NCBI GenBank assembly: GCA_963719085.1
Contig: CAVRAL010000004.1
Location: 384,001 to 448,000 of the forward strand
Direction: 5' to 3'
Length of the DNA: 64,000 bases
Source: a candidate division FCPU426 bacterium
GTDB lineage: Bacteria; Oederibacteriota; Muellerivitia; Muellerivitales; Muellerivitaceae
Shown here: piece after piece, positions 1 through 64,000 of the stretch
Numbering within the stretch: position 1 is the first letter of the stretch
Layout: each line of letters begins with the position of its first letter
Program-made: the position numbers and the translations under genes
Notes under the pieces: model-generated
Database searches by the model: none
The model's input: only the letters and a program-made list of their open reading frames with translations
What the model was told of the DNA's origin: nothing

Positions 1-619
1 TTTGCTCCAAATGTCTTTCCCGAATCCTTATTTTTTCCTCACGGCTCCAAACCTGCCGCATCAAAAGGACGCAGACCGCCACCATGAGGAGGGAAAAAGA
101 AAACCACCGGATGCCTTGCTCCCAGTAAAAGGTCCGCTGCTGGGCGATGGGTTCGGCCTGAATGAGCGCCGCGAAACGGTTCATGTGGGCGGACTCAAAA
201 AGTTGCGGGATTTTTTCAGTGAAATCGAAATAAAAAGAACCCAAAAATAGTCCGGCGCATAAAGGCAGCACCCCCCAATTCAATTGGGGCGGAAGCACCA
301 GCACCGCGCTGACCAAAATCAGGAGAAATAACGGAAGGTAATAACTGGCGGGGCCACCCGAAATGCCCACCCAAGCGCTTAAAAAAACACTGTCCAAAAT
401 AAAAACAAAAGGCAAAAGCAAAGCCGCCAGCTGTTTGGACCGGCCCAAAAGCGCGAAAAGCAAACTGAAGATTGCGGCCACTAAAAGGATAAAACAACCC
501 GCGGCGGCCTGAATGCCGGTTTCCACGGAAAACAGCAGGACTCCCAGCAGAATAATGCAGAGGGTCCGGGTGCGGATCAGGGATTGATAAACCTGGTGGT
601 AGGTTTCTAAGGAAGCCAT
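1..619 (-). CDS. Multi-pass membrane protein, probably the N-terminal sensor region of a histidine kinase (partial, runs off the window)
   Basis: Not in the ORF track. ATG at 619 after GAGGGG; open frame MASLETYHQVY...VWSREEKIRIRERHLEQ with several hydrophobic helices then a charged helical linker. The kinase domain itself is not visible. Confidence 0.65.
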   Translation of the reverse strand, partial: MASLETYHQVYQSLIRTRTLCIILLGVLLFSVETGIQAAAGCFILLVAAIFSLLFALLGRSKQLAALLLPFVFILDSVFLSAWVGISGGPASYYLPLFLLILVSAVLVLPPQLNWGVLPLCAGLFLGSFYFDFTEKIPQLFESAHMNRFAALIQAEPIAQQRTFYWEQGIRWFSFSLLMVAVCVLLMRQVWSREEKIRIRERHLEQ

Positions 620-655
620 AGCCCCTCGCTTGGGTGAAGAACTTTTTTTAAAATC

Positions 656-976
656 TTACCGAAGGCTATCGTCGATCCATTTCAAATAGGCGGGGCTCCC
701 CAGTTCCACCGGCAAGGCCATAATTTCACAAACTTCATAGGGATGATTTTCACGGATTGTCTTGGAAAGCTTGGCCCATTGGGACTTTTGGCTTTTGATG
801 ATCAAAAGCTCTTCTCGGGCTTTTTCGACCTTTCCCTTCCACCAGTAAAGACTGCGCGCTCCCGGCAATCGGGTGACGCAAGCCGCCAATTTCCGCCCCA
901 CTAAAAGCTTCGCCAATTTTTCGCTGGCCGCTCGGTTAGGCGTGGTGACTAAAACCAGAATTGCCTTCGATTTCAC
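656..976 (-). CDS. cutA: Divalent-cation tolerance protein CutA (PII-like fold)
   Basis: LAACV, SLYWWKGKVE and HPYEVCEI motifs; 106 aa. Confidence 0.92.
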   Translation of the reverse strand: MKSKAILVLVTTPNRAASEKLAKLLVGRKLAACVTRLPGARSLYWWKGKVEKAREELLIIKSQKSQWAKLSKTIRENHPYEVCEIMALPVELGSPAYLKWIDDSLR

Positions 977-2200
977 TTAGTTTCCCGAATCCGGATTCAG
1001 ATCGTACTGTTTTTCACCCTCCGCCGTTTTCGTGACTTTCATCGGCGCGGCAGCCGCGACTTGCTCGCGGCTGCCTGGAAGCGCGAAGACCTTCATCCCA
1101 TCCGCCACGTCCACCATTTCCGCCAAGCGGTTTTTAGTCAGAATTTCCAGCCGACGGGCGATTGAGATCATATCCAGACCCATGAAAGCTTGAAGATCGG
1201 AATTGGAAGCCACCGCCCGACCGGATTTGGCCAGGAAATAAAGAAGCTTTTTACAGACCAGGTCCAGTTTTAAATGCTCATTGACCGCCTCAAAAAGATC
1301 TTGGAACTCTACCCGCTCGCCCCGGCGCGTGAACCCCCGGTACATGCCCTCGGAGAGTAAAAAAAGAAACCGCCGGGGGTTTCCATCCGACAGCGCCAAG
1401 CTCAAGGTAAGCGCCTCCGGCTCTAAAAAACTTTCGGCGCCGCCTTTAAACCCCGCCTGTTGAAGCCGCAGGTTGAGCAATTGCCGCAATTGATCCCCGC
1501 TGAAACGCTCGACCAGGACGATATTTTTAAATAATCCCAAAACCGTCGGCTCGGCTCCTTCTTTCACCACCAGCCCCACCTTGGCGTAAAACTCCTCTTG
1601 GAGCGAAATAGCGAAGCCGAAATTGGGAAGTTCCAATAAAGGTTTGAGCTCTTCCAGTAATTGGAGGGTGCGTTCCGAGCGGGTCAAATGCTGAACCCGG
1701 TCTCCCTTGATCTTTTCCAGATCGTCCACAAAAACCAGAAACGGCTTTTTCGAACGAGCGGCGATGGATTTAATCAACGAAAGAAGCGTGTTTTTGGAGA
1801 GGGATTCCTCTTCCACCCGGCGGCTGATTTCTTTCAAATTCAAGCCCGGCACCTTGGGAACCTGAACCAAAATTTCCCTTAAAAGCTCCGAGAGAAAATA
1901 ACGGGCATCGTCCAAAGGAACGCCGATGCTGATGCGGTGGTAGGAAGAAGGAACCTGGTTTTGAAGCACCTGCAGAAGGCTGCTTTTGCCCATGCCCGGC
2001 TCCCCGGCCACGCCCACATTGCCCAGGGAAAAAAGCGCGGAGCTAAGCCGGTCGATCAAGGCTTCCCGGCCCATGAAATAATCCAAATTGTGTTTTTGAA
2101 GCGCCAGGGTGGTAAAGGGATCAACTCTGAGGCCAAAATGCCGATAAGCGGTCGCAGGCCCCTTTGAGACTCGGGAAATTGTTTTTGTCTTTTTCTTCAC
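977..2200 (-). CDS. P-loop AAA+ ATPase with probable C-terminal winged HTH
   Basis: Walker A GEPGMGKS, Walker B LVFVDD, GNPR helix motif, C-terminal HTH-like segment. Confidence 0.75.
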   Translation of the reverse strand: MKKKTKTISRVSKGPATAYRHFGLRVDPFTTLALQKHNLDYFMGREALIDRLSSALFSLGNVGVAGEPGMGKSSLLQVLQNQVPSSYHRISIGVPLDDARYFLSELLREILVQVPKVPGLNLKEISRRVEEESLSKNTLLSLIKSIAARSKKPFLVFVDDLEKIKGDRVQHLTRSERTLQLLEELKPLLELPNFGFAISLQEEFYAKVGLVVKEGAEPTVLGLFKNIVLVERFSGDQLRQLLNLRLQQAGFKGGAESFLEPEALTLSLALSDGNPRRFLFLLSEGMYRGFTRRGERVEFQDLFEAVNEHLKLDLVCKKLLYFLAKSGRAVASNSDLQAFMGLDMISIARRLEILTKNRLAEMVDVADGMKVFALPGSREQVAAAAPMKVTKTAEGEKQYDLNPDSGN

Positions 2201-2218
2201 GTGCCGCTCCTTAAGGAA

Positions 2219-3256
2219 TCAACGTCCCAGGGACATCTTTTCCCCGACCACGGCGAAAGGTTTTTGGAAACCCGATTTGCCCTTGACCTCGACCGGGGGC
2301 AGGGCCTGGAGCTCAAAATATTTTTCCGCGGCCTGGGCCATTTCCTCGTTCACCAATACCTGGCCATGCTTAGCGATGCCGCAAAAGCGGGACGCCAAAT
2401 TAACCGTATCGCCGATCAGGGTAAATTCCATCCGGGCGGCGGATCCCAGGTTGCCCACAATAGCCTCGCCCGCCGTGATGCCGATGCCCAATCCGATGGA
2501 GATAGGCTTGCTGTAACCGACGGCAAAACCCCGGTTGAGGGCCTCGAAACGTTCCTGCATGCCGAGCGCGGTGCGCAGCACCTTCGCGGCGGCCTCGCCC
2601 TCATTGCCATAGGGCCGGTGGAAAAAAGCCAGGATGGCGTCCCCGATGTACTTGTTAATGTCCCCGCCATTTTTTCGGATGACTTCTTCCATGGCCGTGA
2701 ACATCTCATTGAGGATATCCACCGTCTCGTCGGGCCGGATCGTTTCGGTCATTTTGGTAAAACCCCGGACGTCGGAAAAAAGCACGTAAACCCGCTTGAG
2801 CTCGCCGCCCAATTCAGACTTGGCCGCCATCTTGGCGGCCTGGTCGGTGACTTTGGTTCCCACGTATTTTTCCAGGACTTGGTTGGCCTCCAATAATTTG
2901 GCCGAAACCGAGGAATAACCTTGCCCTACCTGGTTCATCAGCTTGATTTGCTGGGACTTAAGCTCCCAAGGCGCCAAACTTTTGAACGGCTGATAATGGA
3001 AGGGAAGGATTTGTTTTTCGAGGAGAAAATTTTGGAACTCCAACAACCATCCGGCTTTTTGGCGCCAGGCGGTAAAAAACCAAAAAAAAGATAAAAAACC
3101 GAAGGTCAAAAGACCCATCGGCACGGGCAGGTTCCCGTCGCTGGACAGCGCCGCCACGGACACCCCCGCCCCAATACTCAAAAGTAAAAGCAGGGAAACG
3201 CGCAGAATCAATTCTTTAACTGATCCTATAAATTTATCTTGGGAGCTGGCTGGCAT
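2219..3256 (-). CDS. Membrane-anchored class III adenylate cyclase
   Basis: Two N-terminal TM helices; FSDVRGFT, KYIGDA (Lys indicates ATP specificity), IGDTVNLASR, VKGK. Confidence 0.9.
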   Translation of the reverse strand: MPASSQDKFIGSVKELILRVSLLLLLSIGAGVSVAALSSDGNLPVPMGLLTFGFLSFFWFFTAWRQKAGWLLEFQNFLLEKQILPFHYQPFKSLAPWELKSQQIKLMNQVGQGYSSVSAKLLEANQVLEKYVGTKVTDQAAKMAAKSELGGELKRVYVLFSDVRGFTKMTETIRPDETVDILNEMFTAMEEVIRKNGGDINKYIGDAILAFFHRPYGNEGEAAAKVLRTALGMQERFEALNRGFAVGYSKPISIGLGIGITAGEAIVGNLGSAARMEFTLIGDTVNLASRFCGIAKHGQVLVNEEMAQAAEKYFELQALPPVEVKGKSGFQKPFAVVGEKMSLGR

Positions 3257-3277
3257 AAAAAACCTTTCCGCGGATCG

Positions 3278-4708
3278 CTAGACGTTTGTCAGTTCTTCCC
3301 CCGCTTGGCGCAATTTGACCAGCCCTTCCGGGCTATGGGATTCCATGTAGCAGCGCATCAAGGGTTCGGTGCCGGAAAAACGGACCATGAGCCAATCGTC
3401 ATTTTCCAGAATAAACTGGGTTCCGTCCTTGGCCACCACCTGCTTGACCTTTTGCCCGGCGATCTCCGAGGGTGGATGGTCCTTGAGCTTGGCCGTCATG
3501 ACTTCTTTCAACCCTTCTTTGAGCTTAATGTTCAAGCGGTCCCCGTAAATGGGGCCGTATTCCTGATAAAGATTCTTCAAGATGCCCGCGAAAGTACGGC
3601 CTTCCTGGGCCATGACCTCCACCATCAGCAAATTCGCCAGGATGCCGTCCTTCTCGGGGACATGGCCATGGACGGTCAAGCCTCCCGATTCCTCGCCGCC
3701 GATGAGGATGGGTTCCCGTCCCATGATTTCGGCGATGTACTTGAAACCCACGGGCGTTTCCCGCAAGGGGACATTGTGCTTTTTCGCGATCGTGTCGATT
3801 AAATGCGTGGTGGGGACCGTGCGCACCACCGCGCCTTTCCAAGGCCGGGTTTTAATCAGGTGTTCCAAAAGGATGCAAAGCACTTCGTTCGGGGTGATGT
3901 AGGTGCCGTCCGAATCGAGTATTCCAAAACGGTCCGCGTCCCCGTCATTGGCCAGCCCCAAGTGCGCGGGCCAAGCCTTCACCTGTTGGATGGCCTCGGT
4001 CAATTCTGAAGCTCCCGGTTCGGGATGGTGGCCCGCCCCCCCGAAAAAAGGATCCCGGTTCGCGTGGAGCACTTTGACATTGACTCCCGATTCTTGGAGC
4101 AATTGATCGATATAGCCGGAACCGTTGCCGTGCATCAGGTCGAGCACGACCTTCAAGCGGCCCTTTCGGATGACATCGAATTGAACCAGTTCGCGGAGCC
4201 GGGCGAAATAAGCTTCCTTCGGGTCAATGGGAATGACCAACCCCTTGGCGTCAGCCTGTTCGTAAGATATCTCAGGGATGGGCCCGCCCTTTTGGGCCAG
4301 CGTGGCCGCCAAGGTTTCCAATTCCAGCGTCACTTGGACGGGCGCGGGTCCGCCGTCGGCGCCGTTGAATTTGAGCCCCTGATAGGCGTAGGGGTTGTGG
4401 CTGGCGGTGAAATTGATTGATCCCGCCGTTTGGCGGCGGATCAGCTCGTAGGAAACCGTCGGTGTGGGCGTGCCCACGGGGCATACATAAGAGACGATGC
4501 CATGTCCGGCCAAGACCTGAATGGTCGCCTTCATGAACTCCTCGGAAAGAAACCGGTAATCCCCCGCCACCAAAAGGCCCTTGGACGTTTGGTTGGTTTT
4601 TTGAAGGTGTTGGGCGATGGCCGCCACGGCGATCTTGACGTTGGCGAAGGTAAAATCCTCCGCGATAATCGCCCGCCAGCCTGAAGTGCCAAACGTTATC
4701 TTATTCAA
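3278..4708 (-). CDS. Phosphoglucomutase/phosphomannomutase family protein
   Basis: FGTSGWR, TASHNP, DGDADR, GEESGG. Start moved to TTG 4708, which has a GAGGTG RBS. Confidence 0.92.
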   Translation of the reverse strand: MNKITFGTSGWRAIIAEDFTFANVKIAVAAIAQHLQKTNQTSKGLLVAGDYRFLSEEFMKATIQVLAGHGIVSYVCPVGTPTPTVSYELIRRQTAGSINFTASHNPYAYQGLKFNGADGGPAPVQVTLELETLAATLAQKGGPIPEISYEQADAKGLVIPIDPKEAYFARLRELVQFDVIRKGRLKVVLDLMHGNGSGYIDQLLQESGVNVKVLHANRDPFFGGAGHHPEPGASELTEAIQQVKAWPAHLGLANDGDADRFGILDSDGTYITPNEVLCILLEHLIKTRPWKGAVVRTVPTTHLIDTIAKKHNVPLRETPVGFKYIAEIMGREPILIGGEESGGLTVHGHVPEKDGILANLLMVEVMAQEGRTFAGILKNLYQEYGPIYGDRLNIKLKEGLKEVMTAKLKDHPPSEIAGQKVKQVVAKDGTQFILENDDWLMVRFSGTEPLMRCYMESHSPEGLVKLRQAGEELTNV

Positions 4709-4823
4709 AGGACACCTCGAAACCGAAAAAGTTGAATAAACGATCAAGTGTTAGTCCCGCGCGACTTGGGTGAGCTTGCGAACCCTGCGCGGGGCCTGAA
4801 GTGCCAAACGTTATCTTACTCAT
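4679..4823 (-). repeat. Direct duplication of the pgm 5' end (4679-4703 = 4794-4818) separated by a GC-rich hairpin
   Basis: 25 bp identical GCCTGAAGTGCCAAACGTTATCTTA, offset 115 bp. Confidence 0.9.
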
Positions 4824-4922
4824 TTTCAAAAATCTCCTAGTTTGCGGATATGAAAAATTCTTTCGGATGCCGCGCGATTAATCGGGATGTGAAAAAAGAA
4901 GGTCCGCCGCCGGAAGTTAGGA

Positions 4923-7424
4923 TCAGCCCTGCCATTTCTTGATCTTGTCCACGTAAGTGGCGACCAAGTCCTTGGCTTGTTTCTCGTTCTCGGCTTCCGC
5001 CGTCACATGGAAGATCGCCCGATCGGCGTCCGGTAAAATCATGACCGTCGAGCCGTTTTTGCTGATTTTGATGCCGTCGATCAATTCCCGTTTCTCATGG
5101 GCCGTGTCCTCAATCAAGTGGCGCATGATGGTGCCCTTCATTTCCCAGGAGCAGGGCACGGTTTGGGACAGAGCCATATTTTGGGGGATCGTCTTCAGGA
5201 ACTCCGAGACCGGCTTTCCTTCCCGCGCGATGAATTCCATGATTTTAGCCGTGGACATCATGGCGTCCATGAAGGGCGCGAATTGCGGGAAGATGAAGCC
5301 GCCGTCGGGCTCGCCGACGAAAGCCACGTCCTTTTGGGTGGCCGCTTCCATGAGCGAATAATAATTGATACGGGTGCGGTGAATCGTGCCGTGGTTGGCC
5401 TTGGCCAATTCGTCCAGTTTGTGCGAGCTATTGACCGGCACCACCACCTTGGCCCCCTTCTTTTGGTTGAAGGCGTAAAGACTCAGCAAGGCCAAAAGCT
5501 CGGTTCCGGTGAGCAAATGCCCTTTCTCATCAACGAGGAAAATCTTCTCGGCGCCGGCGTCAAACAACACGCCGAAATTGGCCTTCAAGGTCGGCACGAT
5601 ATCGGACAATTGCTGCAGGGCCGCCTGAAATTGCTCCGGCGTCTTGGTGAGTTTGGTCTCATCCATATAGGCGTTCAAGGCCACCACTTCGCAGCCCAGC
5701 TTGCCCAAGAGCGAGGGGAAAATAGGCGCGGCGGCGGAAAAAGCGTAGTCAATGACCACTTTCAGCCGCCGCTCCGCGATGGCCTTGGTGTCGAGGGCGT
5801 CCAAAAAGCCCTGGTGATAATATTCCAAAACCCGGTGCGGAAAATTAAGCTCGCCGGTTTCTTCCATGGTGGCCCGCCGGAAATCTTCCCGGTAAAACCA
5901 ATTCTCAATTCCCTTTTCCTTGGCGGACGACAGGGCCAAACCCCGGCCGTCAAAAAACTTGATATCGACGAATTGGGGATCAAAGGGGCTTTTGCGGGTA
6001 TGAAGGCCCCCCGCGTCGGCGAGTTTAGGCACGGCGTAGCGCGCCACCGAGATGGGCATGTCCTGCAGGTCATGCACATTGACGCCCGAGGATAAAATGC
6101 CGGAAATGAGCGCCCGGTTGATCATGCGGCTGGTTTTGTGGATGTCGCGGGCCGTCAAGATGGTGGAACCCTTGGGCAAGGAAGCGCCGTACGCGGCGCC
6201 GAGCTTGCTGGCGAACTCGGGAGTGATGTCGATGCCCGACATGCCGGTGACACCGTGCTGTCCGAAAATCGACCGGGCCCATTTGTCGCCCCAAACCAGC
6301 GACGTGGAAAGATGCGCGCCGTCCTCGACCACCTTGTTGGGCCAAACCTTGACGCCGGCCTTGATGACCGATTCTTTCCCGATGGTGCAGTTGTCGGAGA
6401 TGATCACGCCCTCGAAGATGGCGGCTTTTTCCTGCACATCGGTGCCGGAAGCGATCACGCACTCGCGCGCCTGCACGCCCGCGCCGATGGCCACGTTGCG
6501 CCACAAGATGACGTTAGTTAAAACCGCGTCCTCATCCACGTGGCAGTCGTCGCCCAGCACGCTGTTGGAAATTTCGGCGTTCTTGCCGATGTGGCAATTA
6601 CGGCCCAAAACCACCGCGCCGGTGAGCTTCGCCGTCGAGTCGATGGTGGTTCCTTCGCCAGCCCAAATTTCTTTTCCGATTTTGTTCAGGCGCGACCCGG
6701 GAATTTTGACGTCCACCTGGCCCGCGAAAACATCCTGATGGGACCAACGGTACTGATCCAGGTTCCCGATGTCTTTCCAATAACCCTGGGCGATATAGCC
6801 GAACAGCGGAAGTTTTTCCCGGAGCATCAGGGGAAAAAGATCCTTGGAAAAGTCGAACTCGGTTTTCTCGGGGATGAGGTCCAATACGTCCGCGTCCAAA
6901 ATATAAATACCCGTGTTCACGGTATCGGAGAAAACCTCGCCCCAGGTGGGTTTTTCTAAAAAGCGCTCAATCCGCCCAGCCTTATCCGTGATGACCACGC
7001 CGAAAGCCAAGGGATTTTCCACCCGGGTCAGGATCATGGTGGCCTTCGCCTTGTTTTCCTCGTGGAACTTAATGGCGGCGGTCAGGTCAAAATCCGTGAG
7101 CACGTCGCCTGAGATAACGACAAAGCGTTCTTTGCCGATCATGGATTGGCAGTTCTTCACCGAGCCGGCCGTGCCCAGGTCGCTTTCGGCGGCTTTATAC
7201 TTCATTTGAACGTCAAACTGGGTCCCATCCTGAAAATACTCGGCGATGACCTCGGGTTGGTAAAAGACCACGCTGGTGATGTCGGTGATTTTATGTTTCT
7301 TGAGAAGATCAACGATGATCTCCATGATCGGACGGTTCACCATGGGAATCATCGGTTTGGGCAGATTGATGGTTAAAGGCCGCATACGGGTTCCGAAACC
7401 GCCCGCCATAATGACAGCTTTCAT
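4923..7424 (-). CDS. Mannose-1-phosphate guanylyltransferase-like nucleotidyltransferase with left-handed beta-helix and PMM-like domains
   Basis: MAGGFGTRMRPLT, PKPMIP, FLEKP, hexapeptide repeats; the PMM-like part lacks the SHNP and DxDxDR motifs. Confidence 0.88.
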   Translation of the reverse strand: MKAVIMAGGFGTRMRPLTINLPKPMIPMVNRPIMEIIVDLLKKHKITDITSVVFYQPEVIAEYFQDGTQFDVQMKYKAAESDLGTAGSVKNCQSMIGKERFVVISGDVLTDFDLTAAIKFHEENKAKATMILTRVENPLAFGVVITDKAGRIERFLEKPTWGEVFSDTVNTGIYILDADVLDLIPEKTEFDFSKDLFPLMLREKLPLFGYIAQGYWKDIGNLDQYRWSHQDVFAGQVDVKIPGSRLNKIGKEIWAGEGTTIDSTAKLTGAVVLGRNCHIGKNAEISNSVLGDDCHVDEDAVLTNVILWRNVAIGAGVQARECVIASGTDVQEKAAIFEGVIISDNCTIGKESVIKAGVKVWPNKVVEDGAHLSTSLVWGDKWARSIFGQHGVTGMSGIDITPEFASKLGAAYGASLPKGSTILTARDIHKTSRMINRALISGILSSGVNVHDLQDMPISVARYAVPKLADAGGLHTRKSPFDPQFVDIKFFDGRGLALSSAKEKGIENWFYREDFRRATMEETGELNFPHRVLEYYHQGFLDALDTKAIAERRLKVVIDYAFSAAAPIFPSLLGKLGCEVVALNAYMDETKLTKTPEQFQAALQQLSDIVPTLKANFGVLFDAGAEKIFLVDEKGHLLTGTELLALLSLYAFNQKKGAKVVVPVNSSHKLDELAKANHGTIHRTRINYYSLMEAATQKDVAFVGEPDGGFIFPQFAPFMDAMMSTAKIMEFIAREGKPVSEFLKTIPQNMALSQTVPCSWEMKGTIMRHLIEDTAHEKRELIDGIKISKNGSTVMILPDADRAIFHVTAEAENEKQAKDLVATYVDKIKKWQG

Positions 7425-7628
7425 GGAAACCCCTGGGAGAAGAGAGTGTGACTCGAGCGGGATTATTTTACTGAATTCCTCCTCAAAATAGAACTTTTCT
7501 ATTGAAGGGGTCTGGGTAAAATATCGGCTCTTTTACCCGTTTGTAATTTGGGCCCGCGAGCCTTGCAATTTTCCGCCTGAAAATCCATTTTATCCCCATC
7601 CCTTTGACCCGATGGAAGGAGCCTTGTC

Positions 7629-8984
7629 ATGAGTTTTTCCGAACAAGACGTCTTGAACGCCCTAAAAGCGGTGAAAGACCCCGATCTGCACCAGGACATC
7701 GTGTCCCTGGGCTTCATCAAAAACATGGTCCTCGACGGGGGCCGGGTGGACTTTGAGATCGAAATGACCACCCCCGCCTGCCCGGTGAAGGACTCCTTCC
7801 AAGCCCAAGCCGTGGCGGAAGTGAAAAAAATAGTGGGCGTGTCGCAGGTGAACGTCAAGATGACCTCCAATGTCAAACAAGCGCCCACCGGCATCAAAAA
7901 CGTCAACATGCCCTCGGTCAAAAACATCATCGCAGTGGCTTCGGGTAAAGGCGGCGTTGGGAAAAGCACCTTGGCCGCCAACCTGTCGCTGGCCCTGGCC
8001 AAATCCGGGGCCAAGGTGGGACTGATGGACGCCGATGTGTACGGCCCCTCGATTCCCCGCATGCTCGGCGTCATCAACCGCCAGCCGGACCAGGATCCGG
8101 TCTCGAAAAAAATGATTCCTTTTGAGAAACACGGCATCAAATTCATGTCCATCGGAATGCTTCAAGAAAGCGACACGGCGCTCATTTGGCGCGGCCCCAT
8201 GGCCAGCAAAATGGTCCAACAATTTTTAGGCGGCGTGGAATGGGGCGAGCTGGATTATCTTTTAATCGACCTGCCCCCGGGCACGGGCGACATTCAATTA
8301 ACCCTCACCCAGTCGGTCCCTTTGGCGGGCGCGGTCATCGTGACGACGCCCCAGGACGTGGCCCGCACGATCACGCAAAAAGGGCTTCGTATGTTTCAAA
8401 CGGTTCACGTGCCCATCATCGGTATCGTGGAAAATATGAGCGGTTTCGTATGCGGCCATTGCGGCGAAGTGACTTATATTTTTAAACAAGGCGGCGGCAA
8501 AAAGATGGCGGAAGAATTGATGGTGCCGTTCCTGGGCGAGGTGCCCTTGGAACCCGTGATCGCCGAGGACGGCGACGCCGGCGTGCCTTCGGTGGCGGCC
8601 CATCCGGAAGCTTTGTCCGGCAAGGCTTACGACAAGATCGCCATGCAAATGGCGGCCCAACTTTCCATCATCAACAACGCCACCACCAACGTCACCAGCC
8701 GGCCGCAGACCGTGGACACCCAAGATCCCCAAGTCACCGTCATCACCTGGGACAACGGCAAGGTCGCGCGTTATCCCAACCGGTATTTACGAAGCCAGTG
8801 CCCCTGCGCCCAATGCGTGAACGAGCTCACCGGGGAACGGATGATCACGCTGGATTCGGTGGACCCCGCCGTCCGGCTGGTGGGCGTGGACCCCGTGGGG
8901 CGCTATGCCCTTCATTTTCAGTGGTCCGACGGCCACGGCACCGGCCTTTATTCCTTTAATACCCTTTTAAAACTCGGCGAATAA
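7629..8984 (+). CDS. apbC: Mrp/ApbC Fe-S cluster carrier ATPase with N-terminal DUF59 and C-terminal DUF971-like domain
   Basis: TTPACP (DUF59), GKGGVGKST, DLPPGTGD, ENMS..CGHC, then CPCAQC...VGRYALHFQWSDGH.TGLY. Confidence 0.88.
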   Translation: MSFSEQDVLNALKAVKDPDLHQDIVSLGFIKNMVLDGGRVDFEIEMTTPACPVKDSFQAQAVAEVKKIVGVSQVNVKMTSNVKQAPTGIKNVNMPSVKNIIAVASGKGGVGKSTLAANLSLALAKSGAKVGLMDADVYGPSIPRMLGVINRQPDQDPVSKKMIPFEKHGIKFMSIGMLQESDTALIWRGPMASKMVQQFLGGVEWGELDYLLIDLPPGTGDIQLTLTQSVPLAGAVIVTTPQDVARTITQKGLRMFQTVHVPIIGIVENMSGFVCGHCGEVTYIFKQGGGKKMAEELMVPFLGEVPLEPVIAEDGDAGVPSVAAHPEALSGKAYDKIAMQMAAQLSIINNATTNVTSRPQTVDTQDPQVTVITWDNGKVARYPNRYLRSQCPCAQCVNELTGERMITLDSVDPAVRLVGVDPVGRYALHFQWSDGHGTGLYSFNTLLKLGE

Positions 8985-9025
8985 AACCCTCCAGCCATGA
9001 CCCTTCGCATTTTCAAGTAGAAGTT

Positions 9026-9044
9026 GATAATGGTTTTCAATATC
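9026..9044. promoter_or_regulatory. Fur-family operator (Fur box)
   Basis: GATAATGGTTTTCAATATC matches 15/19 of GATAATGATAATCATTATC; intergenic, upstream of the ZIP-MCO gene. Confidence 0.75.
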
Positions 9045-9208
9045 ATATGTTTCCCCTGGCTTGGCGATGGGACGTTAAAAACAAAATGATCCACGTCATA
9101 CAGGCTTTTTAAAAACGGCTTTAAGTTAAACGGCTGGCCCTCTCGGACAACGAAGAAAAGGCGGCGCGAATTTAGGGATTTACCGAATCCTCGACGGAAA
9201 GGTTTTCC

Positions 9209-11014
9209 ATGCATTTCCCCATGCTTTTAGTTTTTGGATTTATCGCCGGCGGCACCATTTTGATCGGATTGCCCATCGGACGCTTTAAAGGCTTTAACCC
9301 CACCCTGCGGGCCTCCCTGAGCATGTTCGCGGCGGGCATCCTGGTTTTTTTATTGGTGGAAATCATGGGAGGCGCCTGCGGCCAAACCGCTTCCGCGCTT
9401 CGGGACTTCACCGCCAACCCGGTCTCCGCGCTTTTATTGGTTCTGCTCCTCGTCATCGGTTTTTTCTTGGGCTTCGTGGGGCTGGTGAGCGTCGAGCAAA
9501 AACTAATCCGTTCCGCCGATCCCCTGAACCCCCAAAACCTGTCCCTGATGATCGCCATCGGCATTGGCCTTCATAACTTAAGCGAAGGGCTCGCCATCGG
9601 CCAAGCCTTTGCCCAAGGCATGAACGGCCTGACGGTAAGCCTCATCCTGGGTTTCGCCTTGCACAACGCCACCGAAGGCTTCGGCATCATGGGCCCCGTG
9701 GTTCGGGCCGGACAAACGGTTTCTTGGGGCCGTATTCTGCTTTTGGCCGCCATTGGCGGCGGCCCGACCTTTGTGGGAACCCTCTTGGGCAGCCTTTGGA
9801 CTTCGCCGTTCCTTTCCGTGCTGGTTTTGGCCATGGCCGGCGGCGCCTTGCTCTATGTATTGAAGGAACTATTGAACGGAGCCCGCCGGGAAACGGCCCA
9901 GGTGCTGGTCATGACCACCTTGGTTTTTGGTTTCACCATCGGCTGGGGCACCGAAGTCGTGGCGGACATTTCCCAAAGCTCACAAACCGCCGTGGAAGCC
10001 GACGGGGATAAAATAGCCTCTTCCGCCTCGGTTTCTGGGCCCGCCCTCAGCGCCGCCGAAGCCGCCGCCCAAGACCAAACCTCCAACGCCATGCTCCACG
10101 AGCAAGCCATGGCGCCTCAAACGCTTTCCGATGGAACTAAGGAATACGATTTGACCGCCTCGGCTTTTCCCTGGGAAGTTTATCCGGGCGTGAGGGTCAT
10201 GGCTTGGGGATACAACGGCGAAGTCCCGGGCCCCTTGCTTCGGTGGAAAGTCGGCGACAAGGTTAAGATTGTGGTGAAGAATAATCTTCCCCAAGCCACC
10301 ACGGTTCATTGGCACGGCCTGGCGGTTCCCAACGCCCAAGACGGCGTGCCCGGCATTACCCAAAAGGCTATCCCGCCTGGCGGCCAATATGTCTATTCCT
10401 TTAAAGTCACGCCCCAAATGGTCGGCACCCATCTTTATCACACCCACGTCAACGACGATTTCCAGATGGATAAAGGACTGCATGGAGTCCTCCTCGTGGA
10501 CCCGGCCGCGGGTGCCAAGCCCGCCGTTGACGCTTTATACGAGATCGCCTCTTTCAAAATCGGCGGTTCGGACAATGAAAATGTCTTTACCTTGGACGGC
10601 AAGGCTTGCCCCGAAGCCCCGGCCCTGCGGGTTTCCAAAGGCTCCCTCGTTCACTTGCGATTGGTGAACGCCAGCGCCGAAGAATCGCACGTCATGCACC
10701 TGCATGGCTACAGCTTTCAAATCGTGGCCTTGGACGGAAACCCCTTGGCCCGTCCCATCGTGGCCAACACGGTTCACTTGGCGCCGTCCCAAACCGCCGA
10801 TGTGGAATTCATCGCCAACAATCCCGGCATCTGGATGTTCCATTGCCACATCCTAGATCACTTAATCAATCCCGGCCCCGCCGGAGACGGGTCCGAGACT
10901 GAAATCGCCGATATGGGGGGGCTGATGACCTTCGTGGAAGTGGTTGATTGGAAAAATCCGAAGTCAGATTATTTGGCCGCCGGCGCCGTCACAAGCGAAA
11001 GCATCTGCCGCTAG
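9209..11014 (+). CDS. Fusion of ZIP-family metal permease and two-domain multicopper oxidase
   Basis: N-half hydrophobic with LHNLSEG and LHNATEG; C-half with HWHG, YHTH, HVMHLHG, HCHILDH. Confidence 0.88.
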   Translation: MHFPMLLVFGFIAGGTILIGLPIGRFKGFNPTLRASLSMFAAGILVFLLVEIMGGACGQTASALRDFTANPVSALLLVLLLVIGFFLGFVGLVSVEQKLIRSADPLNPQNLSLMIAIGIGLHNLSEGLAIGQAFAQGMNGLTVSLILGFALHNATEGFGIMGPVVRAGQTVSWGRILLLAAIGGGPTFVGTLLGSLWTSPFLSVLVLAMAGGALLYVLKELLNGARRETAQVLVMTTLVFGFTIGWGTEVVADISQSSQTAVEADGDKIASSASVSGPALSAAEAAAQDQTSNAMLHEQAMAPQTLSDGTKEYDLTASAFPWEVYPGVRVMAWGYNGEVPGPLLRWKVGDKVKIVVKNNLPQATTVHWHGLAVPNAQDGVPGITQKAIPPGGQYVYSFKVTPQMVGTHLYHTHVNDDFQMDKGLHGVLLVDPAAGAKPAVDALYEIASFKIGGSDNENVFTLDGKACPEAPALRVSKGSLVHLRLVNASAEESHVMHLHGYSFQIVALDGNPLARPIVANTVHLAPSQTADVEFIANNPGIWMFHCHILDHLINPGPAGDGSETEIADMGGLMTFVEVVDWKNPKSDYLAAGAVTSESICR

Positions 11015-11294
11015 GACTAACGCCGCTAGCGGGCCGCCAGAACATTAAATAGCGTCAATGCGGCCCGCTACCCCTAAAATTCGGCAAGCATTTGGGGATT
11101 ACCTTGAATTTTTTTGCCCAATAATTTAGCCCCCCTTTAAATTTGTGTCGAAACCAGGGCACTAAAAACCCCGCAATCCGCCGGGTTACTCTTTTACCCT
11201 GATTTAACAATTCCCACCGCTTCAAGCGTCCCGCCACGGCGTATAGTTTTTATATCAATTCAAGTTCAGCGCAAGAGGCCGAAAGAGGTGCGAG

Positions 11295-11498
11295 ATGTCC
11301 ACCACTTTGAAAGCTTCACTCATCCGGAAAGCCATCCGGGACTACAACTACAAATATGACGCCGTTTCGGGTTTAAAAGAACTGATGTGGCGATGCTCCA
11401 AATGCGGTGAGTTGGTGCATCGAAAGGATGGGTTGCCGGAAAAATGCCCCTCCTGCGGGGCTTCCCGGCTTGAGTTTTCGCTGGTCGAAGAAGACTAG
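11295..11498 (+). CDS. Small rubredoxin-like/zinc-ribbon protein
   Basis: WRCSKCG...PEKCPSCG; GAGGTG RBS. Confidence 0.75.
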   Translation: MSTTLKASLIRKAIRDYNYKYDAVSGLKELMWRCSKCGELVHRKDGLPEKCPSCGASRLEFSLVEED

Positions 11499-11515
11499 AA
11501 GCCACTTCAAAACCC

Positions 11516-11595
11516 TTTCACCACCAAGGAAGGCAAAACGAATATTTTGATTGGAAAAAATATTTCTTGGCATCTTGGTGCCTTGGCGGTAAAAA
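11516..11595. repeat. Intergenic inverted repeat, family A (degenerate copy)
   Basis: TTTCACCACCAAGG ... CTTGGTGCCTTGGCGGTAAAA; related to 58905-59032. Confidence 0.7.
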
Positions 11596-11598
11596 AGT

Positions 11599-13389
11599 CT
11601 AGTTGGCTAAGGCTTTTTTGAGAAAGTCCTCGGCGGATAAAAATCCCACCGTGCGTAGGTCCTTGTGTTCCTGCCCATCCGCTCCCACGAAAATCAGCGT
11701 GGGAACGCCCATGATGCCGTAGCTTTTTTTCAGCGTTTCCACCGGCCCTGAGCTGTACTGGGTCAAATCCGCCTTCAATAAAATCCATTGCTTCAAGGCC
11801 TCATGCACCCGGGGATCCGAAAAGGTTTTAATCTCCAGTTCTTTGCAAGGCAGGCACCAGGCCGCGGAAAAGTCGATCAAGACGGGCTTGCCTTGTTTTT
11901 GAGCCTGGGCTAATAGGTCGGCGCTGTAAGGGACGAAGGGCAATTCGACCGGCTTGGGCCAGATCAAAAAAACGACCAGGCCTAAAACCGCGACCAAGGT
12001 TCCAAAAACCCGCTGGAAGGCTTTAAATCCGGTCCCCACGCCTTTTCCGGAAAAAAACCAGCCCAGCAATAAACCCGCCGCGATGAGGTAGGCCGGCACC
12101 AGTCCCCGGCTCCAGGCTGGGGGTAAAAGCGGGTTGAGAAAATAAAGCGGCATCCCCAAAAGCACCATCCCAAAAATCTTTTTCACCCAGACCATCCACA
12201 TCCCGGATCTGGGCAGTCTTTGAATTTCGTTTGAGAAAAAACCCAGCCAAAGATAAGGGAAACCCAGCCCCAGCGACAAGGTGAAGAACAAAATGAATCC
12301 CAAAAAGGGATCGGCCTTGGCGGCCACGAAGGTTAAAAGCCCGATGGAAAAAGGATCCACGCAAGGCGCGGCCACGATTCCAAAGACCAAACCCATTCCC
12401 AAAGCGCCCACCCAGCCTTGGGCCTTGCCGCCGGCCACCTTATTTAAAAGCCAGCCCGGCGCTTGGATTTCATAAAGGCCGAACATGGAAAAGGACAAGG
12501 TCACCAGAAGAATCGAAATGCCCGCCAAAATCAGGGGCGATTGAAGGGTCGACCCTAAGATGCGCCCGGTCAAGGCCGCCGTCACGCCCAGCCCCGAATA
12601 GGTCACGGAGATTCCCACCACATAGGCCAAGGCTTTGGCGAAAACCGCTCCCGGCTTCTCCGCTTTTTGGCTTCCAAAATAAGAAACGGTTAAAGGGATC
12701 ATGGGATAAACGCAAGGCGTCAGGTTTAACGCCAGACCGCCCAAAAAGATCAGCGCGAAGGTAATCAGAATCCCCTTCTCCCTGAAAAATTTGGCGATGA
12801 TATTTTCGGATCCGGCCGCGCCGGTTTGGGCGGCCAAGGCGCTTTTAAAAACATCCTCGTGAAGTGGAGCGACCGGCGCGCTAAGCCCCGCGGCTTGGAG
12901 CGGGATGCCGCCCGAGACAACGGCGGGCGCCAAACAAACTTGGTTATTACAGGCCTGGATTCTTAATTGAAAAGGCAGCCTAAGGGCGCCAATGGATAAA
13001 TTATCTTTTAACTTAACATCGGCGAAAAGCGTGACGCTTTGCTCATAAACCGAGAAGGCTTCCGTCAAACCACCTAAAGCCTTTTTTTCGCCCTCGGGAA
13101 ACCGGACCGCCACCAGACTGGCAGGAGCGCCAGCACTGAGCGAAAAGGTCATAGGAATAAAACCATCGGGCAAACCGGACGCGGCGTTGACATGCCAACC
13201 GGATTGAATTTTAACCACCACCGCTATCGTTAAAAGGGTTCCCGAATGCACGGGGGCAAGTGAGGCGTAGCCCATGGCTTTCACCACGGAAGCGCTGTTC
13301 ATCATGGGTTTGGCGTTTACGGGACCCGCCGAGAGCAGGCTGAGGGCCAGAAGAAGACACGAAACGGTTTGAACGATTTTGTTTTTCAT
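11599..13389 (-). CDS. dsbD: Thiol:disulfide interchange protein DsbD (alpha, beta and gamma domains)
   Basis: QACNNQVC, LTPCVYPMIP, AAPCV, WCLPCK; start at ATG 13389 gives a signal peptide. Confidence 0.9.
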   Translation of the reverse strand: MKNKIVQTVSCLLLALSLLSAGPVNAKPMMNSASVVKAMGYASLAPVHSGTLLTIAVVVKIQSGWHVNAASGLPDGFIPMTFSLSAGAPASLVAVRFPEGEKKALGGLTEAFSVYEQSVTLFADVKLKDNLSIGALRLPFQLRIQACNNQVCLAPAVVSGGIPLQAAGLSAPVAPLHEDVFKSALAAQTGAAGSENIIAKFFREKGILITFALIFLGGLALNLTPCVYPMIPLTVSYFGSQKAEKPGAVFAKALAYVVGISVTYSGLGVTAALTGRILGSTLQSPLILAGISILLVTLSFSMFGLYEIQAPGWLLNKVAGGKAQGWVGALGMGLVFGIVAAPCVDPFSIGLLTFVAAKADPFLGFILFFTLSLGLGFPYLWLGFFSNEIQRLPRSGMWMVWVKKIFGMVLLGMPLYFLNPLLPPAWSRGLVPAYLIAAGLLLGWFFSGKGVGTGFKAFQRVFGTLVAVLGLVVFLIWPKPVELPFVPYSADLLAQAQKQGKPVLIDFSAAWCLPCKELEIKTFSDPRVHEALKQWILLKADLTQYSSGPVETLKKSYGIMGVPTLIFVGADGQEHKDLRTVGFLSAEDFLKKALAN

Positions 13390-13568
13390 ATGCTGAGAAT
13401 ACCCGATTTCAGGCCTTGAGGTTACCCAGGCGCTGAAAAATCCTGAACTTCCAGGGAATACACTTAGGGATTTTAAAGATTCCGAAATCGCGGACAATCC
13501 GATGGGCCGCGATTTCGTGACGGCCCTATAAATATGAAAAGCTGATCTTTAGCTTTTCCAACCTTCCG

Positions 13569-14585
13569 TCAGACCGCCCGGCTTGTGGACTCCCGCACGA
13601 TCAGCTCAGATTGCAGGGTGGTGGCCTTTTGCTCGATCGTTTCTTCGGCCATGATCTGGGACATCTTCTGGGCGGCCAAGCGGCCCATTTGGTAGGCCGA
13701 AAAGGAGACCGTGGTCAAAGCCGGTTGGTGATAAACGGCTTCTTCCATATCATCAAACCCGATCACCGAAACATGCTCGGGAACGTTGGAGCCCTTCATC
13801 TTTAAGGCCCGGATCGCCCCGATGGCCATTAGATCGTTGGCGCAAAGGATGGCGCTGGGACGGCGCACGGCGGTCCATATCTTTTGGGCCGCGCGGTATC
13901 CGCCCTCTTCCTCGAAATCACCATCGGCCACCCAATCGCTTTGAAAGTCCAACCGGTACTCCGCCAGGGTTTCCTGGAAAGCTTGAAACCGCTCCAACGC
14001 GTTGGTGGCCGTCATGCGGCCGTTGATCATACCGATACGCTCATGGCCCAACGCCACCAAATGCTTGATGGCCATCTTGACCCCGCCCTTGTTATCGAGT
14101 CCCACATAGGGCAAATCTTCCTGGCCCGTGATTTTGCCGTTGATCAAAACAAAAGGCACATTGGCGTCGGAAAGTTCCCGGATTGACGCGTCGGTCGACC
14201 AGGCGTTTAACACGAACATGCCGTCCACACTGCCATCGCCCAGCAAGGCCCGGTAAGAAATCTGGGCTCGGGCTGTTTCATTCAGCGGATGGAATAGAAG
14301 CCGGTAATGCTTTTCAGCGGCCACTTCTTCCAAGCCTTCCATGATTTTGGTGAAAAAGGGGCTGCGGAAGATGGTTGTATGGTGCGGCGCGATGACCCCC
14401 CAGATGCTGGAGTGCTTTTGCCTTAAGCGGCGGGCATGGGCCTGGGGTTTGTAGTGCAGGTCCTTAATGGCCAATAGCACCTTGCGCCGGCAATCCTCGC
14501 TGACCCACTTTTTATTGTTGAGGACCCTGGAAACGGTCCCAATGGTGACTCCAGCGTGTTTGGCGACGTCTTTAATGGTGGCCAC
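13569..14585 (-). CDS. LacI-family transcriptional regulator
   Basis: TIKDVAKHAGVTIGTVSRVLN HTH, GFDD, LIVRES; GTG 14585 with AGGAG RBS. Confidence 0.93.
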   Translation of the reverse strand: MATIKDVAKHAGVTIGTVSRVLNNKKWVSEDCRRKVLLAIKDLHYKPQAHARRLRQKHSSIWGVIAPHHTTIFRSPFFTKIMEGLEEVAAEKHYRLLFHPLNETARAQISYRALLGDGSVDGMFVLNAWSTDASIRELSDANVPFVLINGKITGQEDLPYVGLDNKGGVKMAIKHLVALGHERIGMINGRMTATNALERFQAFQETLAEYRLDFQSDWVADGDFEEEGGYRAAQKIWTAVRRPSAILCANDLMAIGAIRALKMKGSNVPEHVSVIGFDDMEEAVYHQPALTTVSFSAYQMGRLAAQKMSQIMAEETIEQKATTLQSELIVRESTSRAV

Positions 14586-14760
14586 GGTAACTCCTAAAAA
14601 CAAAAGGGGATGATTAAAATTTGACGGTATTCTAGTCAACTCAAAACGTGAAATACCAGTGTTTGGAAGGATTTAATTGAAAGGTTTGTGATAAAAATTT
14701 TCAGCCCTGTCAGAATTTATAAAGGGAAAATAAGAAAAAGGTCCGTCCCATGAGTTAGGA

Positions 14761-15741
14761 TTAATTGGAAGTTAAGCTTTTTTCAGTTAATTCTTTTTGA
14801 TCGAAAGCGACTGAATAAAAGCCTTTAGAATCCGGTAAAAGTTGTTTCCCCCCCTGAAAAAGACCAAGGGTCGTGGAACTCTTTTCGTCCGGAAACTTCA
14901 TCCGCAAAACCACTTGGGGCGGGAAATGATCCGGCAAACTCCAGGTCCATTGAGTCTGACCCGCGCTTTGGACGGGAATAGTCTTCTCGAAAACCTTCTG
15001 GGCCTTCCAATAGGCGCCCACGGCTGAAAAGGTCTCAACCCAAATATCCTTGGCCTGTAAAGCGTCCAATATCTGGTTAAAAACGACTGTCTTGATGGGC
15101 TGATAACCCCAAGGCGTGCCTTCCAGCCCGTGGATCATGAAGACCATCCAAGCCCCGGAGCTAAAGTCTTGGTCGATCCATTGTTGATAGACCGAGACCG
15201 GGGTATCGGTCATGGTGGTTTGCGAGGGGATATTAAACCAATCCGGCTCGCTGTCCGGCTTCATATAGTAGGTCCCATAGCCGCCCCGGGCGATAAAGCA
15301 GTTCTGCTGAACCCATTTCAAAACCCCGGGTGTGATTTCGGTATAGGGATAAGCGTAGCTATAAATGGGAATGCCAAAAGCGTTTTGAAGCACCACTTGG
15401 GCTCCCGCCACTTGGGATTGTTCCTGCCCGGGATTTAAGCCCGCTGGATGCAAATGATCCAGGCTGTGGTTGCCCAGCTCATGGCCGGCCTTGAAGGCTT
15501 GGCGCCACTCATCTTTTTCGTCCGTGCGGTTGGCGATCAAAAAGAAGGTTCCATGCAAGCCCCGGCGGTTGAGCTCAGGGATCGCCACGGCTAATTGGGA
15601 AGGATCGCTGTCGTCAAAAGTCAGCGAAGCGGCGGCCTTGTGACCGTTCCACGGGGCCACCTGGGGCAAAGGCAAGGTCGACTGGGCATGGACTGAAACC
15701 GCCGCGAATAGTAATGCCGTCGCTAGTATGATTTTTCGCAT
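14761..15741 (-). CDS. Secreted polysaccharide deacetylase (CE4/NodB-like)
   Basis: Signal peptide, SLTFDD, HELGNHSLDH, YAYPY. Confidence 0.85.
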   Translation of the reverse strand: MRKIILATALLFAAVSVHAQSTLPLPQVAPWNGHKAAASLTFDDSDPSQLAVAIPELNRRGLHGTFFLIANRTDEKDEWRQAFKAGHELGNHSLDHLHPAGLNPGQEQSQVAGAQVVLQNAFGIPIYSYAYPYTEITPGVLKWVQQNCFIARGGYGTYYMKPDSEPDWFNIPSQTTMTDTPVSVYQQWIDQDFSSGAWMVFMIHGLEGTPWGYQPIKTVVFNQILDALQAKDIWVETFSAVGAYWKAQKVFEKTIPVQSAGQTQWTWSLPDHFPPQVVLRMKFPDEKSSTTLGLFQGGKQLLPDSKGFYSVAFDQKELTEKSLTSN

Positions 15742-15850
15742 CCATCGATCTCCGCTTAAAACTGTACTAGAATCCGCCCGGCACCCGGCTTCGTTATAAA
15801 ACTACGCCGGGCAAGGGTATACTATCCCCAATTCCCATTCAAGGACAGCC

Positions 15851-16909
15851 ATGAATTCTTTTGAAAAGGCCGAAAATTTCCGGTCCCGGTCGCGGTTTAA
15901 AGAAGCTGAAAAGGTTTACCGACAAATCCTTAAAACGACGGGTTTGGATTTCGCCGAAAAAGCCGAGGCCCTTTTAGGCTTGGGCGATGTCGAAAGAATC
16001 CAAGGCGACTTCACCGAGGCGCTTTCCCACTATTCTTCCGCTTACAAAATTTTACGCGCCCAAGACCCCGCGGCCGCCATGGACGCCAAGGTCGGCTGGG
16101 CCCTGGCCGCCCGGGCCGTGGGAAGACCGAAAGAAGCTTTGGTGGAGCTTCAAAAGGCCCTACGCTTTTACCAAAAGCAAAAAGACGCCTCCGGCGAAGC
16201 CTTTGCCCATTGGGCTTTAGGCGGCACCTTGCGGATCGCCGGCAAAATGAGCGAAGGCCTTCAAGAATTATTGATAGCCTTTAAACTTTTTAAAAAACTT
16301 AAAGATTTGGACGGCACCGCCTACACCTGCTGCGCGCTAGGCGGAATCTACCGGATGTTGGGAAATTACGCCCTTTCCGGAAAATATTACCGGGAAGCCA
16401 ACCGCCGGATGCGAAAGCAAGATGATGTTTTCGGAACCGCCTATTCCTACTGCGGTTTAGGCAACGTGGAACGCATGGCGGGCCGTTTTAAATCCGCCCT
16501 GCCCTTTTATCGAAAAGCGGAGAAACTTTACGGCGCCATCGGTGACAAGGTCAGCTACGCCTATACCCTTTGGTCCATCGGAACGGCCTACAAGATGATG
16601 GGCCTGCATTATCCCCAAGCCCATTGGGCTTTTTACAAAGCGGACCAGTTATTTAAAAAGACCGGCGATACTCGGGGACGGATCTACGCGTTGCTGGGCT
16701 TCGCCGAATCTGAATGGCTGCAAGGCCACACCGCCAAAGGCAACGCCTATTGGAAAGCGGCCAAGCAGATTGCGGATAAGAGTGACTTTGGTTGGGAAAC
16801 CCTGCATGTGGAATCTTTGAAGGATGGCCGGGTGAAAAACCTGTCCAAGCGCTACCAAAAAGCCGGATCGAAGTTTTGGCCTACCCAATTGCCGGTAAAT
16901 TGGCCTTAA
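15851..16909 (+). CDS. Tetratricopeptide-repeat protein
   Basis: Repeated helical units such as AYSYCGLGNVER and AYTLWSIGTAY. Confidence 0.85.
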   Translation: MNSFEKAENFRSRSRFKEAEKVYRQILKTTGLDFAEKAEALLGLGDVERIQGDFTEALSHYSSAYKILRAQDPAAAMDAKVGWALAARAVGRPKEALVELQKALRFYQKQKDASGEAFAHWALGGTLRIAGKMSEGLQELLIAFKLFKKLKDLDGTAYTCCALGGIYRMLGNYALSGKYYREANRRMRKQDDVFGTAYSYCGLGNVERMAGRFKSALPFYRKAEKLYGAIGDKVSYAYTLWSIGTAYKMMGLHYPQAHWAFYKADQLFKKTGDTRGRIYALLGFAESEWLQGHTAKGNAYWKAAKQIADKSDFGWETLHVESLKDGRVKNLSKRYQKAGSKFWPTQLPVNWP

Positions 16910-17004
16910 AAGCCGAGCAATTTAAAACGGTCACATTAAAAAAATTCGGGAATTTGCTGGGCGATTTCAAAAGCCTTTTGTTACTTTTAGGATCAACGGA
17001 TTTC

Positions 17005-17910
17005 TCAATTCGCTTTTTCATATTTTATAAATTTGTAACCATCCCCAACAGTTTGAATGCCATAAAGACTTTGTGTCCGACGGTTGACAAACAAAGGTCC
17101 GGCGAAAAGCCTGTGCCTGAAGTTCATACTTAAGGGACCTTCGATTTGGACCAAAAAGTTAAAATTCTTATCATATTTTTGGGTCATGGAAGACGTCGAG
17201 TATGGCAAGGTGGTCGAATAACGGTATCCATCTCCCCACATTGTTTTACAAATCCACACATAAATATTTCCCATTTCATCAATGGCGGCATAATTATAAA
17301 ACTCGTAATGCTGAGGTAAGTTTTCCATATGAATGGTTTTATCTTCATTTTTAATTTCTTCTTCAAAATCACCTTTAGCTCTTGGCGCAGTTGTGACATT
17401 CAAGCCGACAAATGATTTCACCGAGCTTAGTGGTTGTGATTGCTTCAATCTCCTGAGAATTTTGCCACTGGTTTCAGAATAAGCAGTTCCGTCTCTCAGC
17501 ACTACCGAATCGTCAAATCCCGAATCATCAAGAAAAGATTCCAATAATTTTCCATCACTTCCAAACCAATAGCATTTGGCCCTTTGAAAATTCCAAATCA
17601 AGAACGCTCCATCGTGATCAACGGAAATACGATATTGAATCCCGACTACTTCGGGCCAAAGAATGGTTTTTTTGAGTTTTCCTTGTTTATCAAAAATACT
17701 CACAATTCCACGAGGCGGATCGCTCAAGCTATAATCCAAACTATATAAGTTATCTTGATCATCGAATTCCCAAGCTTGGTATGTAAACGCCGATTTAGGC
17801 AACGAGAACAGTTCTTTTGGCACATAGGTTTCTTTAGTTTCACAAAAAGAGACTGTATTAAGCAGAAGCAAGAGAACAAAGAAACTTAATTTCAGAAGGA
17901 TGTTTTTCAA
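17005..17910 (-). CDS. Secreted hypothetical protein (AT-rich, possibly beta-propeller)
   Basis: Signal-like N-terminus; D-x-x-G/D-N-L/I-Y motifs; AT-richer than neighbours. Confidence 0.65.
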   Translation of the reverse strand: MKNILLKLSFFVLLLLLNTVSFCETKETYVPKELFSLPKSAFTYQAWEFDDQDNLYSLDYSLSDPPRGIVSIFDKQGKLKKTILWPEVVGIQYRISVDHDGAFLIWNFQRAKCYWFGSDGKLLESFLDDSGFDDSVVLRDGTAYSETSGKILRRLKQSQPLSSVKSFVGLNVTTAPRAKGDFEEEIKNEDKTIHMENLPQHYEFYNYAAIDEMGNIYVWICKTMWGDGYRYSTTLPYSTSSMTQKYDKNFNFLVQIEGPLSMNFRHRLFAGPLFVNRRTQSLYGIQTVGDGYKFIKYEKAN

Positions 17911-17977
17911 AAAGTTCTTTCTTTGTTAAGAATTTGAACTCATCTACTCGTTTTAGTCGTAACGAATTTTATTAAAT

Positions 17978-18664
17978 CTAAATCTTTAAAACACCCTTCA
18001 AAAACTCTTTCACGGCTTTGTAGCTTTCTTCCGTGATCTGGTGCCCCATCTTAAATTCCTTCAAAACCGGGTTGTAACCGGCTTCCTTGAGGGCTTTCAG
18101 CGCTTTGCGGGAGCCTTCCACCGGCACGACGTCATCCTCAATGCCATGCACTAAAAGAATCGGCGTCTCAAAGGACGCTTCCGCCCGCATCAGCGTTTCC
18201 CAGGAATCGGGCATATAGCCGCTCATGGAGACGATCGCGGAAATCTTGCCTTTATAGTTAAGCCCGGCCTCCAGCGACATGACGCCGCCTTGGGAGAAGC
18301 CCATCACGACCAAAGGATTTTCTTTTTTTTCTTTTCCCGGCGCCGGGCGCAAGTTGGGATCGCTTTTGAACCGGTCGAAAACCTTGAAAAGATATTCCCG
18401 GCTGTCGACCAAGTGCCGGCGGTCATGGGCCTGAAAATCGTACCAAGCCAAGGCTTCCGGCGGATAACCCGGTAAATGCATGGGCGCGTCCGGAAGGGCG
18501 AACCGGCAGCCATCCAGGTGAAAAGCCTGGCAAAGCGCGGCCAGGTCTTCCCCGTTGGTTCCTAATCCATGCAGGGTGACCAAAACCGGCGCGCCCGGCG
18601 GAACAATGGGCGGGTCCAAGATCAAACAGCGATGGCGGTCAATGGTCACTTCAGAAAAAATCAC
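17978..18664 (-). CDS. Phospholipase/carboxylesterase (alpha/beta hydrolase)
   Basis: LHGLG, GFSQGG, HGIEDDVVP, GHQI; GTG 18664 has a GGAG RBS. Confidence 0.88.
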   Translation of the reverse strand: MIFSEVTIDRHRCLILDPPIVPPGAPVLVTLHGLGTNGEDLAALCQAFHLDGCRFALPDAPMHLPGYPPEALAWYDFQAHDRRHLVDSREYLFKVFDRFKSDPNLRPAPGKEKKENPLVVMGFSQGGVMSLEAGLNYKGKISAIVSMSGYMPDSWETLMRAEASFETPILLVHGIEDDVVPVEGSRKALKALKEAGYNPVLKEFKMGHQITEESYKAVKEFLKGVLKI

Positions 18665-18761
18665 GAGCGCTCCTTGTTCATGGAAATCAAAACCCATTGG
18701 GCCGTGGAAAAGCTTCCGCTGATTGGATTTTATGAAATCGGCCGAAGAAGAAACAGAACTT

Positions 18762-20285
18762 TTATTTAAGAAGGATGACTTTTTGAACTTGATGGCCCGA
18801 GGGGCTTTGGATCAGGATGAAATAGACGCCATTGCCGACGACCAATCCTTGATCGTTCTTTCCATCCCAAGTGTAAGTGTAGGACCCCTTGGTTAATGCC
18901 GCGTTGAGGATCCTACGAACCCTTTCACCCGTGAGGTTGAATATCTCAACCTTGACTTGTCCCGCTTGGACGACTTGGACTTGAAGCGTCAACCCCGAAC
19001 CCGGAGTGAAAAAATTGGAACTCAGGCTTAACGCCACCCCGGGAACCGGCGTCGGGGTCGCGGAAACAACCGGGATCGGGGTCGGCGTTGGAGCCGGGGG
19101 TGTATTCGTCGCGGTGGGGTTGGGGGTAGCTACCACCGGGGTATGCGTGGCCGTGGCGGTAACGGTAGGCGTCGGGGTTTGGGTAAAGGTCGCCGTCGGG
19201 GCCGGAGGCGTGTTGGTCGCGCTAGCGGTCGGTGTAATCGTGGGCGTGGCGGTCGGCGCGGTAATGACCTGACCATTCGGGTTAGCGATAGCCGCGCTAT
19301 TGGTGAAACCCGTGCAAACAATCCCTCCGCTGGGCACGGTAAAAAGACAAGTGGAGTTGTTGGCAAAACCAGCGGTGGAGATATTCACCGTCACATAAAT
19401 GATGTCACCCGTATTGATGTTCCAATTGTAAGCGACACCGCCGTCAGTCCAATTCGGGGAGGCGAAAGACAGCGGTCCCAGATAGACCGCCGTTGCCGGA
19501 TCAAAGTTCCCACCCCCCGGCTGGTCCCACACCTTGACCTGGGAAATGTCATTGTTGCCCGCCGTGCCTCCATTGGTGACCTGAAGATCCTGGAACAAGG
19601 CGGTTCCGCCGCCGGCTACGGTGACTTTGAGTCCCAGCACCGGATTGTTCACGCTTCCCGGCGCCAAGTTGGCTGAGGCAATACTTTGGTCAGTGACACT
19701 CGTGACGTTCGAATCGAATACGACCGTTCCCACGTTCGGATTGGAAACCTGCGCGTTACCCAAAGTCCCCGTGTTTAAAAAGGAAACGCCGGAAGAAACA
19801 ATCCCCACCCCCGCTGTTTCATTCGGCCCCAGGTCCGTAACCGGAATCGGGTTGGTTCCCATATCCAAGGTCATGAAATAGTAGCCCGCGCCGACCGTGA
19901 AGGGAAAATTGAAGACTGGCGCGCCATTGTCAGGCCCGTTTTGCCATTGAAAATGGTCGATCGCCGGCGGACTTCCTACCGACACAGCTGAACCGGGGGA
20001 AAACACCGAGGAAGACGGCTGATACCAGATATTGACGTTCGAGAGGTTGTCACCGCCCCCGATCTGGGCGGAACCGTTATCGAAGATCGTCACGCTTTGC
20101 CAGTTATCAGAGCCCGATCCCGTGAATTGAAATTCCAGGGCGAGGTTGTTCTTCGAACCCAAGGCCCAATTGGCCGATGGAACGGTGATGACATTGATAC
20201 CCGTCACCTGGGCTAAAGCCGGAAGCGCGGCCGCCCAAGACAAACCCAGAGCCAATAGGAAAAAACGGGGCAAAAAACGTTTCAT
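18762..20285 (-). CDS. Secreted protein with two related beta-rich domains, Thr/Pro linker and C-terminal FlgD-like Ig domain
   Basis: Signal peptide; paired NIWYQP..FSP.SA / KVWDQP..FDP.TA units; TPT repeats; IFNLTGERVR...WDGKN..G..VGNGVY. Confidence 0.75.
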   Translation of the reverse strand: MKRFLPRFFLLALGLSWAAALPALAQVTGINVITVPSANWALGSKNNLALEFQFTGSGSDNWQSVTIFDNGSAQIGGGDNLSNVNIWYQPSSSVFSPGSAVSVGSPPAIDHFQWQNGPDNGAPVFNFPFTVGAGYYFMTLDMGTNPIPVTDLGPNETAGVGIVSSGVSFLNTGTLGNAQVSNPNVGTVVFDSNVTSVTDQSIASANLAPGSVNNPVLGLKVTVAGGGTALFQDLQVTNGGTAGNNDISQVKVWDQPGGGNFDPATAVYLGPLSFASPNWTDGGVAYNWNINTGDIIYVTVNISTAGFANNSTCLFTVPSGGIVCTGFTNSAAIANPNGQVITAPTATPTITPTASATNTPPAPTATFTQTPTPTVTATATHTPVVATPNPTATNTPPAPTPTPIPVVSATPTPVPGVALSLSSNFFTPGSGLTLQVQVVQAGQVKVEIFNLTGERVRRILNAALTKGSYTYTWDGKNDQGLVVGNGVYFILIQSPSGHQVQKVILLK

Positions 20286-20314
20286 GACACTAAGCATATC
20301 ACGTCTCCAACAGC

Positions 20315-21655
20315 TCAGTACCTGAAGAAAACCAATGTTTCCAATAGGAACGAGGGCAAAAGAAAAGGAATCGCCCAAACCAAATATCCCCCAAAAGACG
20401 GCATCTTAACGCCGGCCTTTTGCGCCACGGCCTTCACCAAAAGATTCGGGCCGTTGCCGATGTACGTCAGCGCTCCCATAAAAGACGCCCCGCAGGAGAT
20501 GGCGATGAGCGCCTGGGGGAACCGCTCGGCTAATTCGTTGAGATGATTGGGCCCAATTCCCTGCCGGCTGGCGGCCAACACGCAAAAGTTTAAATAGACC
20601 GGCGCGTTGTCCAAGATACTGCTGATGGGACCGGCGGCCCAAAAAAATTGCCAGGCTTTCGTCAGCGGCAAAAATTGTCCCTGAAGGGCTAAAAGCCCCA
20701 GCAAGGGAATCATGGCCCCAAAGATGCCGAAAAAAAGGATCGCCAATTCCAGGATGGGCCGGAAGTGGAACTGGTTTTCCCGATGGATCCGTCCGAGAGT
20801 GGTTTTATAGGAGACCCAGGCGGTCAGGCCCATAAAAAAAATCTGGAAAATTTTCGAGGCGTCTTCAGCGCCCGTTTCCCCGAGCGATGGCGTTAAAGCC
20901 GGGACCAGCCCATAACCTGAAAATAGAATCCCGCCGACGATCAAGAACAGCCACCCGATATTCTTCCACCCTTCCAATCGAAAAGGCGTGTTGGCTTTTA
21001 ATCGTACGGCCGTTCTTTTTTCCCGCTTCAGGAACCACTTATCCGTCAGGTAAAAACAAATCAGCAGCAACCCCACCCAAAAACCAAAGGCGGGAATCAG
21101 ATGGAGATTCCAGAAAAAGGGCACCTGTTTTAAAAATCCCAAATAAAGCGGCGGCCCGAGCGGCAAAAAAGCTCCCGCGTTGGAAACGATGAAAATAAAG
21201 AAAACCACCAGGTGGACTTTATCCTTACGTGCGCGGTTGGAATGAAGAAAGGGACGGATCAAAAGAAGGCTGGCCCCGGTCGTTCCCAACAGGTTGGAAA
21301 GCAGGGCCCCGCTTAAAAGAAAAAGGCTGTTGCCGCCCGGCGTTCCGCTGGGCCCGCCGGAAAGCCGGATGCCTCCGCTCACCACGTAAAGGGAAGCCAT
21401 CACCATCACGAAGGCGGCGTAGTCCAGATAGGTTTGAAAAACCCGGTCCCAATCGCCCGACACCCCAACATAAACCCCAATCCCAAGAAGGGCGAAAAAA
21501 CCACTGACCATGATCTGGCGGGACGGTTTTTCCCACCAACGGGCGGTTTGGGACATAAAAGGTAGCAGGATCAATAGAACCAGTAAAATACCGAGGGGCG
21601 CCGCGTCCCGGGCTATTTCAAAAACGCTCAAGGTGGATGAAGGGAGGGTGCCCAT
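20315..21655 (-). CDS. Ion-transporter superfamily permease (putative Na+/H+ antiporter or citrate-transport type)
   Basis: GTTGASLLLIRP, IFIVSN.G...PLGPPLYLGF, SSILDNAPVY, GALTYIGNGPN. Confidence 0.8.
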   Translation of the reverse strand: MGTLPSSTLSVFEIARDAAPLGILLVLLILLPFMSQTARWWEKPSRQIMVSGFFALLGIGVYVGVSGDWDRVFQTYLDYAAFVMVMASLYVVSGGIRLSGGPSGTPGGNSLFLLSGALLSNLLGTTGASLLLIRPFLHSNRARKDKVHLVVFFIFIVSNAGAFLPLGPPLYLGFLKQVPFFWNLHLIPAFGFWVGLLLICFYLTDKWFLKREKRTAVRLKANTPFRLEGWKNIGWLFLIVGGILFSGYGLVPALTPSLGETGAEDASKIFQIFFMGLTAWVSYKTTLGRIHRENQFHFRPILELAILFFGIFGAMIPLLGLLALQGQFLPLTKAWQFFWAAGPISSILDNAPVYLNFCVLAASRQGIGPNHLNELAERFPQALIAISCGASFMGALTYIGNGPNLLVKAVAQKAGVKMPSFGGYLVWAIPFLLPSFLLETLVFFRY

Positions 21656-21767
21656 CAGCTTGGCCTTTCCAAAGACAGTTTGAACCGCCAAGACGTCCCG
21701 CTAGCCCGATTTCGGGCTAACCCTGCGGGACAGTGCCACCCCCATTAACTTTTTTACGGAGGGGCGG

Positions 21768-21871
21768 CCGCCAAGTCCGCTAAGGAAGGCAAAAAAACGA
21801 CAATTTTTTCGATGCCTCTTTGAGATAAGTCCTTTGCTTTTCTTGGCGGACTTGGCGTCTTGGCGGTGAAA
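21768..21871. repeat. Intergenic inverted repeat, family A
   Basis: CCGCCAAGTCCGCTAAG ... CTTGGCGGACTTGGCGTCTTGGCGGTGAA, nearly identical to the right arm at 59004-59032. Confidence 0.8.
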
Positions 21872-21898
21872 TAGGTTTTTGTTAGAAGGCTTTTTAAC

Positions 21899-22423
21899 TC
21901 AGTGTTCGTAACCGTCGAACCGGGGCATCATGACGAATTTGCGCCAATCCCCGCCATGGGCGTGGACCGCGTACATTTCCTTGGCGTTGAACTTTTCGGG
22001 GGGAAACACATACACCCAAGCCTTCACCTTTTCGCCTGTGGCCGAAACCGTCACTTCGCGTTCCACCCGAAGAAGCCGACTGGACTCGGGAGCGTCGGGC
22101 CGAAATCCTTCTTGCGCGTCGATCAAAGCCAGTACATGCTCTAACTTGTTGAAAGTCATGACTTCCCCGTAAACTTTGGATGGGGGCGGCGCGACCGCTG
22201 TGGCGGCGGCGGTTGCTGGAGCGGAAGCAGGCGCTACGGGAGCCGCGACTGGGGCCGCCTCTTCCAACAAAAGGGGCAAACCCGTGGGCAGTTGGTACAG
22301 TTTTCCGGCAATCTCGGCCCGGGCCCAGGTGCGGACGAAACGGGCGATCTCTTTATGCTTCACCGCGTCTTTCAAAAAAACGTCATAAACGAAGATCGAG
22401 TCGGAAGGGGTTGGGTCACTCAC
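21899..22423 (-). CDS. Gamma-glutamylcyclotransferase (AIG2-like) family protein
   Basis: IFVY, GKLY...GLP, VYGEV, ID..EG, AWVYV, GGDW; GTG 22423 with GGAGG RBS. Confidence 0.7.
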   Translation of the reverse strand: MSDPTPSDSIFVYDVFLKDAVKHKEIARFVRTWARAEIAGKLYQLPTGLPLLLEEAAPVAAPVAPASAPATAAATAVAPPPSKVYGEVMTFNKLEHVLALIDAQEGFRPDAPESSRLLRVEREVTVSATGEKVKAWVYVFPPEKFNAKEMYAVHAHGGDWRKFVMMPRFDGYEH

Positions 22424-22527
22424 GCAATCCTCCAAAAAATGGCTTTTCCAACGGGACAATCCCGCGGAAACAGGCGAGGGCTATGGTACTAAGAGGAAGG
22501 TTGAAAATCCAGAATCTTTGAGGAGGC

Positions 22528-22911
22528 CTAGCGGGCTCCGGCGATTTTTCGGTGTTTGCGGTCGTCGTCCTGCATGGAAATGGCCTTGAGGCCCCGTTCC
22601 CCGGTGCGGATACGGATGGCGTCTTTTATCTCGGAAATAAAGATCTTACCGTCCCCCATCTCGCCCGTATGGGCGCCCTCAATAATGGCGTCAATAACGG
22701 ATTCCAGATGTTTCTTTTCCACCACGATCTCGAGTTTGATTTTAGGGAGAAAACTCACGCGCAAAGAATCGGGCCAGCCGGAATGGAGGCCCTTCTGCCG
22801 GCCATGCCCCGCCATTTCGGTGACCATGACGCCGGGATAACCGATGCTTTCCAATTTTCGTTGGACCGAGTCCAGTTTATCGGGCCGGACAATCGCTTCG
22901 ATCTTAAACAT
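22528..22911 (-). CDS. glnB: P-II nitrogen regulatory protein, divergent T-loop
   Basis: IEAIVRP, GHGRQKG, TGEMGDGKIF, RIRTGERG. Confidence 0.85.
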   Translation of the reverse strand: MFKIEAIVRPDKLDSVQRKLESIGYPGVMVTEMAGHGRQKGLHSGWPDSLRVSFLPKIKLEIVVEKKHLESVIDAIIEGAHTGEMGDGKIFISEIKDAIRIRTGERGLKAISMQDDDRKHRKIAGAR

Positions 22912-22940
22912 ACCAACCGCCTTTATTCAAAAACCTTTTT

Positions 22941-23027
22941 ACAGTGATCAATGCGGATAAAAGCTGATAAAAAGCGACTCCATCCCATGTTTTCCAAAAA
23001 TCTGCGTCTATCCGCGTCCGCGTCGCT
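22941..23027. repeat. Intergenic imperfect inverted repeat, family B
   Basis: ACAGTGATCAATGCGGATAAAAGCTGAT resembles 61356-61383; right arm ATCTGCGTCTATCCGCGT. Confidence 0.7.
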
Positions 23028-23182
23028 TTTCCATATCATAGTTAGGGGAGAGCGACATTGCCCCAGGATACCATTGCTCAAATGCCTTTTGGTTTCGTCA
23101 AAAGTTCTTATAAAACTTGGAGGCCGGCCTTGGCCGGGCCAGCCCCGCAAGTCCCTGCAGGTGGAGAGGAGAGAGAGAAGGA

Positions 23183-23524
23183 TTACGAAACGACTTTTTC
23201 GCCCTCTTCCCCACTGCTGATCTTATAAGCCTCTTCAATACCGTAAACGAATATTTTTCCGTCCCCCACTTGCCCCGTGGACCCGCTTTTAAGGATGGCC
23301 TTGATCAATTTCGGCGCGTCCTTGCTGGTGGTCACGATTTCTAATTTCAGTTTCGGCAACAACTCCACTTTATACTTGCGCCCCCGCCATTGCTGGGTGA
23401 TGCCCTTTTGCTTGCCGTGACCCTCGACCTCAGTCACCGTAACCCCGCCGTACCCGGCCTCTTCGAGCGCGGCTTTGACTTCCTCGAATTTCTCCGGACG
23501 GATGATCGCTTCAATTTTTTTCAT
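23183..23524 (-). CDS. glnK: P-II nitrogen regulatory protein
   Basis: MKKIEAIIRPEK, GHGKQKG..WRG..Y..LLPK, TGQVGDGKIF. The glnB/glnK naming is uncertain. Confidence 0.88.
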   Translation of the reverse strand: MKKIEAIIRPEKFEEVKAALEEAGYGGVTVTEVEGHGKQKGITQQWRGRKYKVELLPKLKLEIVTTSKDAPKLIKAILKSGSTGQVGDGKIFVYGIEEAYKISSGEEGEKVVS

Positions 23525-23600
23525 TTTGGTCCCTGACCCTCACCCCGATGATCTCTAGGCCTGCCCTAGTAATATACCCCACCGTTCCGTAAAAATCGGC

Positions 23601-23708
23601 TTAGCGCGTCCACCGCCGGGAAACCTTCACCCGCGCCATCCGGGGACCCAGCCCCAACCAAACCTTAAACCAAAAAACGAGACGATCCCAATCCATCCAT
23701 GTATTCAT
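23601..23708 (-). CDS. Putative 35-aa Trp/Arg-rich small protein or leader peptide
   Basis: MNTWMDWDRLVFWFKVWLGLGPRMARVKVSRRWTR*; GAGGGAG RBS; first ORF after the sigma54 promoter. Confidence 0.5.
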   Translation of the reverse strand: MNTWMDWDRLVFWFKVWLGLGPRMARVKVSRRWTR

Positions 23709-23745
23709 AAAAGATCTCCCTCACCGTCATTTCAATCTTTATAAA

Positions 23746-23761
23746 AGCAAGACTTATGCCA
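23746..23761 (-). promoter_or_regulatory. Sigma54 -24/-12 promoter for the small ORF and P-II gene
   Basis: TGGCAT-AAGTC-TTGCT on the minus strand. Confidence 0.8.
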
Positions 23762-23828
23762 GCAACGTCACTTGATTTTGTTTCGTTTTTATTTGTTTAA
23801 GTTCGTTTTCGCATTAGCGAGAAAACCG

Positions 23829-23856
23829 GATTATTGGTGGGGTTCTACAATTTCGT
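23829..23856. promoter_or_regulatory. Putative enhancer (bEBP binding site) 1
   Basis: GATTATTG...TTCTACAATTT.GT, shared with 25326-25352. Confidence 0.55.
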
Positions 23857-23901
23857 ATAAACCGAGATGGTAAAAACGAAGGTTGAAACGGGGCCTAAAA
23901 T

Positions 23902-23935
23902 AAAAAAGCCCCGGCGGGAAACCCGCCGGGGCTTT
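23902..23935 (-). terminator. Intrinsic terminator after the porin gene
   Basis: AAAGCCCCGGCGGG-AAA-CCCGCCGGGGCTTT with a U-tract on the minus strand. Confidence 0.85.
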
Positions 23936-23954
23936 GAACTGCTTTCAGCTAATC

Positions 23955-25097
23955 TTAGAACACAAACGCGGTCGACAAAGTCGCCGTCAACTGATCGGCG
24001 CTGTTGCCACCAAAGGAACCAGCTCCGGCTCCCGGAACGACGCCATTGACTAATTCGTAGTCATAACGGCCTTCCAAGGAAGTCGTCCAAGCCGGGGTAA
24101 AGGCATGGGTCAAGGTCAAAGTAGCTTCCCGACCTTCGTCGGTTTGACCAGCGCCCAAATTATAGAGGCCCAAACGACCTTGGATATCCTTGAACTCCTC
24201 AACGCGAAGAGCCGCAGACCAGTCGCTGGCAATAGTGTACTTGCCATAAAGAGCAACGCCCCAATAATCGGCCGAGGTGTAGGACTTACCGCCGACGCCG
24301 GTGAAGGTGCCACCCGCGTCTTGGGCGCCGTATTCGGCATCCAAAGCCAAGGCAACGTCAGAAGCGGCGTTGTAATCAATGATGGCTTCCGCAACATAGG
24401 CGTCATTGCGGTTGGAACCAGTCAAGCCGGACACCGAGCCCGGGCCGTCAATGGCGTTCACAACGACTTTCCAGGTGCTGTTCGGGGTCCAAGCCAACTC
24501 GCCGCCGAAGGTTTGCGCATGGAAACGAGCCGTAAGGGTCGAATTCCAGCCATCCGTGGCATAGGCAGTGATCGACAGGGTCGGATCAATCGCATAGCCC
24601 ACAGACAGACCTTGGTTCCAAACCGGGATGTAACCGAACAACAGCGAATGGCTGTAGTTCCAGTTGCTTTCAGCTTCCACCACTTCATTACCCATCCAGG
24701 TCGTGAAACGGCCACCGGTCAACGTCCAAGCTCCGGTCGTGTACTGGGCATAAGCCTGCAAAACGCCCAAGTTCGTGCCACCCGGCAAAGCCAAGCCAGC
24801 AATGTTGCCGCCATCGACATAAGCCAATTCCACCACACCCGAGGCAGCACCTTGGGTAGCGGTAATTTTGGTTTCAGCCAAGCCAATGGAATAAGAGCTG
24901 TCAACGCTGTTATACCAGTAGCCCAGATTTCCAAAATTTCCCAACTTCTTAGCCTGGTTAGTGAAGTTGTACGTGTAGTACGCGTCCACCAAACCGTCGA
25001 CCTTCACGGTCGGGGCAGCCGTATCGGCCAAGACGGGCGCGAAGCCCATCAAAACCAACGAGGCCACTAAAGCCAAAGCCTTAATCGTCTTATTCAT
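23955..25097 (-). CDS. Outer-membrane beta-barrel porin (BBP2/OmpL-like)
   Basis: Signal peptide, G.VDAYYTYNF, GRFTTWMGNEV, NWNYSHSLLF, EGRYD, terminal Phe. Confidence 0.82.
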   Translation of the reverse strand: MNKTIKALALVASLVLMGFAPVLADTAAPTVKVDGLVDAYYTYNFTNQAKKLGNFGNLGYWYNSVDSSYSIGLAETKITATQGAASGVVELAYVDGGNIAGLALPGGTNLGVLQAYAQYTTGAWTLTGGRFTTWMGNEVVEAESNWNYSHSLLFGYIPVWNQGLSVGYAIDPTLSITAYATDGWNSTLTARFHAQTFGGELAWTPNSTWKVVVNAIDGPGSVSGLTGSNRNDAYVAEAIIDYNAASDVALALDAEYGAQDAGGTFTGVGGKSYTSADYWGVALYGKYTIASDWSAALRVEEFKDIQGRLGLYNLGAGQTDEGREATLTLTHAFTPAWTTSLEGRYDYELVNGVVPGAGAGSFGGNSADQLTATLSTAFVF

Positions 25098-25210
25098 CGC
25101 TTCCTCCTAGAAAAATTAAAACTACTTATTCTCCACTCTCTCCACCAACCATCTTTCTGAACTTCCATCAGGGACAGAAAGAAGCCCTACATGACCATGG
25201 GTTATAGCAG

Positions 25211-25226
25211 AGCAAAGCCTATGCCA
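25211..25226 (-). promoter_or_regulatory. Sigma54 -24/-12 promoter for the porin
   Basis: TGGCAT-AGGCT-TTGCT on the minus strand. Confidence 0.8.
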
Positions 25227-25325
25227 AAAGGGGTTTGTTAACGATTTGTTAAAAAAATATGAATTAGGGCCCTTTTCGCCCTTTGAAACACCCCCTTTTT
25301 GCTGGGAAAAATGGGCTTTCCCTTC

Positions 25326-25352
25326 GATTATTGTCCACTTCTACAATTTTGT
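25326..25352. promoter_or_regulatory. Putative enhancer (bEBP binding site) 2
   Basis: ATTGT-N8-ACAAT palindrome inside the shared motif. Confidence 0.55.
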
Positions 25353-25723
25353 TTTTTAAGCGTTTTTTACGCTTCCTTTACGCCTGATCCAACTGCTTTT
25401 TCAAAAAAACTTCCAAGACCCGCCATTTCCGGTTACCCACCACGAAGCCAACAATCACTATGAACCTCGATAACCAGCTGACAAATTCAGCTTTGGTAAT
25501 CGTCATCCTAAGCTTGTTGCTGACCCAAGGATCTAATTTTTAGAGTCATGCCCCATATTTGATATACCGGCCTAATCCAAGATTACTATTAAAATGAACC
25601 CCGAAGTAAATAAGGCTTAAATATGAAAAATCGGAGAAGCGAAAGCTCCGATTCGAAATATTTTTCAAGAATACCAGGTGCCATACAATAGTTTTTAGCA
25701 CTTATTTCGTTGGGAGTTTTGAC

Positions 25724-27576
25724 TTGATAAAGTCTTTAAAAATAGAAAACTTTAAAAGTTTCGAAATATACACGATTCATTTTGATCGTTTGAATTTATT
25801 AGTCGGCGGCAACAACTGCGGGAAAACAACTATTTTCCATGCTTTACAATTTGTTTTTTGGTGCGTGGAACAAACAGCAAATATCGATGATGACAGTGTT
25901 ACTTTTTTAAAAGCACAAGTAAGTGAAATACCAGTTATTCCATACTTTAATCAACGCGACATCTTCCACAAACAAAAAGTTCGCAAAGGAAATGCGCCTG
26001 CTCGAATTCGGCTGACAGTTGAAACAGACGTAGCTCCTCCATTGACCTTTGTTATTTATCCTGCTTTTAGTAGGAACTTACTTGTTAGCGGCGAAAGTAA
26101 AACAATAACTCGCAAACAATATGATGATTTAATAAAAGTCAAACCAACATATATTCCAGGAACTATAGGTATAACCGTTAAAGAAGATTTATACCGGGTT
26201 GTAGCGCAGGAACGAATGATTGCCGACGGAAGACAAAATCAAGTTATCCGTAATCTTGTGTTTCGTTTAAAAAACAACGATAAAGGCGGGGACGAATGGC
26301 ATGATTATGTCGACGTAATGAAATCACTATTTTTGCTTAGCGGAATTGAAATTCCTTTCAACGAAAATAGGGACGAATGGCTCACTGCAATTTACAGCGA
26401 GGGCGATTGTAAATTCGATTTTGTTTCTGCGGGTTCCGGATTTTTGCAAGCGGTTAATCTTTTAACATTCTTATTTTTGCACGAAACAAAAGTGGCCTTA
26501 ATAGACGAACCAGACTCACATATGCACGAAGATTTACAAAAGTTAACTCTCGATAAATTAGACCAGTTATCCAAGAAAAAAAACATACAACTTGTAATCG
26601 CTACACACAGTCCTACATTCATTGATGCTGCTGGCCTTCAAAATGTGATCGTAATTGACAACAAACTGCCGCTACCTTTAAAAGCTCAAAATGCTGAGGA
26701 TCTATTTCCGATGCTAGGCGATAGAGGTCTAGCCATGCCACCAATGAAAGTAATGGACACTTTAAAATCCAGAAAAGTTTTGTTTGTTGAAGATTACGAA
26801 TCAGATTTTCAAGATTTTTTGAACGAATTGGGCGAGGTTTATAAACCCGGTTTCAAAGCAAGAGTTAAAGATTTGACGGTTATTAGCACAAAAGGAATTA
26901 CTAGTAGTTGGCCGTTCGAAGCCATTGCTTGCTTTGAAAAACTGCTTGGAACGAAAATTGATTATGTTTACGTTTCGGATAGAGATTTTCATACAGACGA
27001 AAACGTACTCGAAAGAGAAGCGCGGGCTCGCAAGGAGAAAAAAACATTTTCCATTTAAACCGCAGAAATCGCGAATCCTACCTACTCTCGCCGATTATTC
27101 TTTCTTCAGTGTTGTCAAAAAAGTGGACTGAAAAAAATCCAGGCAGAAAAAACGACTTTTATACAACTGAAAGATTGAATAAATTCGTGATAGACGTCGC
27201 AAAAGAACTTGAGGAAGGAACAAGAACGAAATTCACGATTTCTCATGACCCCGAATTACGAGGGGATGCCAAACATAAAACCGAGATTCTTCAAAAACTA
27301 AATGAATACTTCAAAAAAGAGTACTCTGAAAAAATTCAAAATAATGAGTTGCCTTACAAATTGCTAGACGCAAAAGAAACTTTGAAAAAAATACGAACAA
27401 CAGTTTCTCAGGAATTTAAAGTTTCTTTTTCTGATAAGGAACTATTAAGTCATTTTAAAGTTTCCGATATACCAGAAGAAATAAAAATGATTATCGATAA
27501 AATATTGGAGATGTATCCCGGCAGTAAAGACCTCTCAGAAAAAATGACTGCATCAGAACAAAAAAGACTTTTTTAG
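25724..27576 (+). pseudogene. OLD-family ABC-ATPase plus TOPRIM nuclease, split by a 1-nt frameshift at an A7 run (27038-27044)
   Basis: IENFKSF, GGNNCGKT, SAGSG, LIDEPDSHMH, ATHS, LFVE, SDRD. Adding one A reads on as NIFHLNRRNRESYLL into ORF 27109-27576. Confidence 0.8.
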
Positions 27577-27611
27577 TCGGCAGTGAAATTCGGAAATTTT
27601 CTTAGTGGTTT

Positions 27612-28040
27612 TTAACGGGATTTTTTGACTCGTAGAAGTTTTCGTCTTTTTAAAATCCACTTCTTCCAAAGTGGATCTTTCCATAATTTCTTAAGCTTTA
27701 TTGAAACCTTACGTTTTGAATATCTCGAGTGCTTTACCCCAAGCGCAAGTGTATTACCTTTTAATTGTTTTCTTCGGAGCTGAATAATCGAAGAACTTTT
27801 ATTTAATTTTATCAACTTTCGTCTCAAATTATCCCTTGCTTCTCTTTTCAGCTTTAGTTTTTTTCCCTTTGTATTTACATTCCCAATTTTTAAAAATCCA
27901 ATCTTTTTCCTAACTTCTAAACTATGAATATATTTTAGTCTGTATTTCCGCTTATACTCTTCCACACTTAATTTGTGCTTATTAAGATGCGTTCCAGTTA
28001 AAGTTTTAAATATGGCTTCACATTCATTACATCGAATCAC
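27612..28040 (-). CDS. Basic DNA-binding protein: MucR/Ros-like zinc finger plus NUMOD3-like motifs
   Basis: CNEC...FKTL..THL..HKLS.EEYK.KY; HSLEVRKKIG, HSRYSKRKVS. Confidence 0.6.
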   Translation of the reverse strand: MIRCNECEAIFKTLTGTHLNKHKLSVEEYKRKYRLKYIHSLEVRKKIGFLKIGNVNTKGKKLKLKREARDNLRRKLIKLNKSSSIIQLRRKQLKGNTLALGVKHSRYSKRKVSIKLKKLWKDPLWKKWILKRRKLLRVKKSR

Positions 28041-28311
28041 GATTAGTAATCCCGTTTTCTATTAAAAATGCTTGAAGACGCTCTGAAATCATAGATATTT
28101 CTTCTATGGACAACTTACCTCTGTTTAGACATGCGATTATTTCTAGAGTTAGAGGCCCGATTAAGGAGTGATAAATAAAGGTAAAGCGCTCTCCTTTTTC
28201 CTCTTCGGTTCGTGGATCCAAAAGTCGTTCCGGCAACACAATATTATTTATAACTTGTGGTTCTAAATAGATACTCAAAGCATAAAAAATGTTTTCTATG
28301 TCTTTTTTCAT
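28027..28311 (-). CDS. Hypothetical protein
   Basis: AGGAG RBS; overlaps the start of the downstream gene; AT-rich. Confidence 0.6.
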   Translation of the reverse strand: MKKDIENIFYALSIYLEPQVINNIVLPERLLDPRTEEEKGERFTFIYHSLIGPLTLEIIACLNRGKLSIEEISMISERLQAFLIENGITNRDSM

Positions 28312-28484
28312 TATTACTAATATCTCCTAAAATTATTCCTAAATGCTTTATTGAATCTTCGCAAATAAATCAGTTTCACCTTCAATCCCCCGCTTAAGCG
28401 ACTTCCCTATTTAACAATAATTTTCATTCCGCCAAGGGATTTCCAATTCCAAAACGTCTATAGTATTGCCCCTCGCCGCTTATT

Positions 28485-29330
28485 TTGAATCAACCGGAGT
28501 TTTACGTGAATTTTCGCCAACTGGGGATCATCGCCTGGGCCTTGACCACCCTTAGCGCGCAGGCATCCCCTGTCGCCACCCAGCCCCACGTTTCGGTGGA
28601 ACTGATCAGCCAAACCTCCACCCTTCAACCGGGACAGCCCGTCACGCTAGGCTTTCACTTTAAGATCGACCATGGCTGGCATCTTTATTGGTCCAACCCG
28701 GGCGACTCAGGCCTGGCGCCCGAATTTATCTGGTCCCTGCCCGAAGGCTTTTCGGCCCAGCCGGTTCTTTGGCCCACTCCCCAGAGGCTGGCCGCGCCCT
28801 CTTTAATGGACTACGGGTACAAAAGTGACGTGCTTTTCATGGTGCCGGTCCAGGTTCCGGCGGACGCCCATCCGGGGGAAATCATCAATTTTTCCGTTTT
28901 GGCCCGCTGGCTGGTTTGTAATGAAATCTGCATTCCGGGCCGGGTCACGCTCAGTTTGAAAATGGTGGTAAAGCCCAAAAATCCGGGACCCTCCAAAAGG
29001 GCCAAGCTTTTCATCGCCGCTGCGAAAACACTGCCCCTGCCCTGGCCGGCTTCCTGGAAAGCCCAAGGCGCCTTGGACGATAAGGCCTTTCATTTATCCG
29101 TGACCACAAGTGAAAAACCTTTGGATGCCTGGTTCTTCCCTTTGAACCCCAATCAAATGGATAACCCCGCTCCCCAGAAATTCCATTTGGCGGCCCATAC
29201 CTTTCACCTGACTTTAAAACGGTCCGATCAGCTCACGACGGACGTCCAAACCCTCGACGGATTGATTGTTTTGAAAACAAAAAACGGGGCCAAAGGTTAT
29301 TCATTGACGATTCCCCTGTCGGCGCAATAA
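28485..29330 (+). CDS. Stand-alone DsbD N-terminal (alpha) domain protein
   Basis: GWHLYWSNPGDSG, WPTP.R, WLVCNEICIPG. Confidence 0.82.
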   Translation: MNQPEFYVNFRQLGIIAWALTTLSAQASPVATQPHVSVELISQTSTLQPGQPVTLGFHFKIDHGWHLYWSNPGDSGLAPEFIWSLPEGFSAQPVLWPTPQRLAAPSLMDYGYKSDVLFMVPVQVPADAHPGEIINFSVLARWLVCNEICIPGRVTLSLKMVVKPKNPGPSKRAKLFIAAAKTLPLPWPASWKAQGALDDKAFHLSVTTSEKPLDAWFFPLNPNQMDNPAPQKFHLAAHTFHLTLKRSDQLTTDVQTLDGLIVLKTKNGAKGYSLTIPLSAQ

Positions 29331-29359
29331 TCTATTTTTAAAAATTGAAGGAGAAGACC

Positions 29360-29986
29360 ATGAAATCATTCCATCCAATCTTGAGGTTCCTGGTTCTGGC
29401 GGCCTTTGCCGTGAGTGGAAGCGCCTTTGCCGCGGCGGTCGGCCAACCCGCGCCCAGCTTCACCACCGTCGACACCAACGGAAAACCGGTGATGCTGGCC
29501 AACCTCAAGGGAAAAACCGTGGTCCTGGAATGGCACAATCCGGATTGCCCCTTCGTTAAAAGCCAGTACCAGGGCAAGATGCAAAAACTGCAAAAAAAAT
29601 GGACTAGCCAAGGCGTCATCTGGCTTTCGATCAATTCTTCCGCTCCCGGCCTGGAAGGATCCGTGGACGCTTCGGAGGCCAACGAGGACGTGAAATCAAA
29701 TCAATCCAACGTGACCGCAACCATTCTGGATCCCACCGGCAAAATCGGCCACGCTTACGGGGCCAAATCAACGCCTCATATGTTCGTGATCAATCCCAAG
29801 GGAATTCTGATTTATAACGGCGCCATCGACAACGCGCCTCTGGAAGACGCGGTGTCGGACAAAACGCAAAGTGGGGCTCCCTATGTCAATTACGTCGATC
29901 AGGCTTTGACCCAATCCCAAGCGGGCCAGAAAGTCACCACGCCTTCCACCGCCCCTTATGGATGCGGCGTGAAATACGTCGACTGA
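29360..29986 (+). CDS. Secreted thioredoxin-like redoxin (AhpC/TSA family)
   Basis: GKTVVLEWHNPDCPFV, YGAKSTPHMFVI, YNGAID, YGCGVKY. Confidence 0.88.
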   Translation: MKSFHPILRFLVLAAFAVSGSAFAAAVGQPAPSFTTVDTNGKPVMLANLKGKTVVLEWHNPDCPFVKSQYQGKMQKLQKKWTSQGVIWLSINSSAPGLEGSVDASEANEDVKSNQSNVTATILDPTGKIGHAYGAKSTPHMFVINPKGILIYNGAIDNAPLEDAVSDKTQSGAPYVNYVDQALTQSQAGQKVTTPSTAPYGCGVKYVD

Positions 29987-30014
29987 CCGTTCCTCTTTAA
30001 CCCGCCAAAAAAAT

Positions 30015-30045
30015 AGGCCCCGGGAAAACCCCATGGGCCTTTTTT
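30015..30045 (+). terminator. Intrinsic terminator
   Basis: AGGCCC...GGGCCT followed by a T-tract. Confidence 0.6.
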
Positions 30046-30149
30046 ATTTCCAAGTCAAAAAGCGCGAACTTACGCTTGAGTTATTTAAATCGAAAGATAA
30101 AATCGGGGAACTATCGGGAAGCCCATCCAGCCGGTTTTCAAGGAATCCT

Positions 30150-30434
30150 ATGCCAAGCTACAAAGTCTCCCACATTAAAGTTCAGGGCGTGGACCTGGTG
30201 ATTGTGTTTGTACCCCATTCTTTTCCGGTCGAGGGACACCGGGCCCAAAATGAGGCCATCTTGGAATTGGAACGAAGGACCAAATTCCTGGGTTGGGCGG
30301 GGAACGTGGTTCCGGTTTGGAAAAACGACAACGGTACCACGGGTTTCATCGCCCCGGAAAGCCAGCACCCCTTCTTTAAAAGCGTGTCGTTTGATTCGCT
30401 CGCCAAAAACATCAACAAAGAATTGTCCTGGTAA
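30150..30434 (+). CDS. Small hypothetical protein
   Basis: ATG 30150 with AAGGA RBS; 94 aa. Confidence 0.65.
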   Translation: MPSYKVSHIKVQGVDLVIVFVPHSFPVEGHRAQNEAILELERRTKFLGWAGNVVPVWKNDNGTTGFIAPESQHPFFKSVSFDSLAKNINKELSW

Positions 30435-30443
30435 TTCCGCGCC

Positions 30444-30992
30444 TTACTTCGCCAATTCGGCGCTGGCGGTGACGCCGCCGCTCCAATCCTGGTTCGGGTC
30501 GTAGGCGTTCAGGCGGCCCAGGTCCTTTTGTTGGCGCGGCTCCACGCGGATCCATCCGTCATCCAAATCCGCATCCATATTCACCAGGGTCGTGGCGCCA
30601 ATGCGCACGTCCACAATCTTGTCCGAACTGTTGAAAACCAGGTAGCTCACGCCGTTGTTGGCGTCGTCCTGCTCAAAAAGAACACCCGGTAAATCGGCCG
30701 AACACCAGGCGGCGTAATTGCGGCCGGCCTTACTGGAAGCCGAGGCCCCCGGCCGCGCGCAAGAAGGCGTGGGAGAACCGGAAGGAGTTAAGGCGGGTGT
30801 CGCTTCAGGTGTCGCGGCCGGATTGCTGACGTCGTCCCCCGGAACCGGGGTCGGCGTGGAATCGGCATTCGATATCACCGTGGCAGTGGACGCGGGGGTT
30901 GGTTCCGGCCCGGTTTGGGCCCAAAGCAAAGGCATTCCGGTTCCCAACGCCAGGGTCAAAATCGCGGTTTGGATTATTTTTTTCTTTCGCAC
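30444..30992 (-). CDS. Secreted hypothetical protein with Thr/Pro-rich linker
   Basis: GTG 30992 with GGAGG RBS; signal peptide; PTP repeats. Confidence 0.65.
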   Translation of the reverse strand: MRKKKIIQTAILTLALGTGMPLLWAQTGPEPTPASTATVISNADSTPTPVPGDDVSNPAATPEATPALTPSGSPTPSCARPGASASSKAGRNYAAWCSADLPGVLFEQDDANNGVSYLVFNSSDKIVDVRIGATTLVNMDADLDDGWIRVEPRQQKDLGRLNAYDPNQDWSGGVTASAELAK

Positions 30993-31070
30993 AGCGCCCT
31001 CCCCGTCTTCCCGTTTCTTTTTCAATTGGCCACCCTCATTTAGACGCTTCCCCCGCCCCAAACCGGACGG

Positions 31071-32963
31071 TCATTCATGGTCATCGTCCTTCGGTGGTAT
31101 TTTGGAAAACCAATAGCCCGAGTAAAAAATCCGGGTCCGCCCTCGATTGTCTTCCGCCCGTAAAGTTCCCCCATCCCCGTAAAAAAGTCCCGGGACGGTG
31201 GCCTCCTGGTCGGAAAGCGGCAAAAGCGCCACCCGGTAATCTTTTTCTTTAAGGTCAAAAGCCGGCAGGGAAACCTTCATCTCCACCGTTAAAAACCCAT
31301 CGCGTTCGGTTAAATGCAGGGTTTGAAACTGAAGCAAGGGCTCTGGGTTTTCTTCCATATAGTCCCCTTCCCGCGCTTTCCAAGCCGCGGGGATCGGCGC
31401 CGCGGATATTTTTTGAAGCGGCAACACAAAAGACAATCCGCCCAAGAGCGCGACTTGTTCGTGGCCGATGACGGCGAAAGAAAGCGGGTATTGGGGCAGG
31501 TCCACCGGGAACAAAAATAAGAAAACCAAATGCGGCACGAAGGTATCCTCGGCCACCGGCAAAAGATCCACCCGGTAACCGGTGAACTCCGCCGATAAGT
31601 GGTTGTCCTGCCGGGAAATGCGGACCAATTGGCCCAGGGCCGAATAGTCCCCGGTATCCTTTTCCAATTCCTCGGTCGGCACGGGCACCAAGGGCGGCAT
31701 GGTGACTTTTGGCTTTTCCAAGTTCATGGGGGCTCCGGTCTTAGCGCGCAGCATCAGTTTCAAGGCCCGGGCCACCGTCTCGCCGGCCAATTTATCCGCC
31801 TCATTGCTGTTGGCTAAAAAAACCACGCCCAATTTTTCTTGCGGCAGCACGGCCACCTGGCTGGTATACCCCGGATATTCCCCGCCCCGCCAAGCCGCGG
31901 CTTTGGCGCCTTCCACCGAAATCCCGCTTAAACGCCAGCCCAACCCGAAAGACTGTCCGAAATCCAAGGGCAATCCTTGAAATTGGGGCTTCCACATTTG
32001 CGCGACGGTTTTACGGCTGAGGGGGGCGGGACCGCCGGAAGTTTTCCCTGCCAATATAAATTGCAGAAACTTGGCCATATCGTTGGCGCTGGAAATCATT
32101 CCAACCGCCGGAACATCCCGGTACCGCGGAACCTCAAAAAGGTTTCCACCGCGGCAACCGGGGGCCAGCGTCCTCGTGGAATCCAAAGCCCCGCCAAAGG
32201 AAGAAGAACTCATCCCCAGAGGCTCAAATACATCTTTTCGCATGGCGTCCGGAAAACTTTCTTTTTTCTCAACCTCGATGACCCGTCCCAAAAGATCGTA
32301 ATCGACGTAAGAGTACTTATAGAGCGTTTGGGGCGGCGCGACCATATAGTCGGACTGGAGCCCCTTCACTAAATCCGACAGACTGGGAGAAGGGTCGCCC
32401 CACATCCCCCGGTAAAAAAAGCCGGGCAGGCCCGAATGCTGGGCCAGTAAAGACCGCAAGGTGATGGGTTTCGTGTTTTTAAACCGGGTATGAATCGAAA
32501 AACCGGGCAAGGCCAAAGGATCTTCCAAACCCACCATATGGGCCTGAACTAGTTTCATCGTTTCCACCGCGGTGAAAAGTTCCGATGTCGCCCCCAAACG
32601 ATAACGTGTGTCTTCCGTGGCCGCTTCATGGGTCACCGGGTCGGCTTGACCAAATCCCTTGGCCCAAACGATTTTTCCCCCATCGACCAGCGCCACGCTG
32701 AATCCCTTAACGTTGTCCTTCCCGACTTTATCCAGCAAATAGGCGTTCAGATTGGAGACGGCCTCCGAATAATCGGCATGGGGATTAACGGTCGGCGTCG
32801 CGGTGACCGTAAAGGTCGCGGTCAGCTGAGGCGTGGGCGGCAAAGTGGGAAGCGCCGTCATCGGAAGCGGGGTTCCGGATGCGGTGGGAGTGACGCCCGC
32901 TGATTGGGCAAAAAGCGGGGCTCCGGGGAAAAACATCAAAAACCAAACGATGTTTTTGTTCAT
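31071..32963 (-). CDS. Serine beta-lactamase-like (AmpC/PBP fold) protein with degenerate catalytic motifs
   Basis: AKGFG.AD, LLAQHSGLP, FEPLGM; SxxK, YxN and HxG positions replaced. Confidence 0.8.
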   Translation of the reverse strand: MNKNIVWFLMFFPGAPLFAQSAGVTPTASGTPLPMTALPTLPPTPQLTATFTVTATPTVNPHADYSEAVSNLNAYLLDKVGKDNVKGFSVALVDGGKIVWAKGFGQADPVTHEAATEDTRYRLGATSELFTAVETMKLVQAHMVGLEDPLALPGFSIHTRFKNTKPITLRSLLAQHSGLPGFFYRGMWGDPSPSLSDLVKGLQSDYMVAPPQTLYKYSYVDYDLLGRVIEVEKKESFPDAMRKDVFEPLGMSSSSFGGALDSTRTLAPGCRGGNLFEVPRYRDVPAVGMISSANDMAKFLQFILAGKTSGGPAPLSRKTVAQMWKPQFQGLPLDFGQSFGLGWRLSGISVEGAKAAAWRGGEYPGYTSQVAVLPQEKLGVVFLANSNEADKLAGETVARALKLMLRAKTGAPMNLEKPKVTMPPLVPVPTEELEKDTGDYSALGQLVRISRQDNHLSAEFTGYRVDLLPVAEDTFVPHLVFLFLFPVDLPQYPLSFAVIGHEQVALLGGLSFVLPLQKISAAPIPAAWKAREGDYMEENPEPLLQFQTLHLTERDGFLTVEMKVSLPAFDLKEKDYRVALLPLSDQEATVPGLFYGDGGTLRAEDNRGRTRIFYSGYWFSKIPPKDDDHE

Positions 32964-33125
32964 TTTAAGGAATCCTGAGACTCGGGATGGAACCAATCAG
33001 GCGCGCTTTTTTCGTCCATGAGCCATTTTAACTTTTTTGAGCGGGAGTTACCTTGAAAATAGATTCTATCTCGAAAACGGGCTTTAGGGAAAAGCCAAAC
33101 GCCAGACCATGATTTCTCGAGTTAT

Positions 33126-34190
33126 TTAAAAATGATAGGTGAGATCCATCGCCAAACGAAGCCCGCTTAAATCCATGACTAATTTCCGCGCGGCCGCTAC
33201 TTGGGCTTGCGTGATCCCAAAATTGGCGTAGTCCGCGCTGTTATTAGGCACAAAATTAATGACATTCAACCCGCTATTGGGATCATTAAACATCATCAAT
33301 GTTCCCGGCACGCCGTTCCGGGCCGACACCACCGCGTCCGTATAGGTTCCGGTAAAGTTTGTCGCGTAGCTGTATTGATAGCCGCCCTTGAACGACAAAG
33401 CCAATCCGCCTCCCAAATCCATCGCCGCGCCCATTTTGAGGGAGGCGTCAAAGGCGGTCGCGTTCCCGGTGTCGCCCGTTTGATCCGTTGACGGAGTATT
33501 TCCCGTGTTTTGCTCGGTTTGAGTCAATTGGGCCGTCATCGGCTGGACGCCGGCTCCCCCTTCCAGGAAAAAACGGGCACCCTCATTAGCTGTCTTAAAA
33601 AAATAAAACCGGGAAAAAACGTTAAGTTCCAAGGAACTTAAGTTCCGTTGCCAATCATGAGAATATTGCGGATGAACGTCGGCCGCGTCAAAAATAAAAG
33701 GCGTGAAGGCCCAATAATCAAAGTTCAATCCCACATCGAGGTTTGACGTCAGGGGATAAAAAGGGGCGACTTCAAAAACCACGGCGTTATCGGGACCCGA
33801 GGCATGGAATCGGTATTGATCGGCGGGATTGCCCGCTTGTAATTGGGCGTAATGAAAATTGAGGTAAGCCTGATTCGAGTTGAAGTCGGCCAAATTGAAA
33901 AAGGCCAATTCGGTGGAGATCCGGGCCCCAAAAATACCCAAAGGAATGGTGCACTCTCCCGAAGGCGCGGGAAGGGTCGGGCTGGCAGTGCTGGTTCCCA
34001 GCGTTGGCTGGGAATCGCTGAAATCCTCCGCCGAGGGGGTGGGTGTGTTCACCAAGCCGGAGGTTAAAGAAGACGGAGTAGGCGCCGAAGCGGGAAGCGT
34101 CATCGGCTCGCCCGCGGGAACCGGCGTTTGGGCTTCCAAAAAAGAAGCGCTAAGCAGAATCGAAATAATTGAAACGATTACCCGGACCAT
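33126..34190 (-). CDS. Putative outer-membrane beta-barrel protein
   Basis: Signal peptide, Pro/Thr linker, amphipathic strands, ends LTYHF. Confidence 0.65.
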   Translation of the reverse strand: MVRVIVSIISILLSASFLEAQTPVPAGEPMTLPASAPTPSSLTSGLVNTPTPSAEDFSDSQPTLGTSTASPTLPAPSGECTIPLGIFGARISTELAFFNLADFNSNQAYLNFHYAQLQAGNPADQYRFHASGPDNAVVFEVAPFYPLTSNLDVGLNFDYWAFTPFIFDAADVHPQYSHDWQRNLSSLELNVFSRFYFFKTANEGARFFLEGGAGVQPMTAQLTQTEQNTGNTPSTDQTGDTGNATAFDASLKMGAAMDLGGGLALSFKGGYQYSYATNFTGTYTDAVVSARNGVPGTLMMFNDPNSGLNVINFVPNNSADYANFGITQAQVAAARKLVMDLSGLRLAMDLTYHF

Positions 34191-34328
34191 GCTTCGATTT
34201 TACCTTTTTTGGCGCCCACGTAACAAAAATGAATTTTTATGATTTAATTTCAGATTTATTGTCGGCTCCTTTAGAATCCACCCATTCCAAAAACTTCTTT
34301 GGGAACCATCATTTAAGGAGACTTTTTC

Positions 34329-35288
34329 ATGAAAAACCATTTCAAATTTTTAACCGCGCTTATTCTGGGTTTGGGCCTCGCCGGCTTCGCGCAGGCGGAT
34401 AATTTGGCCGCAGCCACAGACAGCTTTCAAGTCTCCCCGGCTTCCCAACCTTCGGCTTATGAGTCGGAATTCGCGAAAGTCACCCATAAAAAGCGAGTCG
34501 AAGAAACCCCGGATACGGACCAACCCTCTGGCACCGTTTTTGACGATTCCAAATTCTTCGCCCAAATTTACAGCGGTTATGACTTTTCATCCCTCGGCGA
34601 TTTGGCTTCCGGAACAACCGCCTGGATCAACTACGGCAAATCGCAGGCCGTCGCCACCACCGGCGGCGCGAACGGCAGCGGCGTGTTGGCTGGCGCCCTT
34701 TTCGGCGTTCGGTTGAATCCGACCAATAGCTTATCCCTGGACCTCGGAAGCGTATTTACCTTTTCCAACGGATTTACTTTGACTGGTCCCGGGAACTCAA
34801 TTTCTCAAACCCTGGACCCCCTCCTTTTGAGTGCCTCCATTGACTATACCCTGGATATCGTCAAGAACGCGGGAAGCCACACTTACATCAGTGTCGGTGC
34901 CGGTTGGTATCACGCCTCCGTCAATTATGAACTCGCGGAAAGTTCCCCCGCGAGTGTATTGGGGCAAGGCACTTATACGGGCGACACGATCGGCGGCACA
35001 TTATCTATCGGCGAGGAAGTCGATTTAGGAAATTCTTTTGGGTTGGATTTTTCCGTCCGTGGCCGTTATGCCAGCTTTGGCAGGGTCAGTTCCAATACGG
35101 GCACCTCCTTTTCCGGTGGCGGCACCCCCGATTCCTTGGCCATCAGTTCAACTACGTTCCCCGGTTATAACATTTTGCTTCCGGTCTCAAACGCCGGCAT
35201 TGATGCCAATCCTAGTTTGATACGTTACGCGGTTCTGGATTACACCGGCATCGACGCGAAATTGGGGCTAAGCCTGTATTTTAATTAA
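34329..35288 (+). CDS. Putative outer-membrane beta-barrel protein
   Basis: AAGGAG RBS, signal peptide, YISVGAGWY, ends LGLSLYFN. Confidence 0.7.
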   Translation: MKNHFKFLTALILGLGLAGFAQADNLAAATDSFQVSPASQPSAYESEFAKVTHKKRVEETPDTDQPSGTVFDDSKFFAQIYSGYDFSSLGDLASGTTAWINYGKSQAVATTGGANGSGVLAGALFGVRLNPTNSLSLDLGSVFTFSNGFTLTGPGNSISQTLDPLLLSASIDYTLDIVKNAGSHTYISVGAGWYHASVNYELAESSPASVLGQGTYTGDTIGGTLSIGEEVDLGNSFGLDFSVRGRYASFGRVSSNTGTSFSGGGTPDSLAISSTTFPGYNILLPVSNAGIDANPSLIRYAVLDYTGIDAKLGLSLYFN

Positions 35289-35306
35289 GCGGACGGCCCA
35301 CCCAAC

Positions 35307-35342
35307 AAAAAAGCCGGACTGGAAATCCAGTCCGGCTTTTTT
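35307..35342. terminator. Bidirectional intrinsic terminator
   Basis: AAAAAAGCCGGACTGGA-AA-TCCAGTCCGGCTTTTTT between convergent genes. Confidence 0.88.
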
Positions 35343-35583
35343 GTTTTCAGCGAGCTTCAACACGTAACGATCATAAAGAATCTGAATCACCTGCCCAAAC
35401 CCGGTATTGAGGATTGAAGGGAACGGATCGGGGAACCCGCTCCGAACGTCTCAAAATTCTATGGACTGCCATGATATCAACCGAGTGTCCAATGAACTAA
35501 CAAGGCTGAATCGGCGCCTCTCGAACCAGCCGGTTTTTCTAAATCGAATATGGAGAAAAAATCATTCGTGAAATCAGAGGATT

Positions 35584-37794
35584 TTATTTAGGCTTTAAGG
35601 ATCCATGAGCATGGGCGGGGATTTCCAAAGCCCCCGCCGGTATGATTTCAAACCGGTCAGCGCCCGGTCTTTTCCAAAGCAAATGAAAAAGGGCCACGCC
35701 GCCCTGGGTCTTGTTGAATTCCACCCGCAAGGGATGGTCGCCCGCGCGTAAATAATCGTCGGAAGATTCTTGATTCCCGGATTCCAAAATATTTTTCCCA
35801 TCCAAAACAAGCCGGCTTTGATCCGTCGCGAGGATCAAAAATTGGTACAGACCTGTTTTTTTCACCCTCAATCGCCCGGTCCATTGAATGGTCAAGGGCG
35901 GCGTCACCGCGACCGGAAAATCATTCCAAAGGGCGAAATTCAAAACCGGGTCCACTTGGGTGTAAAGTCCGGCCGAAGATCGGTACTCCCCTAAAAGCCC
36001 TTGTCCCGAATCCCGGTACTGGCGGGCCAACTTGAATCCGGGCCCCAAAGCGGAGGCCGGAACCTCATAGACATAAACCCTCACGATGCCGTCCCCATCC
36101 CGAAAATCCTGGACCGCCCCCCCGGGATAGAGTTCTTGCAACAACTCCAAAAGACCGGTTTGGGCCCGATCCAAAACAAACCAAGCCCCCCGGGCCGCGG
36201 GAAGCGCGGGCGGCCACGGGCCCGCCGGCCAAGGCATGGGCTTTATTTGTTGGGCCTGGAAATAATCCAGAAACCGAATCGTGTAATTGCCGTAAAAATG
36301 GGGAGTCAGGTAATAATCGTTTTTCCCCCCATCGGATCGGATTAAGTCCGCGACCCCGGTTTCTTTCAGGTCGGAGGCCCACTGAAAATCAGCCGACGGT
36401 GCCATGTCGCTGAAATAAATTTTCCCGTTTTGAAAAGCGATCCAACCCAGCGTCAGCGCCAATAAAACCCACCGGCCCCGGCGCGCCAGGGACCCGGGAT
36501 TCCGGGAGAGGACCCGGCCCGTTTCCAGAAGCCCCGTGGCCGCCAAAAAAGCCACGAAGGGCAAAGCCCCAAACGAGCGGGCCGCGTGACCGGGATTAAC
36601 CGTCAAGGTCGCCGGCAGGCACATCAGCGCGGCCCCGATTAAACCGTAAAAATACTTTCGTTCCCGCCAGTGATATAAGGCGAATCCAAAACCCAAAACC
36701 AACAGCATGCCGGAAGCGTCGTCCAACATCCGGTGGCCCGGTAAATTATGCAGGAGCCAGCCATCGCCCCGATGATTGAACATCAAGGCCGACCGCAAAG
36801 GATTTTCCAAAACGAGCCGCCATTGCTGATGGGTTCGGGCCTCCTCGAAAATGGACAAATGATCGGACGGAGTGCCGAATCCCCCCATACGGGACACGTG
36901 CCGTAACATCGACACGGAACAAGCCAGAAAAAAAAGCAGGCACAGCGCCAAGGTCGGAACCGCCCGGACTAGGCCGGGCCGCCTGTCCCATGCCTCGAAA
37001 AGGAAGATTAAAAATAAAACGATCAACAGGGGTTTGAAGGAGTCATAGGTGTAAAACCCAATGGTTAAAAAGAGGGTTGAAAGAAGCCAAGCCCATTTTT
37101 TACCCGACACCAAAGCGTAGTAACCAAAGCCCAAACAGCCAAACATAAAAAAATGGACGTCCATCACGGGATGGGCCATCCGGGCCAAGGTAAAATCCCA
37201 GCGCATGGGGGCGATCAAAGCCAAGGTTAAAAGGGCGGTTGGCGCTCCGGCGAGTTGACGGAAAAACCAATAAATGAAAAATAATGAGACCAATGAAAGC
37301 AAAGCCGAATAAAGAAAAAGATGATATGGGGTGGGAGAAAAAAAACGAAACCAAGCGGCCAATTCATAATAAATCGGGGCCGGAAACATAAAATGATCTT
37401 GGGAATCATTGATGAGCGGAAGCCATCCCTCATGCAATATCCGAAGGGCGCCCCATCCCTCATTTCCCGCGTCCGGGTTCAGCCCCGCGGGAATGGAGGC
37501 CAGCTTGACCAATCGAAAAAGGGCGGCTTCCAGCAAAAGGGCTGAACCGCCCAGCCATTCCCATCGGCTTGAAACCGAGAAAAAATATTCCGGCGGCCGT
37601 TTTTCTTGAGCCGCCTTGATGAAAAAAAGAACCGCGGCCAAATCCGATAAACAACCTAGGGCCAAATATCCCCAAGCGCCCTGTTGAACCAGCAGTAATT
37701 GGCCCACCCCGACAAAAAAGAATGAAAACCCTAAATACACCAGGGATCGGGAATTTGAGGCCGGGATTGAGCTTGATGAAATGGGGGCTGACAT
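35584..37794 (-). CDS. GT-C fold membrane glycosyltransferase (GT39/ArnT-like) with C-terminal PA14 domain
   Basis: RL..L..IP.GL..D, many TM helices; C-terminal QVDP.LNF, WTGRL....G.YQF, TDQSRL.LDG. Confidence 0.78.
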   Translation of the reverse strand: MSAPISSSSIPASNSRSLVYLGFSFFFVGVGQLLLVQQGAWGYLALGCLSDLAAVLFFIKAAQEKRPPEYFFSVSSRWEWLGGSALLLEAALFRLVKLASIPAGLNPDAGNEGWGALRILHEGWLPLINDSQDHFMFPAPIYYELAAWFRFFSPTPYHLFLYSALLSLVSLFFIYWFFRQLAGAPTALLTLALIAPMRWDFTLARMAHPVMDVHFFMFGCLGFGYYALVSGKKWAWLLSTLFLTIGFYTYDSFKPLLIVLFLIFLFEAWDRRPGLVRAVPTLALCLLFFLACSVSMLRHVSRMGGFGTPSDHLSIFEEARTHQQWRLVLENPLRSALMFNHRGDGWLLHNLPGHRMLDDASGMLLVLGFGFALYHWRERKYFYGLIGAALMCLPATLTVNPGHAARSFGALPFVAFLAATGLLETGRVLSRNPGSLARRGRWVLLALTLGWIAFQNGKIYFSDMAPSADFQWASDLKETGVADLIRSDGGKNDYYLTPHFYGNYTIRFLDYFQAQQIKPMPWPAGPWPPALPAARGAWFVLDRAQTGLLELLQELYPGGAVQDFRDGDGIVRVYVYEVPASALGPGFKLARQYRDSGQGLLGEYRSSAGLYTQVDPVLNFALWNDFPVAVTPPLTIQWTGRLRVKKTGLYQFLILATDQSRLVLDGKNILESGNQESSDDYLRAGDHPLRVEFNKTQGGVALFHLLWKRPGADRFEIIPAGALEIPAHAHGSLKPK

Positions 37795-37878
37795 TCGGGG
37801 TTAAAAGCCTTTCGGATAATGCCAGTTGGAAACTTGAATCGGTTCATCAAAACCGGGCGGCGCCGGTTCTTTCGGCGC

Positions 37879-40800
37879 CTAACTCCGCACCGCGAAATAC
37901 TCGCATTCGGGGTGGTGGATGACGATCGCCGAAGTCGATTGTTCCGGCACCATCATATGGGCCTCTGTCAGCGAGATGCCGATCGCCTTGGTGGCGTCCA
38001 GCAGGCGGAAATATTTTTCCTGGTCCGATTGCTCCGGGCAAGCCGGATAACCGGGTGAATAGCGCTTCCCCTGTCCAATCGGAAGGTTCCATTCTTTGCG
38101 GATGCGGCGGTGGATCCATTCGGCCATGGCTTCCGCGGTTTGCACGGCGAGCCCATGTAAATAGTAGGACTCGGAGTATTTGCCTTCTTTGTTCAGCCGC
38201 TCGGTTTCTTCCGTGGCTCGGTCGCCCACCGTCACGACTTGAAACGCCACCACGTCTTTTTCGCCCGATGACAGGGGTTTAAAATAATCCGACAGGCACA
38301 AGTGCCGTCCCACCCTTTGGCGGGGGAACTTGAACCGTTCGAGTTCCTTACCCTTGTCGTCATAAATCATCAGGTCATTGCCCTCGGACGCGGCGCACCA
38401 ATAGCCATAGACCAATTTGGGCTCGAACAAACCGCTGGCTAAAATCTCATCCTGCATCTTGAGGCGCATGGGCTCGAATTGGGTCTTGATCATGTGCTTG
38501 TACTCGTCCGAATCCTTGCCCTTCACGCCCCAGTTGAGTTTGTAAAGCTGGGTCAAGTCCAAATAAGGCCACACTTCGCGCAAGGGCACCTTTTGAATAA
38601 TGGAAGTCCCAAAGAAAGGATTCTTGGGGAAAAAGGTCGCGGGTTTTACCGTGGGCGGGTATTTTTCGGGCGTGGCTTCGCCTTCTTCCACCACGGCGTC
38701 GGCGAAATTAGTTTCCTTCGCTTTCAAGGCGTCTTCCTTCACCTTGTTGCGGAAAGTTTCCCGGCTGGCCAAATCGGACAAGGCGTTCAAAATGTCCAAC
38801 CCCTCAAAAGCGTCCTTGGCGTAATAAACACCCGGTTCGTAGAGCTTTTCATCCACAAAACTGATGCGGTAGCCGTAGCGGCGGTTGATGGCCGCGCCGC
38901 CCACCACCACGGGATATTGAAGCCCGAGTTTTTCGAGTTCTTGCACGCAAATGGGCATCTGCTTGGAGGTAACCACCAAAAGGGCGGACAAACCGATGGC
39001 GTCGGCCTGCACTTCCTGCGCCTTGGCGATGATGGCGGAAACCGGCACTTGTTTACCCAGGTCAAACACCGTGTAACCGTTGTTGGAAAGGATGGTGCGC
39101 ACCAAGTTTTTTCCGATATCGTGCACATCGCCGTATACCGTGGCCAAAACGACTTTCCCCTTGGACGCTGAGCTGTTTTTATCTAAAAACTGTTCCACGT
39201 AACTCACGGCTTTTTTCATGACCTCCGCCGACTGCAAAACGAAGGGCAAAATGAGTTCGCCCGAGCCGAACTTATCCCCGACTTCTTTCATGGCCGGAAG
39301 CAAAACCGTGTTCAAAACCTGCACGGCGGTCTTTTCTTTTAAAACCTCCGCCAAGTCTTCCTCAATCTTGTCGGGCCTGCGGTTGACGATTTTCCAATGC
39401 GCCCTTTGGGCGGGCGTCATGCCTTCGGTCGGATTCACGGCGGCCTGCGCCTCCACCGGTCCCTTGCCCTCAAAATGTTGGATGAATTTGGCCAGCGCCT
39501 GCGGGTCCCGGTTAAACACCAAGTCATCGGACAGTTTGCGTTCGTCTTCCGGGATGGCGGCATAGGGCTTGATGTCAGCGGGATTTAAGATGGCCATATC
39601 CATGCCGGCCTGCACGCAATGGTAAAGAAAGACCGAGTTCAAAACTTCACGGGCCTGCTTGGCCAGCCCAAAGGAAACGTTCGAAAGGCCGAGGATGGTT
39701 CGGACGCCGGGGATTTCTTTTTTAATAGCCCGGATGCCTTCCAGGGTCTCGACGGCGGAATTCCTAAATTCTTCCTCGCCGGTGGCCAAGGTAAAGGTCA
39801 GGGCGTCAAACACGATATCCTCGGCCGGGATGCCGTACTCGTTCACGCAGATGTCGGTGATTTTTTTCGCCACTTCCAATTTACGCGCGGCCGTCTTGGC
39901 CATGCCCTTTTCCGCGGGTTTGGACTTGTCGTAATAAAGATCGTCAATCGTCATGGCCACGACCGTGGCCCCGTATTTTTTAGCCAAGGGGCAAACCCGT
40001 TTCACCCGGCCGCCGTCCCCTTCCAAATTGATCGAGTTGATCATGGCCCGGCCCGGATAAATTTTGAGGGCTTCCTCAATGACATCCGACTCGGTGGAAT
40101 CGATCATGAGCGGGCTGTCCACGCCTAAAGCCAGCTTTTTCACGATCTTCTTCATCTGCTCTTTTTCATCCGCGCGCTCGGTCAAGGCCACGCAAATATC
40201 CAGCACATGGGCGCCGCCTTCGGCTTGGCCCCGGCCCACATTCACCATGCCCTGATAATCATCGGCCAAAAGCATTTGCTTGATTTTGCGCGACCCTTGG
40301 GAATTCACCCGCTCGCCTACGATGAGGGGTTTGGGGTCTTGGTCCATGGAAACGCTTTTGATCATGGACGAGACGTTGCAAACATGCGTCACGGCGCGCT
40401 TTTTAGGTTTTTGTTTGCCGATGGCCTCAACGACTTGGCGCAAATGCTCGTGCGTGGTTCCGCAACAGCCGCCCACCACGCCCACGCCGAATTCCTCGAC
40501 GAATTCCTTCAGCGCCGACGCCAGTTCTTTAGGGCCCAGCGGATAAAAGGCCTGGCCGCCCCGGTTTTCAGGGAGCCCCGCGTTCGGGATGGTGGAAATA
40601 GGGATATGGGAATATTGGCTCAAGTACCGCACCGAGTCCTTCATTTCTTTAGGACCGGTAGAACAATTCATGCCGATGACGTCGATGGGAAGCCGGGAAA
40701 AGGTGGAAAGCACGGAACCAATCTCGGTTCCTAAAAGCATGCGGCCCGTGGTGTCGAGCGTAGTTTGGGCTTGGATGGCGACTTTTGATTTTTTCTCAAG

Positions 40801-41349
40801 ACGGGCCCGGTGACAGCCGAATACCGCCGCCCGCATTTCAAGAATATCCTGGCTGGTCTCCACCAATAAAGCGTCCACGCCCGCGTCGATCATGATGCAG
40901 GCCTGTTCGTAATAAATGGCTTCCAGTTCATCCACCGTGATATTTCCCAAGTCCGGGTCTTCGGAGGCCGGCAGCATCCCGGTGGGGCCCATGGATCCGA
41001 CGACAAAGCGGGGATGATCCGGCGTGGAATATTTATCCGCCAGCTCTCGGGCCAGCTTGACCGCGGCCGTATTCACCTGGACGATTTGATCCGCGATGCC
41101 GTACTCGGCCAGCTTTAAGCGGTTGGAACCGAAGGTATTGGTTTCCAGGGCGTCCACGCCCACCTTGAGAAAGCCCTCATGGATTTCCCGGATCACTTGG
41201 GGCTTGGTAATGACCAAATAGTCGTTCAGGCCTTCTTTCCCGCCAAAATCCTCTTTGGACAGGTTGTAGGTCTGGATATTGGTGCCCATGGCGCCATCGA
41301 AAATGATGACCTTTTCTTTTAAAACGTCCAAATAAAGCGGTCGGGACAC
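37879..41349 (-). CDS. metH: Cobalamin-dependent methionine synthase
   Basis: DGAMGT, GMNCSTGP, GGCCGT, GERVN, GDVHDIGKN, RYSPGYPACP, PEQSTSA. Confidence 0.96.
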   Translation of the reverse strand: MSRPLYLDVLKEKVIIFDGAMGTNIQTYNLSKEDFGGKEGLNDYLVITKPQVIREIHEGFLKVGVDALETNTFGSNRLKLAEYGIADQIVQVNTAAVKLARELADKYSTPDHPRFVVGSMGPTGMLPASEDPDLGNITVDELEAIYYEQACIMIDAGVDALLVETSQDILEMRAAVFGCHRARLEKKSKVAIQAQTTLDTTGRMLLGTEIGSVLSTFSRLPIDVIGMNCSTGPKEMKDSVRYLSQYSHIPISTIPNAGLPENRGGQAFYPLGPKELASALKEFVEEFGVGVVGGCCGTTHEHLRQVVEAIGKQKPKKRAVTHVCNVSSMIKSVSMDQDPKPLIVGERVNSQGSRKIKQMLLADDYQGMVNVGRGQAEGGAHVLDICVALTERADEKEQMKKIVKKLALGVDSPLMIDSTESDVIEEALKIYPGRAMINSINLEGDGGRVKRVCPLAKKYGATVVAMTIDDLYYDKSKPAEKGMAKTAARKLEVAKKITDICVNEYGIPAEDIVFDALTFTLATGEEEFRNSAVETLEGIRAIKKEIPGVRTILGLSNVSFGLAKQAREVLNSVFLYHCVQAGMDMAILNPADIKPYAAIPEDERKLSDDLVFNRDPQALAKFIQHFEGKGPVEAQAAVNPTEGMTPAQRAHWKIVNRRPDKIEEDLAEVLKEKTAVQVLNTVLLPAMKEVGDKFGSGELILPFVLQSAEVMKKAVSYVEQFLDKNSSASKGKVVLATVYGDVHDIGKNLVRTILSNNGYTVFDLGKQVPVSAIIAKAQEVQADAIGLSALLVVTSKQMPICVQELEKLGLQYPVVVGGAAINRRYGYRISFVDEKLYEPGVYYAKDAFEGLDILNALSDLASRETFRNKVKEDALKAKETNFADAVVEEGEATPEKYPPTVKPATFFPKNPFFGTSIIQKVPLREVWPYLDLTQLYKLNWGVKGKDSDEYKHMIKTQFEPMRLKMQDEILASGLFEPKLVYGYWCAASEGNDLMIYDDKGKELERFKFPRQRVGRHLCLSDYFKPLSSGEKDVVAFQVVTVGDRATEETERLNKEGKYSESYYLHGLAVQTAEAMAEWIHRRIRKEWNLPIGQGKRYSPGYPACPEQSDQEKYFRLLDATKAIGISLTEAHMMVPEQSTSAIVIHHPECEYFAVRS

Positions 41350-41438
41350 GGGACACCCTTCTTTCTATATATAAGGGACAGAGCGCCACAGTTTAAGGAC
41401 TTCCGCCCCGGTCTTCAAGCGCCCCGCGTCGGGGCAAT

Positions 41439-41475
41439 AAAAAAGGGGCGGAAACCTTTCGGTCCCGCCCCTTTT
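41439..41475 (-). terminator. Intrinsic terminator
   Basis: AAAAGGGGCGG...CCGCCCCTTTT. Confidence 0.75.
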
Positions 41476-41531
41476 CATCCTGAAACAACTCAATCGGCCT
41501 TAAGGATTGAACCCTTATTCAGCCGCCAAGA

Positions 41532-41783
41532 TCAATTATGGATCCCGACATTAAGGCTGACCCCGTTACGCGGCGGCGGCGCCTCATGATAATCGTTGTC
41601 ATAATAACGATGGTGATGGTCGTAATAATAGCGGCGGTGATTCCAGTAGTGATAATGCCTCACCGGCGCCACCACAATGACCTTCGCGTGGTCGTCATGA
41701 TCATGATGGTAATCATCCGCCATCGCGACCCCCGTTACCGCCAAAAACAAAAGCCCCAAAAAAGCGTTTAAAAGTTTTTTCAT
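41532..41783 (-). CDS. Small secreted His/Tyr/Asp-rich protein
   Basis: GGAG RBS, signal peptide, DDYHHDHDDH...YYYDHHHRYY. Confidence 0.7.
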   Translation of the reverse strand: MKKLLNAFLGLLFLAVTGVAMADDYHHDHDDHAKVIVVAPVRHYHYWNHRRYYYDHHHRYYDNDYHEAPPPRNGVSLNVGIHN

Positions 41784-42067
41784 AAATTCTCCCTTACAAC
41801 CAAAGACGGCGACTTCCTGGCACACCTAGGACAAGATAAAAAATCTTTCCTTACGAGAAAAACGCGCTTGGTTTCCCGATCAAAAATAGGAGGTGTGGAG
41901 AGCAGGCCGTGATGACGCTCGTTTACTATCCGCTTACCAACGGATTAAAGACAGTGCCCGGGAAAAAGAAATGAAAATAGTTTATCGGTCCCGAGAATTT
42001 ACCGATCAAAATGATTCCATTCGGATGAGAAAAGGCGTTTGGACCAAGCGGGGGCGGCGAAACTAGG

Positions 42068-42391
42068 CTAAAGCCGCTTTTTCGGACCGCGTTTTTTTGA
42101 GGGCATTTTCTTTCGACGGACCCGAGCGCCTAGCCATTTTTCAACTAATTCCATTTTTGCCCGGCGGGTTTTTCGTTTGTATCGGCGCTCACGTTTAAGG
42201 GCTTGTGAATAGGTGCCGATTTTACGGCTGAAGACCAACTCAACGGGAAGCCGCGTTTTGGTATAGCGGGCGCCCCTGCCTAAAGAATGATTCTTCACCC
42301 GGGTAGCCAAACGGTTGCTGATGCCGGTGTAGAGGGTGCCGTCCGCGCAGCGCAGCATGTAGAGAAACCACGGATTGGGGTTCTTTACCAT
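42068..42391 (-). CDS. GIY-YIG nuclease family protein (UPF0213-like)
   Basis: YMLRCADGTLYTG, H..G.GARYT..R.PV. Confidence 0.85.
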   Translation of the reverse strand: MVKNPNPWFLYMLRCADGTLYTGISNRLATRVKNHSLGRGARYTKTRLPVELVFSRKIGTYSQALKRERRYKRKTRRAKMELVEKWLGARVRRKKMPSKKRGPKKRL

Positions 42392-43062
42392 ATATAAGGA
42401 GCCAGTCGATAAGGCGTTTTGCGGCAATAAGCCTTATAGCCGGGTAATTTTTTGGATAGAAATTTTTCTTCCGCCAAAAGCCGGACGATGATGACGGCGT
42501 AAAGCCCGGCCACCGGAATCAAACCCCAAAAGGATCCCAACGCCAAGGGCATCCCCGCCAGCAGTCCAAGAGCCCCCGCGTACATGGGATGACGCACCCA
42601 GGTATAGGGACCGGCGGAGATGACCTTTTGTTTCTTACGCACCTTCACGGTCGAAGCCGCGTAGGTATTTTCCTTAAAGACTCGGAAGATGACGCCGTAA
42701 CCCAAGAAAACCAAAGCGTCCCCCGCCCAGACCAGCGGGAGAGGGACCCGCGACCACCCCAACCGATAGTCTAATCCGGGGATGATCAAGGACAAGGCAA
42801 AGCAAAGACTGGCCAGGGTCTGGATGATTTTTTGAGCCCGCTCTTGTTCGGCCACCGGTCCGGCTTGAAGGCGGCTTTCAATCAACTTGGGGTCGCGTTT
42901 GATGAAATAAAAGGTAACCGCCGCCGCGCAGGCCAGAAAAAAAAATAGAAAAATCCAACCCTGCCAATACCGAAATGTGCCCGCGGGTAAAAAAATGAAA
43001 AGAGCCAAGACCATGAGAAGTTTGAGGAACCCCGAAAAGGCTTGGACCGTAAGTTTGTTCAT
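42385..43062 (-). CDS. Isoprenylcysteine carboxylmethyltransferase-like membrane protein
   Basis: GPY..VRHPMY, R...EE..L...LPGY..Y. Confidence 0.85.
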   Translation of the reverse strand: MNKLTVQAFSGFLKLLMVLALFIFLPAGTFRYWQGWIFLFFFLACAAAVTFYFIKRDPKLIESRLQAGPVAEQERAQKIIQTLASLCFALSLIIPGLDYRLGWSRVPLPLVWAGDALVFLGYGVIFRVFKENTYAASTVKVRKKQKVISAGPYTWVRHPMYAGALGLLAGMPLALGSFWGLIPVAGLYAVIIVRLLAEEKFLSKKLPGYKAYCRKTPYRLAPYIW

Positions 43063-43134
43063 ATTTGGATTATTTTAAGGGGGAAAAGACCGGAAGGAAA
43101 CCCATAGACTTTAAGAGAAGACCACGTCAAAAAA

Positions 43135-43225
43135 TGGCGGAGAGAAAGGGATTCGAACCCTTGAGACCCTTTTGGAGCCTACACGCTTTCCAGGCGTGCG
43201 CCTTCGACCGCTCGGCCATCTCTCC
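43135..43225 (-). tRNA. tRNA-Ser(GGA)
   Basis: GGAGAGATGGCCGAGCGG..., loop CTGGAAA, long variable arm, TTCGAAT, encoded CCA. Confidence 0.95.
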
Positions 43226-43320
43226 ATCAATTGACTCGGCTTGGCGCACGTGCGCCTGAACTCAATTCAAACTTTAATTTTATTCTTAATGGACGATTTC
43301 GTTTCGGCCCTTCGGGACCG

Positions 43321-43343
43321 TCGACCGCTCGGCCATCGCTCCA
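43321..43343 (-). repeat. Duplicated 5' fragment of tRNA-Ser
   Basis: 22/23 identity to 43204-43226, offset 117 bp. Confidence 0.8.
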
Positions 43344-43410
43344 CAAACAACGCCATAAAAACAAAAAGCCCGCCTCATGCAGCGAGCTAAAACCCAAGCC
43401 ATGAAAAAAA

Positions 43411-43486
43411 TGGTGGAGATGAGCGGGATCGAACCGCCGACCTTCTCGTTGCGAACGAGACGCTCTCCCAACTGAGCTACATCCCC
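43411..43486 (-). tRNA. tRNA-Ala(CGC)
   Basis: GGGGATGTAGCTCAG..., anticodon loop TTCGCAA, G3:U70, CCA; 76 nt. Confidence 0.95.
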
Positions 43487-43602
43487 ATCTGTCTCTAGAC
43501 CGCCTAACCGCGCCAATTTCGTTGAAACGGCGTCTCGTTCGACGGCCCTAAAATACTTTAGGAAAAGTCCGCTCTATGGACTTTTCAACCTTCCGTCCAC
43601 AA

Positions 43603-43633
43603 AGACGCTCTCCCAACTGAGCTACATCCCCAT
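43603..43633 (-). repeat. Duplicated 5' fragment of tRNA-Ala
   Basis: 31 bp identical to 43458-43488, offset 145 bp. Confidence 0.9.
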
Positions 43634-43702
43634 GTCCTTCAACCAACCCATCCTTCGACTCGCCGATGCTCCGCATCGTCTTGCTCCGGACAGGCCTAGC
43701 TC

Positions 43703-44173
43703 CTACCGCTTACGCAGGTCCTTAAAAAACTCGCTCAAAATCCGCGAACAGTCTTCTTTTAATATACCGCTTTCCACCAACACCCGGTGGTTCAGCTTGG
43801 GGTTCAAAAGGACCCTAGCCGTACTATCCACCGCTCCCGCTTTGGGGTCCGGGGTTCCATAGTAAACCGTCCGAACACGGGACAAAACCATGGCACCCGC
43901 GCACATCGTGCAGGGTTCCAAGGTCACGTATAAATCACAGTCGCTTAACCGCCAGTCGCTTCGCTTGGCCGAGGCCTTGCTCAAGGCCACCATTTCGGCG
44001 TGGACTAAGGCGCTTTTTTTGGCTTCCGTCAGGTTGTGTCCCCGGGCAATGATCTTCCCCTGATACACCACCACGGCTCCCACCGGCACTTCTTTTTTGA
44101 CCGCGGCTTTACGGGCTTCCCGCAGGGCCGCCTTCATAAACTTTTCGTGGGGATTTTTCAGCTGATTCCTCAC
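43703..44173 (-). CDS. tadA: tRNA adenosine(34) deaminase
   Basis: EVPVGAV, HAE, WRL....LYVTLEPCTMCAGA, DPKAGA, LNH. Confidence 0.92.
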   Translation of the reverse strand: MRNQLKNPHEKFMKAALREARKAAVKKEVPVGAVVVYQGKIIARGHNLTEAKKSALVHAEMVALSKASAKRSDWRLSDCDLYVTLEPCTMCAGAMVLSRVRTVYYGTPDPKAGAVDSTARVLLNPKLNHRVLVESGILKEDCSRILSEFFKDLRKR

Positions 44174-44314
44174 CGCTTCTTGAAAACCATCACCCCAGGG
44201 ACTCTCCTATATAGAAGAGACTGGGTATATTTTAAAAAAGAAAATGACGCGTCCCAAAGAACTACCATTTCCTCATTTTATGGCGGCGAAACCGCCACCC
44301 ATACAATGAGAAAA

Positions 44315-44391
44315 TGGTGCGCCTGGAGGGATTTGAACCCCCAACCCTCTGATCCGTAGTCAGATACTCTATCCAGTTGAGCTACAGGCGC
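44315..44391 (-). tRNA. tRNA-Arg(ACG)
   Basis: GCGCCTGTAGCTCAACTGGATAGAG, loop CTACGGA, CCA; 77 nt. Confidence 0.95.
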
Positions 44392-44608
44392 GATCCGCTC
44401 TTCTTGGGGCCAAGGCCCAAAGAAGAGCGGATATATTACCCAAAAGCCTATTTTTATCGCAAGTACAAAGGGATTTGTTTAAGGCAGCGGCCTGCGCCAA
44501 CTCGCGAGGGCTAACCCCGCCCTTAAAGCTGAAAAGTCGGGCTCTTGCGCTAATTTAGCCCCCATCCCTAGAGGATGGACGTCCGAAAAACCCCCGTAGT
44601 TGACAACT

Positions 44609-45577
44609 TCAGAGCCGCGACTGATCCGAAACTATCCCAATTTTTCGCAGCCATGCCTCCATCAATTGAGGCCATTCCGTAATGGGAAACTTTGTGCGAC
44701 GCAGTCCAAACCCATGCCCGCCATGCGCATATAAATGCATCTCCACGGGGACTCCGGCCTTCTTTAGGGCGATATCGTAAACCAAGGAATTGTTGACGTC
44801 GTCCACCGGGTCATCCTCCGCCTGCGCTAAAAACGTCGGCGGCGTCTGGCGGGTAATATTGGCTTGGATATCCGGATTCAACTCCCACTTATTACTTTGA
44901 GCGCAAAGATGCCCCGGGTAGAGGACCACCGCAAAATCCGGGCGGCAACTCTCTTTATCAGCCGCGTCCACAGCCGGATATAACCGCTCTTTAAAATGAG
45001 CGCTAATAACTGCCGCCAGATGCCCGCCGGCCGAAAAGCCAAGCACTCCTATTTTGCGGGGATCAATGTTCCATTCGGCGGCGTGAAAACGAACCAACCC
45101 CACTGTCCGTTGCGCATCTTCCAGCGCTGTCGAAATTTTCGGAACGACGAGGCGGTCAAGCCGCGAGTCATAATGTGGCCCCGAACCCGGCACGCGGTAT
45201 TTCAACAACACCGCGGTGATACCCCGGGACGCCAGCCAATCACAAACTTCCGTGCCTTCAAGATCAATGGCCAGAACATCGTAGCCTCCGCCAGGAAACA
45301 CAACGACCGCCACACCTCGGTTACTTCCCTTGGGGGGATAGATCGTCATGGTCGGCCTCGAAACATCACAAACCGCGACCCAAGGCTTTCCCGCGATCAA
45401 TGGATCGTTCCTGACCACGCAATATTCTGATCCTGGGACTGTCTGCGCGTCAGGCGCCGCCCCGGGCCAAATGGGTATTTGTCGATGACCTTGCGGCGGT
45501 TGCCAGACATTCGTCTGCGCCCACAAATTTCCAACCGCCAATAAAAAAACCATAGCCGCAATTAAAGGTTTTATCAA
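44609..45577 (-). CDS. Secreted alpha/beta hydrolase (acetyl esterase-like)
   Basis: PGGGY, GFSAGGH, EDDPVD, GGHGFG. Confidence 0.85.
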   Translation of the reverse strand: MIKPLIAAMVFLLAVGNLWAQTNVWQPPQGHRQIPIWPGAAPDAQTVPGSEYCVVRNDPLIAGKPWVAVCDVSRPTMTIYPPKGSNRGVAVVVFPGGGYDVLAIDLEGTEVCDWLASRGITAVLLKYRVPGSGPHYDSRLDRLVVPKISTALEDAQRTVGLVRFHAAEWNIDPRKIGVLGFSAGGHLAAVISAHFKERLYPAVDAADKESCRPDFAVVLYPGHLCAQSNKWELNPDIQANITRQTPPTFLAQAEDDPVDDVNNSLVYDIALKKAGVPVEMHLYAHGGHGFGLRRTKFPITEWPQLMEAWLRKIGIVSDQSRL

Positions 45578-45648
45578 ATTCCCACCATTTTTACGGCTCG
45601 TCTATTCCGGGTCCCTTTCGCGGACGAGGCCGTCCCTTACCTTAACGC

Positions 45649-46401
45649 TTATTGAAGCAGGACAAGCCAATTCGGCAGGGCCTGAATCAAAAAACCAATA
45701 ATGGCGAAAAACAATCCTACTATCGACATAACGCGCCGCGACATATGCTCCATCCGCCATTCCACCCAGGGGGTAAAGCAAGTGATAAAAAAACTGGAAA
45801 TCCAGATCGTCAAACCCACCCGCCAGAAAGAGGCCAATGGAAAAGTTGAGGTCGTCACCCCAGAAACCAAGTAACAAGAAATCCAAAATGAGAGACCAGC
45901 GCCTATCCCCCTTGCCACCGCCAGCCAAAAAGACGCGGGCCTGAATACCACCAGTTGAGGGCTTAATTCACGCTCTTTCGTCGTCGACCAGCCTAAAAAA
46001 TAAGTGCCGGTTAAAAATAGGCCGTTGAAAAGAAAAAACAAACCAGCGATCGGGCCGTTGGTGATCGTCCACAAAGCCAACGCTAAAACAAACGCCCTAG
46101 CCAGCGCCAGCAACACCATCGTGGACCAACTCATCGGTTTACCCTTCGTATGAATCCGTCGGGCTTCTTGATAATAGTCAACCCCCAGAATAATCCCCAT
46201 GCCTAAACCCGCGACCAGGCCGAACTTTAAACCCAACCCAAGACAAAAAGGGATTCCGTAGAGGAACATATAGGTGACCACGCGGGTCACACCGGCCAAG
46301 GGGCCATCTTTTCCCCCCAAAAGGTCGTAGGTCAAATAAAGTCCGCCCAGTGCCCCTAGGAGCGATCCGCCCAAATTGCACCAAGCTTCCCAATGCTGCA
46401 T
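45649..46401 (-). CDS. Multi-pass membrane hypothetical protein
   Basis: GAGGTG RBS; several hydrophobic helices. Confidence 0.7.
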   Translation of the reverse strand: MQHWEAWCNLGGSLLGALGGLYLTYDLLGGKDGPLAGVTRVVTYMFLYGIPFCLGLGLKFGLVAGLGMGIILGVDYYQEARRIHTKGKPMSWSTMVLLALARAFVLALALWTITNGPIAGLFFLFNGLFLTGTYFLGWSTTKERELSPQLVVFRPASFWLAVARGIGAGLSFWISCYLVSGVTTSTFPLASFWRVGLTIWISSFFITCFTPWVEWRMEHMSRRVMSIVGLFFAIIGFLIQALPNWLVLLQ

Positions 46402-46540
46402 GCCACACCTCTTCGGTGAATTTTGAATAACGGTTTTCCAATTCGGGCAAACCGTTCCATCATTTTGCTTTTGGATACCGTAGTAAAACTACACCCGAAA
46501 CCAATAAACCAGGAACGGTGAACCTAGTTTTCTTTTCCCT

Positions 46541-46993
46541 CTAAATATTGAATTGGCGGAGATGATGATCCAGGTGTTTGTATTCTAAGACGGCCCACTC
46601 CATGGGCGTAAGCCGGCCAAAAAAGGGATGGGGATGGCTCGTACAAGCCGAAGTCCCGCCTGAAACGAACCGGTCGATGAGCGAACAAAGACGCTCGCTC
46701 TCCACCGCTAGGTCGTGTTCGCCGCTCACGACCAACTCATCCAATGTAGGCGTATTGCGGCGAAATTCATCATCATTTCCTAAGACCATGGGTTTAATCA
46801 TGAAGCCTATCAATCGCCCGACCAACTTGCGGCGTGGCCTGATCTCACCCAGGGCCATCTCCAGTCCCAATACGCAATGCGCCATAACTTGGGCCGGACT
46901 CCGTTTTCCCCATTGCCGAACACTGTCGGGCCTCAGCTTATCAATCCGCCGCTTTACTTCATCCGCAAGAGCGACATCAAACAGGTTTTTCAT
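46541..46993 (-). CDS. DUF1569/DinB-like protein
   Basis: WGK.S..Q...HC, HPFFG.LT..EW....KHLDHHLRQF. Confidence 0.85.
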   Translation of the reverse strand: MKNLFDVALADEVKRRIDKLRPDSVRQWGKRSPAQVMAHCVLGLEMALGEIRPRRKLVGRLIGFMIKPMVLGNDDEFRRNTPTLDELVVSGEHDLAVESERLCSLIDRFVSGGTSACTSHPHPFFGRLTPMEWAVLEYKHLDHHLRQFNI

Positions 46994-47043
46994 TTGAGTT
47001 TTCTCCGCGAAAGATGAGTGCTTTTCGCTTGTTCAATCCGGGC

Positions 47044-47094
47044 CTCCATTCCGTACGATTCGCAAACCGTGAAGTTTGAGTTAATTCAACAAAA
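47044..47094 (-). repeat. 51-bp intergenic direct repeat R1
   Basis: CTCCATTCCGTACGATTCGCAAACCGTGAAGTTTGAGTTAATTCAACAAAA; 38/51 identical to R2, ungapped (hand count). Confidence 0.8.
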
Positions 47095-47116
47095 TGTCTA
47101 TCAAGCGACGAAGTGC

Positions 47117-47365
47117 TTAATCGTCACTATTATTGGTGAATTTTTTCCTGACAATTGAATCAATAATCCAAGCCAAAAGATAACCTCCAACAATCCCGGC
47201 AAAACCACTCCAACTCATAGGCCAGTGTCCCGTGGTAATTTTTAAAATCACCCAGTAAAAAATCATAATAAAAATCCAAAGAAGAAAACCAAACGCGGAC
47301 ACGTCTAATACACTGGGGCCCGTCCCCGGAGCTATCACGCCTTTTTGATTTAATTTTCTAATCAC
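47117..47365 (-). CDS. Small two-TM membrane protein
   Basis: 82 aa, two hydrophobic segments, AGGA RBS. Confidence 0.6.
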   Translation of the reverse strand: MIRKLNQKGVIAPGTGPSVLDVSAFGFLLWIFIMIFYWVILKITTGHWPMSWSGFAGIVGGYLLAWIIDSIVRKKFTNNSDD

Positions 47366-47453
47366 GGGTTTTTCCTGGAAAATTTAATCAGATAAATTAG
47401 TTCGAACTATTTAGTCTATAGCAACCCGCCAAAGAACCTTTTTCTCAAAAAGC

Positions 47454-48191
47454 TTAAAGAATCCCTTCAAAACAATCCAAGATGGGGGCTTTGATAGGCA
47501 TGAAATAAGCGTTCCCGTCCACCGAAGCGATTCGGCTCAAAACGCTTTTCGCGAAATCACGATTCCAATCTAAGGTCGGAGTGAAGTTTTTAGGAAAAAC
47601 GGCCTTATTTCTTGTCTCCCAATAATTTTTGGAGTTCGCCGTTAAAACCGGGGAAACGCCCCAAAACACTTCGTAGGATTGGAGCAATTCGAAATAGATG
47701 TCAAAAAGGCGGATATCGAAAAAAGGTTGGGTGAAAAAACCATCCGCGCCTGCCTCCCGTTTGGCATGCGCGTAATCCAGTTCTTTGTGAATTCCCTGTC
47801 GATAAGGATCGAAAGCCGCATAAATCTTAATTTCCGGAATTTCTTTCTTGAATTTCTTGATTACGTCCAAAACATCCGAGGGATATATCTTTCTGGAGAT
47901 ATCCTGGGGAATATCGCCGCTAATCAAGACAATTTCCTTCAAGTGATTTTCCTTAAGAAAGGCGGCCATGGGCAACGGTTCATTCAAATTAATGTCAACG
48001 GCCCGAATGTGGGGTATGGCTTTTTCAAAAAAAGGTTTCACATATCCGCAAGCGACCCAACTTCTCAAATCAAACCGCAATAAATCAGGAATGTTTATCG
48101 CGGTTACTTTTTTAAGATTTTTCGAGATCTTTTCGACTTCGTCCAATATGGACTCTTTATTTCTTGGCACCAATTCCAATGAAATTCTCAT
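47454..48191 (-). CDS. Short methylenetetrahydrofolate reductase (MetF-like)
   Basis: ISLELVP, INIPD, IPHIRA, SGD.P, K..AGADGFFTQPFFD. Confidence 0.75.
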   Translation of the reverse strand: MRISLELVPRNKESILDEVEKISKNLKKVTAINIPDLLRFDLRSWVACGYVKPFFEKAIPHIRAVDINLNEPLPMAAFLKENHLKEIVLISGDIPQDISRKIYPSDVLDVIKKFKKEIPEIKIYAAFDPYRQGIHKELDYAHAKREAGADGFFTQPFFDIRLFDIYFELLQSYEVFWGVSPVLTANSKNYWETRNKAVFPKNFTPTLDWNRDFAKSVLSRIASVDGNAYFMPIKAPILDCFEGIL

Positions 48192-48200
48192 TCAATAACT

Positions 48201-48251
48201 CCTCATCCCGTACGATTTTCGAACCGTTAAATTCGAGGTAATTCGATGAAA
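48201..48251 (-). repeat. 51-bp intergenic direct repeat R2
   Basis: CCTCATCCCGTACGATTTTCGAACCGTTAAATTCGAGGTAATTCGATGAAA. Confidence 0.85.
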
Positions 48252-48326
48252 AAACTTATAAAGACGGGCAGACGTGAAACGGTTCTATTGTTTTAATCAA
48301 AATTTGTTACCGATCATATTATTCGC

Positions 48327-49412
48327 CTATTTCTTTTGTTGGCTTTCCCAAGTTAAATAAGTTTTAGATTGAAGGATACTTTTAAACTGAGGGTCGCTAT
48401 TTATAGTCTTTTCATAGGCAGGATTAAGTTTGATTACTTTCCCAATTTCGGACACAGCTCCTTGCTCATCAAATTCGGCAAAATCCGCCAAAGCCAAATT
48501 GTAGTGACCCATAATATAATCCGGGTTAATTTGAACAGCCTTTTCAAGAGCATTTTTAGCGGCGTTAGATGCTCCCGCCCTTAGATAGGCGTAACCTAAA
48601 TATTGCCAGGCGGAATAATCGCTTGGATGATCCTGCAGATCCAACTTATATTCTTGAACGGCACAATTATATTCATGTTGATGGAAATATTTTTTTCCAC
48701 GCGCCAAATGATCTAAAGATTCGTCTGGATCACTACAACCTTCCAATAATTCTTTTTCGTCCAATGGTTTCCAATAACCCATAAACCTCATCTCGTTTTT
48801 GTCCCAAAGCTTTTTTCCTTCATCCGAAACAATCTCCAATGCATCTTGTTCCGGGAGGTAAACAAAATGTGGTTCTGTACCTGGGCCGCCTTTTCCAATC
48901 CATTCAACTGTGCTTATTGCGTTTATTATTTTTGATCCATTCCAATAATCGAACTCCCATTCGGCTGCACCGGCCGCTAAACCCCATTCAGTTTCATATC
49001 CCCAAAAAAAGGGAAAACCTTTCTTTTCCAAACCGAAAACCAAGTTATCGCCATAGCCCGAATCTTCACTATCAAGTAGTTTTCCCGTTTCATCCAAAAT
49101 GAAAACTTTGTTTTTTGCTCCATCGAAACGGACGAGCGAAATAATTTCAAATTTACCATCCTGGTTTAAATCCGCTAAATAAGATATTACTGACTTCATT
49201 TGCCCATCGGACGAAATATTTTTGGTGATCAATTCTGTAAAATTGTCGATTTCGACTTTTTTTCCACTATTGTCAAAAAGAACCAAACTCTTATTAGAGT
49301 CGTCACTGTCTAATTCAACACCTAATAAACCGTTAACCGAGGCTCTTACCAAAAGCGGAATCATTAAAAAAATAATCAACCCGGTCAAAAAATAAATTTT
49401 GAAGACTTTCAT
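48327..49412 (-). CDS. Secreted protein with FG-GAP-like motif and C-terminal TPRs
   Basis: Signal peptide from ATG 49412; ADLNQDGKFEI; AWQYLGYAY, GHYNLA. Confidence 0.75.
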   Translation of the reverse strand: MKVFKIYFLTGLIIFLMIPLLVRASVNGLLGVELDSDDSNKSLVLFDNSGKKVEIDNFTELITKNISSDGQMKSVISYLADLNQDGKFEIISLVRFDGAKNKVFILDETGKLLDSEDSGYGDNLVFGLEKKGFPFFWGYETEWGLAAGAAEWEFDYWNGSKIINAISTVEWIGKGGPGTEPHFVYLPEQDALEIVSDEGKKLWDKNEMRFMGYWKPLDEKELLEGCSDPDESLDHLARGKKYFHQHEYNCAVQEYKLDLQDHPSDYSAWQYLGYAYLRAGASNAAKNALEKAVQINPDYIMGHYNLALADFAEFDEQGAVSEIGKVIKLNPAYEKTINSDPQFKSILQSKTYLTWESQQKK

Positions 49413-49424
49413 TACCAAATGACT

Positions 49425-49475
49425 CTCCATTACGTACGATTTGCGAACCATTAAATTCCAGGTTTTTCGATGAAA
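49425..49475 (-). repeat. 51-bp intergenic direct repeat R3
   Basis: CTCCATTACGTACGATTTGCGAACCATTAAATTCCAGGTTTTTCGATGAAA; 42/51 identical to R2 (hand count). Confidence 0.85.
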
Positions 49476-49499
49476 AAGGACGCCAATAAGAGGGGAATC

Positions 49500-49988
49500 T
49501 TATTTTTTAAAGTTCTTTTTAGGAATATAAAGAAAAGAACCTCCATCCCAATCCAAAATCATTTTATCCCCAGGGCCATCAACAACAAATGTGTATTTGT
49601 TATAGGGTTCGTCTGTTTTGAATTCGACAACGCGATCTGAAAACTTAAATCTTTTGGGATCAAGTGACCCTTTTTCGGTTGGGTCAAAATCTTCACATTT
49701 TTCAATCGGCATGACTTTTCCAGGATAAATAATTTTAAAATCAAATTTACGTGTTAGGCCATCGGTTAAATTAACAATATCGAATTTCATCACACCATTT
49801 TTAATTTTTGCAGTCTTACCAATCATTCCTTTTATGCCATTATCATCCCATGCCCCTATGTCCGGCTCGTCGCCATCAACGCAGACCCATTCACCATCTA
49901 AATTAATATTCAAAACATTAATATCCTTTTTTCTTGAACAAGAAACGATAACCAGGATTATCAGTAAAATAAGAGTGATTTCTTTCAC
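49500..49988 (-). CDS. Hypothetical lipoprotein
   Basis: GTG 49988 with GGAGG RBS; lipobox-like IVSC. Confidence 0.7.
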   Translation of the reverse strand: MKEITLILLIILVIVSCSRKKDINVLNINLDGEWVCVDGDEPDIGAWDDNGIKGMIGKTAKIKNGVMKFDIVNLTDGLTRKFDFKIIYPGKVMPIEKCEDFDPTEKGSLDPKRFKFSDRVVEFKTDEPYNKYTFVVDGPGDKMILDWDGGSFLYIPKKNFKK

Positions 49989-50192
49989 GATACCTCCCTG
50001 GGTTGGACTCGAGCCTTTTGAAACCCAAGTCATTTTATGTCCACTTTTAGGGGCTATAACGGAAAAATGACATGATTCCTTAAATCTCAGAAGCTTCAAA
50101 TCCAATTGGGGGTTGCGCGGTTGCGCTCATCGCAAAAAAAGCAGGCTCCCCGCACCGCGGCGGACAGCTTGGCCTTTGGTTGTAACGCTGGT

Positions 50193-52160
50193 TTAATGAA
50201 TAACGACTAGCCGGCCGGTAGCGACCCCGAGGGGTTTTATCAGATAAACAATATAAATCCCGCTGGCGACTTTTTGGCCGTAGGTGTTGGTTCCATCCCA
50301 GCTCAATGTTGTCAACGGCAGTGGTTGGGTTAAGGTTTCATCGAACAATGTCTTAATGTGCTCACCCGCCGAGTTGTAAATCCTCAAGGTCATCGGACCA
50401 AAATATTGGCCGGACGCGATCTTGATGCCGACTGTTCCATCGAGGGTTTCATTAAAGACATTTCTGGAAATCTCAAATACATCTCCTGAAACCGTCGGCG
50501 TCGGAGTCTCGGAGCTGATGGGTGTATGGACCGGCGTGACAGTGGCTGTCGCCGGCGGCGGGGTGGGCGTAAGCGTAGGTGTTATGAGAGGCACAATGGT
50601 CTCTGTCACGGTAGGCGTACCCGTAGGGGACAATGTTTTCGTCGAGGTTGGAGTGGCGCTGTTGGTGGCGGTGGGGGTTGACGTACTCGTGGCGGTTGGT
50701 ATGGCGGTATGGGTGGCCGTGTTGGTGGAGGTAACGGTGCAGGTGACGGTGTTGGTAAAAGTCGATGTACCTGTGGGAGTGCTGGTGCAGGTTGGTGTGG
50801 AAGAAGCCGTCGAGGTGCTGGTAGGTGAGTTCGTCGAGGTTGGAGTGGCGCTGCTGGTGGCCGTCAGCGTCGCGGTGGGGGTCGGCGTATTCGTGGCGGT
50901 TGGTGTCGCGGTATGGGTCGCTGTTTGGGTGGCGGTGGCCGTAGGACTGTTGGTCCAGGTAAAAGTGGGAGAAGCCGTGAAAGTGCTGGTGGGGGTTGGA
51001 ACGCAGCCGCTGAAAGTGATTGCCAGCGCCCGGGCGTTGCCGCTGACCAGCAGGTCGCTTTGGTTGTCGTCATCGTCATAGGGAAAACCATAAGCCAGAT
51101 TGTTCAGATTGACCGTATGAAAAAAGGCCGAGTAATAATTACAGGGAGCGGTTTGATAAAAGGCCGCGGGGTTGTTGAGGTTGGCCGCGTTGTCGAGAAC
51201 GTGGCGGTTAATGCCGGCGGCCATCACCACTTCCAACGCCAGCTCGGTGGGATTTCCGCTGGCGAAGACGCCGGAAGCGGCCAGCGCGTCCTGCGTGGTG
51301 GGATAGCCGACAGTGTAAGGCCCGCCCGGACCGGTAAAAGTCATCTGGCTTCCCGGGCCCGTCGTGGTGCCCGAGTAGGTGTTGCCCCCAACGCTGATGA
51401 CCAAAGGCTTCGACTGGTACTCGGTCCAGAGCTGGGAAATATAGCCGTCCAAGTAAGTGCCGTTGGCCCCGCCCGCCGCGAAAGTGCCGTCCGCGGGGGC
51501 CACGATCCGCGTTGAGCCCACCAGGGAATTGAAGATGGCCGCGCCCGGGATGGAGTTCATATAGGCCTCGTACTTGCTCACGATGTCGCTAGCGCAATCC
51601 GCGACGCCGCTGGCGCCGTTGAGGCCCCCGCCCACATTGTACAAACCCATGGTGTAGGCAATGCCGAACATATTCACCTGGGTGGTATTGCAGTAAATGT
51701 AATCACTGCCCTCGTCAAACTCCATCCAGTCGAAAACGGTATTGATGTTGGGGTCGCTTGGATTGCCGATATTGGGCTGTACGATGCCCGGCCCCGCCAC
51801 GATGGGCATGTTCAAGGGCGAGTAAAAAGAAAACCACATGCGGCCCGAGCCCATCACGGGCAACTGCAGTCCGGCGGGGCTTAACGCGTCGATCTGGGCC
51901 AGGGTCATGGTATAGCCGCTGGCGTTCTGGCCGGGCACAATGGCGTTCATCGTTCCACCCGGAGTGAGATAGGCATTGTTGGCCAACACACAGATGTAAA
52001 CCTGATTGTTGGGCACGGTCGTGTTATTGACGAACTGGCAGGTCATCACTTCCCCGCTATTAAGGGAGATGAGCTGGGCCCGGACCCCGGAGGCCGAAAG
52101 AAAAAGAAGACAACTCGAAAGCGCTGTCAAAGTGAATAGGCGCGCGGAAATTGAGACCAT
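50193..52160 (-). CDS. Secreted GH64 beta-1,3-glucanase-like protein with Thr/Pro linker and FlgD-like Ig domain
   Basis: SGRMWFS, NPSDPN...FDWMEF, NTTQV, NYYS.FFH, AYGFPYDD; TPT repeats; IYNSAGE.IK...WDG.N..G..VASGIY. Confidence 0.85.
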   Translation of the reverse strand: MVSISARLFTLTALSSCLLFLSASGVRAQLISLNSGEVMTCQFVNNTTVPNNQVYICVLANNAYLTPGGTMNAIVPGQNASGYTMTLAQIDALSPAGLQLPVMGSGRMWFSFYSPLNMPIVAGPGIVQPNIGNPSDPNINTVFDWMEFDEGSDYIYCNTTQVNMFGIAYTMGLYNVGGGLNGASGVADCASDIVSKYEAYMNSIPGAAIFNSLVGSTRIVAPADGTFAAGGANGTYLDGYISQLWTEYQSKPLVISVGGNTYSGTTTGPGSQMTFTGPGGPYTVGYPTTQDALAASGVFASGNPTELALEVVMAAGINRHVLDNAANLNNPAAFYQTAPCNYYSAFFHTVNLNNLAYGFPYDDDDNQSDLLVSGNARALAITFSGCVPTPTSTFTASPTFTWTNSPTATATQTATHTATPTATNTPTPTATLTATSSATPTSTNSPTSTSTASSTPTCTSTPTGTSTFTNTVTCTVTSTNTATHTAIPTATSTSTPTATNSATPTSTKTLSPTGTPTVTETIVPLITPTLTPTPPPATATVTPVHTPISSETPTPTVSGDVFEISRNVFNETLDGTVGIKIASGQYFGPMTLRIYNSAGEHIKTLFDETLTQPLPLTTLSWDGTNTYGQKVASGIYIVYLIKPLGVATGRLVVIH

Positions 52161-52163
52161 TTT

Positions 52164-52526
52164 TCAAGAAGCCTTTTTAAGAAAAGACGCCAAGGCCTCC
52201 ATTTCGGCGGGTTTGATCAGAAGAAAATGAAGCCCGACGCTGCTCTTATTCACCCAAACCACCCTGGCATAAACGGTCACCACGCTCACCTTGTCCAGGA
52301 TGTAAATTTTAAATTCCAACACGCTGCCGACCGCCAAGTGATAGTCCACGACAAGCTGCATGCCGCCGGGGCTCAGGTCGAGGGTGACTCCATATTTCTT
52401 AGATTCGCGCCAATCCTCGATTTTTTTCAGGACTTTTTTATCTTCCGCCGGGAAGAATTTAACGGGGATCTTGATCGGAACCCGGGGATTATCCCTGCGG
52501 TTATTGGCTATTTTGGTTTGCGGCAT
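52164..52526 (-). CDS. PilZ domain (c-di-GMP receptor) protein
   Basis: RRDNPR (RxxxR) and DLSPGG (DxSxxG). Confidence 0.85.
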   Translation of the reverse strand: MPQTKIANNRRDNPRVPIKIPVKFFPAEDKKVLKKIEDWRESKKYGVTLDLSPGGMQLVVDYHLAVGSVLEFKIYILDKVSVVTVYARVVWVNKSSVGLHFLLIKPAEMEALASFLKKAS

Positions 52527-52846
52527 TTTTCCCTCCGGCTATCGGATAAACCCTGTTACCAGCGGCGACATCTTTCCGGTTTTCTTGGTTTTCGGGCTTT
52601 CGGACAAAATCGAAAAGCCCGGGGGAATCCTTCACGATTCCTCGAAAAGCAAAATACATTCGCCTTGTCAAAAACAACATTGACGGGATTATCTAAAGAA
52701 TGGATGGAATTGATGGGGAACCCAAGGCCGACAAAAGGCTTTAAACGAACCCAAAAGCCTATTCTCACCCGCAAGTACAAAGGCTTTTGTTTGGGACGGT
52801 AAAATAAAGCCGCTGATCGGGGCGGGGCTGAAAAGTCCCCTTCTTC

Positions 52847-52855
52847 TGTTATAAT
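52847..52855 (+). promoter_or_regulatory. Extended -10 promoter for ffs
   Basis: TGTTATAAT just upstream of the structured RNA. Confidence 0.6.
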
Positions 52856-52864
52856 TCACCCCCC

Positions 52865-53050
52865 ATCCCGCGAGGATGGCCGTCTGGAAAACCTCCGCGG
52901 TTGTCATTATGATCGACCGACGGTTTCAACGTGGAAGTCGGGTCCTATACGGCGAGCCGGCCCCAACTCCGCCAGGTCCGGAAGGAAGCAACGGTTAGGC
53001 ATGTGTTCGGGCGTTGTAGTCAACCTGGCTTCCACGATGAAACTGTCGAA
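52865..53050 (+). ncRNA. ffs: Signal recognition particle RNA, extended form
   Basis: Helix 8 core CCAGGTCCGGAAGGAAGCAACGG; long closing stem CGACGGTTTCAACGTGGAAGTCGGGT / ACCTGGCTTCCACGATGAAACTGTCG; lies upstream of dnaX. Confidence 0.9.
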
Positions 53051-53070
53051 TCTTTTTTCCGAGGTATTGG

Positions 53071-54867
53071 ATGCCCCCCCAAGTCATGGCGCTCAAATGG
53101 CGCCCCCAAACTTTCGCCGACATGGTCGGCCAGGAACACATCACCCGCACCCTGCAGAACGCCATTACGGCCGACCGGGTAGCCCACGCTTATATCTTCG
53201 CCGGGCCCCGGGGCGTGGGGAAAACCACCACCGCGCGCATTTTCGCCAAGGCGCTCAATTGCCGTAACCTCAAGGGCACGGAGCCTTGCAATACCTGCGA
53301 CCTGTGCGAGGAGGTCAATCAGGGCTCGGCCATGGACGTGATCGAGATCGACGCCGCTTCCTTCAACCGCGTGGAAGACATCCGCAACTTACAGGAACAG
53401 GTCGGCACCTATCCCGCCAAGGCCAAGTACAAGGTTTATATCTTTGACGAAGCGCACCGGATCACCCGGGCCGCTTTCGACGCCTTTTTGAAAACGCTGG
53501 AAGAGCCTCCGGCCCACGTCATCTTCATTTTAGCCTCCACCGAAATTCACCAGTTCCCGCCTACGGTCCAGTCCCGCTGCCAAAGGTTTGAGTTCCGGGC
53601 GATGAACCTGGACACCTTGATCAAACAATTGCGCCGCATCAGCGAGTCGGAAAAAATCGAGGTGGATGACAAGGCGCTTTACCAGATCGCCCGGTCCGCC
53701 GGCGGTTCCATGCGGGACGCCCAGCGCACATTGGACCAGTTGGTGGCCTTTTCCGGACGCAAGATCACCACCGATGACATTCGGATTGTTTTAGGCACGA
53801 TTGAGGGCGAGGTTTATTTGAATTTTCTGCGGGCCGCCGCCCGGGAAGACGCCGGCGCCGCCCTGGATATCGTCCGCCAGGTTTTAGAAAGCGGCAAAGA
53901 CCTGGATCATTTTTATTCGGGCCTTTTGGAGTCTTACCGGCACCTAGCCGTGGCCAAGGCTTATCCCGCGGCCGCCGCCAAGCTTATCCCCTTGGCCGCC
54001 GAGGAAATTGAGCGGCTGATCGAGATCGCGAAAGAATGCGACGACGCTTATGTTTTATCCGCGCTAAGGCTTCTCATTGAGCAGGAATGGGCGGCCCGCC
54101 GCTCGTCCTTGCCTCAAATTGTTTTAGAAACCCTGACGCTGGAATTATGCCGGCTCAAACAACTGACCAATGTCACCGCGCTCTTAAGCCAGTCGGGAAA
54201 AGTCTCCCTGCCTTCGGCCGCTCCCGCGGCGCGGACCTTCACGTCGTCCGCCGCGCCCCCGGGGACTTCGCCCTCAAAACCCCCAACCGTTTCATCGGCC
54301 GCGCAGTCCCCGCAGGGGGCGCCGTCCACCGCCCCGGCGAAATCCCCGCAGGGCCCGGCCTCTTCGGCCGTCATGGACAGCGAACCTGTGTTGGCGGTCG
54401 ACGAAATTGAGGATCCCATCGACGCCGAGAAAAACCCCGAACTGGCCAAGCTCAAGTCCCAATGGCGTGAATTTTTAGAAAGCGTCTCATCGCAAAAAAA
54501 ATCCTTACAAGCCGTGCTCATCGACACCCGGCCCAAAAGCCTGGACGAAGGCACCCTGGTCCTTCTTTGCAAAGGTCCCTTTCACCAGGAACAATTATCA
54601 AAAGCCGAGAATAAAACGCTGGTCGAACAGATCCTCAAAGACCTTTTGGGCCGGCCCATTACTTTGGTCCCCGTTTTGGCCGAAGGCGCGGCCAAGCCGT
54701 CCGAGGCTAAAACCCCCGGCCCCGCGGCCCGCGCGCCCAAATCACTGGTCGCGCCAGCGGTCGACGTGAAAGAGCTGGAAAAAGAAGAGCCTTTGGTGGC
54801 CGCCGCGCTCAAAATGTTCGGGGGCAAAATCGTGGAAGTAAAACGCAACAACCCCAAACAGCTATAA
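53071..54867 (+). CDS. dnaX: DNA polymerase III subunit gamma/tau
   Basis: KWRPQTF, GPRGVGKTT, zinc Cys cluster, EIDAAS, DEAH, LKTLEEPP, SRC. Confidence 0.96.
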   Translation: MPPQVMALKWRPQTFADMVGQEHITRTLQNAITADRVAHAYIFAGPRGVGKTTTARIFAKALNCRNLKGTEPCNTCDLCEEVNQGSAMDVIEIDAASFNRVEDIRNLQEQVGTYPAKAKYKVYIFDEAHRITRAAFDAFLKTLEEPPAHVIFILASTEIHQFPPTVQSRCQRFEFRAMNLDTLIKQLRRISESEKIEVDDKALYQIARSAGGSMRDAQRTLDQLVAFSGRKITTDDIRIVLGTIEGEVYLNFLRAAAREDAGAALDIVRQVLESGKDLDHFYSGLLESYRHLAVAKAYPAAAAKLIPLAAEEIERLIEIAKECDDAYVLSALRLLIEQEWAARRSSLPQIVLETLTLELCRLKQLTNVTALLSQSGKVSLPSAAPAARTFTSSAAPPGTSPSKPPTVSSAAQSPQGAPSTAPAKSPQGPASSAVMDSEPVLAVDEIEDPIDAEKNPELAKLKSQWREFLESVSSQKKSLQAVLIDTRPKSLDEGTLVLLCKGPFHQEQLSKAENKTLVEQILKDLLGRPITLVPVLAEGAAKPSEAKTPGPAARAPKSLVAPAVDVKELEKEEPLVAAALKMFGGKIVEVKRNNPKQL

Positions 54868-54884
54868 AGCCTTAAACAAAGGCC

Positions 54885-54995
54885 TTTTACCACGAAGTTC
54901 ACTAAGTGCACGAAGTAAACAAAGATAATTTTAAAAATCAAATGATGTGTTTTTGTTCTTAAAACTTGGTGAACTTCGTGTACTTAGTGGTAAAA
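54885..54995. repeat. Intergenic inverted repeat built of three 9-mers (family A variant)
   Basis: TTTTACCACGAAGTTCACTAAGTGCACGAAGT ... ACTTGGTGAACTTCGTGTACTTAGTGGTAAAA. Confidence 0.8.
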
Positions 54996-55036
54996 ATGGG
55001 TTAATTCGCTTCTTACATTCTATCTGGAGCCATCCC

Positions 55037-55348
55037 TTGCCCGACCTGTTCAATATGATCCGCCAAGCCCAAGCCCTCAAAGAAAAGATGGCCCAATTCC
55101 AGGAAGAGCTGGAAAAGCAAACCTTCACCGGGACCGCCGGAAACGGCGCGGTCACCGTGCTGTTGAATGGAAAACATGTCGTTCAAAAAGTCACCTTAAA
55201 ACCCGAATCGCTCAAAGACGGCGACGCCAAGTGGCTGGAAGCCCTTATTCAAGAGGCCGTCAACGACGCGGGAGCCCAAGTCACGGCGCGGCTGAAAGAA
55301 CAGGTTTCCAAAATGACCGGCGGGCTCGGCCTGCCGGGGTTATTTTAA
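55037..55348 (+). CDS. ybaB: YbaB/EbfC nucleoid-associated protein
   Basis: QAQ.L...M...Q, G.AGNGAVTV..NG, LI..AVNDA, GLGLPGLF; TTG 55037 with GGAG RBS. Confidence 0.9.
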   Translation: MPDLFNMIRQAQALKEKMAQFQEELEKQTFTGTAGNGAVTVLLNGKHVVQKVTLKPESLKDGDAKWLEALIQEAVNDAGAQVTARLKEQVSKMTGGLGLPGLF

Positions 55349-55371
55349 GCTCATTTATTTAAGGAGACTTT

Positions 55372-56814
55372 ATGCCGCTCGGTGAAAATCTTTCGAATAA
55401 ATTCCATTCGGTCTCAACGTCTTCCACCGCCAAATTCATCGCGATCACCATTTTACTCCTGCTTCTTCTCATTCCTAAAAGCATGGTCACCGACGTCATC
55501 AGCGACCGCGAGCAACACCGGGATGAGGCCCGGCAAGAAGTCAGCGGCCAATGGGGCGGTCCTCAGGTTTTGGCCGGACCCTTTTTGGTGGTGCCTTATC
55601 TGGTAAACGAAAAAGTGCTCAATGATAAAAAAGAACTTCAAGAAACCAGCACGCTTTATTACGCCGTCTTTCTTCCCGACAGCCTCCAAGAGGATGTCCA
55701 AGCGGCGCCCCAGGTCCGCCACCGGGGAATTTATGAAGTCATCCTTTATCAATCCAAGGTGGTTTTAAAAGGCGCTTTTCCCTGGCCCAACTTCGGCGGC
55801 TTCCCCGTCCAACCCACACAGATCCTTTGGAATAAAGCCGCTCTTGTCCAAGGCCTGACTGATATCCGCGGAATCCAAAAAGACGCCCAGCTTTTAATGG
55901 ATGGAAAAAATGTCGCGCTGGAGCCGGGCCTGCCGCCCATTCAAACCGTCACTTCCGGCATCCACGCCGATCTGGACCTATCGGCGCGAAAAACCTCCGT
56001 TCCCTTTACTTTGACCTTCACCTTGAATGGCGCCGGGAACATGAGCTTTATCCCCCTGGGACGGCAAACGACCGTGAATTTTTCATCCTCCTGGCCCAAC
56101 CCCAGTTTCCAGGGCGCTTTCCTTCCCAGTGACCGGCAGATAGGTCCCGATGGTTTCAAAGCCAAGTGGGAAATCCCGAACCTCGCCCGCAATTTCCCCC
56201 AGCAATGGACCACCGCCAATTCTCCCGTGGACTTTCAAGCTCAAGCCGCCGTCGATTCTTATTACGCGCCAAGAGAAGAAAACCTTTCCACCCGAACCCA
56301 AGATTTAGGCCCTTCCACCTTTGGCGTCAGTTTCTTTTACCCCGTGGATAATTACCAATCCACCACGCGCTCGGCGAAATACGGGGAACTTTTTCTGGCC
56401 CTGACCTTTCTTATTTTTTTCCTGTTCGAGATCCTTTCGGGGATACGCGTCCATCCCTTTCAGTACCTGCTGGTGGGCTTCGCCTTGATTCTTTTCTACC
56501 TCCTGCTCTTGTCCACCTCGGAATTGATCGGCTTCGGGTGGTCTTATCTGATCGCCGCCTTGGCCACCATCGGCCTCATTACGGCCTATAGCAGTTCGGT
56601 GCTTTGGAATTGGAAACAAGCCCGTCTCATTGGAATCCTGTTGGGCTTCATTTACGCCTATCTTTTTTGCCTGTTGAAGGTTGAGGATTATTCGCTGCTT
56701 TTGGGTTCCATCGGCTTGTTCGTCAGCTTGGGGGTTGTCATGTACGCCACACGAAAAGTGGATTGGTACAACACCGCCAAAAAAAGCGGCATCGCCTTGA
56801 AAAAAAACCGGTAA
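55372..56814 (+). CDS. creD: Inner membrane protein CreD
   Basis: WGGPQ.LAGP, RHRGIYEV, WP.PSF.G.FLP, KYG.LF, HPFQYLLVG, MY.TRKVDWY. Confidence 0.9.
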   Translation: MPLGENLSNKFHSVSTSSTAKFIAITILLLLLLIPKSMVTDVISDREQHRDEARQEVSGQWGGPQVLAGPFLVVPYLVNEKVLNDKKELQETSTLYYAVFLPDSLQEDVQAAPQVRHRGIYEVILYQSKVVLKGAFPWPNFGGFPVQPTQILWNKAALVQGLTDIRGIQKDAQLLMDGKNVALEPGLPPIQTVTSGIHADLDLSARKTSVPFTLTFTLNGAGNMSFIPLGRQTTVNFSSSWPNPSFQGAFLPSDRQIGPDGFKAKWEIPNLARNFPQQWTTANSPVDFQAQAAVDSYYAPREENLSTRTQDLGPSTFGVSFFYPVDNYQSTTRSAKYGELFLALTFLIFFLFEILSGIRVHPFQYLLVGFALILFYLLLLSTSELIGFGWSYLIAALATIGLITAYSSSVLWNWKQARLIGILLGFIYAYLFCLLKVEDYSLLLGSIGLFVSLGVVMYATRKVDWYNTAKKSGIALKKNR

Positions 56815-56835
56815 ACCGGCCGAACGGGGTTTCTC

Positions 56836-57438
56836 TTGGCTGAATATCCGCCTTCTCTTGAACGCGTCATCCATGAACTGGGAAAACTTCCCGGCATCGG
56901 GCCCCGAACGGCGCTTCGGCTGGCTTTTTATCTATTAAAACAACCCGCCGAAGCGTCCCAGACATTGGCCAGAGCCTTGGTGGAAGCCCGCGCCAAACTG
57001 CATCCTTGCCGGGATTGCTTCAACTTGACTGAGGAAACCCTTTGCCAGATTTGCGCCTCCTCAAGCCGGGATAAAACCACCATCCTGGTAGTGGAAGATC
57101 CCAGTGACGTAGTCGCCTTTGAGCGGACCCATGAGTTTAAGGGCCTGTATCACGTGTTGGGCGGAACCCTTTCGCCGCTGGAAGGCCGCGGTCCCCAACA
57201 GCTGACCTTGGAACCTTTGGTGGAGCGGGTGAAAAAAAGCGGAACCTTGAAAGAAATTATCGTGGCCACCGACCCCACGGTTGAGGGCGATTCCACCGCC
57301 CTTTACATCCAGCAGCTTTTGAAAGCGGCGCCGGTCAAAGTCACCCGCCTCGCCCGGGGACTTCCATCGGGCGGGGATGTGGAATACGCCGATGAATCCA
57401 CATTGTTAAAAGCCCTCGAGGGACGAAGGGAGTTATAA
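56836..57438 (+). CDS. recR: Recombination mediator RecR
   Basis: LPGIGPRTA.RLAF, C4 zinc finger, YHVLGG.LSP, TVEGDSTA.Y. Confidence 0.96.
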   Translation: MAEYPPSLERVIHELGKLPGIGPRTALRLAFYLLKQPAEASQTLARALVEARAKLHPCRDCFNLTEETLCQICASSSRDKTTILVVEDPSDVVAFERTHEFKGLYHVLGGTLSPLEGRGPQQLTLEPLVERVKKSGTLKEIIVATDPTVEGDSTALYIQQLLKAAPVKVTRLARGLPSGGDVEYADESTLLKALEGRREL

Positions 57439-57439
57439 A

Positions 57440-57820
57440 ATGATTCTCCTTCGATCGATCGGCGCCTTCCTGCTTTTGAGCTTGGTCGTTCCCGCGCTTT
57501 TCGCCCAAACCGCCGGGGTCAGCGTCATCAACCAGCGAAATGTGATTCTGGTGGTCCCCACCCCCAATCCCCAAAACCCGCCATCTTCCAACGCGCTCTT
57601 GACCCGCAACGGACGGTTGGGAGCAACCTCGAATTCCCGCCGGGTCAATGATGTGAATCCCCCGGCCCACCCTCAACACCGGGATCCTTTGCGGGCCCCA
57701 AAGCCCGCGCCTTTTGCCCCCAAGCGTCCCTTGACTAAAAAATTTATGGCCAACGCTTCGGCTTCCCTGGCCACTACCGCGCCGCCCGAAAGCTCCGGGG
57801 TCTTCCCCAAGGGAAAATGA
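57440..57820 (+). CDS. Small secreted Pro-rich hypothetical protein
   Basis: Signal peptide; fills the gap between recR and the esterase, ATGA overlap. Confidence 0.6.
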   Translation: MILLRSIGAFLLLSLVVPALFAQTAGVSVINQRNVILVVPTPNPQNPPSSNALLTRNGRLGATSNSRRVNDVNPPAHPQHRDPLRAPKPAPFAPKRPLTKKFMANASASLATTAPPESSGVFPKGK

Positions 57821-58887
57821 GACAAACCGCGAATCTTTTAATTTTAATGGGAGGATTTCTTTTTTTGACACCCACTTTTTCCAACGCCGATACCACCATC
57901 CCCGCCAATGACCCCCGGATCCAATATTCGGGCCGGGTTGATTTTTCAAACCCCCAGGCGCCCCGGTTTGATTGGCCCGGCGTTTCCATTCAAATCCGGT
58001 TCAACGGCCCGGCCATTGGTTTTTTATTACAAGACAGTCAAAACCGCTTTGATGTTTGGGTGGACGGAAAACCCCAAACCGTCTTAGCCGCGTCAGCGGC
58101 CAAAACCCTTTATCTCGTGGATGGTCTAGCGCCAGGCGAACACCGGCTTCAACTCACCAAGCGCACCGAGGCTTCCTGGGGCATCACTTGTTTCCGGGGT
58201 TTGTCCTTGCCCGCGGGAACTGAATTGCTAGCCCCGCCGGAAAAACCCGTCCGGCGGATCGAGATCATCGGGGATTCCTGGGTTTGCGGTTACGGCAATG
58301 AGGCCGCCACGGTCCATTGCGATGACTTAAACCCCTACGAAAACGCCAACCGGGGTTTCGCCCTGGTCACCGCCCGGGAATTAAAGGTCGAAGCCCACTT
58401 AGTCGCCTATTCGGGCCGGGGCGTGGTGCGCAATTACGGTGACAGCCAGCGCCAATCCGCCGAGCCTTTTCCAGCGCTTTATGACCGCCTGCTTTGCGCC
58501 GAATCCCAAAGCCGTTGGGATTTTCAAAGCTGGATTCCGGACGCCGTGGTCATTCACCTGGGGACCAACGACTTCTCCACCGAACCCCATCCGGACCCGA
58601 AAGTTTTCGAGCAAGGGTGTTCCGATCTACTGGCCCATCTACGATCCCTTTATCCCAACGCCTCCCTTTTTTGGTTTTGCGCCACCGGCTGGCCCAACTA
58701 TTACCTAGGGGTGGAATCGGTGGTCCGGGACAAAAACAACGCCGGGGACAAAAAAATTTATTGCGTGGGTTATCCGCCGGTCCCCCAGGACCAAATGGGT
58801 TGTGATTTTCATCCCAACGTGAGGGTGCATCAAAAATTGGCGACCCGGCTGACTCAAGCCCTTCGTCAAAAGCTGAGCTGGCATTAA
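57817..58887 (+). CDS. SGNH/GDSL carbohydrate esterase (CE2-like)
   Basis: WPG, KRTEA, IEIIGDS..CGYG, LGTNDF, DFHP. Confidence 0.85.
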   Translation: MRQTANLLILMGGFLFLTPTFSNADTTIPANDPRIQYSGRVDFSNPQAPRFDWPGVSIQIRFNGPAIGFLLQDSQNRFDVWVDGKPQTVLAASAAKTLYLVDGLAPGEHRLQLTKRTEASWGITCFRGLSLPAGTELLAPPEKPVRRIEIIGDSWVCGYGNEAATVHCDDLNPYENANRGFALVTARELKVEAHLVAYSGRGVVRNYGDSQRQSAEPFPALYDRLLCAESQSRWDFQSWIPDAVVIHLGTNDFSTEPHPDPKVFEQGCSDLLAHLRSLYPNASLFWFCATGWPNYYLGVESVVRDKNNAGDKKIYCVGYPPVPQDQMGCDFHPNVRVHQKLATRLTQALRQKLSWH

Positions 58888-58904
58888 GGCCATAAATAAA
58901 CCTC

Positions 58905-59032
58905 TTCACCGCCAAGACGCCAAGTTCGCCAAGAAAGACTACAAAAAAACAACAAGGTTCACTCAAAAAGACTTAAATTCTAAACCAGAAGCCTTTTGAT
59001 TTACTTGGCGAACTTGGCGTCTTGGCGGTGAA
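58905..59032. repeat. Perfect 29-bp inverted repeat around an AT-rich spacer, family A
   Basis: TTCACCGCCAAGACGCCAAGTTCGCCAAG (58905-58933) and its exact reverse complement (59004-59032). Confidence 0.92.
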
Positions 59033-59065
59033 AAGCCGTTTTGTTAATTCTCATAAGGAAAAAAC

Positions 59066-60100
59066 ATGAAAGTTCTTATCATCGGCGGGACCGGCCTTAT
59101 CTCAACGGCTATCGTGAACCAGCTCGTGGAACGCGGCGACGAGGTCACCGTGGTCAACCGGGGGGTGAGCGAAAAGCGAATCCCCGATTCGGTCAAGACC
59201 ATCGTGGGCAACCGCTGGGACTATCCGGCTTTTGAGAAACTCATGGAGGGCCGATCCTTTGACGCGGTCATCGACATGGTGGCTTTCGCGCCGGAGAACG
59301 CCGAGTCAATCTTGCGCGCCTTCACGGGACGGGTGAAGCAAATCGTGGTTTGTTCCACGGTTTGTGTTTACGGCGGGCCCATGACCAAGCTCCCCGCCGA
59401 CGATGATGAGCCCCACCGGCCCGTGGGCGATTACGGTAAAAACAAATCGAAGATTGAGTCCATCCTGCTTTCGGCCAACGGTAAAAACGGCCTGCACACC
59501 ACGGTTCTGCGCCCCTCTTTCACCACTGGCGAAGGCGCCACCGCCTCCGGGATTCTTTTTGACGACAGCCTGCCCAACCGGCTGAAAGCCGGGCTTCCCA
59601 CGATTGTGATGGATGGGGGGAAAGCCGCCTGGGCCATCGCCCATGTGTCGGACGTGGCCCGCGGTTTCGTCAATTCGCTTTTGAATCCCAAAGCCTATGG
59701 ACAGGCCTATCACTTAACCAGCGACGAGCACACCACTTGGAACGGGGTCTTTGAGGCCCTCGCGAAAGCCGTGGGCGGAAAATGGAATCCGGCCTCGATC
59801 CCCACCGATTGGCTTTATGAGCAGGCGCCCAGGCGAAGCGTGGGCGTGAAATATATTTTCCAGTACCCTTCCATCTTTGATAACTCCAAAGCCAAGCGGG
59901 ACTTGGGTTTTAAAACCACGGTGCCTTTGGTGGAAACTTTCCGCCGTCAGGTCGAATGGATGGAAAAGACGGGCCGCTCGAAAAAAGTTTCAGAAGAACC
60001 TTTTGAGGATTTGATGATTGAGGCCTTTCAAAAGAACAAAAAACCGCTTTTGCCCGAGGGCATGGACTTTAATCCCTGGGGCAATGGAACGACGAATTGA
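59066..60100 (+). CDS. NAD-dependent epimerase/dehydratase family protein
   Basis: IIGGTGLIS, YGKNK (YxxxK), HVSDVA. Confidence 0.88.
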   Translation: MKVLIIGGTGLISTAIVNQLVERGDEVTVVNRGVSEKRIPDSVKTIVGNRWDYPAFEKLMEGRSFDAVIDMVAFAPENAESILRAFTGRVKQIVVCSTVCVYGGPMTKLPADDDEPHRPVGDYGKNKSKIESILLSANGKNGLHTTVLRPSFTTGEGATASGILFDDSLPNRLKAGLPTIVMDGGKAAWAIAHVSDVARGFVNSLLNPKAYGQAYHLTSDEHTTWNGVFEALAKAVGGKWNPASIPTDWLYEQAPRRSVGVKYIFQYPSIFDNSKAKRDLGFKTTVPLVETFRRQVEWMEKTGRSKKVSEEPFEDLMIEAFQKNKKPLLPEGMDFNPWGNGTTN

Positions 60101-60115
60101 ACAAGAAGGACGATC

Positions 60116-60604
60116 ATGTCTTTTGAAAAAAGAATCAATTATGAATCCGTGGGACGTTACGACATCACTCCCATCTTCCGGGACCCGGCGGCTTTCGCGG
60201 ATCTTCTCGACCGCATGGCCGAAGGGCTTCGAGGACAAACTTTTGAATTGATCGCCGGGATCGACGCCTTGGGTTTCGTCATCGGCGCCGCCTTGGCCCA
60301 AAAATTAGAAAAAGGTTTTCTTGTCGTTCGAAAAGGGGGAAAACTTCCCGTCAAAACCACCAGCCTCGAATTCAAGGATTACTCGGGACAAGCCAAAAAG
60401 CTTGAAATCGCCTTGGACACGGTTCCGGCGGGCGCGAAAATTTTAATCGTGGACGATTGGATTGAGACCGGATCCCAGGTTCGCTCCGCCATTGAGCTCA
60501 TTGAAGGGCAAAGGGGCCAAGTCACCGCCATTGCCGCCATCAGAATCGACAAGCCGGGCGCGCAGTTGGGGTTCGGGAACCGTTTTTGCCTTTCTTTGCT
60601 GTAA
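60116..60604 (+). CDS. apt: Adenine phosphoribosyltransferase-like protein
   Basis: DITP, GIDALGF, RKGGKLP, LIVDDWIETG. Confidence 0.8.
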   Translation: MSFEKRINYESVGRYDITPIFRDPAAFADLLDRMAEGLRGQTFELIAGIDALGFVIGAALAQKLEKGFLVVRKGGKLPVKTTSLEFKDYSGQAKKLEIALDTVPAGAKILIVDDWIETGSQVRSAIELIEGQRGQVTAIAAIRIDKPGAQLGFGNRFCLSLL

Positions 60605-60635
60605 TGTGGGACAAATGCCGAACAGGAGAATTCTC

Positions 60636-61337
60636 GTGAAAAATATCCTATGGTTTGTGGCGGTCCTAGTGACCGTCTTGTCGGTAGCCCTGCTTGGCTG
60701 GGGTTTCCATTATCTGGGTCCCAGGACCCTGACCGGTCCCGGCGAAATCTTCATCCGCCAGCAGGCGAAAGACCCCAAGGCCTACCGGGCGGAATTTTTG
60801 GCCCAATCCCCCCAGCTCAAGGGGGCGGGCTTCACGGCCTATAGCTTCCACCGGGACCTCAAGGACCCCAAGATCCTCATCACCACGCTCAAGTGCTCCC
60901 ACCTGGGACAAGGCGTCGCCTTCGTGCAGTCTCCCCAGTTCACCTCGGCGCTGGACAAGTCCGGCGCCCGGATCCCGCAGGTCTGGTACGGGATGGACCA
61001 AAAACCCAGGGTCTACGGCGGGGACTTCAGCCCCAAACCCGCCGGGATCGTGATCGCCCGCAACGAAGTGCGCGACTACGCCTTCTGGCTTAAGTGCTTC
61101 TTCGCGGAGGACGGCGGCAAGCACAACCACCCGGGGAGAAAATATAAAAACAGCGACTACAGCATCCATTACCTCTTATTTACTCCCGCGGTGGCTATCG
61201 TGGCCCATGAGGCTTCGGACGTTTCTAAAGCGCCGCCTTTCATGATTTCGGACCCCATGACCGGTGAAATGCAGTCCACCGGCGTGATAGGCTTGGAGGT
61301 CTGGTACGGGATCAATATGGACGAAGGCGCTTTTTGA
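60636..61337 (+). CDS. Membrane-anchored protein with two tandem dimeric alpha/beta-barrel (ABM-like) domains
   Basis: GTG 60636 with AGGAG RBS; N-terminal TM; two similar halves, each ending VWYG. Confidence 0.6.
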   Translation: MKNILWFVAVLVTVLSVALLGWGFHYLGPRTLTGPGEIFIRQQAKDPKAYRAEFLAQSPQLKGAGFTAYSFHRDLKDPKILITTLKCSHLGQGVAFVQSPQFTSALDKSGARIPQVWYGMDQKPRVYGGDFSPKPAGIVIARNEVRDYAFWLKCFFAEDGGKHNHPGRKYKNSDYSIHYLLFTPAVAIVAHEASDVSKAPPFMISDPMTGEMQSTGVIGLEVWYGINMDEGAF

Positions 61338-61355
61338 AACTTGAAAAATCAATTT

Positions 61356-61450
61356 ACAATGATCGACGCGGATGAACGCTGATTTCATTAACCATATTGA
61401 TTGCTGTCGGGCGTTCTTCATCATCGGCGTTTATCCGCATTTATCATTGT
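61356..61450. repeat. Intergenic imperfect inverted repeat, family B
   Basis: ACAATGATCGACGCGGATGAACGCTGAT ... ATCGGCGTTTATCCGCATTTATCATTGT (23/28 complementary). Confidence 0.8.
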
Positions 61451-61496
61451 TCCATGAAATTTTTAGGTCGTTAGACAAAAGTTGAAGGAGCCCCTG

Positions 61497-62279
61497 ATGC
61501 AAAATGCCGAAACCCAAACCCTGCCCTTGGAAACCCCCTTGGTGGAACCCGCCTACTCCGGCTGGAGCGACGAAAAGCTGATGGCCTTTTCGGCCAACGA
61601 TTACATGCAAAAACTTTATCACCGGGCCAAAAACATCGGCGATGACCTTTACGATTCCCGGGCCTACGAATTTTTCAAGCTGGACCCCGAGGTCTACCGG
61701 GAAAACCTGATTACCTACATGCGGCGGCGCGCTTGGAGCGAGTGGTATTTCGGCACCGTGGCCCAGGCCCGGCAAATCACCCTTCTGGCCGACGACCAGG
61801 TGAATTTGAAGCTGCGCTTGGCCCGGCAAATCCGGGACGAGATGCGCCACTACGATGTTTTCGCCGCCCAGCTCAAGCGCTACAACGCCGAGCCGCGCAT
61901 TTCCGAATTCACCCTGCCGCCCATCTTGATCCAAATGCAAAAGGTCCAGACCGACGCCCAAACCGCCCCCGAGATCGCGGCCGCCAATCAGTTCGCCGGC
62001 GAGATTGTGCTGTCTTCCATGACCGATCTTCCCACCAGTATTTTCAAGGTGCTTTTCGATAAGGAACTGATGGACGCCATCGAGGACATCGAGAAGGATG
62101 AGCCCCCCCATATCGCCAATGGGAAGGATTTGATTTTGCTGGCCTGCGGTACGGCGGAGGAGCGACGCAAACTGGCGGTCGCCCAAGAAAAATATCTCTC
62201 GGCCATGATGCAGCTGCACGTGACCGAAATCGTGAAATTAGGCTGCCGCCGCTTGAAGCCCGTCCCCGTCTTCGAGTGA
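61497..62279 (+). CDS. Ferritin-like diiron-carboxylate protein
   Basis: E...DEMRH and GE...DEPPH ligand pattern; AAGGAG RBS. Confidence 0.75.
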   Translation: MQNAETQTLPLETPLVEPAYSGWSDEKLMAFSANDYMQKLYHRAKNIGDDLYDSRAYEFFKLDPEVYRENLITYMRRRAWSEWYFGTVAQARQITLLADDQVNLKLRLARQIRDEMRHYDVFAAQLKRYNAEPRISEFTLPPILIQMQKVQTDAQTAPEIAAANQFAGEIVLSSMTDLPTSIFKVLFDKELMDAIEDIEKDEPPHIANGKDLILLACGTAEERRKLAVAQEKYLSAMMQLHVTEIVKLGCRRLKPVPVFE

Positions 62280-62282
62280 GGG

Positions 62283-62960
62283 CTAGCGCGCCGGGCTTTT
62301 GGCCAAGTGCTCGGCCAAACGGTTGAAATAGGTTTCCCACGCGCTTAGGCCAAACCGGAAACCCGCCCCAATCGCTTGGGTTCCCCCGTCTATCCGCGCT
62401 TGGCGTTCCATGATCGTGGTGATTTCTTCCACATGCTCGGTTTCCAAGGTCAGGTGCTTGGTGAAATATTCCTGGTCCGCGGTCGGGTATTGGCTTTTCA
62501 AGGCCGGATAGAGGCGGCTTAAGGCGGGCTGGGCTAAAAATTCCCCGGCCGCCAAAGCGCCCAAGACGGCTCCCGCGGCTTCTTGATGCAGGTACTGACG
62601 TAAAGTTTCTCGCCACTCCACGGCGAAAGACGGCTCAGCCATTGAGGCCTGTTGGATCCCGGCGGTGAAAAGGAACTTTTGGTAGATGGCGTGATGGGTG
62701 CGGCTCGGATCGCCTTCGCCGCATTCCTGGTAGAGATTGACGGCTAAAACCGCCCGGGTTCGCTCATCTTCCATCCGCGAGGCGCCTTGGGCGATGAGGG
62801 AAGGAAAACTTTTGACCAGCGAGTCGAAGGAAACCAGGAAACGCTCCATCACGGCGGGGGCGACGGGGCCTTCTTCCCAAAAACGGAAAAAAGCCGACCG
62901 GCCGATCAATTCGTCGACCAGCGCGTTAAAGCGTTCCGCGATTTCTTTTTTCTGAGTCAT
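62283..62960 (-). CDS. Heme-oxygenase-like diiron enzyme (CADD/PqqC-like)
   Basis: NLYQECG...THH, GE, YF..H...E.EH. Confidence 0.78.
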   Translation of the reverse strand: MTQKKEIAERFNALVDELIGRSAFFRFWEEGPVAPAVMERFLVSFDSLVKSFPSLIAQGASRMEDERTRAVLAVNLYQECGEGDPSRTHHAIYQKFLFTAGIQQASMAEPSFAVEWRETLRQYLHQEAAGAVLGALAAGEFLAQPALSRLYPALKSQYPTADQEYFTKHLTLETEHVEEITTIMERQARIDGGTQAIGAGFRFGLSAWETYFNRLAEHLAKSPAR

Positions 62961-63038
62961 GGGGAGGTCCTCGGCCTGCTCAAAGTGTACAATAAAAAGT
63001 CGAAAAAATTGTTTCCCAATTTTTTTTCACGGGGCCCG

Positions 63039-63974
63039 ATGAAAAACGTCAAAACAAAAGCAGCCGCATGCTTATGGAGCGCCTTTTTTTTAGCGGGACT
63101 GGCTCAAGGACAGACACCCGCCGGCCCCCATCCTTTCCTGCTCCAATGGGGTGTTTGGGGTTCGGGCAAGGGACAGATGTGGAATCCCTACAGCGTGGCC
63201 GTCAACGCGGAGGGTAATGTTTATGTTTCGGACTACGTCAACGAGCGTATTGAGGTTTTTAACGGCGCCGGAACTTACGTCAACCAATGGGGAAATAAGG
63301 GGGCCGGACCCGGCCAGTTTCACCACGCCCTAGGGGTGGCGGTCGGCCCCCAAGGCGATGTGTTTGTGGCCGATACCTTAAACGACCGGATTGAGAAATT
63401 CACTTCCACGGGGGCTTGGGAAACCCGCTGGGGGGGCGCCGGCGACGGCCCCGGGCAGCTTTTCAACCCCATCCTGCTAACGGTGGACGCGGGCGGGATG
63501 GTCCATGTGGTCGATGGCAGCAACAACCGGATTGAGGAATTTACCTCCGATGGGGTTTACCTGCGCCAAGAAGGCAAGCCCGGGACCGGCGCGGGCCAAT
63601 TCAACCTGCCCACCGGCGCCGCGGTCGACCGGGAAGGGAATCTGTACGTCTCCGACACCGGCAACAACCGGATCGAAAAGTTTAACGCCTCCGGCGGTTT
63701 TGTGGCCCAATGGGGGACTCCGGGCCAAGCCCCGGGCCAGTTCAATGGCCCGGGCGGCGTGGCGGTCGACGGAAAAAACAGGGTCTATGTGGTCGACTCG
63801 GGCAACGACCGGGTTCAGGTTTTTGGCCCCGATGGAAATTATTTGGGCCAATGGGGGAGCCCCGGCAAGGCGGCGGGCCAGTTCAACGCGCCGGAAGGCG
63901 CCGCGTTTGACGGCGCGGGAAATATTTATGTGGCGGACTGGGGCAATTGCCGGATTGAGAAATTCGGGCCTTAA
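63039..63974 (+). CDS. Secreted NHL-repeat beta-propeller protein
   Basis: Six WG..G...GQF..P.GVAVD..GNVYV.D..N.RI units; signal peptide. Confidence 0.9.
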   Translation: MKNVKTKAAACLWSAFFLAGLAQGQTPAGPHPFLLQWGVWGSGKGQMWNPYSVAVNAEGNVYVSDYVNERIEVFNGAGTYVNQWGNKGAGPGQFHHALGVAVGPQGDVFVADTLNDRIEKFTSTGAWETRWGGAGDGPGQLFNPILLTVDAGGMVHVVDGSNNRIEEFTSDGVYLRQEGKPGTGAGQFNLPTGAAVDREGNLYVSDTGNNRIEKFNASGGFVAQWGTPGQAPGQFNGPGGVAVDGKNRVYVVDSGNDRVQVFGPDGNYLGQWGSPGKAAGQFNAPEGAAFDGAGNIYVADWGNCRIEKFGP

Positions 63975-64000
63975 CGATCTTGAGACAAAAGGCGGGCTTC

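Follow-up and report, generated by a model that had tools for sequence, protein, structure and literature searches.

The window analyzed here, a 64,000-nt stretch of DNA from an uncultured soil bacterium, contains a gene that joins a ZIP-family metal permease to a two-domain multicopper oxidase (2dMCO) behind a Fur-type operator. As judged from the sequence and from structural models, both the permease and the oxidase are complete. The features of the locus, in the numbering of the window, are:

9004..9051, + strand: two overlapping sigma-70-like promoter candidates from a consensus scan, TTCGCA-16-GATAAT and TTGATA-16-TATGTT
9026..9044, palindromic, no strand assigned: Fur-type operator GATAATGGTTTTCAATATC, matching the 19-nt E. 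coli consensus at 15/19 positions on the + strand and 16/19 on the - strand
9209..11014, + strand: ZIP-2dMCO fusion gene, 601 amino acids plus stop, in an open frame of 612 codons
9209..9970, + strand: ZIP permease domain, residues 1–254, assigned by Pfam Zip, a BbZIP profile match and structure alignment
9572..9589, + strand: TM4 metal-site motif HNLSEG, residues 122–127 (H122, N123, E126)
9662..9679, + strand: TM5 metal-site motif HNATEG, residues 152–157 (H152, N153, E156)
9971..10123, + strand: linker, residues 255–305, a low-confidence Ala/Ser stretch with a conserved A-D-G-D (265–267), followed by a helix (282–296)
10124..10513, + strand: cupredoxin domain 1, residues 306–435, Pfam Cu-oxidase_3, with HWH 367–369 and HTH 411–413 and no type-1 Cys
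10514..10948, + strand: cupredoxin domain 2, residues 436–580, Pfam Cu-oxidase_2, with H494, HLH 497–499, HCH 545–547 and H551
10862..10912, + strand: acidic insert in the type-1 loop, residues 552–568 (LINPGPAGDGSETEIAD), read from the sequence
10949..11011, + strand: C-terminal tail, residues 581–601, with Cys600 near the end, read from the sequence

A preliminary description of this DNA had reported one uninterrupted reading frame of 601 amino acids, and there is indeed no internal stop in 9209..11014 of the + strand. Pfam assigns Zip to residues 109–242 (39.7 bits, cut-off 35.1), Cu-oxidase_3 to residues 327–433 (132 bits) and Cu-oxidase_2 to residues 452–552 (93.8 bits). An AlphaFold2 model of the 601-residue fusion reached a mean pLDDT of 85.6 and a pTM of 0.57. 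That a sequencing or assembly error joined two neighboring genes can practically be dismissed. We found no point in favor of this idea, and the same uninterrupted architecture occurs in 84 further clusters (90% identity) from isolates and metagenomes, among them complete genomes, by source name Kyrpidia and Aneurinibacillus. Furthermore, a metagenome contig of a public run spans positions 9896–10625 including the linker with zero differences, and with none of the linker stops or frameshifts that the preliminary description had named as a possible refutation. The run behind this contig is possibly the source sample itself and therefore no independent confirmation. Three public DNA runs from one study contain the stretch and cover it piecewise only; no RNA dataset is listed among the public runs containing it. 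A search of the main texts of the literature yielded no description or biochemical study of a ZIP-MCO fusion, which agrees with the earlier statement that no characterized example was at hand.

The ZIP domain contains eight helices in the model (residues 3–25, 31–65, 71–99, 108–135, 139–166, 173–196, 200–223 and 231–254). A profile of its subfamily matched BbZIP with an E-value of 1.4e-12 and all eight helices aligned, and structure alignment with BbZIP (7z6m) resulted in a Z-score of 15.3 for 231 aligned residues. The profile was needed for this assignment; a phmmer search of the PDB with the ZIP domain alone gave no match. The NCBIfam match to ZupT was weak (43.8 bits). With BbZIP and ZupT the domain shares the eight helices and the motifs H-N-x-x-E in TM4 and x-x-x-x-E in TM5. 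Both motifs pointed out in the preliminary description align to BbZIP, HNLSEG to H-N-x-x-E and HNATEG to Q-D-x-x-E, and their metal-site residues are retained in 35–36 of 36 fused homologues. The metal sites of the ZIP and of the oxidase are both conserved across the ZIP-MCO family. The domain differs from BbZIP in its overall sequence (only ~13% identity) and in having H-N instead of Q-D in TM5, and from both BbZIP and ZupT in a short cytoplasmic loop 3–4 and in its membership of a small subfamily that was repeatedly fused to outside redox domains. Loops 1–2, 3–4, 5–6 and 7–8 carry seven Lys or Arg residues, the outer loops one. From this distribution and the eight-helix alignment with BbZIP we infer that both termini of the ZIP lie outside, which places the C-terminal oxidase outside the cytoplasm; the predicted topology thus agrees with the periplasmic orientation proposed before. 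The genome encodes another ZIP of 261 aa (C4:1089958), which has different motifs and does not belong to the same subfamily.

Of the 54 residues 252–305, which include the linker, 14 are Ala and 9 are Ser, in line with the Ala/Ser character assigned to it earlier. The model is of low confidence over residues 254–274 (pLDDT <50) and well defined for helix 282–296 (pLDDT >90). D265, G266 and D267 are retained in 35–36 of 36 fused homologues, and the D-G-D motif is found as well in MCO-only relatives with a single-helix anchor.

Residues 282–590 superimpose on the 2dMCO structures 3gdc (Z 33.1) and 2zwn (Z 31.3), and Foldseek comparisons with solved 2dMCOs gave TM-scores of 0.75–0.83 on target. 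The fusion oxidase has the same fold and the full ligand set of the SLAC-type structures 3gdc, 2zwn and 3g5w; it differs from the solved 2dMCOs in being tethered to the membrane through a transporter and in the acidic insert of its type-1 loop. Eight His residues for the trinuclear center are arranged in four HxH-type motifs. The ligands of domain 1 are invariant in all 36 fused homologues. Domain 2 provides half of the trinuclear ligands together with the type-1 site of H494, C546 and H551, which is likewise invariant in 36/36; H545 is replaced by Gln in 7/36, and the remaining domain 2 ligands are kept in 36/36. The complete copper ligand set with type-1 copper in domain 2 only, as claimed at the outset, is therefore present (HTH 411–413 of domain 1 lacks the Cys), an arrangement that we take to be type B in the scheme of Nakamura and Go. 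The acidic insertion noted earlier was found as well: 17 residues, four of them acidic, lie between H551 and the invariant M569-G-G-L572. Within this block (pLDDT 72–75) the family shows no variation at N554 and P555. The near-terminal Cys of the tail is shared with close fused and MCO-only relatives; the tail is missing in many homologues. Two-domain MCOs are trimers in which the trinuclear copper center is built between subunits, and BbZIP has been described as a dimer. The solved 2dMCO relatives were deposited with three or six chains per entry, which is suggestive of a trimer.

The operator ends 165 nt ahead of the ATG of the fusion gene, at the distance given for the 15/19 Fur box in the preliminary description; all boxes were scored against the 19-nt E. 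coli consensus. Matches of at least 16/19 on either strand occur at only three places in the 3.04-Mb genome, one of which is a GAT repeat, and the box is the second-best Fur-type site of the genome. The best site (C4:231282) differs from it by one base and lies in front of an operon with DUF6662, cytochrome c, FMN_bind and ApbE genes. Positions 8800–11400 contain three promoter-like sites (1.1 expected), and both candidates at 9004..9051 overlap the box. The genome encodes one Fur-like regulator (C1:1037839, below equivalog cut-offs) and one PerR-like regulator. Thus an operator at a candidate promoter and a Fur-like gene, as in a Fur regulon, are both found here, although the box could also serve the PerR-like or a manganese-responsive regulator. 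The core of the operator is conserved in eight related loci with diverged flanks; in an orthologue from another genus (72% identity) the box lies 65 nt before the start in an otherwise diverged spacer. The leader matched no Rfam family in 8900–9300 at E up to 1, and the fold of its 164 nt was no better than that of shuffled sequences (z 0.44). Upstream of five other fused genes (in genome G013, locus L002, Alicyclobacillus, Deinococcales and a Deinococcus plasmid) no Fur-like box was found (≤12/19). The MCO-only paralogues of relatives do not carry one either (≤13/19 in seven loci), which suggests that the iron-type control travels with the ZIP.

We compared 13 loci of relatives that hold an Mrp gene (L180–L192). 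In L181, L183 and L187 the operator (15–17/19) is followed by a cytochrome c-FTR1 fusion permease of 648–666 aa, which occupies the slot between Mrp and DsbD (DsbD Pfam-confirmed in the window only) that is taken by ZIP-MCO in the window. A further such permease, in L191, lies in the same slot, so that the operator accompanies three of the four. L186 has an Nramp gene (best hit MntH) with a 14/19 box in this position, and L180 has the box and the beginning of a ZIP-MCO-like gene, 15 codons of which 11 are identical. The cytochrome c-FTR1 proteins resemble ZIP-MCO in that each is a single chain in which a metal permease is joined to a redox domain on the outside; they differ in using heme c instead of four coppers and in the fold of the permease. 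We know of no characterization of these proteins. Among 25 genomes of the family, the fusion occurs in four, FTR1 frames of ~650–680 aa in eight and both in none, a non-overlap that is not significant since the chance expectation is ~1.3 genomes carrying both. No FTR1 match was found in the genome of the window or in the fusion protein.

Based on these observations we tentatively propose that the gene is under Fur control and encodes an oxidase-permease on one polypeptide chain, which would take up a metal, most likely iron, and in which a ZIP replaces FTR1. We assign this reading a rough probability of 0.45, i.e. somewhat below even odds. The core of the case for iron is formed by the rank of the operator in the genome, its overlap with promoter-like hexamers and the Fur-like and PerR-like regulators. 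On this reading, the fusion would be a variant of the known oxidase-permease principle with a ZIP and an oxidase covalently joined. The earlier idea that the oxidase redox-conditions a metal beside the transporter gains support from the slot shared with FTR1 and from the other redox fusions described below; the choice between iron, manganese and copper that it left stays with all three.

Several points would count against iron. To our knowledge, Fe(III) transport by a ZIP is without precedent, ZIPs being known as carriers of divalent ions, and oxidation of Fe(II) ahead of an Fe(II) pore would be counterproductive. The presumed trimer of the 2dMCO and the dimer of BbZIP would not match in stoichiometry. 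The absence of a Fur-like box at the five other fused loci and the MCO-only forms nested in the fused clade (see below), both judged from sequence comparison, would also weigh against an iron system. Finally, Fur-type control fits manganese import too, as the Nramp gene under the same operator in L186 illustrates.

The last point leads to an alternative that we consider unlikely, namely import of Mn(II) by the ZIP under shortage of iron or manganese, with the tethered oxidase removing Fe(II) and perhaps Cu(I), or acting on manganese itself. As a guard it might oxidize competing Fe(II) at the mouth of the pore to a form that the pore does not carry; this part is pure inference. In addition to the Nramp gene, the neighborhoods of relatives point in this direction: a divergent DtxR/MntR-family regulator adjoins 11 of 51 stand-alone ZIP relatives, and a VIT1 gene and a CDF gene adjoin two of them. 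An unfused, overlapping MCO-ZIP gene pair in genome G035, accompanied by a Cupredoxin_1 gene, has an MntR-like regulator (best NCBIfam match 189 bits, under the cut-off) with Asp/Glu at the positions of Met10/Cys102, the signature residues of DtxR. Six DtxR-family neighbors of the stand-alone relatives and of this pair matched best as MntR-type in four cases and as DtxR-type in two, every match being under its curated cut-off. On the other hand, slot and operator hold an FTR1-type iron permease more often than Nramp (three loci versus one), and the DyP, cupredoxin and cytochrome c partners found in the ZIP subfamily are without a known role in manganese import.

Copper has to be weighed as well. 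The oxidase could oxidize extracellular Cu(I) and the ZIP could import the resulting Cu(II), or the protein could confer copper tolerance in the manner of CueO/CopA; we regard both as distinctly unlikely. As Cu(II) is divalent, the product would fit a ZIP, and there is an archaeal parallel. According to PMC7785015, copper limitation in N. viennensis induces both MCO1 and the gene of a ZIP permease next to it. Its authors suggest that Cu(I) is oxidized and then taken up through the ZIP, a proposal that they state to be untested. This pair resembles our system in the genetic linkage of a two-domain MCO to a ZIP-family permease and in the oxidize-then-import proposal; it differs in that its genes are separate and respond to copper limitation, with copper as the proposed substrate (PMC7785015), whereas the genes are fused here and stand under a Fur-type box. 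None of the four thaumarchaeal ZIP loci that we fetched has an MCO neighbor. An orthologue on a Deinococcus plasmid is located inside a copper/heavy-metal island, in the row CDF-ArsR-hypothetical-ZIP-MCO. Fusions of DUF4396 to a 2dMCO precede copC-copD on an Afipia plasmid, and among Chloroflexi MCO relatives (41 of 60 neighbor ORFs scanned) YtkA/FixH-like genes follow at eight loci and a copper-ATPase-like gene at L113. These MCO relatives in copper contexts are only ~40% identical, however, and come without a ZIP. At the locus itself there is no copper gene within 1–25 kb of the window, and the control site is of the Fur type, common to FTR1 and Nramp genes. The CueO and CopA cuprous oxidases are built from three cupredoxin domains and bind Cu(I) in a Met-rich segment, whereas the fusion has two domains, 8 Met in 301 oxidase residues and no Met-rich run; its NCBIfam scores for CopA (143 bits, cut-off 479) and CueO (103 bits, cut-off 525) are far under the cut-offs, and we do not count it among these enzymes. 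With its low Met content and acidic type-1 loop, the oxidase part looks better suited to a hard-cation substrate than to Cu(I).

To see the fusion in its family context, we examined 121 clusters. The preliminary description had suggested a search for ZIP plus Cu-oxidase architectures, and the two parts are far from being always separate genes: 85 of the 121 clusters, from several phyla, are ZIP-MCO fusions. The reverse order MCO-ZIP forms a separate clade (aLRT 96), and by its position in the tree the fusion arose in both orders independently. A further 26 clusters contain MCO-only forms with a single N-terminal helix, which nest inside the ZIP-MCO clade and force at least three changes. The ZIP subfamily has 1839 matches among 1.84 billion representatives. 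Among the best 150 of these 1839 members, 20 have at least 340 aa, and 14 of the 20 carry an outside redox domain: 2dMCO in four, Cupredoxin_1 in six, Cupredoxin_1 plus DyP peroxidase in one, cytochrome c in two and redoxin in one. For one ZIP-cupredoxin protein (P0124) the C-terminal 243 residues gave only a weak ROXA-like match. FTR1/EfeU permeases are partnered by an MCO (Fet3p), a cupredoxin (EfeO/FtrB) or a DyP peroxidase (EfeB). MCO, cupredoxin, DyP and cytochrome c are thus all partner types of FTR1/EfeU permeases, cytochrome c by virtue of the FTR1 fusion in the relatives. Near the stand-alone ZIP relatives no MCO was detected, neither by tblastn (0/51 loci, E 1e-5, up to 8 kb) nor by Pfam in the ±1 ORFs (0/51, with crude ORF calling and a wrong-strand frame in ~8 loci); no ZIP was found at the 26 MCO-only loci. 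A protein Atlas search returned a single MCO cluster and added nothing. The MCO-ZIP genes of Vulcanimicrobiota are flanked by genes for an ECF sigma factor, a zf-HC2 anti-sigma factor and a MucB/RseB-like protein, which do not indicate a metal.

The anchored MCO-only forms, nested as they are in the fused clade, imply that the oxidase is apparently able to work without a ZIP. This would suit a different, very unlikely role in which a phenolic compound, a siderophore or another organic reductant is the real substrate and the ZIP is only an anchor in the membrane or delivers cytoplasmic copper to an oxidase that is exported unfolded. The oxidase follows a polytopic membrane domain without a Tat signal, so copper must be acquired outside, and it is the sole MCO of the genome; both facts are compatible with such a role. 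It is difficult to reconcile with the retention of the ZIP metal-site residues in nearly all fused proteins, with the origin of both fusion orders and the existence of unfused coupled pairs, with the joining of the same ZIP subfamily to four other redox domain types, and with the lack of a Fur box at the MCO-only paralogues of relatives.

For the iron oxidase-permease we envisage the following sequence of events. Under iron shortage the fusion gene would be derepressed. The oxidase domains would assemble as trimers, as required for a trinuclear copper center between subunits, each linked to the outward C-terminus of its ZIP by a flexible tether of ~50 residues. At the acidic type-1 loop the oxidase would accept single electrons from Fe(II) and transfer them to O2, and the metal would be handed to the adjacent ZIP pore, with oxidation providing selectivity and drive for uptake. 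Alternatively, the oxidase may edit which ions arrive at a pore for divalent metals. This oxidation-driven uptake is modeled on Fet3p for Ftr1p and on EfeO/EfeB for EfeU.

With Fet3p/Ftr1p, EfeUOB and FtrABCD the proposed system would share an outside oxidizing partner (MCO, cupredoxin or DyP peroxidase), a membrane permease and iron-responsive control, here with the partners covalently joined. In structure alignments residues 309–596 match Fet3p (Z 21.3), and domain 1 matches Brucella FtrB (Z 9.7). An extracytoplasmic oxidizing partner is provided by the fusion with its predicted outside topology, and the conserved Fur-type operator would fit iron-responsive expression. The permease is a ZIP rather than FTR1/EfeU with REXXE, and the MCO has two domains and is presumably trimeric, in contrast to the three domains of Fet3p. 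Since neither the protein nor the genome contains an FTR1/EfeU permease, the fusion is not a member of the oxidase-dependent iron permease systems and at most an analogue. A different comparison is offered by ferroportin with hephaestin/ceruloplasmin, a divalent-iron carrier with an outside MCO ferroxidase that serves iron export in vertebrates, according to the review PMC11817551. The position of the operator and the replacement by uptake permeases in relatives point to import here, unlike ferroportin.

ZIPs including human SLC39 are treated as simple divalent-ion carriers without a redox partner. A conserved ZIP-oxidase family would carry the principle of a ferroxidase coupled to a permease over to a second transporter fold; this view draws on the two independent fusion orders, the other redox partners and the interchange with cytochrome c-FTR1 under one operator. 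In its most general form, which we hold to be doubtful though worth stating, the ZIP subfamily would be a second, so far unrecognized class of permeases whose metal transport is coupled to redox chemistry, with the ZIP in the part of FTR1. Its members would import iron only once a one-electron oxidant, either attached or adjacent (2dMCO, cupredoxin, DyP peroxidase or cytochrome c), had acted on it at the mouth of the pore. ZIPs could then be genuine ferroxidase partners. They would also become candidates for the permease that is still missing beside the MCO ferroxidases of animals; for one of these, Drosophila Mco4, PMC12218971 states that the partner is unknown. Should the oxidase instead guard the selectivity for manganese or copper, this too would be a new mechanism. 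In either case the fusion offers a single-gene system, expressible and mutable, for the coupling of oxidation to transport. Cultured carriers of the fusion include Kyrpidia, Aneurinibacillus soli, Alicyclobacillus and a Deinococcus, in which the gene is located on a plasmid.

The fusion gene consists of one frame that joins a ZIP permease to a two-domain multicopper oxidase (2dMCO), as the preliminary description had claimed.

Window 9209–11014, plus strand: ZIP–2dMCO fusion gene, a single uninterrupted ORF of 601 codons

In the encoded protein Pfam assigned Zip to residues 109–242 (39.7 bits, cut-off 35.1), Cu-oxidase_3 to residues 327–433 and Cu-oxidase_2 to residues 452–552; the NCBIfam matches to CopA, CueO and ZupT were all sub-threshold. 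Every motif named earlier was found: HNLSEG at 122 and HNATEG at 152 in the ZIP half, and HWH (367), HTH (411), H494, HLH (497), HCH (545) and H551 in the oxidase half. These oxidase ligands amount to eight histidines for a trinuclear copper centre plus a type-1 His-Cys-His site, which is located, as described, in the second domain only. The Ala/Ser linker (residues 252–305; of its 54 residues 14 are Ala and 9 are Ser) and the acidic insert in the type-1 loop (17 residues, 552–568, between H551 and the invariant M569-G-G-L572) were likewise confirmed. A contig of a public soil run, which may be the source sample, covers the linker without difference. Among 36 aligned fused homologues the ZIP ligands are retained in 35–36 and the copper ligands in all 36, except H545; both halves are therefore under selection. 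Residue 545, the first His of HCH and a ligand of the trinuclear centre, is replaced by Gln in 7 of the 36.

A profile search with the ZIP domain of the fusion and 35 stand-alone relatives matched the solved structure of BbZIP over all eight helices (E = 1.4e-12), with the TM4 and TM5 motifs aligned onto the BbZIP metal-site motifs. In the AlphaFold2 model, built on an alignment of 36 sequences (mean pLDDT 85.6, pTM 0.57), eight helices up to residue 254 are followed by a low-confidence stretch (254–274), a confident helix (282–296) and two β domains. The modest pTM alongside the high pLDDT fits a pair of rigid bodies joined by a flexible tether. VIA-align superpositions gave Z = 15.3 for BbZIP (7z6m) with residues 2–252, and Z = 33.1 and 31.3 for 3gdc and 2zwn with residues 282–590, in agreement with Foldseek. 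Seven Lys/Arg residues of the ZIP half lie in loops 1–2, 3–4, 5–6 and 7–8 versus one elsewhere. This distribution points to the orientation usual for ZIPs, in which both termini lie outside, and thereby predicts an extracytoplasmic oxidase, in line with the preliminary description. The protein is a complete ZIP carrying an outward-facing, tethered and complete 2dMCO.

The homologues are not always separate proteins. In a set made up of the query and the 120 90%-identity clusters that matched it best, the domain architectures comprise 85 ZIP–MCO proteins, 10 proteins in the reverse order (MCO–ZIP) with a signal peptide and 26 MCO-only forms, the last with a single N-terminal helix. Carriers by source name include Kyrpidia, Aneurinibacillus soli, Alicyclobacillus, Deinococcus (plasmid), Methylacidithermus, Actinoallomurus and MAGs of Proteobacteria and Eremiobacterota. 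In a quick, midpoint-rooted IQ-TREE of the oxidase domains the MCO–ZIP proteins form one clade (aLRT 96) separate from the ZIP–MCO proteins, and the MCO-only forms are nested within the ZIP–MCO clade, where well-supported branches require three or more changes. At least two fusion events, in opposite orders, and several losses of ZIP are therefore implied. In four loci, representing three phyla, a Phosphoesterase-family (PF04185) gene directly adjoins an MCO gene that is either anchored or fused; in Paenibacillus it lies 5' of two tandem anchored 2dMCO genes.

PF04185 genes: L003, 6444–7712; L004, 5797–7425; L005, 5765–7381; L211, 2547–3584

The strongest new evidence is the regulation and synteny of the fusion locus. 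The promoter of the fusion gene bears a conserved Fur-type operator, as judged by its match to the E. coli consensus.

Window 9026–9044: Fur-like box, 15/19 on the plus strand, 16/19 on the minus strand
Contig C4 of the window's own genome, region 226700–231310 (locus L179, outside the window): the genome's best Fur-type site (17/19, two overlapping boxes) and the operon 3' of it

The box ends 165 nt 5' of the ATG, so the 15/19 match and the spacing of the preliminary description hold. It overlaps two promoter-like hexamer pairs and is one base off the genome's best site; 16/19 is reached at only three places in the 3.04-Mb genome, one of them a GAT repeat. One Fur-like and one PerR-like regulator are encoded in this genome, and a peroxiredoxin gene adjoins that of the PerR-like one. 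An orthologue from another genus (72% identity) retains the box 65 nt 5' of its start in an otherwise diverged spacer and also sits 3' of an Mrp/NUBPL–DUF971 gene. Eight aligned loci share the core TTGAtAATGrTTTTCAATAyCAT with differing flanks. No Fur-type box was found at MCO-only paralogues of the relatives (13/19 or less in 7 loci). The best site is followed by an operon (DUF6662, cytochrome c, DUF6662, FMN_bind, ApbE, cytochrome-b561-like membrane protein) that may specify an outer redox system under iron control. An 88-codon ORF (window 8948–9214, minus strand) spans the whole spacer including the operator and is probably not a gene.

In the window the fusion gene lies between an Mrp gene and a DsbD gene. 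We surveyed this interval in 13 further loci of relatives (Mrp 78–85% identical).

Content of the interval after the Mrp gene in 13 relatives
L181, L183, L187: same operator (15–17/19), 648–666-aa cytochrome c–FTR1 protein (gene at L181, 5512–7503; L183, 5227–7173; L187, 5493–7493), then DsbD as in the window
L191, 6024–8033: cytochrome c–FTR1 gene; no box of 14/19 or more
L186: Nramp gene, 14/19 box at its start
L180: box, then 15 codons of a ZIP–MCO-like gene up to the contig end
L192: box
L182: transposase
L184, L190: DsbD directly
L185, L189: other genes
L188: contig end

At this one site the ZIP–MCO gene interchanges with genes of FTR1-type and Nramp permeases for uptake. The four cytochrome c–FTR1 proteins are single-chain permeases of 648–669 aa, three of them with the same Fur-type box 5'; their cytochrome c part gave a weak 'cytochrome 579' match (32.5 bits, far below cut-off). 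Across 25 genomes of the family the fusion occurs in 4, FTR1 frames of about 650–680 aa in 8 and both in none, a non-overlap that fits substitution and, given these counts and the relatedness of the genomes, is not significant; no FTR1 was found in the window's own genome.

Several redox partners occur in the ZIP subfamily. Among 1.84 billion representatives a phmmer search with the ZIP domain returned no more than 1839 proteins with E ≤ 0.001, of which 83 had E ≤ 1e-30. The top 150 include 20 proteins with a length of at least 340 aa; the Pfam scan took in 15 of these and four others, and a further two, P0078 and P0107, had already been recognised as ZIP–MCO proteins. An outside redox domain is present in 14 of the 20: 2dMCO (4), Cupredoxin_1 (6, two weak), Cupredoxin_1 with DyP peroxidase (1), cytochrome c (2) and redoxin (1).

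ZIP subfamily fusions with a single cupredoxin, cupredoxin and DyP peroxidase, cytochrome c or redoxin: P0160, P0168, P0174, P0164, P0128, P0139, P0131

The partners of the FTR1/EfeU iron permease in Fet3p/Ftr1p, EfeUOB and FtrABCD are MCO, cupredoxin and DyP peroxidase, and the cytochrome c partner has its counterpart in the cytochrome c–FTR1 proteins of the window bacterium's relatives. In P0124 and P0134 a helical domain of about 240 aa follows a cupredoxin-like stretch.

Given that FTR1 replaces the fusion in relatives, and given the Fur box and this set of partner domains, we favor oxidation-coupled uptake with iron as the substrate, at a probability of roughly 0.45. Iron shortage would derepress the fusion gene. 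The oxidase domains would trimerise, since any 2dMCO needs this, its trinuclear centre being located between subunits. At the acidic type-1 loop a metal ion would lose one electron, which O2 would accept, and would be handed to the neighboring ZIP pore. This scheme has weak points. Oxidizing Fe(II) ahead of an Fe(II) pore would defeat its own purpose if the pore could not take the oxidized ion, and we know of no ZIP that carries Fe(III). Furthermore, three oxidase domains must be squared with ZIP dimers.

A manganese importer guarded by an oxidase that removes Fe(II) is an unlikely alternative to which the stand-alone ZIP relatives (36–46% identity) lend some weight: by crude ORF calling, 11 of their 51 loci contain a divergent DtxR-family regulator beside the ZIP gene, and none of the 51 an MCO neighbor. 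Six such regulators scored best as MntR-type (4) or DtxR-type (2), all below curated cut-offs. In genome G035 of the same phylum an unfused, overlapping 2dMCO–ZIP pair adjoins a regulator with Asp and Glu at the positions of DtxR Met10 and Cys102. This pair is followed by one unassigned gene and a Cupredoxin_1 gene.

Somewhat less likely still is a copper system, toward which several neighborhoods point. The fused gene on the Deinococcus plasmid stands in a row CDF–ArsR–hypothetical–ZIP–MCO inside a copper/heavy-metal island. More distant MCO relatives adjoin YtkA/FixH-like genes (8 loci) or a copper-ATPase-like gene (L113), and others are DUF4396–2dMCO fusions beside copC–copD; several further plasmid matches carry the same annotation.

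L178, 5993–7864 (Afipia carboxidovorans plasmid pOC167): DUF4396 membrane domain–2dMCO fusion, ~38% identity, followed by copC, copD and a DUF411 gene

In N. viennensis, MCO1 and the ZIP gene next to it are induced under copper limitation, and oxidation of Cu(I) with subsequent uptake through the ZIP is proposed, which the authors call untested (PMC7785015). An oxidase for which the ZIP is a mere anchor or copper supply appears the least probable of these readings.

The fusion protein belongs to the ZIP family and to the two-domain MCOs. FTR1-based oxidase–permease systems are defined by their permease, FTR1, which the fusion protein lacks, and for this reason we do not place it among them; by analogy, it may work like them. 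Full-text literature searches found no published description of a ZIP–MCO fusion, and in a 2025 ferroxidase–permease review ZIP8 and ZIP14 figure solely as carriers of Fe(II) (PMC11817551). The fusion is genuine and conserved, and represents an uncharacterised variation on the oxidase–permease idea.

Further genes of the window were annotated.

Window 7629–8984, 5' of the fusion gene: Mrp/NUBPL Fe-S carrier ATPase fused to DUF971 (GBBH-like_N)
Window 11295–11498, between the fusion gene and DsbD: 67-aa rubredoxin-like zinc-ribbon ORF (DUF7130)
Window 980–3256, minus strand: STAND/AAA_16 NTPase gene adjoining an adenylate/guanylate cyclase-domain gene

Follow-up and report, generated by a model that had tools for sequence, protein, structure and literature searches.

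Repeats of 54 nt and a tRNA-Asn-like head element bound AT-rich genes in a candidate cassette-type insertion system of a bacterial family

Among systems that store individual genes as cassettes, only integrons are well understood. Complete integrons have an IntI-type integrase beside attI, and attC sites are imperfect inverted repeats in which structure is conserved and sequence variable; integron sites are recognised by their fold, and a single promoter at the array head usually drives the cassettes. The dif sites of the Xer system carry conserved XerC and XerD arms around a 6-nt core, and pdif sites alternate in orientation. Integrase attachment sites, unlike promoters, are typified by identity to a tRNA 3' end. 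ECF promoters have -35 and -10 boxes at a fixed spacing of 16–17 nt with a spacer that is free to vary, and the cognate sigma/anti-sigma operon carries the same promoter. Sigma-54 promoters follow the pattern GG-N10-GC (TGGCAC-N5-TTGC), and REP/BIME elements are palindromic units scattered through intergenic DNA. Clusters of attC sites without an integrase are termed CALINs in the definition given by the IntegronFinder paper (PMC4889954), and a study of promoter reuse in prokaryotes describes unrelated genes whose upstream regions, over about 50 nt, are highly similar (PMC3575422).

The array described here lies in a 64,000-nt stretch of DNA (the window; positions 384,001 to 448,000 of contig CAVRAL010000004.1) from a candidate division FCPU426 bacterium, whose 3.04-Mb genome is called G000 below. 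All genes of the array are on the minus strand, and the three ungapped direct repeats that an initial annotation had reported there, spaced by 1157 and 1224 bp, were recovered (Table 1); they belong to an element of about 54 nt that I hereafter call M. The seven co-oriented genes were also correctly named: a Pfam scan returned an Abhydrolase_3 esterase, a membrane protein without Pfam family, DUF1569/DinB_2, a small transmembrane protein, an MTHFR-like protein, a TPR protein and a lipoprotein. The array nevertheless looks shorter than the seven-gene cassette array first described. GC content is 34–43% over positions 47200–50000, against about 54% genome-wide, while the DUF1569, membrane protein and esterase genes have a normal GC content and are therefore read as resident downstream genes, not cassettes. 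The foreign part looks to comprise only three cassettes with four genes (lipoprotein; TPR; MTHFR-like plus small membrane gene), at about 47040–50015. The MTHFR-like gene has orthologues in six other genomes (80–89% nucleotide identity), in differing contexts, and a related metagenome contig lacks the entire block 44603–50223.

On the coding strand each window repeat ends in GGAG or GAGG, 8–10 nt 5' of a start codon in copies 2 and 3; copy 1, the most diverged copy, lies 42 nt 5' of the DUF1569 start, that gene having a Shine-Dalgarno (SD) sequence of its own. A 22-nt element at the head of the array, hereafter T, had been missed; the lipoprotein gene (GTG at 49988) has its SD in the GGGAGG of T. 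On its upstream side, the array's transcription unit is delimited by the hairpin beyond T. The tRNA-Arg next to the array, noted in the initial annotation, is incidental: tRNA genes are absent from 39 of 40 related loci, and in the remaining one (L001) a tRNA-Val lies upstream, about 3.2 kb from M.

Table 1. Features of the window array, listed from its head; positions count from the first nucleotide of the window
Feature	Position	Strand	Remarks
Terminator-like hairpin and T run after GH64 gene	50141..50153	-	
Head element T (GGCTCGAGTCCAACCCAGGGAG)	49994..50015	-	20/22 nt identical to tRNA-Asn(GTT) 3' end before CCA
Cassette 1: lipoprotein-like ORF, 162 aa	49500..49988	-	AT-rich; without Pfam family
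M copy 3	49423..49477 (repeat extent 49418-49477)	-	GGAGAG end, 10 nt before TPR start
Cassette 2: TPR / FG-GAP-like secreted protein, 361 aa	48327..49412	-	AT-rich
M copy 2	48199..48253 (repeat extent 48194-48253)	-	GAGGAG end, 8 nt before MTHFR-like start
Cassette 3 gene 1: MTHFR-like protein, 245 aa	47454..48191	-	Pfam
Cassette 3 gene 2: small membrane protein, 82 aa, without own M	47117..47365	-	
M copy 1 (GGTTTGCGAAT)	47044..47095 (repeat extent 47037-47096)	-	Last M; right edge of AT-rich block
DUF1569, 250-aa membrane protein and alpha/beta-hydrolase esterase	44609..46993	-	GC ~51%
tRNA-Arg(ACG)	44315..44391	-	

The distribution of M was determined in G000 and its relatives. An nhmmer search of G000 gave five full copies, far more than chance allows (E 3e-16 to 4e-14; next match E 0.76), and model R1 detected M in 26 of 31 genomes of the family (G000 and 25 of the 30 others, 1–14 copies each); of 68 phylum members outside the family, one (G039) has it. 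Copies can form tight co-oriented arrays, with eight in 4.8 kb in G014:C19 and six in 2.6 kb in G003:C63; no terminators were found between array units, and in 53 of 81 pattern matches a co-oriented ORF stops at most 40 nt from the 5' edge of M. M loci are laid out as T-(ORF-M)n, T standing at the head of all three in G000, and the T consensus matches the tRNA-Asn 3' end before CCA at 22 of 22 positions. In the loci selected around M, which are those in which linkage was scored, all 26 T copies are followed by a same-strand M after 189–883 nt, that is, after one ORF of 59–278 aa; G011 has five T matches and no M. T and M have common ends, GGTTCG ... GGGGAG, and the terminal GGGGAG of both is the SD of the next gene. 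A possible GGUU-loop-AAYC hairpin just 5' of the SD, common to T and M, can be read from the sequences.

The T-to-last-M segments have 31–45% GC and their flanks about 50–53%. Of 20 loci, all have an upstream flank richer in GC than the segment, by 16 points on average, and 18 have a richer downstream flank, with a mean difference of +14 points. The cassette genes are nearly all distinct, falling into about 40 clusters; 37 of 55 lack a Pfam family, and toxin-antitoxin parts are present. T-(ORF-M)n is a clear family-specific marker dividing foreign from resident genes, and would be so even if the recombination proposed below were wrong.

Orthologous sites of relatives differ in their cassettes, and homology breaks at element ends. 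Before one zinc-ribbon gene there is one cassette in G000 (T-256aa-M), three in G005 (T-123aa-M-99aa-M-228aa-M) and none in G025, where only a truncated M-like site is present. Downstream of a gene here called X, homology between G019 and G003 starts exactly at the last base of T, and the cassettes then differ; homology between G019 and G024 extends 11 nt past that base, G024 then having different DNA, and in G025 gene X is joined directly to the next gene. At an epimerase gene, T-geneA-M units differ between G029 and G002; units are also found in G025 and G030, and G000 has only a relic. Some congener indels end elsewhere than at T or M, a 1465-nt difference between G020 and G025 including two GC-normal genes, and the 'empty' sites (G025 at the zinc-ribbon gene, G000 downstream of gene X) contain a truncated M-like string that is predicted by neither simple crossover model. 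The initial view of a non-integron cassette system whose site carries expression signals is supported in part, AT-rich inserts being bounded by the repeat and varying in content, while several of its details are wrong or find no support.

Taken with the architecture, the compositional boundaries, the variable content of orthologous sites and the breakpoints at element ends, all of which are observed directly, the repeats can be read, with a probability of roughly one half, as junction sites in a family-specific system that inserts genes as cassettes. T, a copy of the tRNA-Asn 3' end, would stand just after an upstream resident gene or terminator and would be followed by one or more AT-rich foreign ORFs, each with an M behind it, a GC-normal resident gene coming last. 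Since the terminal GGGGAG is the SD of the next ORF, the inserted genes and the displaced resident gene would all retain a ribosome-binding site, and the ECF-like boxes in M may act as an internal promoter. Cassettes would enter and leave via site-specific recombination at the GGTTCG...GGGGAG sites, presumably catalysed in trans because the arrays encode no recombinase; neither a circular nor an excised form was observed.

Breakpoints of this kind could also reflect accretion without a dedicated system, T and M being expression signals; cassettes would then reassort, once acquired horizontally, only through RecA-type or homology-facilitated recombination, for which the 54-nt repeats serve as portable homology. 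Consistent with this are the synteny breakpoints that lie in or at M with M conserved on both sides, the arrays without a linked recombinase, and the right 18 nt of M, which are more alike within a genome (0.74) than between genomes (0.63), a modest excess. Accretion is nevertheless rather improbable: T is identical over 22 nt to a tRNA 3' end, as is typical of integrase attachment sites, the shared 6-nt ends are too little for homologous exchange between T and M, and the packing of the units is tight and precise across many genera.

A different question is raised by the promoter-like features of M. GAATTT (positions -10 to -5 of M) and CGT (+10 to +12) are at a fixed spacing, the GAAT-N17-CGT boxes resembling an ECF-type -35/-10 pair; the pattern (A/G)AA(C/T)-N16-CGTA of the initial annotation is indeed present, and its geometry fits. 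The GAAT-like -35, the CGT-like -10 and the 16–17-nt spacing are like those of SigW or SigR/SigH-type promoters. At the predicted start, position 19 is a pyrimidine in all copies and position 20 a G in 42 of 46; the spacing CGT-N7-GGGGAG is constant in the B' variant though the N7 bases differ; and one G039 copy is followed about 25 nt 3' by an intrinsic terminator, as in a small RNA gene. G000 has about 11 ECF-size sigma genes, and the M gene set, like ECF regulons, is rich in small envelope proteins. M might then be the promoter and short leader of a plain regulon under an ECF-type sigma factor, perhaps with a spacer-bound repressor, the AT-rich genes being the usual horizontally acquired targets and M having no role in gene movement; a reading of M as expression signal only likewise predicts its position beside start codons. 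Several observations make a plain regulon unlikely, however. The 14-nt spacer, GGTTCGCAAAT, is nearly invariant in the family alignment, as is the region downstream; 18 copies carry a 24–60-nt insertion between spacer and CGT, both halves being intact, and the truncated copy at the G025 zinc-ribbon site lacks CGT. No cognate sigma gene was found, there being no sigma or anti-sigma gene among 55 proteins downstream of M and the motif preceding none of the 17 sigma70-family genes in G000, ECF genes included. T, the T-ORF-M order and the GC boundaries are left unexplained, and G039 has M without the remainder of the supposed regulon. Nor does M behave as a motif conserved only in its -35 and -10 boxes before core genes, since it is conserved along its full length, mostly accessory genes lie 3' of it and the content of the arrays is variable. 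A cassette-like array with an expression-signal repeat, which is partly supported, holds up better. M resembles the reused promoters of PMC3575422 in preceding unrelated genes, within a genome and across genera, but differs from them in marking the edges of compositionally foreign inserts and in being paired with T in a fixed order.

The only REP-like part of M is its optional insert, a hairpin at a single fixed point. M itself is not palindromic and was rejected as a REP/BIME repeat. It was likewise rejected as a sigma-54 promoter, having GT in place of the required GC; rpoN is present in G000, where canonical TGGCAC-N5-TTGCW sites occur elsewhere in the genome.

M could also act at the RNA level, as an intercistronic leader transcribed from a promoter upstream of T and comprising an RNase E-type processing site (GA/AUUU), a small hairpin and an SD, or as the site of an RNA-binding regulator. 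Its position, nearly always close behind a co-oriented gene without an intervening terminator, the tolerance of hairpin insertions at one point and the possible T/M hairpin before the SD agree with such a role, which can coexist with the cassette model. RNAalifold, however, found no conserved base pairs among 46 copies, Rfam gave no match in the window (E up to 10) or in 12 other loci (E up to 1), and complementarity to 16S rRNA was not above that of shuffles. I regard this explanation as quite improbable.

Like integron arrays and CALINs, the M arrays are tight and co-oriented, contain small, diverse and mostly unknown ORFs including toxin-antitoxin genes, and have a repeated site that fills each intergenic gap; like integron arrays, they have a distinct head site at one end and a content that differs between relatives at one chromosomal site. 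The window copies, moreover, resemble an outer XerD arm (GTTAAAT). It is nonetheless very improbable that M is a known site, whether of an integron attC array (CALIN) or of a Xer-type dif/pdif module. Unlike attC, M is conserved in sequence rather than structure, has no inverted-repeat fold and carries the SD, and possibly the promoter, of the next gene; a copy of a tRNA 3' end stands at the head in place of attI; and the loci are many, small (1–8 cassettes) and placed between ordinary genes. The dif-like 11-6-11 layout and the covarying dyad seen in the window copies find no support in the family alignment, the former because its arms vary, as at positions -4 and -2, and the latter because a variable left arm faces an invariant right arm. 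M copies are all direct repeats and lack the alternating orientation of pdif modules. Fold, arm, motif and Rfam tests together rejected M as attC, dif, sigma-54 site or known RNA.

Recombinase genes were found in or beside none of the arrays examined, and the absence of integrase and attC from the window array, already noted in the initial annotation, is confirmed. G000 has five PF00589 matches, none of which lies within the window or close to any of its three M loci. None of the three scanned against NCBIfam reached the integron-integrase cut-off (best 82 bits versus 265 for TIGR02249), the remaining two being 62% and 60% identical to one of those scanned; no IntI-type integrase is among the three. 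A classical integrase att repeat formed by the tRNA-Asn 3' end does occur at C4:498529, with an adjoining integrase, and bounds a 32-kb island (C4:466500-498550). The M arrays are like such tRNA-targeting tyrosine-integrase islands in that T is identical to the final 22 nt of tRNA-Asn ahead of CCA, a tRNA end that also forms the att repeat of the G000 island, and in that the inserted DNA is AT-rich. They differ in lying away from tRNA genes, in carrying no integrase, in measuring only 0.3–5 kb and in having M as right boundary, which shares only GGTTCG and GGGGAG with T.

Close homologues of the C4 integrase are found in 25 of 30 family genomes (1–10 each) and in G039, the only outside genome with M. 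The match is imperfect: G006 and G014 have M without an integrase match, and G011 and G017 an integrase match without M. On this circumstantial evidence, the tRNA-Asn-type tyrosine integrase family, which is expanded in this bacterial family, is the best candidate recombinase. A tentative extension of the junction-site proposal is that of an undescribed gene-capture platform, analogous to integrons, with a tRNA-Asn-mimic head, 54-nt cassette ends bearing ribosome-binding sites, and integration and excision in trans by these integrases (up to 10 copies per genome). With each cassette, M would bring along the ribosome-binding site, and perhaps also the promoter, of the gene behind it, so that insertion into such a platform would never silence the neighbour.

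If true, this would be a second system with different rules, and cassette capture would have more than one evolutionary origin. Its junctions would be defined by sequence, its head site derived from a tRNA and its translation signals built in, and each genome would hold many small platforms. It would also illustrate how genes can be inserted without polar effects on their neighbours, and it would supply compact natural parts for an 'insulated expression cassette'. For the organisms themselves, it would provide a way into the accessory genes of an uncultured soil lineage, most of which encode small envelope proteins of unknown function.

The three direct repeats described in the initial annotation lie 1157 and 1224 bp apart among seven genes that are all on the minus strand and whose listed identities agree with their Pfam assignments. 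A profile search of the 3.04-Mb source genome (G000) returned five full copies (E = 3e-16 to 4e-14) and one partial copy (E = 0.76); its loci are three and unlinked (see table). This element, hereafter called M, is conserved over about 54 nt (-28 to +25 relative to GGTTCG, with no conservation upstream of -32) and has the consensus TTATnATCGAATTACCTCGAATTTnATGGTTCGCAAATCGTACGGAATGGGGAG. A model derived from the sequence alone of 46 copies (A1 and R1) matches 25 of the 30 other genomes of the family, at 1-14 copies each, and, outside the family, one of the phylum's 68 other genomes (G039). The 17-nt core, with at most one mismatch, is found in 21/30 other same-family genomes versus 3/30 genomes of other families. 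Identity over the right 18 nt of M is modestly higher within a genome (0.74) than between genomes (0.63).

M copies cluster in co-oriented arrays, such as one of 8 copies in 4.8 kb (G014, contig C19) and another of 6 copies in 2.6 kb (G003, contig C63). At 53 of 81 pattern matches, a set that includes about seven spurious ones in G000, the stop codon of a co-oriented upstream ORF is within 40 nt of the 5' edge of M, and four of seven apparent exceptions that were inspected also had an abutting co-oriented ORF. The gaps between units are too small for terminators. On the other side, a start codon is found 29-36 nt past GGTTCG in 21-22 of the 51 copies listed, which indicates that the terminal GGGGAG of M is the Shine-Dalgarno sequence of the next gene. 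The RBS-like GGAG/GAGG reported for the window repeats closes each of them on the coding strand. Copies 2 and 3 have it 8-10 nt from the start codon; copy 1 lies 42 nt before the start of the DUF1569 gene, which has a Shine-Dalgarno sequence of its own.

At all three G000 loci a single ORF precedes the first M and is itself headed by a 22-nt element, T (GGTTCGAGTCCAACCCGGGGAG), which gives the layout T-(ORF-M)n. The T consensus is identical to the last 22 nt before the CCA of the tRNA-Asn(GTT) gene. In the excerpted loci, M follows on the same strand within 189-883 nt of 26/26 T copies, a count drawn from loci chosen around M. This distance corresponds to one ORF (59-278 aa); except for one weak pair, the ORFs are mutually unrelated. 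With up to three mismatches, T is present at 1-10 copies in each of the 30 other genomes of the family and mostly at 0-2 copies elsewhere; many of these copies are 280-1000 nt upstream of an M model match, and G011 has five T matches and no M. A TGAAAT box upstream of T was rejected as a promoter at locus X, where it consists of the last codons of gene X, the gene with a conserved 3' end that precedes T.

The ORFs between T and M elements differ in composition from their surroundings. Segments from T to the last M contain 31-45% GC; among 20 loci with at least 300 nt on each side, the upstream flank is richer in GC in all 20 (mean +16 points) and the downstream flank in 18 (mean +14 points). 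For the window block (50015 to about 47040) the GC content is 38%, against 54% and 51% in its flanks, edges that identify the lipoprotein, the TPR protein and the MTHFR-like gene with its small membrane gene as cassettes. The cassette array of seven genes proposed initially is therefore confined to these, the DUF1569, membrane protein and esterase genes looking resident from their GC content. Elsewhere, the genes after the last M are often housekeeping genes (RodA/FtsW, RsmD, TrmO, NAD-epimerase, carbonic anhydrase, GH27, UxaC). Pfam has no family for 37 of 55 proteins whose genes follow an M copy, and the rest include toxin-antitoxin parts.

Cassette content at orthologous sites differs between relatives. 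Ahead of a zinc-ribbon gene, G000 carries T-256aa-M and G005 carries T-123aa-M-99aa-M-228aa-M; in G025, a congener of G005, the same flanks are cassette-free and contain the string CATGGTTCGCAAGGTTGGAG, also given as GGTTCGCAAGGTTGGAG. A second cassette-free site, in G000, contains the truncated M-like string TTCGCAAGGATAAG. Such strings could represent attachment sites that are empty or scars left by excision. Behind the conserved 3' end of gene X, G019 and G003 carry different cassettes and G024 different DNA; the G019-G003 homology begins exactly at the last base of T, and the G019-G024 homology extends 11 nt past it. T also follows the end of gene X in G004 and G002, and gene X is joined directly to the next gene in G025. 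At the epimerase gene, the T-geneA-M units of G029 and G002 differ, G025 and G030 also have T-geneA-M, and G000 shows no more than a degenerate M-like relic. Finally, a cassette gene common to G003 and G014 (MIDKPVRKK...) has retained its downstream M and the preceding flank, while the upstream M subtype and the next gene differ.

The window genes themselves occur in relatives as scattered single-gene homology blocks. A related metagenome contig (393 nt, run X3, ~88% identical) joins window position 44602 to 50224, which indicates a relative without the seven-gene block (44603-50223) between the GH64 gene and the tRNA-Arg flank; pieces of this block, at 96-99% identity, are present in run X3 as well. 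In G005, an integrase of the expanded family follows the TadA-like gene and tRNA-Arg at the place of the G000 esterase, and this flank of tRNA-Arg looks like a variable hotspot. Some indels do not end at T or M: a 1465-nt difference between G020 and G025 also includes two GC-normal genes. The RsmD, RodA and epimerase sites (G000 versus other genera) and the MTHFR-like gene (G018 versus G002) offer no clean empty-site comparison because their flanks differ. Homology-driven reassortment of an expression signal is a decidedly doubtful explanation of this turnover. M also matches reused promoters as described in PMC3575422.

The ECF-type promoter proposed for the repeat accounts for some of its properties. 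GAATTT at -10 to -5 and CGT at +10 to +12 of M have the right ECF geometry, a pyrimidine invariably occupies position 19 and a G position 20 in 42/46 copies, like a start site, and a variant right half (CGTTTAATCCGGGGAG) retains the spacing of CGT and GGGGAG. That M is simply the promoter of an ECF-type regulon is nevertheless unlikely: the spacer GGTTCGCAAAT is almost invariant, 18 M copies from at least 10 genomes have two intact halves separated, precisely between GCAAAT and CGT, by an insertion of 24-60 nt, CGT is wholly missing from a truncated copy in G025, and M is not linked to any sigma gene. There may well be a promoter within M, but it cannot be the whole story. A FliA/sigma-28-like gene of G000 (279 aa) is preceded by a GAATTT-N16-CGTA match, which falls in the last part of the preceding gene and is probably due to chance. 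A sigma-54 promoter was rejected, M having GT at -12; G000 possesses rpoN and canonical TGGCAC-N5-TTGCW sites. A sigma-70 scan found nine promoter-like sites in the region versus 10.0 ± 3.0 in shuffles. A search for a T7-like RNA polymerase gave no PF00940 match, which carries little weight since control genomes gave none either.

The usual insert in M is a REP-like hairpin (ATC-CYCCTNCGCTRAAGCTYCGGRGGAC-AGG) with covarying stems, which has 23 matches in G005 (mostly outside M), five in G014 and none in G000. Its dispersal outside M indicates that it was inserted into M and is no part of an RNA fold, and the hairpin-containing 'long form' was accordingly rejected as evidence of RNA structure. 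The hairpin loop sets TAAAG about 16 nt before GTACG and might replace the -35 box. An RNA-level role for M as an intercistronic element, although compatible with cassette capture, is improbable: RNAalifold found zero conserved pairs in 46 copies, M and T are unmatched in Rfam in window 44000-51000 (E up to 10) and at 12 other loci (E up to 1), and the best run of pairing between M and 16S rRNA, 11 nt, equals the median of 30 shuffles. The covarying dyad noted in the window repeats is not conserved across the family alignment. In G039, a strong intrinsic terminator (GGGCACACAG...CTGTGTGCCC plus a T run) stands ~25 nt beyond one M copy and ahead of an RHH antitoxin gene; this combination could be a small RNA or attenuator.

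The likeness of M to tRNA-Asn is confined to its two ends, the overall Smith-Waterman score of 22 against tRNA being reached by 87 of 200 shuffles. M was also rejected as a tRNA-linked feature, as the arrays are not at tRNA genes. The absence of an integrase noted in the window extends to the other M loci of G000, none of which has a tyrosine recombinase nearby. The dif-like arms ascribed to the repeat are not conserved across the family, and none of the three recombinases scanned (of five in G000) reached the integron-integrase cut-off; M is thus most improbably a known Xer or integron site.

G000 does contain, outside the window, what looks like a classical integrative island at tRNA-Asn, in which at least 50 nt of the 3' part of the tRNA are repeated next to a tyrosine integrase. 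Homologues of this integrase are present in 25/30 family genomes (1-10 copies each, 53-69% identity) and, outside the family at ≥50% identity, in G035 and G039 and as fragments in G031 and G050. G000 itself encodes three paralogous integrases. G039, the sole outside genome with M, carries it in a toxin-antitoxin islet. The link between integrase and M is circumstantial because integrase presence does not strictly track M. Separately, a 28-bp palindrome (TGTCCACGAC-GGGGACCC-GTCGTGGACA) brackets MTHFR-like orthologues without M (G010, G004, G002, G012) and punctuates a G000 island containing an integrase, HNH/helicase/HATPase/methylase defence genes, an ion channel, TetR, TPR and BrnT/BrnA; the palindrome may serve as a second boundary element or form a family of terminators.

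Location of the elements and of neighbouring features (window positions carry no C prefix; L, sequence excerpt)
Feature	Location	Remark
M, window copies	47037-47096, 48194-48253, 49418-49477	
M, other G000 loci	C1:1074512 (L001); C4:552829 (L002)	profile search
T, window	49994-50015	directly before lipoprotein start
GH64 beta-1,3-glucanase gene	50193-52160	Thr/Pro-rich low-complexity linker
GH64 linker region	50491-50999	appears as several 12-48-bp periodic DNA repeat families
tRNA-Asn(GTT) gene	C4:466500-466574	
tRNA-Asn island	C4:466500-498553	tRNA repeat ends at 498553
Tyrosine integrase	C4:497336-498439	just before tRNA-Asn repeat
Last-22-nt tRNA-Asn end, recurrence	C4:498529	beside integrase
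Cassette-free site, zinc-ribbon gene	G025:C19:148990-149010 (L217)	
Cassette-free site, second	G000:C4:744160 (L236:2212-2245)	
FliA/sigma-28-like gene	G000:C1:526011-526850	
REP-like hairpin	L050, L065-L084 (G005, G014)	within M in L168, L173, L192, L195-L204, L211
28-bp palindrome	G000:C1:1319787, 1333730, 1335645, 1337005, 1337682 (L215); L053-L056, L186	
M with terminator	G039:C12 (L189:447-560)	
ParB-like nuclease-domain gene	L049:5375-6400 (G014:C19), plus strand	divergent from head of 8-unit array; sequence read by eye
TadA-like gene, tRNA-Arg, then expanded-family integrase	G005:C114:43891-45681	integrase where G000 has esterase

The arrays thus have a T-(ORF-M)n architecture, compositional edges, variable content and breakpoints at element ends. 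The cassettes would be inserted and excised site-specifically at the GGTTCG...GGGGAG ends shared by T and M, a model that does not account for the truncated strings found at both 'empty' sites, and the identity of T with a tRNA end points to a tyrosine integrase that would act in trans. A literature search on the motif string of M returned unrelated papers only. Functionally, the closest known system is the integron cassette array or CALIN, as described in PMC4889954, from which the present arrays differ in that 46 M copies lack the attC fold and IntI is absent among the three recombinases scanned. T is similar to the att core of islands that target tRNA genes; unlike these islands, the T/M arrays are not at tRNA genes and have no integrase. 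I give a probability of about one half to the hypothesis that T and M belong to a cassette-type gene-capture system of this family that is new relative to those known.
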